Below are positions 1-40,976 of a stretch of 40,976 bases of DNA, one piece after another. The stretch's first letter is position 1, and every line of letters begins with the position of its first letter. The translations under genes were made by a program, and so were the position numbers. Origin of the DNA: Octopus bimaculoides (Eukaryota); the NCBI RefSeq assembly GCF_001194135.2, contig NC_068982.1:159598369-159639344 (forward strand). Reading direction: 5' to 3'. Below the pieces are notes generated by a model. That model had not been told where the DNA came from. It worked only from the letters and a program-made list of their open reading frames with translations, and did no database searches.

Positions 1-178
1 ATATATATATATATATATACGTAAGTCGACTATAATTCCATAAGTAAGGGAAAATATGCACTCCTATACCTGTCAATAGAGTGGGTGTATTATCTCAAGT
101 ATACAGCATTGCATATCCATGACAGTCGATTTTACCAATGGAGAGCAGTCGTCATATTTGATTCCATATCGAGTACCT

Positions 179-253
179 CTGATGAGTGTAGGGTCATATA
201 ATCAGGCTGTTACCTAACACTCTGTTGTACCCTTAACGCGAAACCGATTGGTA
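179..253 (+). ncRNA. Hammerhead-ribozyme-like core (stems II and III present, stem I not supported), possibly a Penelope pseudo-LTR relic
   Basis: CTGATGA at 179-185, then an imperfect stem II (GTGTAGGGT 186-194 pairing with ACCCTTAACGC 229-239), GAAA at 240-243, and stem III (ACC/GGT around a GATT loop) ending in GTA at 251-253. The bases before the core (TACCT) do not pair with those after the cleavage site (AAATC). Confidence 0.35.
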
Positions 254-684
254 AAATCATATCGTACATTTCGGATAGTATGTGTGTATGTGTAGGTTTG
301 TGTGTATGTGTGTGTGCGTGCGTATATATGTGTGTATATAGTAATACATACAAATTTATATTTATGAATATATATAAATATATATATTTATATGTGTGTG
401 TGTGTGTGTGTGTGCATATACAACAATCTATTTATTTATATCTACACACACACACACATGAGGCTGTACATGGAGTTCCTACGGAATTATATATGAATGT
501 ATATAGAAGTGTGTATTCGTCAGTTAAATATAACTATGTGAATGGGAATAATAAAGTTTCAAATGCATAAAAATCTGCGAATGAAGACCACAATGAGAGA
601 GTAATACATAACTGTTTGTCGATAATAAAGCTATTAATCTCATCGATACCTGAGTCATAATTATCGTGGAAAACACTCAACAGA

Positions 685-985
685 GAATCACCTGTCACAA
701 GACTTTGCTGCCCACAAGAGAGCAGTTTTTGAGCCTACTCTGCACTCATATCAATTCCAATTTCTATAACATATATCCTCTTAGCCGTAACATGTCCCAA
801 TGTAGTGCCTTGGGCAAAAAGTCGTGTCTGCGTTTATATTTCTTATTTGCATATTATGTGCATAGTGGATTCTTCTTCCGATTTACTAACTCTGCATTTT
901 GCACTCTTCTCGGATTTGTCTATTTTGGCCTTTATGATATTCGTCGGCATTGGTTGGCCTTCAGCAAACGTCATTAGTCTCTTCG
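685..985 (-). mobile_element. Decayed 3' ORF fragment of an RLE-type non-LTR retrotransposon (R4/Dong-like), internally deleted
   Basis: Manual minus-strand translation across frameshifts gives TNIIKAKIDKSEKSAKCRVSKSEEESTMHII and KKYKRRHDFLPKALHWDML (zinc-knuckle region). It is joined near 770 to EIGIDMSAE*AQKTALL, the C-terminal helix of this protein class. Confidence 0.75.
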
Positions 986-1399
986 TTATTTCTTAATAAC
1001 TTCACGAAAATATTTCTCTACGAACAGATTAAGTTATAACCTCAATAATATATTTCCTAGCAACAATATTTAAAATCCAATGCTATTTAATATTTCGTTC
1101 ATCAAATAAATATATGAATCAGATTTTAATTGTTTAAAACTCTATTACGCCGCACTGGTTTTGGAATTCCAGTACATTAAGATTGGCCGTTCACTCCTTA
1201 TCGTAAAATAATATTAACACTGCAAATTTGTAATTAGTATAAGAAAAACTATTACCAGATATATTCGAAAATGAAAAGTATTTTCCCGCTGGATAAACGA
1301 GTTTGTAATCTGCGAAAGTACTTATTTATTTACAAGTACATAATATTTGAACATTTAATCAGTAGCTATAATATAGCAATATTTAAGCTTTCTTGCCAT

Positions 1400-2320
1400 T
1401 TGTTGAGAAAAATAACTGGAAAAATATTACTGAAAACATTCAGCGTCAGATATCAATTGGCATATCCAATCAACTCTCTCCTCTTTCAAAATATAATATA
1501 TAGAAACGAAGAAAATCCCTTGAACCTTTGCTTGAAAAAATTACTTCCAGGCATTAATATTTAGTGTGGGAAATGTGCCTCAGTTTTAAATATGGAAGTG
1601 ATACATGGTAGATAAATGTACTTTTGCGGAGAAAACCAAACCTCCTGGAAAATCACATCTCACACACAACAAATTAGGAATTCTATCGACTAGTAACATC
1701 TCACTGATTATCTGTCGGATTAATAAAGCTAGCGGAAATGCTGGACAGCCTTCAAAAACTACCAGCATTACTAAAGGAAACAAAGTTCATGACGAGACTC
1801 AATGAACTAGAAAAGACAAAGTATCATTAAAGGAATTAATTAAACATACACACTATTCAATAAAGCTTATAAGAACGAGCTGGAATTTAAAAACAAAAAA
1901 GATGACAATAACTACAAAACAAAAGCTGAAAAGAATTCGTTCTCTGTTGTAAAAAAGCACATTAAGTCCAACCCGAACACACCAATCAAACTAAAATAAA
2001 AATTTGATAATTAATTATCCTTCAGACGCAACCTTCTTTTATCACAAAACAACTCACCCATAAGGATAATTACCAATAGCACTCCACTATAAAGAAATGT
2101 CTCATAGAAAATGCTATGAAACTGACAGAAATACACAAGTTAGAATAGCCGACTCCTTCACTACACAAGCGTCTGGAAAATACTAAATGCTTGAAAGTAC
2201 TATAAAAGTTGTGGCCTATCTTTAATGAAACTTACCTAATAGTAAGCGATAAACTGTATACGAAGAGAAAACACCCCATAATATCAATGAAATGACGTGT
2301 ACAAAACGCAATCGTAAACA
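1400..2320 (+). mobile_element. Heavily decayed Penelope-like element (RT to GIY-YIG remnants)
   Basis: Scattered colinear peptide remnants: YMVDKCTF (~1600, YVDD-like), SHLTHNKLGI (~1655), ETDRNTQVRIAD (~2120, YIGETxR-like) and KRKHPII (~2265). All are broken by stops and frameshifts. Confidence 0.35.
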
Positions 2321-4296
2321 GTATTTTGATCAAGAAAAGAAACTTAAGCAGTCACTTCCGGGCTGTCTGAAAATCGAGCAAAAAGATAAACACTTATGGG
2401 ACTCATTAATCAACCAAAACTACGACGATCTTAATAGAGGTTATACGGTTAGTTGAATTAATCAATTTAATTATAATTATGAATGTTACCGTTACACATC
2501 CAGCCCATATTGTTATAGAAATTGTCCTGTAAAAGATGAGGCTACAATAGTAAAGTGCTACAAATGCAATAATGGACGCCCCTATGAAAAGCACTATTCA
2601 ATAGGGAGTCACATCACAACAATTAACGGCAATCCAATTTACGAATAACATTATGTCAAAAATGCTTGAGAATGGCTCCCCAAAATTGGCTTAAATAGAA
2701 TCATTACAAAATCTAATAAAACTAATGAGTTAAATTAAAATATGCAACCTCAACAGACAACGTGAACTATCGGAATTATATTTAAAATTTTTAGTACTGT
2801 TCTTATTTTATCTTGAATCATTTGGCAAAATTTTGGATAGTCTTTCCCTTTTAAAGAATGTTTACTTCGGTCTTTAAAATAAAGAATTAATAAAATTTCA
2901 GTCTCTCTTTCCAAACATTTTTCTCACGGTACATTATATTGATTAGGTGCCTTATATTGATTAGATTGGACAGAATTTTTGAACTACGTATCATTGAAAT
3001 TGAGTTTAATTCCATAGACATCGTTATTATGTACATTAGAAAATTAGACTTCTAATTATTAAACACCGATAACCATCTCAAAAGCACGAAGTAAATAACA
3101 AAACTTCATAGGATTTTAGAAAAATCAAATAAAGAAAAAATTGAATTATTTAAATGTACACCATCCGTTTCGGAAAATTAACGTAAGAAACAACAGGATG
3201 TAAATGGAGTATTTGTTGGAGACTGCAACAAGCTATGATTTATCATAATTGCACTACCAGAGTTTCGAACGTAGGAATTTAAATAACGGTTACTCAACAA
3301 TAGATTATCTGTGAACTTTCTTATTAGCGTTGTCATTCAAATGAAAGGAAAAGAGAATTTAACTGGAATAAATGGACAGATTTCACTGTATATTTAGAAT
3401 CAAAACTGTCACTTTATAACATTACATTTTTAGTCAAAATTCATATCCCAGTTACATAAAATGTTACTATTACGCATTTCAATCTAATTAAAATCAATAA
3501 CAATGGTAATGGTGAAGAAAGCGACAATGAAAGATACATGGTAATGGAAAAAAGGCTAAGAATGATTGATGGTATAGTAAAGATAACCTGGAGTCTAGCG
3601 AAGAGGTGCGTACAAATAGTATGCGACTATACTTTTCCCGTCAAAACTAACGCCGCATTGACCGAATACTTTGGGTAGGAGAGATCATCATCCTCTTGTG
3701 CACACATGAAAATTCCTGGTAGGCCACGTCAGCTCCAGGCTTTTATGCCTATAGTATAGACGTGTAGTGCGAGCTCGTCGTATCAAACCATGCCAGAAAC
3801 CTTTTGGGATGTCATGGGCAAAATAAATTCGTAAAGTTTGTAACGAGAAGACTACAAGCTCAATCGCTTCCAAGAACGACCTTCGTTAAAGGTATGAATT
3901 ATATGTAACTGCCTGTGATATAACTGCACTTTTGTTGTAGGCACTCGGATTTCCATATTTAATGCACCTATCTAGCATGCAGCCAATTTTATTAAGTTTT
4001 AGCGACTAATCAATAAACTTCGCATACAAATATTGGTCGGTTAATAAAATGTACTAGCACCATAATGAATTCGATTTCTTCAGCAGTGACTGAACTTATG
4101 GTATGGTTATTGTTTCGGTAAAGTTCAAAATCGAATTACGTTTTAAAATAAAACATGAATAACTTCTGTACTGGACTTTGAATATCATTTATCTTACCGG
4201 ATATACATTCTTTTTCAAAACACATGTAATTAACGCAGCACATAACCTGAATAAAATAGCTAACCTTTTCTACTGGGTCTATTGTTTATATATATA

Positions 4297-4303
4297 TGTG
4301 TGT

Positions 4304-4387
<84 letters not shown>

Positions 4388-4395
4388 GTGCGCGT
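4297..4395. repeat. (GT)n microsatellite
   Basis: Directly visible near-perfect GT run. Confidence 0.95.
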
Positions 4396-5462
4396 GTGAA
4401 AAATGAAAGACAGAAGATTGGTGGAATATACGAGAATTTATCATTAATCGCTACAATTGTTTCGACGCATCTAGCATCGACTCCTCTTGTGTGGGACACT
4501 CAACAACTAGTTCAGGATCATCCAGTGTTGCAGAGGTATCGCATCGGGTGATAAATAAATACCATTCGTTTTGTAGAGAGAAAAACAGCCAGACGGAGGA
4601 TCAAAAACAAAATCACAGAGAGCAAAAAGACAAACGAACACGCAATCCAGTAGGAAATTTATTTAAAATAACCGTTAACATGTATGGATCTATGAACACC
4701 GTCGGGCAAGCTGCACGGCACACGTACACTCGCTTATACGAGCATCCGCAAAAATGTGAGCATGCGCACATGTGAGATTTAGTGCACTCCTGATAAAAAA
4801 GCGAGTTAGTTATCTACTTGGTGTTTATAAGAATGGGGAGGTTAAAAGAAAATCTAAGTCATATATACCTTGAAGTAAATTAAGTTAATTTATCCGTTTC
4901 TCAAAATTCATTCTCATTGCATTGTAAGAAAGTACATTTATATACGTGTAGGCATCTCGAGAGTCGTTCAGAAATTCTATTAACTATCTTCTCGTTAGTC
5001 CACAGAATAGACAGGGATTCCTCGGAGCAGAGACGGCATCTCCTGGAAATTATATTGTATGGTTTCGCATATCTTACTATGGACCAGTTAATGCTGTACT
5101 TCGTTCTATTCTAATTCAGTCGCCATACAAAATCTGCCAAACATGTTGACTGTCTCTTATTGATTGTCTTAAAGCTGGCAACATAGATACGATAAAGATT
5201 CTTAAATGAATCAGCCGTCTTCCCAATATAAACAAAGGGTCCCTTGTGTGCGCGGTACATTTATATACAAAATTTGTACTCATACAGAGGTTCATCAAAG
5301 GACAGAATTATTAGGCACAACATTATCAATTCGGGCAAAATACATGATAAACTCTTTGTTAGTACACCAGGCTTACAAATTATTTAGATTAGTAAAGGAA
5401 TCTGCTTCAAATTTACTACAATAAAGAAAAAGTGATGTAGTAATTATTTATATACCTTGTCT

Positions 5463-5464
<2 letters not shown>

Positions 5465-5532
<68 letters not shown>

Positions 5533-5540
5533 TATATACA
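5465..5540. repeat. (TA)n microsatellite
   Basis: Directly visible TA run. Confidence 0.95.
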
Positions 5541-5639
5541 TGGGCGTGTTATGAAAGACATTTTAAATTGTTAGAACGATTTCACCAAAAATGCTTTCAC
5601 TGCATTTTGAAAATTTAATTGGTCTTTTTTACTCCAGAC

Positions 5640-6325
5640 ACAAACGTCTTTGCCTCTGCAGACATCACTTCAATTAAATAAATGATTCTGAAAAGCCAAA
5701 TGAGATGGTATGGCCGTATTGTTTGAATGGCGGATGAACGCACGTCCAAACAGCTGTTTTATGGTGAGCTTGCAGAGAGGAAACGCAATCAATCTAAACC
5801 TAAATAGAGGCTTAAGGACGGCATAAGGACTACCATGAAGTCACTTGGAATGGATCCAAAGGTCATAGAAATCCTTTTTATCGGATCGAGCAGGATGGCG
5901 AACAAAGGTGTGAAGTAGAGGAAAGCGTTTGACGAGGCCAGGTAACACATGCAAGATTCAAGAGAAACTTAAAGAAGAATGTTGCGATCGAAAAGGTGAA
6001 TCTCAGTGCTCTTTTCTCTGTGCACAGTATGCCACAGACCATGCCTTTCTTTTCCTGGATCCAAATCTCATTTGCAGACCCATAAAAAAACGAAAATCCA
6101 CCAACAATTCTACCTATATATCTGTGCATACCTTTCAATGTTGTTTATGTCATAAGGTCTGCAAATCTAACGGATACCTCAGAATTTAACTGCAGCTCTT
6201 GGCGTTCCAAATCAGATATGCAATCTATGTGGGTGTCTTTTCAATACATTGTCTGGGTAAAAAATCCGCAGCAGACACCTTGATGGAGCTAAGGTGTAGG
6301 TATGAGAGGTGGTCAGACTCAGCAT
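5640..6325 (+). mobile_element. 5'-truncated RTE-clade LINE 3' end with three tandem C2H2-type zinc fingers
   Basis: Translation from ~5645 gives MILKSQMRWYGRIV*MADERTSKQLFYGELAERKRNQSKPK*RLKDGIRTTMKSLG (RTE C-terminal region). It is followed by CTVCHRPCLSFPGSKSHLQTH (6021-6083), CCLCHKVCKSNGYLR (~6139-6183) and CNLCGCLFNTLSG*K (~6219-6265). Confidence 0.85.
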
Positions 6326-7940
6326 ATATACACATCCATTCTTCTTGCTTTTATTCACCCTTATTTTTTTTCGTTTTTCATTCAAAGTTGTCATGCAAAT
6401 ATTATAATCCTTCCTATATATTCAATTGGTGCATTCCCTTCCTTGTTCATTCATTCATGCTATTCTTGTTATCGATTCTATTTCTCCACTTTTCCAGTAG
6501 GATGTTTACCTTGTCTGCTTCTATTATCTATTTTAGCATTTGTTTGTTTTCTGCTCTTTTACTTATATTAATATATATATATATATACATATATACATAC
6601 AAAGATCCATACATATACATATACCTGCGTATAGATATACATATGCACACCTACACGCACACGCAAGAGCGCAAGCACACACACACATTATATATGTATA
6701 CATAAACATATGTGCCAGTAAATATGTGTAAGTATGATTTTATGTCTGTATAAATATATGTATGTATATTTTCTTCTCCGCGTATCTTCATTTTCATGAA
6801 ATTTAGTTTACGGATATTTTTGTCACCATCAAAGAAAATGATTTATATTACTTTCTCCAACTTGTCATTTGGGAAATGTTTAAATTCCATACTTATCTAA
6901 AGAAATGCTATGGGCAATATTGGAGTTTGTTACATTCTGTACAAACCCATGTGATATGTTTTTTTTTTTTATCTAAATTATTTTGACGCATACAAAAGTG
7001 AAAAATAAATTTCATGCTTAAACATTAATGGGATAAAACCTGTTCAATAATATATAATTGTCGTTCTTCAAATACCTAAAGAATGCTTAAAAATTAAAGT
7101 AAATTGAGTGTTACACAGCTTCTAAAGCTTCTAAAATTTTAATAATAAAACCTCTTGGTAAATAGTTGGTTTAGGAAACAAGTGAAGCTGTGAAAATAAG
7201 TTAAAATATGACAATTGTTTTTCACCATAATATATATGTAACAAATTAGCTGTCGTACTAAGGGAATACAGCAAGGTAAAACTGACTTGCAACTAGAATG
7301 AATATTTTAAGACGTTGTTTCCTATGAATTATTTAACGCACAGTGGTGATGGGAATGGAACTACGCATTGTTTTAATGAAATAACTAATAGATAGGAGAA
7401 AAATGAATCGAAATGTTTTCGGTTTTTACAACTGTATATTGCATGCAAGGAAAAGAAGTATATGCTTTACACGTAGTACAAACAAATCTATACTCTCATT
7501 AAATTTTAACAGATAGATAAGATGTAAATTTAAAAAAAACGCATACACACAACACAATAAATTCACAAACACGTATACAAAATTAAACGCGTGTACTCGC
7601 CTTTCTGTATACAAAAATCCTCACATATATACATGCATACATAAATACATACAGACATATATACTCATATGTGTGGGTGTGTTTCTGTATGTTTATACTG
7701 TGTGAATATCGCATATGCATAAATTCCAGGACGGTAGCATATAGCTGTTAATAGGTTAATATTTGTAAATAAAGTATTGTAATAGTATTTCTTCACAAAT
7801 ATCTGGAATATTGAAATTCATAAAAATAATTTCATGGCAAAGGAAAATGAATAGGCATTTCATTTGGAACAAGTGATTCAATATAGTGCAGGAATGATGC
7901 ACATTGAGTTCTTATCAATATTAACAATAAGTACTAATAT

Positions 7941-8716
7941 ATCCTCTCCATATGGCCAAACTACCTCAACATTCGTGTATCCATTTTGGTTGTTAGTTTT
8001 CCACTCATTCCTGCTCGCCTTCGCATTTCCTCATTCCTCACCCTGTCACACAGATTATAGCCCTGAGACATCTCATCTCAAAAACATATAGTCGCCTTCT
8101 TTCCACATCTCTTCTTTTTACGTCTCTGCACCATTTAACATTGTCGGCATAATCACGCCGTCATACACACCTCATTTCGCTTTCATGCTCAATCTTTTAT
8201 CTCTCAGCATATCCTTCACAACTCCAAATATCTTGCTCCTCTCCCTCACTCTGTATCCCACTTCCTCAGACATCCCACCATCCGCTGATACATGTTATCC
8301 TAGATACTTAAAAGCAATCACCTCCTCTAACATCTCATCATTTATACTCACATCCATCTTACCAGCCATCCCATCTCTCGGACATTTCATCACGTTACTC
8401 TTAGCTACATTCACTTTCAATTTTCTTCCTCCCACATACTCTTCCAAAATTTACTACCAATCTCCTCAGTTGCACTTCCGAATCCGGCACCAGTGCTCAG
8501 CAAACAACAACTGACTCACCTTCTATTTCTCTCTGTTTTCTCCCACCATTTGGGTTTTCCTACTATATGTTCTAGCATTTACTTCTCTCGCCACACCATC
8601 CATGTATAAATTAAACAGCCACGGAGACATCACATAACCTTGTCTTAACCCCACTTTCACATCAAACCACTCACTAAATTCACCACCCACCCAAACGCAC
8701 GCCCTACATTCTCTAT
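7941..8716 (-). mobile_element. RTE-clade LINE, inverted RT-to-post-RT segment (5' part of a 5'-inverted insertion)
   Basis: The minus strand reads RECRACVWVGGEFSEWFDVKVGLRQGYVMSPWLFNLYMDGVAREVNAR, then FKYLG, then NGAET, RRRLYVFEMRCLR, DRVRNEEMRRRAG and MLR*FGHMER, ending at 7941. Confidence 0.9.
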
Positions 8717-9135
8717 GGATGAGGAGGGGATGGTTACGAGGGTGATGAAGGCAGAAGTGGTAGGTAGCAGAACCAAAGGCAGACCTCGGTTTCTGTGGAT
8801 TGATGGAGCGAGGAAATCTTTGGTGGTTACAAGTGTTAGGGTGAGAGAAGCAAGATAGTTTACAAATGATAGGAAAGCTTGGAGAGTGTTTGTGGATGAA
8901 TGAGTGAATTTGATGTTGCTCAAAGGGGTAAGGAACGAACATGATGTGCAGCGGATAAACCAGCATATGCTGTCGGGCCCCCGCTTCTGATATTGGTGGT
9001 TGAGTCCTATGGCTTGACCTGAGCATAGAACGGGGCTCGCTTCTTAGAGCTGTGGATTGTATGGAATGCCTGGCGTGTGTTTTGATTTGTCTACCCGCAC
9101 CTTAAAAAGGGAAAAGTCATGGGTATATGTATAAA
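8715..9135 (+). mobile_element. RTE-clade LINE, sense 3' segment (ORF C-terminus plus 3' UTR) of the same insertion
   Basis: One frame from 8715 to 8903: MDEEGMVTRVMKAEVVGSRTKGRPRFLWIDGARKSL...DRKAWRVFVDE*. It is followed by ~230 nt of GC-richer sequence taken as the 3' UTR; the 3' boundary is approximate. Confidence 0.85.
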
Positions 9136-9177
9136 CAAAAATAATTAATTCATAATTGTTTTATAATTAAGAGTATA

Positions 9178-9183
9178 CATACA

Positions 9184-9234
<51 letters not shown>

Positions 9235-9595
9235 GTGTGTATGTGTACACACATATAATTATAAAACAATTATGGATAAATTATTTTTGTTATATATATA
9301 TATATATATGAGANNNNNNNNNNNNNNNNNNNNNNNNNNNNNNNNNNNNNNNNNNNNNNNNNNNNNNNNNNNNNNNNNNNNNNNNNNNNNNNNNNNNNNN
9401 NNNNNNNNNNNNNNNNNNNNNNNNNNNNNNNNNNNNNNNNNNNNNNNNNNNNNNNNNNNNNNNNNNNNNNNNNNNNNNNNNNNNNNNNNNNNNNNNNNNN
9501 NNNNNNNNNNNNNNNNNNNNNNNNNNNNNNNNNNNNNNNNNNNNNNNNNNNNNNNNNNNNNNNNNNNNNNNNNNNNNNNNNNNNNGTCTCTCTAC

Positions 9596-9637
<42 letters not shown>

Positions 9638-9735
9638 GACACACAAACCCAAGCGTATACATGCATGTACACACCCACGCACTCACACACACACACATAT
9701 ATATATATAAATAGAGAGAGAGAGAGAAAAAAACT
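9178..9735. repeat. Compound (CA)/(TA)/(CT)/(GA) microsatellite cluster spanning an assembly gap (N 9314-9585)
   Basis: Directly visible. Confidence 0.9.
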
Positions 9736-11179
9736 TAGATAAATACATAGGAAGGAGAGCAGACAGGTAGATTGAAAGTATAAGAAAACTATGACTAGGA
9801 GCATACTTAGTGACACCTAGTTGTCAGTTGACCTGGCAAGTGTCATTAAAACGTAATAACAGCGTCGAAAAGAATGCCCCGAAATGGCGCTCATTCTCTG
9901 CTGATGACCCTATAACACTGCAATGCTTTCATCTTGTAACGGCTGCATCTGTAATTTGCATGTAACTGATCATGAACTGTGAAAAAACTCTGTAGTTATA
10001 TTGCAGTAATCGTTACACTTTTCCCACATAACTATCAGTAATAATACTGCATAAAATCCTTAATTATTTGTAGCAGGGATATATTATCATTGGTATGTAT
10101 TTGTATTTGGTCTGTAGAAATGAGGACTGGTTTAGAATGATTATTATTGTCGTTGTTGAAGTTGTCTCCTTCCTCGGCCTTATGATCCTTATCATAAGTC
10201 TATTGCAACTTCCACTTGCGTTGTGCAGGACAAGAGATGTGTCTCATTCTTCCTCACATCATCAGCTTTATTAGCTCTTCCACATTAACAGTACTACTTT
10301 CCTCCCTTCATGTTTCTGATATGACGTTCATGATTGAACCTGCTGTGTGTTGCACAGTGTAAATATAATGCTTCTTTTTTAGATTCCTTCAATTTATAGT
10401 CTAGCAGTATCTTATATCATTCTTTGTCTCTAACTGGGGATCAACTATTCTTTTATGTATATATCATTTTGAATAAAGAGATGACTGATGTGGATCAAGT
10501 AATATATTACTGGCAGATGAATAAAGTAGTCTAGATTTTTATGAAATCATATATTTTCTAAGAGCAATGAAATGAAAACCTGGAACCACTAATATTGGTT
10601 TACGTCTGCGGGTATGCCTTCATGGCCCATCACATTCACACGTGTAATATGTAGTTATACTGAGAATATAGGTACGGTGGCGAATCAGCAATTCAAATGT
10701 CTCTTAGTATTTAAGATATATTAATGTCTCCTTGATAGGCCATTATGTGTGTACAGCATATCTAAACGTGGAGGGTAAATAAACCATTTGAAGATTTAGA
10801 TGAAAATATTTGCAAAACTTCCAACCATTGGTTGTCATCAAGCCTCAATTTATAATTACCAAGAATATTTCAATGTGATTAATAGATCGCTTAACACGTG
10901 TGCAGGAATAATCGTGAATTCAATGTAAACTACGTGGTGTAAATCAAATTTATTGGATATTTGCGAATCAACTAGAAATGCATGCTAACACTACTTGTAT
11001 AACATAAATAATTTTCAGCTATGATATTATCTCTTGTAAATATAGAAGAAATAAATAAAACAAGGAGATAATAATACACACATTTTGGTAGTTCTGTTTA
11101 CTATGGGAAGACATACGACGGCGTATAAATATGGCAAGAAAATATGTCGAAACATGTACATCAAAAGACGTTGCCTTTA

Positions 11180-11225
11180 CATATATAAGTGTGTGTGTGT
11201 ATGTATGTAGTGTGAGTGTATGTAT

Positions 11226-11277
<52 letters not shown>

Positions 11278-11295
11278 GCATACATACATACATAT
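11180..11295. repeat. (GT)/(TA) compound microsatellite
   Basis: Directly visible. Confidence 0.9.
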
Positions 11296-11299
11296 CTCC

Positions 11300-11700
11300 A
11301 ACCCGCTGCCTTCTAGACAACAAATGTGAAGAAAAAGAACTTGTACACAAGTCCAACATCTCGGATCCCAACGGAGTACCAAAGACGTATATCGGAATGA
11401 CGGGCAACTCGTTCAAGGAAAAGTACACACAACGCATGGCATAATTCAGAGAGAAAAACGCGCAGTAACCCTATCAAATATATGGGCACTGACAGAAGCT
11501 GTAATAAGTAACCCCCAGATAAAGTGGAACATCATTGCTAAAACCAGAAAATAAATACTACGAGGTGCCAAGTGTAAACTCTGTATCACTGAAAAACTGT
11601 ATATCATCCTGAATATCAGGAATGAATTCTTCTCTTCCTGCATACAGCAGCAATATTTCACATCTAAATAGTTGAAAGAGGCCGTAAGAGGACTACCACC
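11300..11700 (+). mobile_element. Penelope-like element 3' fragment encoding a decayed GIY-YIG endonuclease
   Basis: CLLDNKCEEKELVHKSNISDPNGVPKTYIGMTGNSFKEKY (YIG motif). After a frameshift it continues TLSNIWAL...PQIKWNIIAK...GAKCKLCITEKLYII-LNIRNEFFSSC, which is typical of PLE GIY-YIG C-termini. Confidence 0.85.
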
Positions 11701-12929
11701 AACAGTTTATCTAGACAGAATTACCAATGTTCTTGGATTAGTTACTTATATTTTCTGAAACATCTAATCTGAACGCTATGATTTTTCTTTATTCTCTATT
11801 TTCGTAAACCTTTTTTTATTCACCTGTTCGTAAAACATATTTATTATTAAGTATTTTTTACAACGCCGTTCTACAACGCCTTTTAATACGATTGCAATTC
11901 TAAATGTCTCTACATATATCTTTATACAGCTATACTTTCATATATCGAAACTTTTATAACTTAATCTTATTCGACTATTTTTTAGATTTATCGTGAATGT
12001 TTATATATTTATGTATTCATAGATATTTAATGTTTTAATATTTTAATGTTTTATACGTATGCATATTCAAAAAGTGATATTCATCGATCCATGGCGCAAC
12101 ATATGTTTATATAAATTGGTGAACGTATTTGAATTATCCTCAACATTTCTATATACTGCGCCCCGGGCGTTTATCTGAGCACTTCAAACTACTGCCTACA
12201 CAATACACGAATTTTACTATATGTATACACATATTTATATATATACACACATACCTAAACGAGCACATCCACGCACACTCGCACATATATTTATGTATGG
12301 CTATATAGTACAGGGAAGAAAATAATTACGAACGCCGTATCGCTGTAAGAACAGTAGAGAAAAAATTGGGTATTTGTAAAAAGACGTAAAAAATATTTCT
12401 TTAGCTTAATGATAAAGCACGGCCGGTGTTTGAGGGTTGCTAGTTTCTATTCCGTAGCTACCTGTTGGCAAGTTTTCTTTCTTCCTTTCTTATAAGAGAA
12501 TAAGGACATACTCGTACGCTGCTCTTCTCACAGCTGCACTGCGTTCAACATTTACTTTCTTCTTTGTAAACCAAAAATTTGACATTCCTCAAGTTTGTTT
12601 ATATGGAGTAGATAGAACAGTGGACAACTGATGAAGGGAATGTTCTTTATATTGCCTGTCTCGTTTCACTATTTGTTTCTTTCATTTTCTAAACACGTTC
12701 GTTCTCTGTTTTTGTTCTTTATGCATGTATATATGCATATATTTATATATTATTTATATATTATTATTGCATGATCGAACGCCACGCATCCGTTTCCAAG
12801 TAAGTTGTGTATATATATATAAAACTTACATGAATATATATATATATGCATACATATATATTTGGAATTTATAAAAAAACACAAAACAAAAGACGGAGAC
12901 AGGTGTACAAACAACAAAGAGATGTATTA

Positions 12930-13208
12930 GTTTAACGTTCGGGAAGTGAGAAAGTCTTTCTCGGTGCACACTTTTGAACGGAGTGCATGCCAGAAGGTTG
13001 CACATCCAACGGAGGCCTCAAAAGACACGTTAAGATCTACAAAGAGCAGAACTTATCTGCAGGTATCAGTCGTCCAAATCAGAGGTAAAATCTCTGTGTG
13101 TCTTTTCAGAACATTGTCTGGTTTAAAAAGCTACATCAGACGCCATGATGGTGCTAAAATGTATGTGCAGGAGGTGGTCAAACTCTGTATAACGAGTAGA
13201 CAACCAAT
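12930..13208 (+). mobile_element. Second, shorter 3' end of the same zinc-finger RTE family as 5640-6325
   Basis: Direct nucleotide similarity to 6130-6325 (GTGTCTTTTCAGAACATTGTCTGG versus GTGTCTTTTCAATACATTGTCTGG; GAGGTGGTCAAACTC versus GAGGTGGTCAGACTC). Peptides TSNGGLKRHVKI and CLFRTLSGLKSYIRRH. Confidence 0.8.
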
Positions 13209-13334
<126 letters not shown>

Positions 13335-14734
13335 GCAGTTCGAACAATTGTTCTCCTTACTGCAATTAATGCATACGAGACAGTATTTGTAGCCTGTCTG
13401 GTGTCTTAACGCAATCTTCAGGCAATGTCTACATGACATTACAATCGAAAGATAAGAAGACGTTAGAATGAAAGAAATTGCAAAGAAAGACGAGAAAAAC
13501 TAGATATAAAATGTGCCATTTTGAAAGCCGGAAAACGAATAAGAAAAGAGTAAAATGTAAAAGGGTAGAATTAGAGTTCTTCCCCTTTCACCGTATAATG
13601 TAATGCTGGAAAGATTGTAGCTCAGAATATGCTGTACAACAGTTCAAAGCAGAGAGGGTAGTACTTTCCTATTCGTGAACAGGAACTTAGCCAAATGCTT
13701 ACAGCAGCTGAAAATTCTGGGTCGAAAATACAGCAGTGTGATAGAGTTCTTAGGTCTGAAAGTGAACTGATTATTTCAGCTACATGTAGCTTAATTTTTT
13801 TTCATCTGTTAACATGTGATGTGCAGTTTGCGATATTCCCCACGTTATCGTATGTGATGTGGCGTTCGACTTCAAAAGTGATAAATGGCTAGCCACCTTA
13901 GTAGCTTTATTTATTTATTTATTTATTTTTCTGTTGATATCACCATGAAGGAGCAATACTCTATGTGTATATATATTACAAAGATGTTATAGACCCTCTG
14001 CCGAAAGACATCGTCGTATGTTTTAGAAAAATAAAACTTTTTTCTTTGTAGAATATACTGAAATATTAGGAATATAGTGAAGAGGACGAAACATATTTAG
14101 TGAACGATATTTAAAAGAACAGAGGAAAACGTACACACAAATAAAAAAAAATCTATTTTTAAATGATAAATATATATTTGGACTAAAAATTACATTGAGT
14201 GCCAAGGAAGGAGAACTAAATAAACTATTCTTTAGAACACTCTGATTGAATATTAGAAAGATCATTTTGTTCTGTAAGTACGATGAAACATCAAACCGAG
14301 CATTCATACAAAATCGGAACAAGAAATCAATGCAAATTATCCCGTACCAAAAGGAACTAAATCTGCAGAGAAACGTCAATGTGAACACCTAGTTTGGTAG
14401 ACGGAGCCAATAAAAGTAATCGCATCACCCGTGAAGCGCATCCTACACTTTTGAAAAATATATGAATTATAGTATTGCATTCTACAATGGAGATAACGTA
14501 TTATAGGTTTCATTATGCGTGAAATCCTTATAAGTGTGATAACGATTGAAAATATTTAGAAAATCCGTGTGTTTAATCAGAAACAAACTGGAACTATACT
14601 TCATCTCCATATAACAGAAGAAAAAGGAAGATAACAAATGGATAAATAATAAAGAATATTACACCACGCATTCTCAGAACGATTGTTGGTGAACTCTTCG
14701 TTACTTACGAAATGATATTGCCTTCAGCAATATA

Positions 14735-14945
14735 TGCGTAATGAAATCAATCGCCATCAGAAAGACAAAGGGCTATAAAATGCAACCATGTCTCACGCTG
14801 ACAGCAATTTTGAACATATTGGTATTTTTGCTGCTCGCCTTCATGCAACACTATAATGTCCTGATGAGAGACTTAAAGAAATTGTTACATCGGGATTTCA
14901 TAGACCCAAGATTTTGTAGGGGTGCATCTCGGTGAAAACTGTCGA
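14735..14945 (-). mobile_element. Short decayed non-LTR RT fragment (RTE/CR1-like, GVRQGC region)
   Basis: The minus strand reads KILGL*, LIRTL and NMFKIAVSVRHGCIL*PFVFLMAIDFI, matching the GVRQGCxLSPxLF RT motif. Confidence 0.65.
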
Positions 14946-14957
14946 ATACTCTTGATG

Positions 14958-14989
<32 letters not shown>

Positions 14990-16690
14990 NNNNNNNNNNN
15001 NNNNNNNNNNNNNNNNNNNNNNNNNNNNNNNNNNNNNNNNNNNNNNNNNNNNNNNNNNNNNNNNNNNNNNNNNNNNNNNNNNNNNNNNNNTATATATACG
15101 TATATATATTGACATTATGGCAACATTTACACTTCATTGTTTACTCTTAATTCAAAGCTTCAGTTTACACAAAATGGTTTATTAATGACTTTGAAAATAT
15201 GGCCTTCATGAAACCTGAATGAATCTTTGAATTTTGTCTAATAAATTATAAATTCAATTATGCGTGTTTATATAATACATAAAATAAACCCAAATTTCAA
15301 ATCGCAAGTATTTAAAAAGCGCTGCAATTCCGTTTTGAAATTGCAAAATTGATTACAATCTATTTTATTAGATCAAATATTGGGAGAGAATTATATCAGG
15401 TGATAATCAACTATGAGCATTTGTGTACAGATCACACACGATCACTCTACATTTCCTACCTTATGATATGTGTGAGTGTATGTATGTGTCCGAGTATGAA
15501 ACTCGTAACACGCTTCAATACAAGGACGAAAAGTATAGACAGAAACAGTTTAAATAAGCGAATCCCTAACAGGTCTTTCACAGTCATGTCATTTTTTTTT
15601 TCAGTTGATGCATTCGCACATAGATACTCTGTGTTAATTAACTGTCAAAGATACGTTAAATGCAATAGTTGTTTCTGTGTTGATGCCATACATTTGTCAA
15701 AACTTTTATATTTCGGCAAAAGAAAGCAATATTGATATAGAAATGAGATCAATTAAACCTTGTTCTTTCTTTAAATTATAAGTTATAGTAGAGAAAAAAT
15801 ATGGCCGTTAATAAATCCACGTGACATCGCAGTGTATCTAAATTATATCTTGTGCGTACAGTAATTTTCTCAGCATTAGCTTTTCGTTCTCTCATTACAT
15901 ATTTTAGATAGAAATGAGTTATTTTTTCCAATAAAATGATGTTTTCGGATAAATGGAAATCATCAGCAAATCAATGTTACCTAGATATGTTAAGCTATCA
16001 TATATTCATTGATTTCTAACAAATGAACAACAGTAGCGAATCATGTCATTAAAACAGATGCGCTTAAATTTTGTCTTCGTCACATTAAGTGTATTCATTA
16101 AAAGGCAAAACTGAACTATGTCAAATGTTTTGATAGAATTCAGAGAAAAAAATCCTTGTGTCGAGTAATAATAAGTACAAGATCGCCATTGATTGATGTA
16201 TATCTAATTAGTAGCTCTAAAAGTTAGGGGTTTTTATGCAGTTGATGAATTAATATGCTTAAGTGGCAGGAATATGATTGACAATTTTTGCACTTTAGTT
16301 TTCTATATATTTTTGTAGATACACATAACTTAATGGGTGTGCTGTAACATTGTTGCTCTATGTGCAAGCAAGAGTAATCATATAACCATGGAATCAAAAC
16401 TACTTTTTGATAATTGCTAAATCATAGAGAAGTATGATAAAAAATGTATCCGTATATATAAATAATAAATTGATATTCATTATATAGGTAATTAGTGAAA
16501 TACCATCACGTACCGAAAGACATAATAATAGAAAATTATATGAATGGCATATAGTTGAACGAGTCGACTAAAATAAGCATTAATATTTTAAAGTCTGATG
16601 TTTATCCTTGCAGCCCTTTTAACGAATCGTTAGGTTGCATGTGAAGCTCTGGTCGGCTGCAAATACAAAGACAAAAACACGTGCACATAA

Positions 16691-16738
<48 letters not shown>

Positions 16739-16769
16739 ATCCCTTCACACATACACCCCCTTCACATAT

Positions 16770-16864
16770 ATACGGCGACTTTTGCTTAAGCCGCCAAGCT
16801 GTGTGCCTGAACTACGAAGCATATGGTTGGAAAGCGAAATTCTTACCACACGGCTACGCCCACG
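16770..16864 (-). mobile_element. Degenerate tRNA-derived SINE head, with an adjacent (CA)n tract at 16693-16737
   Basis: CTGAACTACGAAGCATATGGTTGGAAAGCGAAATTCTTACCACACGGCTACGCC resembles the heads at 21990-22050 and 26950-27003. Confidence 0.5.
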
Positions 16865-19825
16865 ATTCTATTCATTTCTATTTCAAATTTGAACGTACAT
16901 TTCAAATAACGTACGAATATATATTGCGTAGATAGAGCGACAGGTTTATGAGATTCTATCTGCAACGACGTGAGACTAGATAATACTTTCTTTGTGATGT
17001 TTGTGCTGTATTACAATTTTAAGACGGAAATTGCGGAGAAGAACACCACACGCAAATAGATACGTATATAAGTACACGCACACACAGAAACACACACACA
17101 CATACACACACATACACACAAATAAACACACATACACAAACATATAAACATTCACACACACGTATTATTGAAGAGATGTATGTAACATACAACATTTCTA
17201 CAACTCAGCATACATTTAATAAAAATTTCCATTTTTGTTGATCGAATAATGTGTTGGGCAATAATTCAGAATAATTAGGTATAATTGTGTAAATCTGTGC
17301 AATCTACATTGCATGCACCAATTATGTTTATCACCTGACATACTATATTAAGCAAATATGACATCAATTCCAGAGAAAGCTTTAATTTTAATTAAATATT
17401 TATATGTTATAATTCTTGAAACATATGAATCTTCTAATCACATTGTAGAGGAAGAAGGCTCGTAAGTGATTAGAAAGTAATTACAACGAAATTAATAATG
17501 AGTTATATGTTATTACTATTCCACGATGATATCATAACTGGATATTAGACACAATTAGTAACTACAGTAAAACACCAACGTAATATTCTGTAGTGGAACA
17601 GTAAAAACATTAGTTACCGAGTACATTTGAATAGACAATTTGTATATGCAAAGCTAAATTAAATAATACCATTGGAAAATAATAACAATGTCTTTCTGGC
17701 TTTGGTTAGTCAATGTTATTTCTTATTTTCTTCTGTCTAGAAATCGAAAGAAATAACTATTATTCCCCTCAAACATTACTTTTGTCGCCTGGAGATCAAT
17801 GTTTTGAAACCAATCTATTTTCCATTGGATTTCAGTCAGATTTTGCTCAAAGCTGCTGAAGCAGAAATATCGTTGTAGCGAACATTCTGCTCAATACCAT
17901 CGATTTAGTTGTCAGTTGCTTGACCTTTTCCACTTGCGCATGTCTCTTTGTGGCTGACAATGTGTGCATCTCTGATCATAGGCAGGAATAGTGAAGGAGC
18001 ATTATAGCTGTGTCGAGAGGCATTTTTTAATGGTTTGAATAAATATAACAAAAGCAGTTTGAAAGAAATATTATTCATTTTTCATACTTTCTATGGGTAG
18101 GAAAACAGGAAATAATAATTGTTACTTGAGTACAAAAATCGTGTTGCACAGTGTAATTTGTGTTTATGGAATTACTGTTTAAAATTACAGCAAATTCTAC
18201 GAAGATGTACCATAGTACATAAAATAGTTTATATTTATTCCTTTTTATGTTCATTAATGGTTAGCATTTCCTAAATGCAATGGCTGCAAAACAAAAAGGA
18301 TACATCATATTTTGTATCGAGAGAATCTGGATATTTTGACATATACAAAGTTAGTACTTTCAATATTATACAAATAACTTCACGCTGAAGCATACAAATA
18401 ATTTCAACTGAGTCTGTAACTTCGGGTTATTTGTATTTTAAATCTGGGAAAATTTTATTGACGCCATATCAGTTAGTTAACTTCGTGTTGGATATTTGCT
18501 TCAAGAACTTTTATATTTATTTATTATTAACAAAGTCGTTTCAAAATATTAAGTGAAGCCTTAATATTATAAGGAAAACGATCATTGGTTGAACATTCTT
18601 TTGATATTCATGGTACATTTTTGCAATTAATAAATGTTTAACAATATTCTTTCTTCAGAAATTGCAAGAAGAAAAACATATATAAAGATATTAAAATTTG
18701 AAATATTCCACTTTCTGCCTGCTCTATAGAACGCATTGGTATACACGCCTTTTACTAGAGCCATTATTAGAAAATTGTATTGTTCCTCTTGCTTTTTACT
18801 GGCAAGTATATTTCACAAATATAAGTGAACGTGTGAAAAATTTAATATATAATATTAGATTTTAATATAACATTAAACAATTTCAGTTGTATTTACATGC
18901 TTCACTAAAATAGATTTTTCTTTTAATATCCAAGTCATATAATTTTTTTTAGTCGTTTTGCTATGTTTAATTTTTCTACCTAATTTATTTAATATTTGTT
19001 TATGAAAACAAAATGCATTTGAATTATTGTTATCTCATTCTTACATTAAACTTTTTCATTTATTGTGTCGAAAATTATCAGCTTAGTGTTTCGAAGCTAT
19101 CTGAAATTAATAGAAAAATTCAAATGAAAACAACTTTTAACAACTTCACATATTTATCTTCATATAGAACCAATTCAAAACAACGAATATTAAAGTGTGT
19201 TAGGCTAATCACTCAATGAGTAGACAGACTAATATTGTAAACACCACTAGACCGCAACATATCAATATGTACATTTTCATTTGAACAGCAAGTAAAGGCA
19301 TTTAGTAATATCTCATTCAATATTAAATTATATTTTATAACAAAAATCAAATATTATATTATATTAAACCTAGTATAGAATAATATATATTATAAAGTTT
19401 GCAATGTTCTTCACCTATTATTAAATGAGTAATTGCAGCCTAATACGAAACATAACTCATTTACTTACCACACTACGTAGTCTTTCAGATGGTTGCCTAA
19501 ACTGTTATTTGATATCATATCTAATTACACTGAATAGACACTGCAGACAGTATACTGATACCATATGTTGAAATTTGATTTTACATTGATTGAGAACGTA
19601 TAAATAAAGACAGCATCATAGCGACTCCGGTCTCTGAGAACGAATGAAGACCATGGGCTCTGGCCCTTTATCCAAACCTAAGTTACATAAAAATCTAATG
19701 ATCCGCTATTTCGAAAATATTTATGGTGACCGAATTACTCTTAAATCCCATATACATATAAAACTATTTAGTGACAAAAAAATAATTAACAATATTGACA
19801 ATAATCACTGATTTATTACATATCA

Positions 19826-20209
19826 TGTTGTTGTTGGCACTCCATCGCTTACGACGTAAAGGGTTCCAGTTGATCCGATCAACGGAACAGCCTGCTCGTG
19901 AAAATAACGTGAAAGTGACTGAGCAATCCACAGGCACATGTACCCTTAACGCAGTTCTCGGGGATGTTCAGCGTGACAGTGTGACAAGGCTGGCCCTTTG
20001 AAATACAGGTACAACAGAAACAGGAAGAAAGAGTGAGACACTTGTAGTGAAGGAGTACAAAAGGGTTCTCCACCACACCCTACCGGAGGCTCGTGGCACA
20101 TTAGGTGTTTTCGCTCAATAAACACTTGCAGCGCTCGGTCTGGGAATCGAAGCTGCGATCCTACGACCGCGAGTCCGCTGCCCTAACCACTGGGCTATTG
20201 CGCCTCCAC
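19826..20209 (-). mobile_element. Full-length tRNA-derived SINE with (CAA)n tail
   Basis: The minus-strand head GGAGGCGCAATAGCCCAGTGGTTAGGGCAGCGGACTCGCGG...GCTTCGATTCCC has pol III A-box-like and B-box-like motifs. Its 3' half is shared with 40463-40602, and it ends GCGATGGAGTGCCAACAACAAC. Confidence 0.85.
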
Positions 20210-20374
20210 TCACATATCAAAATACCGGGTTAAAATGATATATAATTTCGGTTTGAAGTATAATGTGTTACAAGATGAGTTTTCACGAATATCAGTGCTG
20301 CATGAAACATAAATCTAATTTTGTGAGTGAGCAGGCACACTTATAAAAACAAGCATATATACTGACTGCTAAAT

Positions 20375-20600
20375 GAACAAATCTGGATAGGCTGGCAACA
20401 TTGTGTGACTGAGAGACAATAGATGGACAATCAGAATGAGAGAATGGACATCAAAACAATAGATAAGATCAAGAGGCCGCCGAGGACAAGCTGTGAAGAT
20501 AAGCCTACCCGCTACGTGGGACATTCGTGGCCACAACTGGCCAGTGGTAGAAATTAGTGGAAGGAGTTCAGGGAGGTATTCTTCCTTCAGATAAAATGAA
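20375..20600 (+). mobile_element. Decayed 3' end of another RTE-clade LINE family
   Basis: AGNIV*LRDNRWTIRMREWTSKQ*IRSRGR, then YVGHSWPQLASGRN*WKEFREVFFLQ, resembling the RTE-1-type C-terminus WAGHxxRxxDxRW...RGR...WK. Confidence 0.7.
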
Positions 20601-20800
20601 AGCTTGAATAAAAGAAAAAGGAAATGAATGGTCAAAGGACGAAATAATTATATGTAATCGCATTGATTATTAGATTTTATTACGACTGCCATATACAAAC
20701 TCCAACGGAATTCATTTCGCACTGAGTACTGGAATTTAAATGAAAGATATAATCCAATCTACAAATAAACAAAAGTTGATTAGAGCATACACATAGTCAG

Positions 20801-20950
<150 letters not shown>

Positions 20951-21819
20951 ATAAACACAACAACAAGTGTGATAGTAAATTCATAGTTATAAATGAACTC
21001 AGAAGCCTTGCGTCAGCCATAATCCCGTTTGTAATGACTCGGGTATTGCTTTTGAAAAAGGAAGGTAATACTAACGATTTCTTCGCATGGGATTTGTAAA
21101 CTGCACTTAAGTTGCAAGCTACTATGGTCTTGACAGCACTCTGTACATGAAGGCCAATATCACCACTGCCCGCTTGTTCAAATGCAGTATTTGCAGTGGT
21201 TATTGCTGGACAACATTATTCGTATATGTAAGCGTGTAAATATTTTAAAATCTTTTCACAAATGTTGACAGTTTTGGACTAGTTGAGACAATAAACAAGG
21301 ATTCCTAGAAAACCTATTAGAATCCTGAATTACCTTATCTAATCTGCATCCTATTCAAACGTTCATTTGTGTAAATACGTCTTCATAGAGTAATCAATTA
21401 GATTGAAATACCCATATGATGGAAATGTCAAAACCAGTGAAATCTTTTGCAGAGCAATTTATCCAACGTCTTTGATCTTCTTGAATCCACTATGAGCACA
21501 ATACTGATTTTTTTTAGTTTCCAATATGTGACATAGCGTGGCATTGTCAAAGGCATATGAATGTTCCGAGATGCGTTGCAAGTTCATAAGCCGATGAGAC
21601 AGAATTCTGTCTGAAATAGATAGCCGACAAACGAAAGTATATCCATTCACAACATTTGTACTGTCAGGATTGAGTTTAAAAAAATGCATTACGTGAGCGT
21701 CTTTACATGACTGATATTCTGTTCCAATTTACGTGTAATCGGGAAATTTCCAGAATATATAGTTTGATGCAATATATTACCTGACTAAGTGATATATAAT
21801 GTCTGAGAAGCATTCAACA

Positions 21820-22050
21820 GATCATACACACACAATGACATGCACAAACACACACGCAAGACACAGACACACATACACATATATACATATACGATGGGCT
21901 TCTTTCAATTTCCGTCTACCAAATCCACTCACACGGCTTTGCTCTGCCCGAACCTATAGTAGAAGACGCTTATCCAAGGCACCACGCAGTGGGATTGAAC
22001 TCGGAACCATGATGCTGGGAAGCATGTGTCTTACCAAATAACCACGACTA
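21820..22050 (-). mobile_element. Partial tRNA-derived SINE (head, core and internal CA-rich tract)
   Basis: GGGCTTCTTTCAATTTCCGTCTACCAAATCCACTCAC...GTAGAAGACGCTTATCCAAGGCACCACGCAGTGGGATTGAACTCGGAACC is colinear with 26860-27003. The minus strand has a B-box-like GGTTCCGAGTTCAATCC. Confidence 0.85.
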
Positions 22051-22813
22051 CATACATACCNNNNNNNNNNNNNNNNNNNNNNNNNNNNNNNNNNNNNNNN
22101 NNNNNNNNNNNNNNNNNNNNNNNNNNNNNNNNNNNNNNNNNNNNNNNNNNNNNNNNNNNNNNNNNNNNNNNNNNNNNNNNNNNNNNNNNNNNNNNNNNNN
22201 NNNNNNNNNNNNNNNNNNNNNNNNNNNNNNNNNNNNNNNNNNNNNNNNNNNNNNNNNNNNNNNNNNNNNNNNNNNNNNNNNNNNNNNNNNNNNNNNNNNN
22301 NNNNNNNNNNNNNNNNNNNNNNNNNNNNNNNNNNNNNNNNNNNNNNNNNNNNNNNNNNNNNNNNNNNNNNNNNNNNNNNNNNNNNNNNNNNNNNNNNNNN
22401 NNNNNNNNNNNNNNNNNNNNNNNNNNTATATGCATATACATATTTACATATATATGCATTTATACATATGTATATATAACTGTATATATATATATATTTA
22501 TATACGTATATAAATCTATCTATGCGTATATACATGTATGTATGTATACAGTAACACAAATACATACACACATACACATGTCTTAGCTCACAAATGAAGC
22601 GATATAAACATTTTGTGACACTAAATCAACAAAAGTTTTAAGTGGTTCCCTTCATAAATCAGGCAACGCGTCGTGGTAGTATGAAAACACTCTCCATTAA
22701 GGTTTCTGATCTCTGCCATCAAATTAGTAACGATATTAATCCATGCATCCACCTATCCATATTTAAAAACATACGTACATACATACATGCATACATGCAT
22801 ACATAGATTTTAA

Positions 22814-23390
22814 TGCAGACTTTATGGAGTTAACACCGAAGATATCACCCATAAGCAGCTGTCCGAAAATGTCATTACTGTATTATCTACTGATGAGACA
22901 TGCTTTTTAGCTAGGACACTATATAACGAGATCCGTAGTCAGGATACTCCAGAGGACAAAGAAATTAGAAACCATAGTGTGGTTTGAGTTTATAGCCACT
23001 CATAATAAAAAGGATTACAGGTGCAATGTCCCAGTGATAACCTCAATAAAATGTAAACACAATAGACCTGATATAATGATTTGTGATAAATATGAGGACT
23101 TCTGTACAGTGTGGTAATCAGCTGCCCAGCGGATGTTAACATAAAGCTGAAGATTAGGAAAAAAGAGAATATCTGCTACTGAAAAATATGTAGTTACTCT
23201 ATCTAGATTACTTGTTCAGGTTTATACTTATAATCATTGGGGCACTGGGATATCTAACGCACTAAATAGCAATCTTGAGAAATTAGGCTTCTCAAAACAA
23301 AAACGTTGAAAGCTGATTCGAAGGCTACAGATCAAATTCATCACTGTAACTGTAAAAGTATGTAAAACATTCAAGAGGTTTATCCTTTCA
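22814..23390 (+). mobile_element. 3' ORF fragment of an RLE-type non-LTR retrotransposon with zinc knuckle and PD-(D/E)xK-type endonuclease remnant
   Basis: CRLYGVNTEDITH..SSCPKMS...LMRHAFLARTLYNEIR, then CKHNRPDIMICDK (RPD at 23064-23072), ISCPADVNIKLKIRKKEN, IIIGALG and LIRRLQI. The reading frame is broken by frameshifts. Confidence 0.85.
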
Positions 23391-24568
23391 GTATACGAAT
23401 ATGTCTAGATATGCAACTATATGAAAGAGAATACATAAATAAAACAAAACATTCAAATCTGCACGTATACATGAATCTATACAAAAATACCTGTGCTGAG
23501 ATTTAAATTCCAGTGAAGAAACATTGGATCTAGGTTAGAAAGTGGCTCTTTTTCTATTGGCACGAAAACTGAATAATGACATACAAATACATATATGGAT
23601 GCATACATACATCCATACACACACAGACACACGCACTCACACACACATATGTACATATTTATAGATAAAGAAACAGATAAATAATGTAATACAATATATA
23701 TATATATATATATATGTATAAAAAGAAGTGAAAGATAAGCATTGATATTTATGGCGAATCTATATACTACGTAATATAAACATGCGACGTAACGTGAGCA
23801 CTATGCATAAGTGATAATTATTGTGTTACATTTTCGTGAGCATATATTTTGATATTGACGTATATAAAGAGATTATATGATGCTGGAGTCCTTTTTAAAG
23901 CTGGTCAATTTAACTCACCTAACTCCTATTTTCAGTTAGTGGTGTATGCGACCGTACAGTTCTATTCATTAATGTGAATGCAAAGTGAAGCTTCCCTCCT
24001 TGAATATATGTTCATGATATTGTCTTCCACTCTGCTATGTATGTCTACTACTAGTATGGATTAAATCACAAGACGACGATTTTAATGTGAAATATTTTAT
24101 CAAAATGAAACAGAGTACAAAAATCCATTTGTGCAACAGCTAAATTTACAATTGAGCTATACACACTTGTTTGGGGAATGGGTACTAACACATTTCTAAT
24201 CGATTTGCGCGCAGATAAAACATTATATAATAAAGCAGCTGTTTATTCTTAACTGTCACTGAATTGCTAACGGGCCTCCATTTCTATTGTTGTAATGATG
24301 AAACATTTATTACATATCCTCTGATGTAGATCAACAATCTTCGAAAATATACCTTGATCAATAACTGTCACTAAAGTTTACCCACGCACTTAGCATTCGG
24401 AGATGCAATTATTATGTCCGCTTACGCTTCCCATTCGCAGACATCTGCATTAAAATTTTTCCTGTCAATAAACATTAACTTCCTTGAGAAACATTTCCTT
24501 ATGTATCAAGTGGCGCTCTCAAGATATGTGCAGCAGTTTGACAGGGACGCATTACACACAGTCAGAAA

Positions 24569-24569
<1 letters not shown>

Positions 24570-24616
<47 letters not shown>

Positions 24617-24625
24617 TACACACAC
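24570..24625. repeat. (CA)n microsatellite
   Basis: Directly visible. Confidence 0.9.
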
Positions 24626-25496
24626 ATACGCATGTATGCATATATGTATAAATGAATAAACATTTACAAATATATGCATTAGTGGTCAAATGTACCAAAA
24701 TTCTAACGATAAACAATGGCACACCAGAACTGTAGTAGAAATCAAAGGATATGTACCTGNNNNNNNNNNNNNNNNNNNNNNNNNNNNNNNNNNNNNNNNN
24801 NNNNNNNNNNNNNNNNNNNNNNNNNNNNNNNNNNNNNNNNNNNNNNNNNNNNNNNNNNNNNNNNNNNNNNNNNNNNNNNNNNNNNNNNNNNNNNNNNNNN
24901 NNNNNNNNNNNNNNNNNNNNNNNNNNNNNNNNNNNNNNNNNNNNNNNNNNNNNNNNNNNNNNNNNNNNNNNNNNNNNNNNNNNNNNNNNNNNNNNNNNNN
25001 NNNNNNNNNNNNNNNNNNNNNNNNNNNNNNNNNNNNNNNNNNNNNNNNNNNNNNNNNNNNNNNNNNNNNNNNNNNNNNNNNNNNNNNNNNNNNNNNNNNN
25101 NNNNNNNNNNNNNNNNNNNNNNNNNNNNNNNNNNNNNNNNNNNNNNNNNNNNNNNNNNNNNNNNNNNNNNNNNNNNNNNNNNNNNNNNNNNNNNNNNNNN
25201 NNNNNNNNNNNNNNNNNNNNNNNNNNNNNNNNNNNNNNNNNNNNNNNNNNNNNNNNNNNNNNNNNNNNNNNNNNNNNNNNNNNNNNNNNNNNNNNNNNNN
25301 NNNNNNNNNNNNNNNNNNNNNNNNNNNNNNNNNNNNNNNNNNNNNNNNNNNNNNNNNNNNNNNNNNNNNNNNNNNNNNNNNNNNNNNNNNNNNNNNNNNN
25401 NNNNNNNNNNNNNNNNNNNNNNNNNNNNNNNNNNNNNNNNNNNNNNNNNNNNNNNNNNNNNNNNNNNNNNNNNNNNNNNNNNNNNNNNNNNNNNNN

Positions 25497-25527
<31 letters not shown>

Positions 25528-25679
25528 TGTGTGTATGTATGTATATAGATACGAAATACTATACGGAGCCCGAACGTAACTTCGATATGTTATTTTAAAA
25601 TCAATAAGTTGCAGTAATCTTCCTGAGAAATCATACTCTAAAGATGTTTGTTCCTAAGAATATATCAAATATATTGGCA

Positions 25680-26380
25680 GAGAAAATTTCAACACCACCA
25701 GCAGATGGATCTGTTCCTTTCAGTGTAATCTCCTCCTCCTCCTCTTCAATAACAGTCACCGGAAGATAGAATGCTTGTCCGAAATCTCGCTATTTATCTA
25801 CAAAAGCCTGCGCGTTATAATTTCTGAAGATGAGGGCAACAGACGACGGCGTTAAGAAGAATACCCCCAACTGAATTTGGACGTGCAAATTAATGTTATT
25901 TACACTAGTTGCACCCAGCTGTAATGTCAAATTCAGAAAGAAACCGAAAGCTTTTGACGAAAATTTTGGTTAGGAATCCGTTGGCCGACTGCTTCTAAAA
26001 GCGAAATTTGTTCCAAAATCATTTGACAAGAATCCCATCCGTCAGAGATGGCGAAATTCCTCTTCCGCAAAAATCTGAGATTTTTGATATTCAAACTTTA
26101 AATGAAATGAGTTCGCAACATGATTACCCCAGCATTTGGCGTGTCAGACAACCGATCGAGGTTACGTTTGATGTGAAAATTAATATTCTTTACAATAACT
26201 GCTTCCGTCGATAATAATATATGAATATGCGCAGATGACTTCAAACTGTACCCCGAGATAAAAAGAACAGATCCTATGCCTTAAAGACCTTTCTTGCACT
26301 CAAACCAGGACTGTGAAGAAGTGTGTCATATTTTTCAAGTTGTCATCTCAATAGTGTTTGTTTTGGCCTGCTGTAAATAC
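25680..26380 (+). mobile_element. Highly decayed CR1/L2-like reverse transcriptase relic
   Basis: Colinear remnants KPKAFD (~25942) and ADDFKLYPEIK (~26231), followed by a DL..-like and an FKL...C-like stretch. Many stops and frameshifts. Confidence 0.5.
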
Positions 26381-26599
26381 GAGCAGTGAGCGGTTACAGA
26401 ACGACATAAAATGTCATCACCATTTCACGTTAGTATACACATGTATAGAAATATACTTTCAGTTACAATATGTGTATAAGTATATTCTATAGATACATAC
26501 ACATGCACACGCACACACACACGCATCTCTCTGTCTTTATACATAAATACATGTGTACATATAGATGTATATACGTGTGTACGTATGTATACTTATATT

Positions 26600-27003
26600 C
26601 TTTTATTTATCTCAGTTATTTGGCTGCAGCCATGCTGGAGCACAACCTTTACTCGAATCAATCGACCCCGGGCATTGTTCTTTCTAAGCCTAGTACTTAT
26701 TCTATCGGGTTATTTTAGAGAACCGCTAAGTTACGGGGACGTAGACACATCAACAACGGTTGTTAAGCGATCATGGGAGGACAAATGCAGACACACAATC
26801 CCCCACACACATTCACACGCACGCACACATACACACACACAAACACACACGCATGTACACGACAGGATTCTCTCAGTGTATGTCTATCAAATCCATTGAG
26901 AGAGCTTTGGTCAGCTCGGGGCTATGGTAGAAGACACTTGCCCAAAGTGCAACGCTGTTGGACTGAACCCGGAAGCAAGCTTCTTACCGAATAGACACGC
27001 CTA
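26600..27003 (-). mobile_element. Near full-length tRNA-derived SINE with an internal CA-rich microsatellite
   Basis: Minus-strand head TAGGCGTG...GGTAAGAAGCTTGCTTCCGGGTTCAGTCC, followed by CTTTGGGCAAGTGTCTTCTAC (CORE-like) and an internal CA tract at ~26785-26860. Homologous to 21820-22050. Confidence 0.85.
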
Positions 27004-27071
27004 TGCATGGAGGTGTATGTATATACAGTTATGTATGCATTTGCATATACACGCAACTAGATGCGTGGGTG

Positions 27072-27108
<37 letters not shown>

Positions 27109-27968
27109 NNNNNNNNNNNNNNNNNNNNNNNNNNNNNNNNNNNNNNNNNNNNNNNNNNNNNNNNNNNNNNNNNNNNNNNNNNNNNNNNNNNNNNNNNNNN
27201 NNNNNNNNNNNNNNNNNNNNNNNNNNNNNNNNNNNNNNNNNNNNNNNNNNNNNNNNNNNNNNNNNNNNNNNNNNNNNNNNNNNNNNNNNNNNNNNNNNNN
27301 NNNNNNNNNNNNNNNNNNNNNNNNNNNNNNNNNNNNNNNNNNNNNNNNNNNNNNNNNNNNNNNNNNNNNNNNNNNNNNNNNNNNNNNNNNNNNNNNNNNN
27401 NNNNNNNNNNNNNNNNNNNNNNNNNNNNNNNNNNNNNNNNNNNNNNNNNNNNNNNNNNNNNNNNNNNNNNNNNNNNNNNNNNNNNNNNNNNNNNNNNNNN
27501 NNNNNNNNNNNNNNNNNNNNNNNNNNNNNNNNNNNNNNNNNNNNNNNNNNNNNNNNNNNNNNNNNNNNNNNNNNNNNNNNNNNNNNNNNNNNNNNNNNNN
27601 NNNNNNNNNNNNNNNNNNNNNNNNNNNNNNNNNNNNNNNNNNNNNNNNNNNNNNNNNNNNNNNNNNNNNNNNNNNNNNNNNNNNNNNNNNNNNNNNNNNN
27701 NNNNNNNNNNNNNNNNNNNNNNNNNNNNNNNNNNNNNNNNNNNNNNNNNNNNNNNNNNNNNNNNNNNNNNNNNNNNNNNNNNNNNNNNNNNNNNNNNNNN
27801 NNNNNNNNNNNNNNNNNNNNNNNNNNNNNNNNNNNNNNNNNNNNNNNNNNNNNNNNNNNNNNNNNNNNNNNNNNNNNNNNNNNNNNNNNNNNNNNNNNNN
27901 NNNNNNNNNNNNNNNNNNNNNNNNNNNNNNNNNNNNNNNNNNNNNNNNNNNNNNNNNNNNNNNNNNNN

Positions 27969-28007
<39 letters not shown>

Positions 28008-28700
28008 TAACCTAATTAACCATATATATATATGTGTGGGTGTGCGTGTGTGTGTATGTATACACACATATATCATACTTTTCTTCCCCGTTACTCAAAT
28101 TGTATATATGATTTTGTATGTAAGTATATACATATGTGCGTACGCACACCTACCACACTCTTGTACAACTATAACATAACGCATTAATGCGATTAAACAA
28201 TAATAATATGATCAAGTAAACTTTAGAACGACAGATAATTTATCATTCTAGAATAATAGACAAGAAATCTTGGTAATTATTGCTACCGTTGTTTAGTTGT
28301 TTCATTACAGACTGTAAGAGTAGTTTCATTGCAAATAGGTGTGTGTTTGGCCATTACTGAGATGTCGTTTTATTTAGATATTGTGTCGCGTTACAAATAG
28401 TACGCATCTGTTATTTTAAAGATCTCTGCGTACTTGCTACTTTGTCAGCATTACTAGCCTTGTGAATGGAAGTATCACGTAGCTGCCCCAATGCACCATT
28501 AAAACTACTACGCTAGGTTATTGCAACAATGCCATAAATCCTGTCTGAGTCAGAGTTACAACTGAGTTACAATGACTCCTGAATTGTTTCATTACAATCA
28601 ATGTATAAATAAAAATACAGAGATATTTCATTGACAATCCAGTAATTTATTTATATTACAATATTGCATTAAATACTATAAATATAATATATATTCTTCT

Positions 28701-30677
28701 TAGGCCTCCGTCGGTCATGGATCACCATGGATGATGTCATCCGTCCGTTGAGTTGTTTATTTAGTTTTTGCAACGACTCCAGTGGCTGTAGAGACCGATG
28801 CGAGAGTGGTAGTCTCGTTTGCAGAGGCTCGGTTTTCAGCTGCCGCCACCTTCAAATTCCCTTCGCCGGTCTGCAGTTGTTTGTGAAGAGTGCCTCTCCA
28901 GCTGATTTGATCGGCTGAGAGATCCTCCCAAGAATTGCTGTTGATGCCAAGTGCCTTAATGCCCATCTCGCACACGTCCCTGTACCTCAGCTTCGGGCGG
29001 CCAATGTTTCTCCACCCTGCGACAAGCGCTCCGAAAAAGACATCCTTTGGGATCCGACCATCTCCCATACGGCGAACGTGGCCAAGCCAGCGCAGCCGAC
29101 GTTGTCTTTGCAAGGTGAGTATGGTGGGGAGGCGAGCACCAGACAGAACGTCAGTATTGGTTACTTTGTCTTGCCAGGAAATGCCGAGTATGCGTCGGAG
29201 GCTTCTGAGGTGGAAGGTGTGAGCAGTTTGTCCTGGCGGGCGTACGCGATCCATGTCTCCCTGCCGTATAGCAGAGTGCCTAGGCCGCAAGCACTGTGCA
29301 CAGCCATTTTCGTTTTCACTGTTAGCTTGGCGTGAGGCGAGCGAATGTTGTGGCTACCTTTCCTATCCTCTTGTCTATCTAAGCATCTAGGGAGAGGTTG
29401 TCGGTGATAGTGGAACCAAAGTACATGAACTGGTGGACGACCTCGAGCTCATAGTTGTCGATGGTGTTGACAGGTGGTGCCGGCGCGTCTTGACCCATAA
29501 CGTAGCTGCAGTTCCCTCTAAATGTGAGTCGCAACTGCAGTGTCATAAGCGAACAGCGTGTTTCTAGTGAGGACTTCACGGAAGTTGTCCTCGCTCTTAG
29601 GCGGGCAAGATTGAACAGCCTACCATCCGATCTGGTCCGTAAGTATATTCCCTCTTGTACTGTGCCAAATGCATGCCTCAGGAGGTGTGAGAAGATCCCG
29701 AAAAGGGTTGGGGCGAGTACGCAACCTTGTTTCACCCCCGCTGCGTATGTCGAAGGGCTCGGAGAGGTTGCCGTTAAAGTGTGCAGTCCCTTTCATGTTG
29801 GAGTGGAAATACTCGATTAAGCTGTGCAGTTTTAGAGGACAGGTGATCTTTCGGAGAGCTTTGAAAAGACCGTCTCCGCTGACAAGATCAAAGGCCTTGG
29901 TGAGATAAATGAATGCGACGTAGAGGGGCATCTGCTGCTCTCCATGTCTACCGTGTATCTTGCAGCTTGGAAGTCGCACTGTGATTCTGGGTATATACGT
30001 TCAGCCAGCTTCTGCAAACGGATCAACAGTACTCCAGCGTATACTTTACCAACTACGTTAAGGCGGGATATACCTCTGTAGTTGTTGCAGTCACTTCTTT
30101 CGCTCTTGTTCTTGTAAAGAGTGCTCCACCCATCTCTCCATCTGCCTGCTTTGGTCGGTAATGATTTCCCCAGTGGTGGATTTGAGGGCGGCGTTCTTGC
30201 TTTGTGTTGGTCCCAGTGCCTTCTTGATGCCGTCATACATGACTCTGATGTTGCTTGTTGCAGCGGCCGTCTGAATACTCTCGCTGAGCTCTGTCCAGTA
30301 CTCGTTGATGCAGTGCCTGGCGATGTTCTGAACCTTGCTTCTAGCGGCCCTGAGAATATGCAGGTTTTTCTCAGTAGGTGACCGCTAGTATTCTGCGAGT
30401 GCGGCGCGCTTAGCCTCCATGACGGGGTTCATCGCGGACGACTTGGCGTCAAACCAGTCGTGTGGCTTCGAGGTTTTCTTCCCAAACGTTTCCAGGGTGG
30501 TGCGGTGGATGGTGTCTGACAGAGTTTCCCTCTTCTCTGTGGTGGTATCTCCGACCTACGATGCCTTGTATACATGTACAAAGGCCTCTGCGAACTGTTC
30601 CACAAGATCGAGATGAGTCATCTTGCTAACTTCAATGCGCGAGGCTCCCGGCTTCTGGTTGCAGCCTGATCTTGCAG
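28701..30677 (-). mobile_element. RTE-clade (BovB-like) LINE: post-endonuclease linker, RT and C-terminus to the 3' end, pseudogenised
   Basis: Starts at CKIRLQP (30677). Contains NYRGISRLNVVGKV, IYLTKAFDLVS, KQGCVLAPTLFGIF, LFAYD (YADD equivalent), RRLRWLGHVRRMGDGRIPKD and the LCKRDYHSRIGLYSH finger remnant. Ends CCGACGGAGGCCT followed by a short (AAG) tail. Confidence 0.95.
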
Positions 30678-32092
30678 GTTCCGAAGGTTGTCACAGCCGG
30701 GGTGGTAGTAGGGATAAGCGCCCACTATCTACAAAAAGGGCCCGCATGGCTTGCGTCTCAAAAAGCCTCTGACAACCAAAGTCCAACTCCCGGCCTGCTC
30801 GTGACGGAACAGCGTTTACAGACAGGAGTAGGAGCAAAGGCGTGTCTCTTGCGCCTTAAAACCAAATGCTTCGGGTAGTTGGTGCTCGTCAGCCTAGGAA
30901 GGCTGCCCATCTAGGAGAAGGAAAACTCTAATTTCAAACCTCCGCCGCTCCCTTGTGGCAATATCCACTCATGGAAAAGGCTTCAGGAGTAAACCTGGAT
31001 GAAAAATCTGGAGTCGGAGTCCCTAAGGCGGCTCGATGCTGATCTCAACCTCGTCTGGCAGTTCTTCCGACCGTGTTGACGCCAAACTGTAGTAGCCCTG
31101 CTGTTTGTTTGGATCCATCAACGAGGTGGAGAGGGGGTAACAGGCTGTTCTCTATATCACACTGGCCAGGCTTACATCCGTCCACACCATCCTATACACA
31201 TACAACTGTACCTGGAGAGGACACTCCAGCTTCCCCATTGATATGTTGTCGACACAACACGGGGAGCAACAGATACCGGTTATAAGCCTTCACTCAATTG
31301 GTGTAATATGCAGCGCTAGTGGTTGCTTGAGTAACACTGGACAACTACCTCCCGTCCCAAGCTGGGCGGCCCCCAGCCAGTAAGGTGTTGTCCCGTCACA
31401 GTCTGCCATCTTCATTGGGTGCATGGGGATTAGGAAAACATCCGACAACCAGACCGTTAGTCACAGCACCAGTTAACAACAAAATAAAACATTAATGAAA
31501 GAGACCAGCTCTAAAACTGGGGTGTTGGAATGTCTGGTCAATGATGCCCACTTTTTCCCAAGATCTTCAGGATGTCCGTGACGCCAGGAAAACAGCTGTC
31601 ATCAACGACGAGCTCAAAAGACTGAATATCGGCATTGCAAGAAACATATCTAAGTCGTGCAGGCACACTGAAAGAGAAGGACTACACATTCTTCTGGCAA
31701 GGGAAGAACATTGACGATCCCAGAGAGCATGAACTGGGCTTTGCAGTAAGGACCAGCTGGCTGAATATGATAGACCCAAACAGCGGCGGCTCTGAGCGAC
31801 TCCTAACACTCCACCTTAACAACTCGTCAGTGTGTACGCTCCAACGCTGTCCGCCACTTCGGACACCAAGGATGAGTTCTACAAGAACCTTGCATCTACC
31901 ATCAGGAATATGCCAAGTGCCGAACAGCTTGTTCTCCTGGGCTACTTAAATGCCAGAGTGGGTGCAGACTACGAGTTGTGGCCCTCTTACCTCGTTTCGT
32001 TTGGAGTGGGAAAACTCAATGAGAATGGTCAGCGACTGCTCGTGTGTTGTGCCCTTCACAACCTGTGCATCACCAACTTCTTCTTCAAAACG
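30678..32092 (+). mobile_element. Inverted 5' UTR and AP-endonuclease segment of the same RTE element
   Basis: About 800 nt of GC-rich UTR-like sequence, then from 31499 KRPALKLGCWNV, TLKEKDYTFFWQGK, GFAV, YAPTL, KDEFY, LLGYLNARVG and NENGQRLL...LCITNFFFKT. This APE domain is on the opposite strand to the RT. Confidence 0.9.
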
Positions 32093-32245
32093 CCCAATCT
32101 ATGCACCTGTCTATGCACCTGTCTTCACATGTGTGCCATTTTCCACGCGAATCCACCCAATCTATGCACCTGTCTTCACATGTGTGCCATTTTGCACGCG
32201 AATCCACCCAGCCATTTGGCTGTGAACCTCAAGACAAGTAAGAAT
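32093..32245. repeat. 51-bp tandem duplication with a nested 12-bp duplication at the inversion edge
   Basis: The unit CCCAATCTATGCACCTGTCTTCACATGTGTGCCATTTT(G/C)CACGCGAATCCA occurs at 32156-32206 and at 32093-32155, where it carries an extra CTATGCACCTGT. Confidence 0.9.
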
Positions 32246-32282
32246 ACAACGATCGCCCATGTCCAATTTATATTATAGATAA

Positions 32283-33525
32283 GATAGGTCGGCAATTTGA
32301 CAACTGCTCATTTTGCGCTGTCTTCATATTTTGACAATCTTTATCTTTTGTTAGAAAGCTGACACAGCTATTTCTTTGTTCTAACACATTTTGCGCTTTA
32401 TAAAGTATTTATAAATCGTTGTTTGCTATTTTTGTTTAGAGATGGATAAGTCGGAAATTTGTACAGTTTTGAAATATGACTTCTTTCCTGGAAATACAGC
32501 ATCACAGACTGCTCGGAATATCAATGGATTATTTCATTCTCATGTTATTACGCAGCAGACAGTAGCAAATTGCAAAATTGTGTTCTAGTAAATTTGACTT
32601 CACAAATGAGCAACGCGGTCGACCAGAAACAAAGCTGAGTAATGAGGAACTGAAAGCCATCGTCGTGTCAGATCCATCTCAAAGTGCCCGTGAATTATCG
32701 TTGTTGTTTGGTGTTAGCAAGCAAACAATATTGACTCACCTAGTTCAAATTGCTAAAGTGAAAAAGTTAGATACGGGGATTCCACATGACCTCAATGAAA
32801 ATCAGAAACAGCAATTTTTAGAAGCCTGCATTATGCTACTTTCTCGTTACAAAAATGAACTATTCTTGAATCGAATTGTAACATGTGATGAGAAATGGAT
32901 CCAATACAACAATTGTAGACATTCATCACAATGGCAGGACAAAGACGAGCCGAAATAACACAGTCTAAATAGCAAAATTCATCAAAGGAAGGTAATGGAG
33001 TGTGTCTGGTTGTCTGGCGCAAGTGTGATCCATTATGATTTCAGTAAACCTGGTTCACTAATCATGTCCGAAGTATACTTCAGCCAACTGGACCAAATGA
33101 TGCAGAAACTTACAAAAAAGAAAAAAAAAAGCCTAGATTAGTCAGCAGATCCACTCTTATTTTATTGCAAGACAACGCTAGACCAACCATCGCAAAAATG
33201 ACATTGGCGAAACTACATGAGATGGAGTTGGAAGTTCTCCATCATCTACTATACTTTCCTGATCTTGTCCCCACTGACTTCCACTTCTTCCAGAATCTGG
33301 ATAAAATTTTGATAGGAAAAAAATTAATTTCGATGATGTAAAACAGGCCATCCAAGATTTCATTGACTCTAGATTGCCAGGCTTTTACAGTTCCGGGCTG
33401 GACAAGCTACCGCTAAGTGTATTGACAATATGGGTGCATAGCTTAATGAATAAAACCATTCCTTGATTTTTAAAACATTAGCAAACTTTTTCTTTTCTAC
33501 AAATTTCATACTTGACGACCTCATA
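32283..33525 (+). mobile_element. Near full-length mariner (D,D34D) DNA transposon with an inactivated transposase (ORF 32442-33453)
   Basis: MDKSEI...RGRP (HTH region), RIVTCDEKWIQYNN, LQDNARP and YFPDLVPTDFHFF, with exactly 34 residues between the second and third Asp. It has a frameshift near 32575, a stop at 32956-32958 and an A-run near 33113-33130. Degenerate TIRs: AGGTCGGCAATTTGA (32286) versus the reverse complement of TCATACTTGACGACCT (33506-33521). Confidence 0.92.
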
Positions 33526-33992
33526 TGTATATNNNNNNNNNNNNNNNNNNNNNNNNNNNNNNNNNNNNNNNNNNTATATATATATATATATATATTGAAA
33601 GGCACAAAAATTACATACGTCGAAGGACTTCAAAGGGTAGCGTAATCCAAAGGTATGGTAATCTGGCGCAGGCAAATCATCGTTTGAAAAATGTAGAAGA
33701 TCTATGTGAGCGTGTGAAAATCGGCAAATCGAAAATTAATACACCAAATAACAAAACAGCAAAAGTCAAAATGGCGGACACATGGAATGTATTAACTTGA
33801 CACTCAGTATAAGATGAAAGAAAAGAGTTGATGTATAATGTTTCCAGCATGGCTTTCCGTCGGAAAGGGAAGGTCTGGAGAGGAGAGGGAAAATATTTCC
33901 AAGAAAAGCGTGTGTGTGGTTACATGTCTGAAGTTACGTGAATTGGAAAGCGATAGAACAAGTCTTTTTTAAGACAGGAGGGTGCGAAAATG

Positions 33993-34320
33993 ACTAGTGT
34001 ATGTTTATGTGTGTGCTTCTTGTGTGTATGTATGTGTGTGTTTGTTTGTGTGTGTTTACGTGTGTGTGTACGTCAATGTGAGGTGACACGTGTGTGAGAA
34101 GTGAGGTGACACGTGTGTGTGTATCTGTTGGTGTTTCTGTACGTATACGTTTGTGCGTGAAAAAGGCGTGTGTATGTAACTGCGTATGAGTGTGTGCGTG
34201 CAAGGTCATGTGTATGAGTGTGTGTAAGAGTGTGTATATCTATGTGTTCTTGTGTGTATGTGTATGTGCACACGTATGTATGTCTGCGTCTGCATGCGCG
34301 CGCGTGTGTGTGTGTGATGG
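33993..34320. repeat. Degenerate (GT)-rich low-complexity tract containing a short direct repeat (GTGAGGTGACACGTGTGTG twice)
   Basis: Directly visible. Confidence 0.8.
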
Positions 34321-35560
34321 GTGTCTTTGTATCTTAATGCAGTAGAGGTTGTTGATTTTATTCTGGTTATTTTAAATGCATTTCGAACGACCGATGTAAT
34401 TTCGCGTTTATGCGTTTAAGTTTATGCGTTTACGTGTGTGCGTGTGTTTGCGTGAGCATATGTGTGCACTTGCGTGCGCTTGTGAATTTGTAACACAGCT
34501 TAAATGACATTTCGAGAAACGTTAAGAAGTCAAGTTTCTCTATTTATTCGAAATACAAGTAGATATTATGGCATTATGAATGATCTTGAAGAAGTAGCTT
34601 TTACTTTTCTTATAGAAACTGGTGAATAATGTAAAATGTACAAAGTGTAGGTGTCTTTTCTTGTATGATAATGAAAATGTGATGATTATGACTACTGTCA
34701 GGATTTCTGAAATTTAACACCGGTAAACACTCGCGGAATCTTCGTCCATCGGAATACTTTCCTTCTTTCACCAAGAAAACGAGTTAAATATATCCTTCAT
34801 AAAACGCACCGATACACTGAAGATTCAAATTTTAAAATGTGTAATGTTGTCAAAGACGTTCTTCAGCTTGATTTACTACGCAGTCTTTCTGCCGTGTTTG
34901 AGACATGATTGGATTTAAAGAATTTTTAGACGGATTTCAAATTTGTTGGTCTCTCTACTGACGAGTCAGTGTGGCTATTTTCCAATTAGTTAATGCTTGT
35001 AGGGATTGGAAATAATTCAGCTAGAACAACTTAATGTAATAATTGAAGAGATATTACAAGTGGTCATCGTTTAAAATCAGTTGAATATTGACGACGTAAC
35101 GCCCTTGCAAGTTTTGCTAGCTCAGCAATACACATGATTACACATTTCCAGAGAAAATAATTTTTTAGGCCACCGTTTGTCAGCCATAAAATATAATAGC
35201 TATTACAGCTATAAAACTATCCATCAACACATTAAAACTATCTTTTTTTTATTAGTGTGTGAGTTGATTATCTGACACACACGACTAGCCATATTTTTCT
35301 CGTTAGTGAAATGAACGAAAAGCGCTATATATTTTTATTTATTCTAATATTCTTTCCTTAATTTGTTTTTTTATTTTCTGCCCGCATGTATGTACAGCAA
35401 ATTCGATGGATCCATACGAATCATTTACGGTAAAATTTAACATGGTTTTCAATTAAATCGTTGTTAAATATGCAGGAAGATGTAGTATACATAAGAATAT
35501 AAATTTATGTTTAGATTAATAGTTTCAAGATAATGATGTTCAGTTTATCAACAGTGTAAG

Positions 35561-35600
35561 CAACAGCAACAGGAGCAGAAGCAGCAGCAACAGCAGAAGC

Positions 35601-35650
<50 letters not shown>
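35561..35650. repeat. Compound trinucleotide repeat: (CAG/CAA/GAA)-like, switching to perfect (AGT)n
   Basis: Directly visible; (AGT)n runs from 35601 to 35648. Confidence 0.95.
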
Positions 35651-35653
<3 letters not shown>

Positions 35654-36379
35654 GGAAATTCATTTGAACTTTAAATCATTATCAAAATATTAGGAGGATA
35701 GTCTACTTTATGTTTTGTTTTTCGGCTTCTTATCAAAATAAACAATGTTATCTCTTGTATAGCTATTTTGACCGAATCACATCTGAATTCCATCTCTTCA
35801 AGAAAAATTGCCATTGCACATTTCCCTTACTTTGGATTTCACGGGCAAGAGAGAATTCGATTTCCATGATGTCTTGGGTTTCAACTCTGACTTCGTTGCA
35901 GATGTTTATATAGTCAAGGTTTTGTGGAATATCCCAAAGTTAGGTACTTCTACTTTCAACATTCCATTTCAGATGCGTTTGGTCTTGTGGGAAGTGTCAA
36001 ATGAAATCAATAATTTATACTAACACATGAACAATACATTTGATTACTTTATTCTTGTCTAGATTGTCGTTGTATTATGGGGGAAATAAGCGAATTAAGA
36101 CAAGATGCGGCGCAAAAGATTTTATAATTCCAGTCTGTGAAATCTTATTTTGTCTTCAAGATTCTCAACCGAGAGCCTATAAGTCTGTTAAGTAAATCCT
36201 ATCTATTAGGATAAAAGTCAAATGGATATTGTTTGAAATATTCTAAAAGGTGTTATGGCATTTGTATGAATATAGAAGTACCGTTTTCTAACAAATTGAG
36301 ATATTTTATACGCAGAGAAATTGACATTGACTAGCACAACTGTGGAGGCATGTGCTAATGCAGTGCACTGCTGCATTCA

Positions 36380-36660
36380 CCATTTGTCGTTATATTCCCA
36401 GAGTATCCTATGCCTGAGCATTCTGTCTACCAAATCCTAATCAGTCTCTATCTCCACGAGATACCTCCTCATTTGATCACTGCTGTAATATTTCTCTTGA
36501 ATACCATCCAACTTGCCAGCCCGTCAATGTGTCCATTGTCATATATTTATTTATTTTACACTTTTCTAAAACGTAGTATTGAAAAATGTCTTCTCTATGG
36601 TTGCTACTGCGATTAGGAATTTCAATCTCTTTTTTTACCTCATAACCCACGTCATTGTAT
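36380..36660 (-). mobile_element. Possible very old RTE-like LINE C-terminal relic
   Basis: Minus-strand remnants GHIDGLASWM and IK*..SWR resemble RTE C-termini. Weak. Confidence 0.3.
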
Positions 36661-39600
36661 TTACATACTACTTCAGAAAGATTGAAATAACTACGAAATA
36701 TTCGTCCTCGCAATAAATTATGTTCTCTTACAGTTCAGATAACACAAATAAGTAACTAGCTTACAGTGGACGAAATCCAGCCCACTACATAATTCAATAT
36801 GATAATGATAAAATATACTACTTTGATCGCAAGTATCATCCTTGAAGCAAAATATTTTTTTTAAAAATGACTTTGTCACTTGAAGTGTAAAGGTGGCTGT
36901 CTAGACAGGAAATAAATAGGACTAAGGCAAAGCATGTCATCTTGCAAGACATTTGCATTGGTATCAAGTCGACTTAGAAGAATAAAAATGTTTTATGGAA
37001 GTCTTGTTAATATATTAACAAACAAGTGTGGAAGGATCAAGATAAATCTGCAAAACAGAGAAAGAGACTTATATCTTCATAAAGCCAGTTTCAAGTATAT
37101 TTATCAATGCTAATGTTCAAAATTTAGAAAAACAGAAGAAACGTGAAACAAACCATATAAAACCACGTAACCCTGCGATGTTCAAATAGTGGCTGACGAA
37201 ACTCGTAGAGTCACTTACTGTTAAATATGTGTACATGAAAATATTCTTATTGATTTAACTGCATCAGGTTATTCAAGTGTTATTGATCCGCCTTGTCAGG
37301 TGAAAATATTTGGTGATTTAAAATAATGTGCGATGTCAACTCGGAAATGCTCTAGAAAGAAAAGTAATGTGGATGTGAATGATTAGAATCCATATAAACA
37401 TGAAATATTGCAAGCGTCGTTGTAAAGGATTCTTTATTCTGTATCAGAAAGCAGTGAGATTTTGAACAATAGAATGGATTTTTTGCCAACGACTAAGTAT
37501 AGATATGTGTGTGTCCATGTACGCGTATTTGTGCGCGTGTGTGTATGTGTGAGTGTATAAGTGTGTCCTTGTGTGTGTACAATTGATGTAAGCAAAATCT
37601 AACAAATAAAGCGAAATTTCAAAATATAACAATTGAATACGTAGGTGCCACTATTTATTCTTTTGATGCCCAAAGGAAATTTCTTGCTTTTCTTCTAATT
37701 TAATTTTTCTAGTGCAAGACACGTCTTATATACAGTTATAAATGTGTGCGTTGTTGGGTCTTGACGACTATAGAGTGTATCCCATCCACGTCGTTTAGTG
37801 AGCTCTAAATAGCATAAGTGATAGAAACAAGTCCTGTCAAACAAGAAATGGTGCAAGGAGGTGTAAGGCTTATATAATATATGGAAAGTCTTGATTTTCA
37901 GTTGATTGCTTTTTATATGATAGATATTTCAATTATAATAGGGCTTAGTATATCATAAGTGCGTCATATCTCTTGAGATGTTTGACACTTTGTGGATTCA
38001 TATGCATCGGGATCATAGATTGAACATAATGTTTGTTCTCATTTATATTTTACTGGGTAATACTTCATGTATTCTGTTATAGAGCGGTTTGCTATATGTT
38101 AAAATAAAAATTCGTCTCATAAACATTATCGTTCTATTAAGCATTACTGAAGACTAAAGTATTTATCCGGCTAATATGATATATATGAATGGTGCTTATC
38201 TACAATTTAGCAAACTAAAAATCGTAACAAATATAATTCGCAATGAATAGTCACTTTTAGAACTGACTTGAAAATATTTTATCTCTTCATTGTTATAACC
38301 TGACGTAAATAAGTACACAAATGTTGCTAAAAGAAAACTGCATGAGCATTGCCAAGTGTTTTGTGTAGTTTTATTTTTTCGTTTTGCTATAAAGCCCTTG
38401 CAGTCTTTTTTACCTTCTTGCGTCGTAACTTTGGTAAAAAGCAAACGTTCTAAGTCTAGCGTATTAATATATAGATGATGTATATTTCGCTACATAATTT
38501 CAATGTCTCTACAAATGTTTATTTTATCTCTAATATCCCGTTGGTGGAAATTTTTTGCTAATATCGGTAATGCAGCAATAATAACACCACACGCACTCGC
38601 TCAGATACACACAAACACGCATACAAAGACAGACAGACATATATATACACGCGTGCACGCGCACACATGTGTGCGTATGTGTCTGTGCATGTGTATCTGT
38701 AAATATATTTGATTAGATTCAAAATTTCTTTTTTCATATTACATAATTCGCTATCACAAAGAATAGAGCCGTCATACATCTATATTTTTGTATTGTAACA
38801 TTGTTTTCATTAGCAACACATTTACTCTCTCACAAATTCCGTATTGATCTTTACAAATTACCAATATACTTACTAATACAACTGCCTTTATATCGCTTTT
38901 CTGTTCAACACCCAATTCATGAGTTTGCATAATATACGATGAACATCATTGAACATTAAACATCCTTAGTAAGTTAAATCACCTTCTACTCGACTATTTA
39001 ACTAGGAAGTCCTAATGTTGATTTTACCTCAAAACCTATTAAATATTTGAATTTACATTCTTTAAATTCAGTAATTTAAATCTGCATTCATATCATTATT
39101 TTCTTATTGCTTTATAGTTTATCAAAATTAAAAAAAAAAAAACAAGGTTAAATAATTCTAATAGCAAAGAATGATAAACACGCTCATACTTGCATCCGAT
39201 TGAAGATATCGAAGCTTACATACAAATAATTCACAGAAAACCAATGCATGAAAAGTTGAAAGAGCTATAAATAAATAGAAATCATACTTTCATATAGTAA
39301 ATTAAATGATATAGGATATATTAAATATCGCAAGGAGCTTTATATGCAAATTTCTATTTAAAATCGCTATTTTAAATATTACGTTATAATTCCTAAATCT
39401 TTGAACATCCAAACACACAACTAAATACACACGCAGCCATATATGCACAAACAAATAATCATACATACCTGCAAAAATTCATGTACGAACAAAAGTCCAC
39501 ATGAAATACAATGATGCATAGATACACGTGAGCGTAACTACAAAATAAGGAAAAAATGTAACATTAGAAATGAACACAATATAGAACTACAAATAAAGAT

Positions 39601-40390
39601 AATATGAATAATTACGTAGTATACTATGAAGTGCGTCAAAATCAACAATTTAGGAAAACGTTCACTACAACATATCTAATAAAGCACATAGTATTAAGAG
39701 TTTTATACAAACATAAACCACAAATCAATGCAGTACTTTACACTCACTCGACACACCAAACAACTATTTCCCCCTGGCCTGAAAGCACAAGCACATGTGC
39801 ACAAGAATTTCAACACATATCTAAATCTCAAAAACAAAATTACACAAATATATATCAACACAAAATGAAATCATCTGCTGCACCAAACTAGACAGTCCAT
39901 ACGTAACCTTCACTATATTATTGATCTTGGTAATTTGAATGCAAAATATGTACCCTTTTACATCTTTTTACTATATGAAAAATATTTTTCCCCATTGTAA
40001 TTGCACCGAATAGCTGCGAGGAGTGGAAATATGCCACAAACATATCTTAACCAACATACAGTTTGCTTATGATTGATGCTCGACGCTGTTACTGGTGATT
40101 TCGCCGGACCTGGCTGTCCAATGGCGTTGCCCAGTCAATGCTGCTGACTGATTTATTTAAGGCTAGAGCTTTAAATCTGTTGAGAGTTACTTCGCTTGGG
40201 TATTTCCTATTCCTTACGAATAAAGAGCTAGAAATGCAACGTCTGGTAATCGTAAAAGGGGCAACAATGTGCACATATTTTTTTTAATACCTTTTACCTT
40301 AACAAAGAACATTTTGTCCTCAGTAACAGCAGTGAAATTGCCTTGAGAATTTCAAATAAGTCAAGAATATATTTTATCTTGGCGCTCATA

Positions 40391-40602
40391 ATTCTGTTGT
40401 GTCCTTGAGCAAGACACTTTATTGCTTGTTGCTCCAGTCCTCTCAGCTGGCAAGAATGAGTAGTACCTGTATTTCAAAGGGCCAGCGTTGTACAATTCTG
40501 TGCTACTCTGAATCTCCCTGAAAACTACACAATTGGTGCACGTGTCTGTAGACTGCTCAGCCACTTGCACGTTCATTTCACGAGAAAACTGTTCCGTTGA
40601 TT
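40391..40602 (+). mobile_element. Truncated SINE sharing its 3' half with the SINE at 19826-20209
   Basis: Exact 24-nt match GTACCTGTATTTCAAAGGGCCAGC (40463-40486 versus the reverse complement of 19989-20012), with continued similarity to CTGTTCCGTTGAT. A CORE-like GTCCTTGAGCAAGACACTT lies upstream. Confidence 0.85.
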
Positions 40603-40976
40603 GTATATATGATTGCCAAAGAGGACAAGACATCTACTATTAGGACTTTAACCTCTATGGACCTACGCAGCATTGCACCTAAGGCCTTACAGACTTACTT
40701 CTACAATATCGAAATTTCAACTATGAACATTTATGCTTCTTTTCTATTCGCTTTCATCATCTTATTCGTGTACTCCTTTCCTCTATGTCATAATTTCATT
40801 AATCTGTATTATTCTCTTTTTCCCTATGTGTCTCCTATGACAAAATATCCCATGCTGTAGGATATCCCAGAAACAGCTGTAAGACTTAAAATAATTTTTC
40901 CAATAATAATGCATGACTTGAGATGTTTGCCTTGCCTTAGCATGTGTTGCTCTCTTTAACAATTAAATATGGTATA

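Follow-up and report, generated by a model that had tools for sequence, protein, structure and literature searches.

Introduction

Twin priming is reportedly the process by which 5'-inverted L1 copies arise, an account that is said to go back to Ostertag and Kazazian in 2001.

The 5'-inverted L1 copies of human and mouse, and their explanation by twin priming, are reviewed elsewhere (PMC2912911, PMC4245944). Inverted L1 inserts carry TSDs of 10-20 bp, and it has been proposed that the second priming event needs a long 3' overhang (PMC4245944). According to a systematic comparison in cell culture, 5' inversion depends on the LINE species as well as on host factors: inversions were recovered with human L1 in human cells and in one insert of the zebrafish element Nimb-2_DR (I group), whose TSD measures ~12 bp, in chicken DT40 cells (PMC4245944). 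Since inversions in culture are nearly confined to human L1, the prior expectation of finding them in other LINEs is lower. TSD lengths peak at 10-12 bp for the RTE clade; those of L2 and CR1, from which no inversions were obtained, are 3-5 bp (PMC4245944). RTE elements therefore fall in the permissive range, and an RTE inversion would be compatible with the overhang model. RTE elements also carry microsatellite-like 3' repeats (PMC6007223).

Here we describe a LINE copy found in a stretch of 40,976 nt, the whole of which was analysed and is referred to below as the window. Like the 5'-inverted L1 copies of human and mouse, this copy consists of an inverted 5' segment and a sense 3' segment whose ends are adjacent on the consensus, with a very small overlap and possible microhomology, and it was dead on arrival. 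Unlike L1, it belongs, by its relatives, to the RTE-like LINEs with a single APE+RT ORF, and it has neither poly(A) nor a recognisable TSD. The Nimb-2_DR insert resembles it in being a non-L1 LINE with a 5' inversion; that insert, however, was obtained by experiment in a heterologous vertebrate cell and represents another clade, whereas we are concerned with old genomic copies in an invertebrate. With BovB, RTE-1 and their Au-like SINE partners (PMC6007223) our element has in common a compact APE+RT ORF (as seen in its relatives), microsatellite-like tails and AT-rich targets, and, as in ordinary RTE insertions, the 3' UTR and tail region are retained. Ordinary RTE insertions, in contrast, are full length or simply 5'-truncated, and 5' inversion is not part of their described signature. 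In the searchable literature, the papers ranked highest for twin priming all concern mammalian L1 or sequences that L1 mobilised. That literature, including the part on RTE and non-mammalian elements, yielded no report of genomic twin priming outside L1, and earlier observations may exist. An earlier sequence-only reading of this DNA had remarked that the process is rarely described outside L1, which fits that literature, the Nimb-2_DR insert being the only non-L1 case.

Results

Structure of the first LINE copy

The copy is decayed and ~1.2 kb long (7941-9133, ~1,193 bp), and its front part is inverted relative to its 3' part. Its features are listed in Table 1, together with those of a second LINE discussed below.

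The inverted segment holds the C-terminal half of the RT and the post-RT region as far as ...LRxFGHMER, with the SRACVRVG region, LRQG.VMSPWLFN, the FADD motif region and KLKVNV as landmarks. Read on the minus strand from 8714 to 7941, it opens with RECRACVWVGGEFSEWFDVKVGLRQG and continues ...LLFA...KLKVNV...FGHMER, the last element bases being AGG AT at 7941; a longer form of the same reading, with interruptions, is RECRACVWVGGEFSEWFDVKVGLRQGYVMSPWLFNLYMDGVAREV...LLFA...KLKVNVAKS...YLG...NGAET...FEMRCLR...DRVRNEE...FGHMER. At the DNA level the segment is 65-68% identical to the related contigs L013, L014 and L001 (blastn), and the rebuilt translation matches Pfam RVT_1. On the plus strand, the sequence from 8715 reads ATG GAT GAG and translates as MDEEGMVTRV...RPRFLWIDG...AWRVFVDE (that is, MDEEGMVTRVMKAEVVGSRTKGRPRFLWIDG...DRKAWRVFVDE), with its natural stop at 8901-8903. 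The sequence-only reading had placed the GHMER end on the minus strand and the MDEE start at 8715 on the plus strand, and the sequence does read so.

In a reading of the three frames, the inverted piece is interrupted by ~5 in-frame stops and by frameshifts, of which there are at least 4; a single premature stop (8856-8858) interrupts the sense piece. Judging from its sequence, the copy is old. Both pieces have a GC content of 0.43-0.47, against 0.22-0.28 in the flanks (28% in the left one). According to the earlier reading, flipping the left piece would rebuild one continuous ORF; the colinearity of the two pieces is borne out, and the open frame is not, there being stops and frameshifts in the inverted piece and a stop in the sense piece.

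We also observe a chance ORF of 167 aa at 8523-9026 on the minus strand, which crosses the inversion junction and in which real RT sequence is fused to the sense piece read in antisense. ORF-calling software would take it for a gene.

Table 1. Coordinates of the two LINE copies and of the candidate TSDs in the window.
Feature	Position	Strand	Position in L017	Basis or content
Inverted 5' segment, first LINE	7941-8714	minus		translation, Pfam RVT_1, tblastn of 17 homologues and of the L001 and L014 ORFs, blastn
AT dinucleotide at the internal junction	8715-8716	either		sequence; two nt more than in L001
Sense 3' segment, coding part	8715-8903	plus		translation, tblastn
3' UTR of the sense segment	8904-9133	plus		alignment with L001 and L013, GC drop
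Left candidate TSD copy (AACAATAAGTACTAAT)	7923-7938	plus		12/16 match to 9134-9149
Right candidate TSD copy (AACAAAAATAATTAAT)	9134-9149	plus		12/16 match; also the start of a palindrome with 58-nt arms
Second LINE, sense part	~28700-30758	minus	~1616-3438+	linker, RT, C-terminus and 3' end
Second LINE, inverted part	~30840-32098	plus	~233-1552	upstream region and APE residues 1-193
Second LINE, aligned block	30871-32091	plus	268-1542	71.5% over 1294 nt
Second LINE, aligned block	30120-30662	minus	2273-1731	DNA alignment
Second LINE, aligned block	29506-30123	minus	3198-2536	DNA alignment
Second LINE, aligned block	29331-29478	minus	3438-3291	DNA alignment

Adjacency of the two pieces

A database search with the rebuilt translation (330 aa) returned 98 homologues, the best of them ~50% identical over 99% of the query in one alignment. 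When eleven homologues are aligned, GHMERMDEE is conserved, and ...WFGHMERMDEERL... forms a conserved stretch. For each of 17 homologues of 450-570 aa, tblastn ends the minus piece at some residue n (position 7943) and starts the plus piece at residue n+1 (position 8715), without exception (17/17). For example, the boundary falls between residues 499 and 500 of P0007, 404 and 405 of P0002, 409 and 410 of P0008, and 511 and 512 of P0017. It falls between residues 910 and 911 in the 973-aa ORF of L001, and the two pieces are likewise adjacent on the L014 ORF. The reference for all these adjacencies is a set of related families and not a same-family consensus.

The DNA agrees with the protein. 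Against L001 the rebuilt junction, ...GGAGAGGAT followed directly by ATGGATGAGGAG, aligns with ...GGAAAG--AATGGATGAAGAG, so that the two are colinear apart from a 2-nt insertion, AT, in the window copy; this insertion matches the 2-nt AT overlap claimed by the earlier reading. L014 (826 nt, 66%) and L015 also cross the rebuilt junction colinearly. If the pieces were independent, chance would make them agree to within 2 nt in ~0.2% of cases, given an element of 3.3 kb.

How much of the sequence is shared at the junctions depends on the assignment of two AT dinucleotides. Read on the plus strand, the one at the internal junction may supply the first two letters of ATG (MDEE); read on the minus strand, it may be part of a Y/H codon, at the position of the nearly invariant Y of SFY. 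The one at 7941-7942 may belong to the element or to the target. Because each can be given to either side, the true overlap or microhomology amounts to 0-2 nt. At both junctions (flank to inverted piece, and inversion point) AT is the only sharable sequence, and 2 nt is at chance level in AT-rich DNA. The RT homology extends to 8705-8720, that is, to within ~10 nt of 8715, from which it follows that no flank DNA lies between the pieces; they abut, as had been claimed.

The sequence-only reading had named RT upstream of RECRAC, in sense orientation to the left of 7941, as evidence that would speak against twin priming. None was found there or nearby in tblastn searches with any homologue. One homologue, P0018, gave a tblastn extension to 7838, which would mean a colinear minus-strand copy; the extension is spurious, with no identity beyond GHME.

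Relatives of the element and its class

The related contig L001 (3143 nt) carries one ORF of 973 aa at 103-3024, with RVT_1 and an N-terminal Exo_endo_phos domain just below the Pfam cutoff. L014 carries the same ORF in two parts (520+472 aa) starting at 118, and its Exo_endo_phos match scores 24.1 bits against a cutoff of 24.5 bits. A (TTA)n tail is reached near 3390 in L014, which ends in (TTA)5, and L013 ends in (ATAG)3. The relatives are thus ~3.4 kb long, with a single APE+RT ORF of ~975-990 aa, no separate large ORF1, and a microsatellite tail. The APE part is missing from the window copy itself. Because the relatives show a single APE+RT ORF, a length of ~3.4 kb and, in place of poly(A), microsatellite tails, the element is likely to be RTE-like and of the RTE clade, an assignment made from the architecture of relatives.

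The homologues have a generic database name, 'mobile element jockey', and the relatives come from Tara Oceans marine metagenomes, an ENA long-read assembly and the crayfish Cherax quadricarinatus. The best relatives are about 50% identical in amino acids and 65-80% in nucleotides; a closer group, P0085, P0090, P0093 and P0097 (contigs L015 and L016), reaches ~60% in amino acids and, over only 132 nt, 80% in nucleotides. No further copy of the first LINE was detected in the window (blastn and tblastn self-search), and a protein search together with a metagenome locus scan turned up no same-family copy elsewhere, only relatives at ~50% amino acid identity or less.

In L001, L002, L003, L013, L014 and L015 the sequence runs colinearly through the breakpoint position. 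Among 18 related loci, most of them short contigs, none has a 5' inversion and all are colinear. It had been proposed that an inversion common to all copies would point to an inherited structure; since the relatives are colinear, the inversion is probably private to the window copy and not a structure of the family, as far as the related families, taken in place of same-family copies, indicate.

The 3' end and the target site

A block of the 3' UTR at 8925-9040, including GGATAAACCAGCATATGCTGTCGGGCC at 8953-8979, is common to L001 and L013 (local alignment to L013, z=4.4). The terminal 90 nt are colinear with the relatives at a similarity that is not significant. The copy ends in a microsatellite-like TATATGTATA at 9124-9133, with no poly(A), and GC falls from 0.47 to 0.22 at 9134. 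Placed by this GC drop, the 3' end of the element lies at 9133 with an uncertainty of ~15 nt to either side (about 9120-9135).

The conserved block contains a motif, GG(A/G)TAAACCAG-N4-6-GCTGTCGGGCC, which recurs at 3115-3143 of L001 and ~1350-1380 of L013. It is kept between elements that are only ~50% identical in protein, and it includes a small CAGC...GCTG stem. The motif is possibly a recognition site for the RT. A search of Rfam gave no match for it, nor for the window as a whole.

The weak AT-rich direct repeat that flanks the element had been put forward as an old TSD. The repeat exists, at 12/16 matches with a longest exact match of 5 nt; it does not stand above chance, the same score being reached by 37% of composition-matched shuffles over the same search space. 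Elsewhere in the window, where base composition differs, 16 of 246 placements with the same geometry reach 12/16. Among the candidates tested, namely this repeat and shorter exact repeats, no TSD exceeds chance. A genuine old TSD could have decayed to the 12/16 level.

To the right, a palindrome begins at the presumed 3' end: arms of 58 nt (9134-9191 and 9234-9291, 81% complementary) surround a (CA)n(TA)n(TG)n centre, and the opening 16 nt of the left arm coincide with the candidate right TSD. Beyond it come (AT)n and then an N gap at 9314-9585. Candidate origins of this palindrome (9134-9291) are a hairpin formed by a microsatellite, a foldback or MITE-like element, and a fault of the local assembly.

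A second LINE with the same layout

The window contains a second LINE, at ~28700-32098, in which the RT (minus strand, 28757-30681) faces a fragment of APE (plus strand, 31511-32092). The first and second LINE share only ~25-32% amino acid identity, and they therefore belong to different families. Homologues of the second occur in Penaeus chinensis, Oratosquilla, corals and octopus, under the automatic name 'craniofacial development protein 2-like', and in a search with the APE and linker single proteins cover both parts at 54-56%.

As a DNA reference for this copy we used a colinear relative, L017 (Logan SRR30067244; Table 1). Sensitive alignment carries the minus piece to ~30758 (L017 ~1616) and the plus piece to ~30840 and 32098, and comparison with a P. 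chinensis copy puts the 3' end at ~28700. On the consensus, the inverted part's outer end (L017 ~1542-1552) has the start of the sense part (~1616-1731) as its neighbour. The inversion point lacks some 60-190 nt of consensus, and ~80 nt at 30759-30839 are assigned to neither piece. No plus-strand continuation was found to the right of the copy, no N runs lie inside it, and no TSD is visible. An isolated 3'-truncated fragment is not a product of TPRT and a flip cannot lose sequence; twin priming is for these reasons the most economical reading of the second LINE's alignments, in a case that would be less exact than the first.

Reading by eye had suggested that the minus strand encodes an APE domain at 30700-31500; tblastn ruled this out. 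Immediately to the right of the copy's outer end (32093-32200) we note a tandem duplication of ~45 nt (CCCAATCTATGCACCTGTCTTCACATGTGTGCCATTTT.CACGCGAATCCA). The ORFs at 32440-33400 look mariner-like by eye (...IVTCDEKWIQYNN...; ...FPDLVPTDFHFF...), and a Pfam search of the one at 32578-32958 confirmed no transposase domain.

Other features of the window

Two very decayed LINE remnants are present, a C-terminal fragment at 5541-5894 on the plus strand and an RT fragment at 14689-14964 on the minus strand, the latter abutting the N gap at 14990; both are ~23-24% identical to the LINE homologues used above. Short interspersed repeats occur at 24570-24675, 27013-27108, 5441-5528 and 38588-38647, with 72-82% identity to copies in a P. 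chinensis locus (L018); for the repeat at 24570-24675, the identity to several copies in that locus is 81-82%. Six runs of N, 42-860 N in length, start at 9314, 14990, 22061, 24760, 27109 and 33533. Several are flanked by (AT)n or (TA)n, which suggests that the assembly gaps sit in long microsatellites. With its wealth of long microsatellites and of gaps flanked by them, the window resembles the DNA of penaeid shrimp (PMC3124438).

Discussion

Origin of the first copy

The first copy matches twin priming in several respects: its 5' segment is inverted, its sense 3' segment runs into the 3' UTR, the ends of the two are adjacent on the consensus, and their overlap is 0-2 nt. From this sequence evidence we consider it probable that the copy arose in a single retrotransposition of an RTE-like LINE, by twin priming or an equivalent double-primed TPRT. 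The sequence-only reading had likewise held that the 5' inversion fits twin priming, and both the geometry, which is as predicted, and the lack of sense upstream RT to the left of 7941 uphold it.

Only the final geometry is observed, and every mechanistic step is inferred from it. The LINE endonuclease would have introduced a nick into the bottom strand at an AT-rich target, and from the freed 3' end reverse transcription would have started on the 3' tail of the RNA. After cleavage of the top strand, the upstream top-strand 3' end (...CTAATAT-3', 7934-7940) could have annealed internally on the RNA, at ...AGGAU/GGAUGAG, with 2 nt, AT, as possible microhomology. From there a second cDNA would have extended 774 nt toward the 5' end of the RNA, starting at the GHMER codons and entering the RT domain, and the first cDNA would have halted at the MDEE codons, ~419 nt from the tail. 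Once the RNA was removed, the two cDNA 3' ends would have been joined, again at AT, and the gaps filled in. The product would read flank, reverse complement of (RT...GHMER), (MDEE...3' UTR, tail), flank, and would later have decayed. Counted against twin priming are the chance level of the TSD, the loosely defined 3' end, and the AT microhomologies, which are uninformative.

It also counts against twin priming that a clean two-break flip after insertion would yield the same zero-loss geometry. In such a history a colinear 5'-truncated copy, running from RECRAC to the 3' tail, would have been inserted first, and two later breaks, one exactly at the element's 5' end and one separating the GHMER codons from those of MDEE, would have flipped its first 774 bp. 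A clean flip keeps every base, in keeping with the 0-2 nt overlap, and after the inversion the quasi-repeat ATGGAGAGGA / ATGGATGAGGA stands as an inverted match of 11/12 at the very junctions where the breaks would have occurred. Nevertheless, one break must then have fallen within a few nt of the boundary between element and flank, as the pieces have no flank DNA between them. The 11/12 match is the best of the inverted repeats that might have driven recombination at the breakpoints, and none of these is significant: 5.7% of shuffles do as well, and the match is too short for homologous recombination. Moreover, the second LINE has the same topology and misses ~60-190 nt, a loss that a flip cannot explain. 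We regard a later inversion as unlikely. (Within the element, the quasi-repeat at the breakpoint takes the form of a tandem ATGGAGAGGA / (A)TGGATGAGGA, at 7942-7953 and 8709-8720.)

The inversion might, alternatively, be the work of the assembler, which could have placed a 774-bp segment in the wrong orientation within a gap-rich, repeat-rich scaffold. The six N runs in the window lend this some weight, the nearest (9314-9585) lying 180 nt off the element, as do the palindrome directly after the element and the fact that LINE families, with their many copies, are easily misassembled. Yet the junctions (7940/7941 and 8714/8717) touch no N run and share at most 2 nt, so that there is no k-mer overlap by which a graph assembler could be misled. 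Nor would one expect from a misassembly that the breakpoints should be adjacent on the consensus and fall exactly at the element end, and a foldback read would produce an inverted duplication rather than an inversion. We judge an artefact to be a little less probable again than a later inversion. Only a shade below this we place descent from a 5'-inverted, non-autonomous master element, transcribed from outside and mobilised in trans. Shared breakpoints are conceivable here, as no same-family copies were found for comparison; all the related elements seen are colinear, however, an inverted copy has neither its own promoter nor coding capacity, and the original inversion would still require an origin resembling twin priming. 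Finally, two separate insertions could have met, a 5'-truncated plus-strand copy (MDEE...tail) beside a minus-strand copy whose 3' end was later deleted. LINE remnants are indeed frequent in the window, but TPRT yields no 3'-truncated copies, the minus strand to the left of 7941 bears no trace of MDEE...UTR, and the end of the deletion would have to agree with the truncation point to within 2 nt of ~3.3 kb, which chance would bring about in ~0.2% of cases. Such a coincidence seems to us highly improbable.

Significance

If the twin-priming reading of the two copies is right, a known mechanism has been found in a new LINE clade and host, on evidence that is anecdotal, consisting of two old copies without TSDs. 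Both of the LINE copies longer than 1 kb in the 41-kb window (2/2) have the 5'-inverted layout. That twin-primed 5' inversion should be frequent among the RTE-like LINEs of the source genome is conceivable, and we lean toward doubting it. The value of the two cases is as a lead for a genome-wide survey. Annotation pipelines for transposable elements that merge only colinear fragments will split 5'-inverted copies and overcount insertions.

The occurrence of the layout in two unrelated families within one window strengthens the case for twin priming beyond L1. RTE-like examples from an invertebrate would show that second internal priming needs neither L1 ORF2p nor priming based on poly(A). Should the phenomenon prove general, twin priming would belong to TPRT as such, given overhangs of at least ~10 nt, and be tied neither to L1 nor to mammalian host factors.
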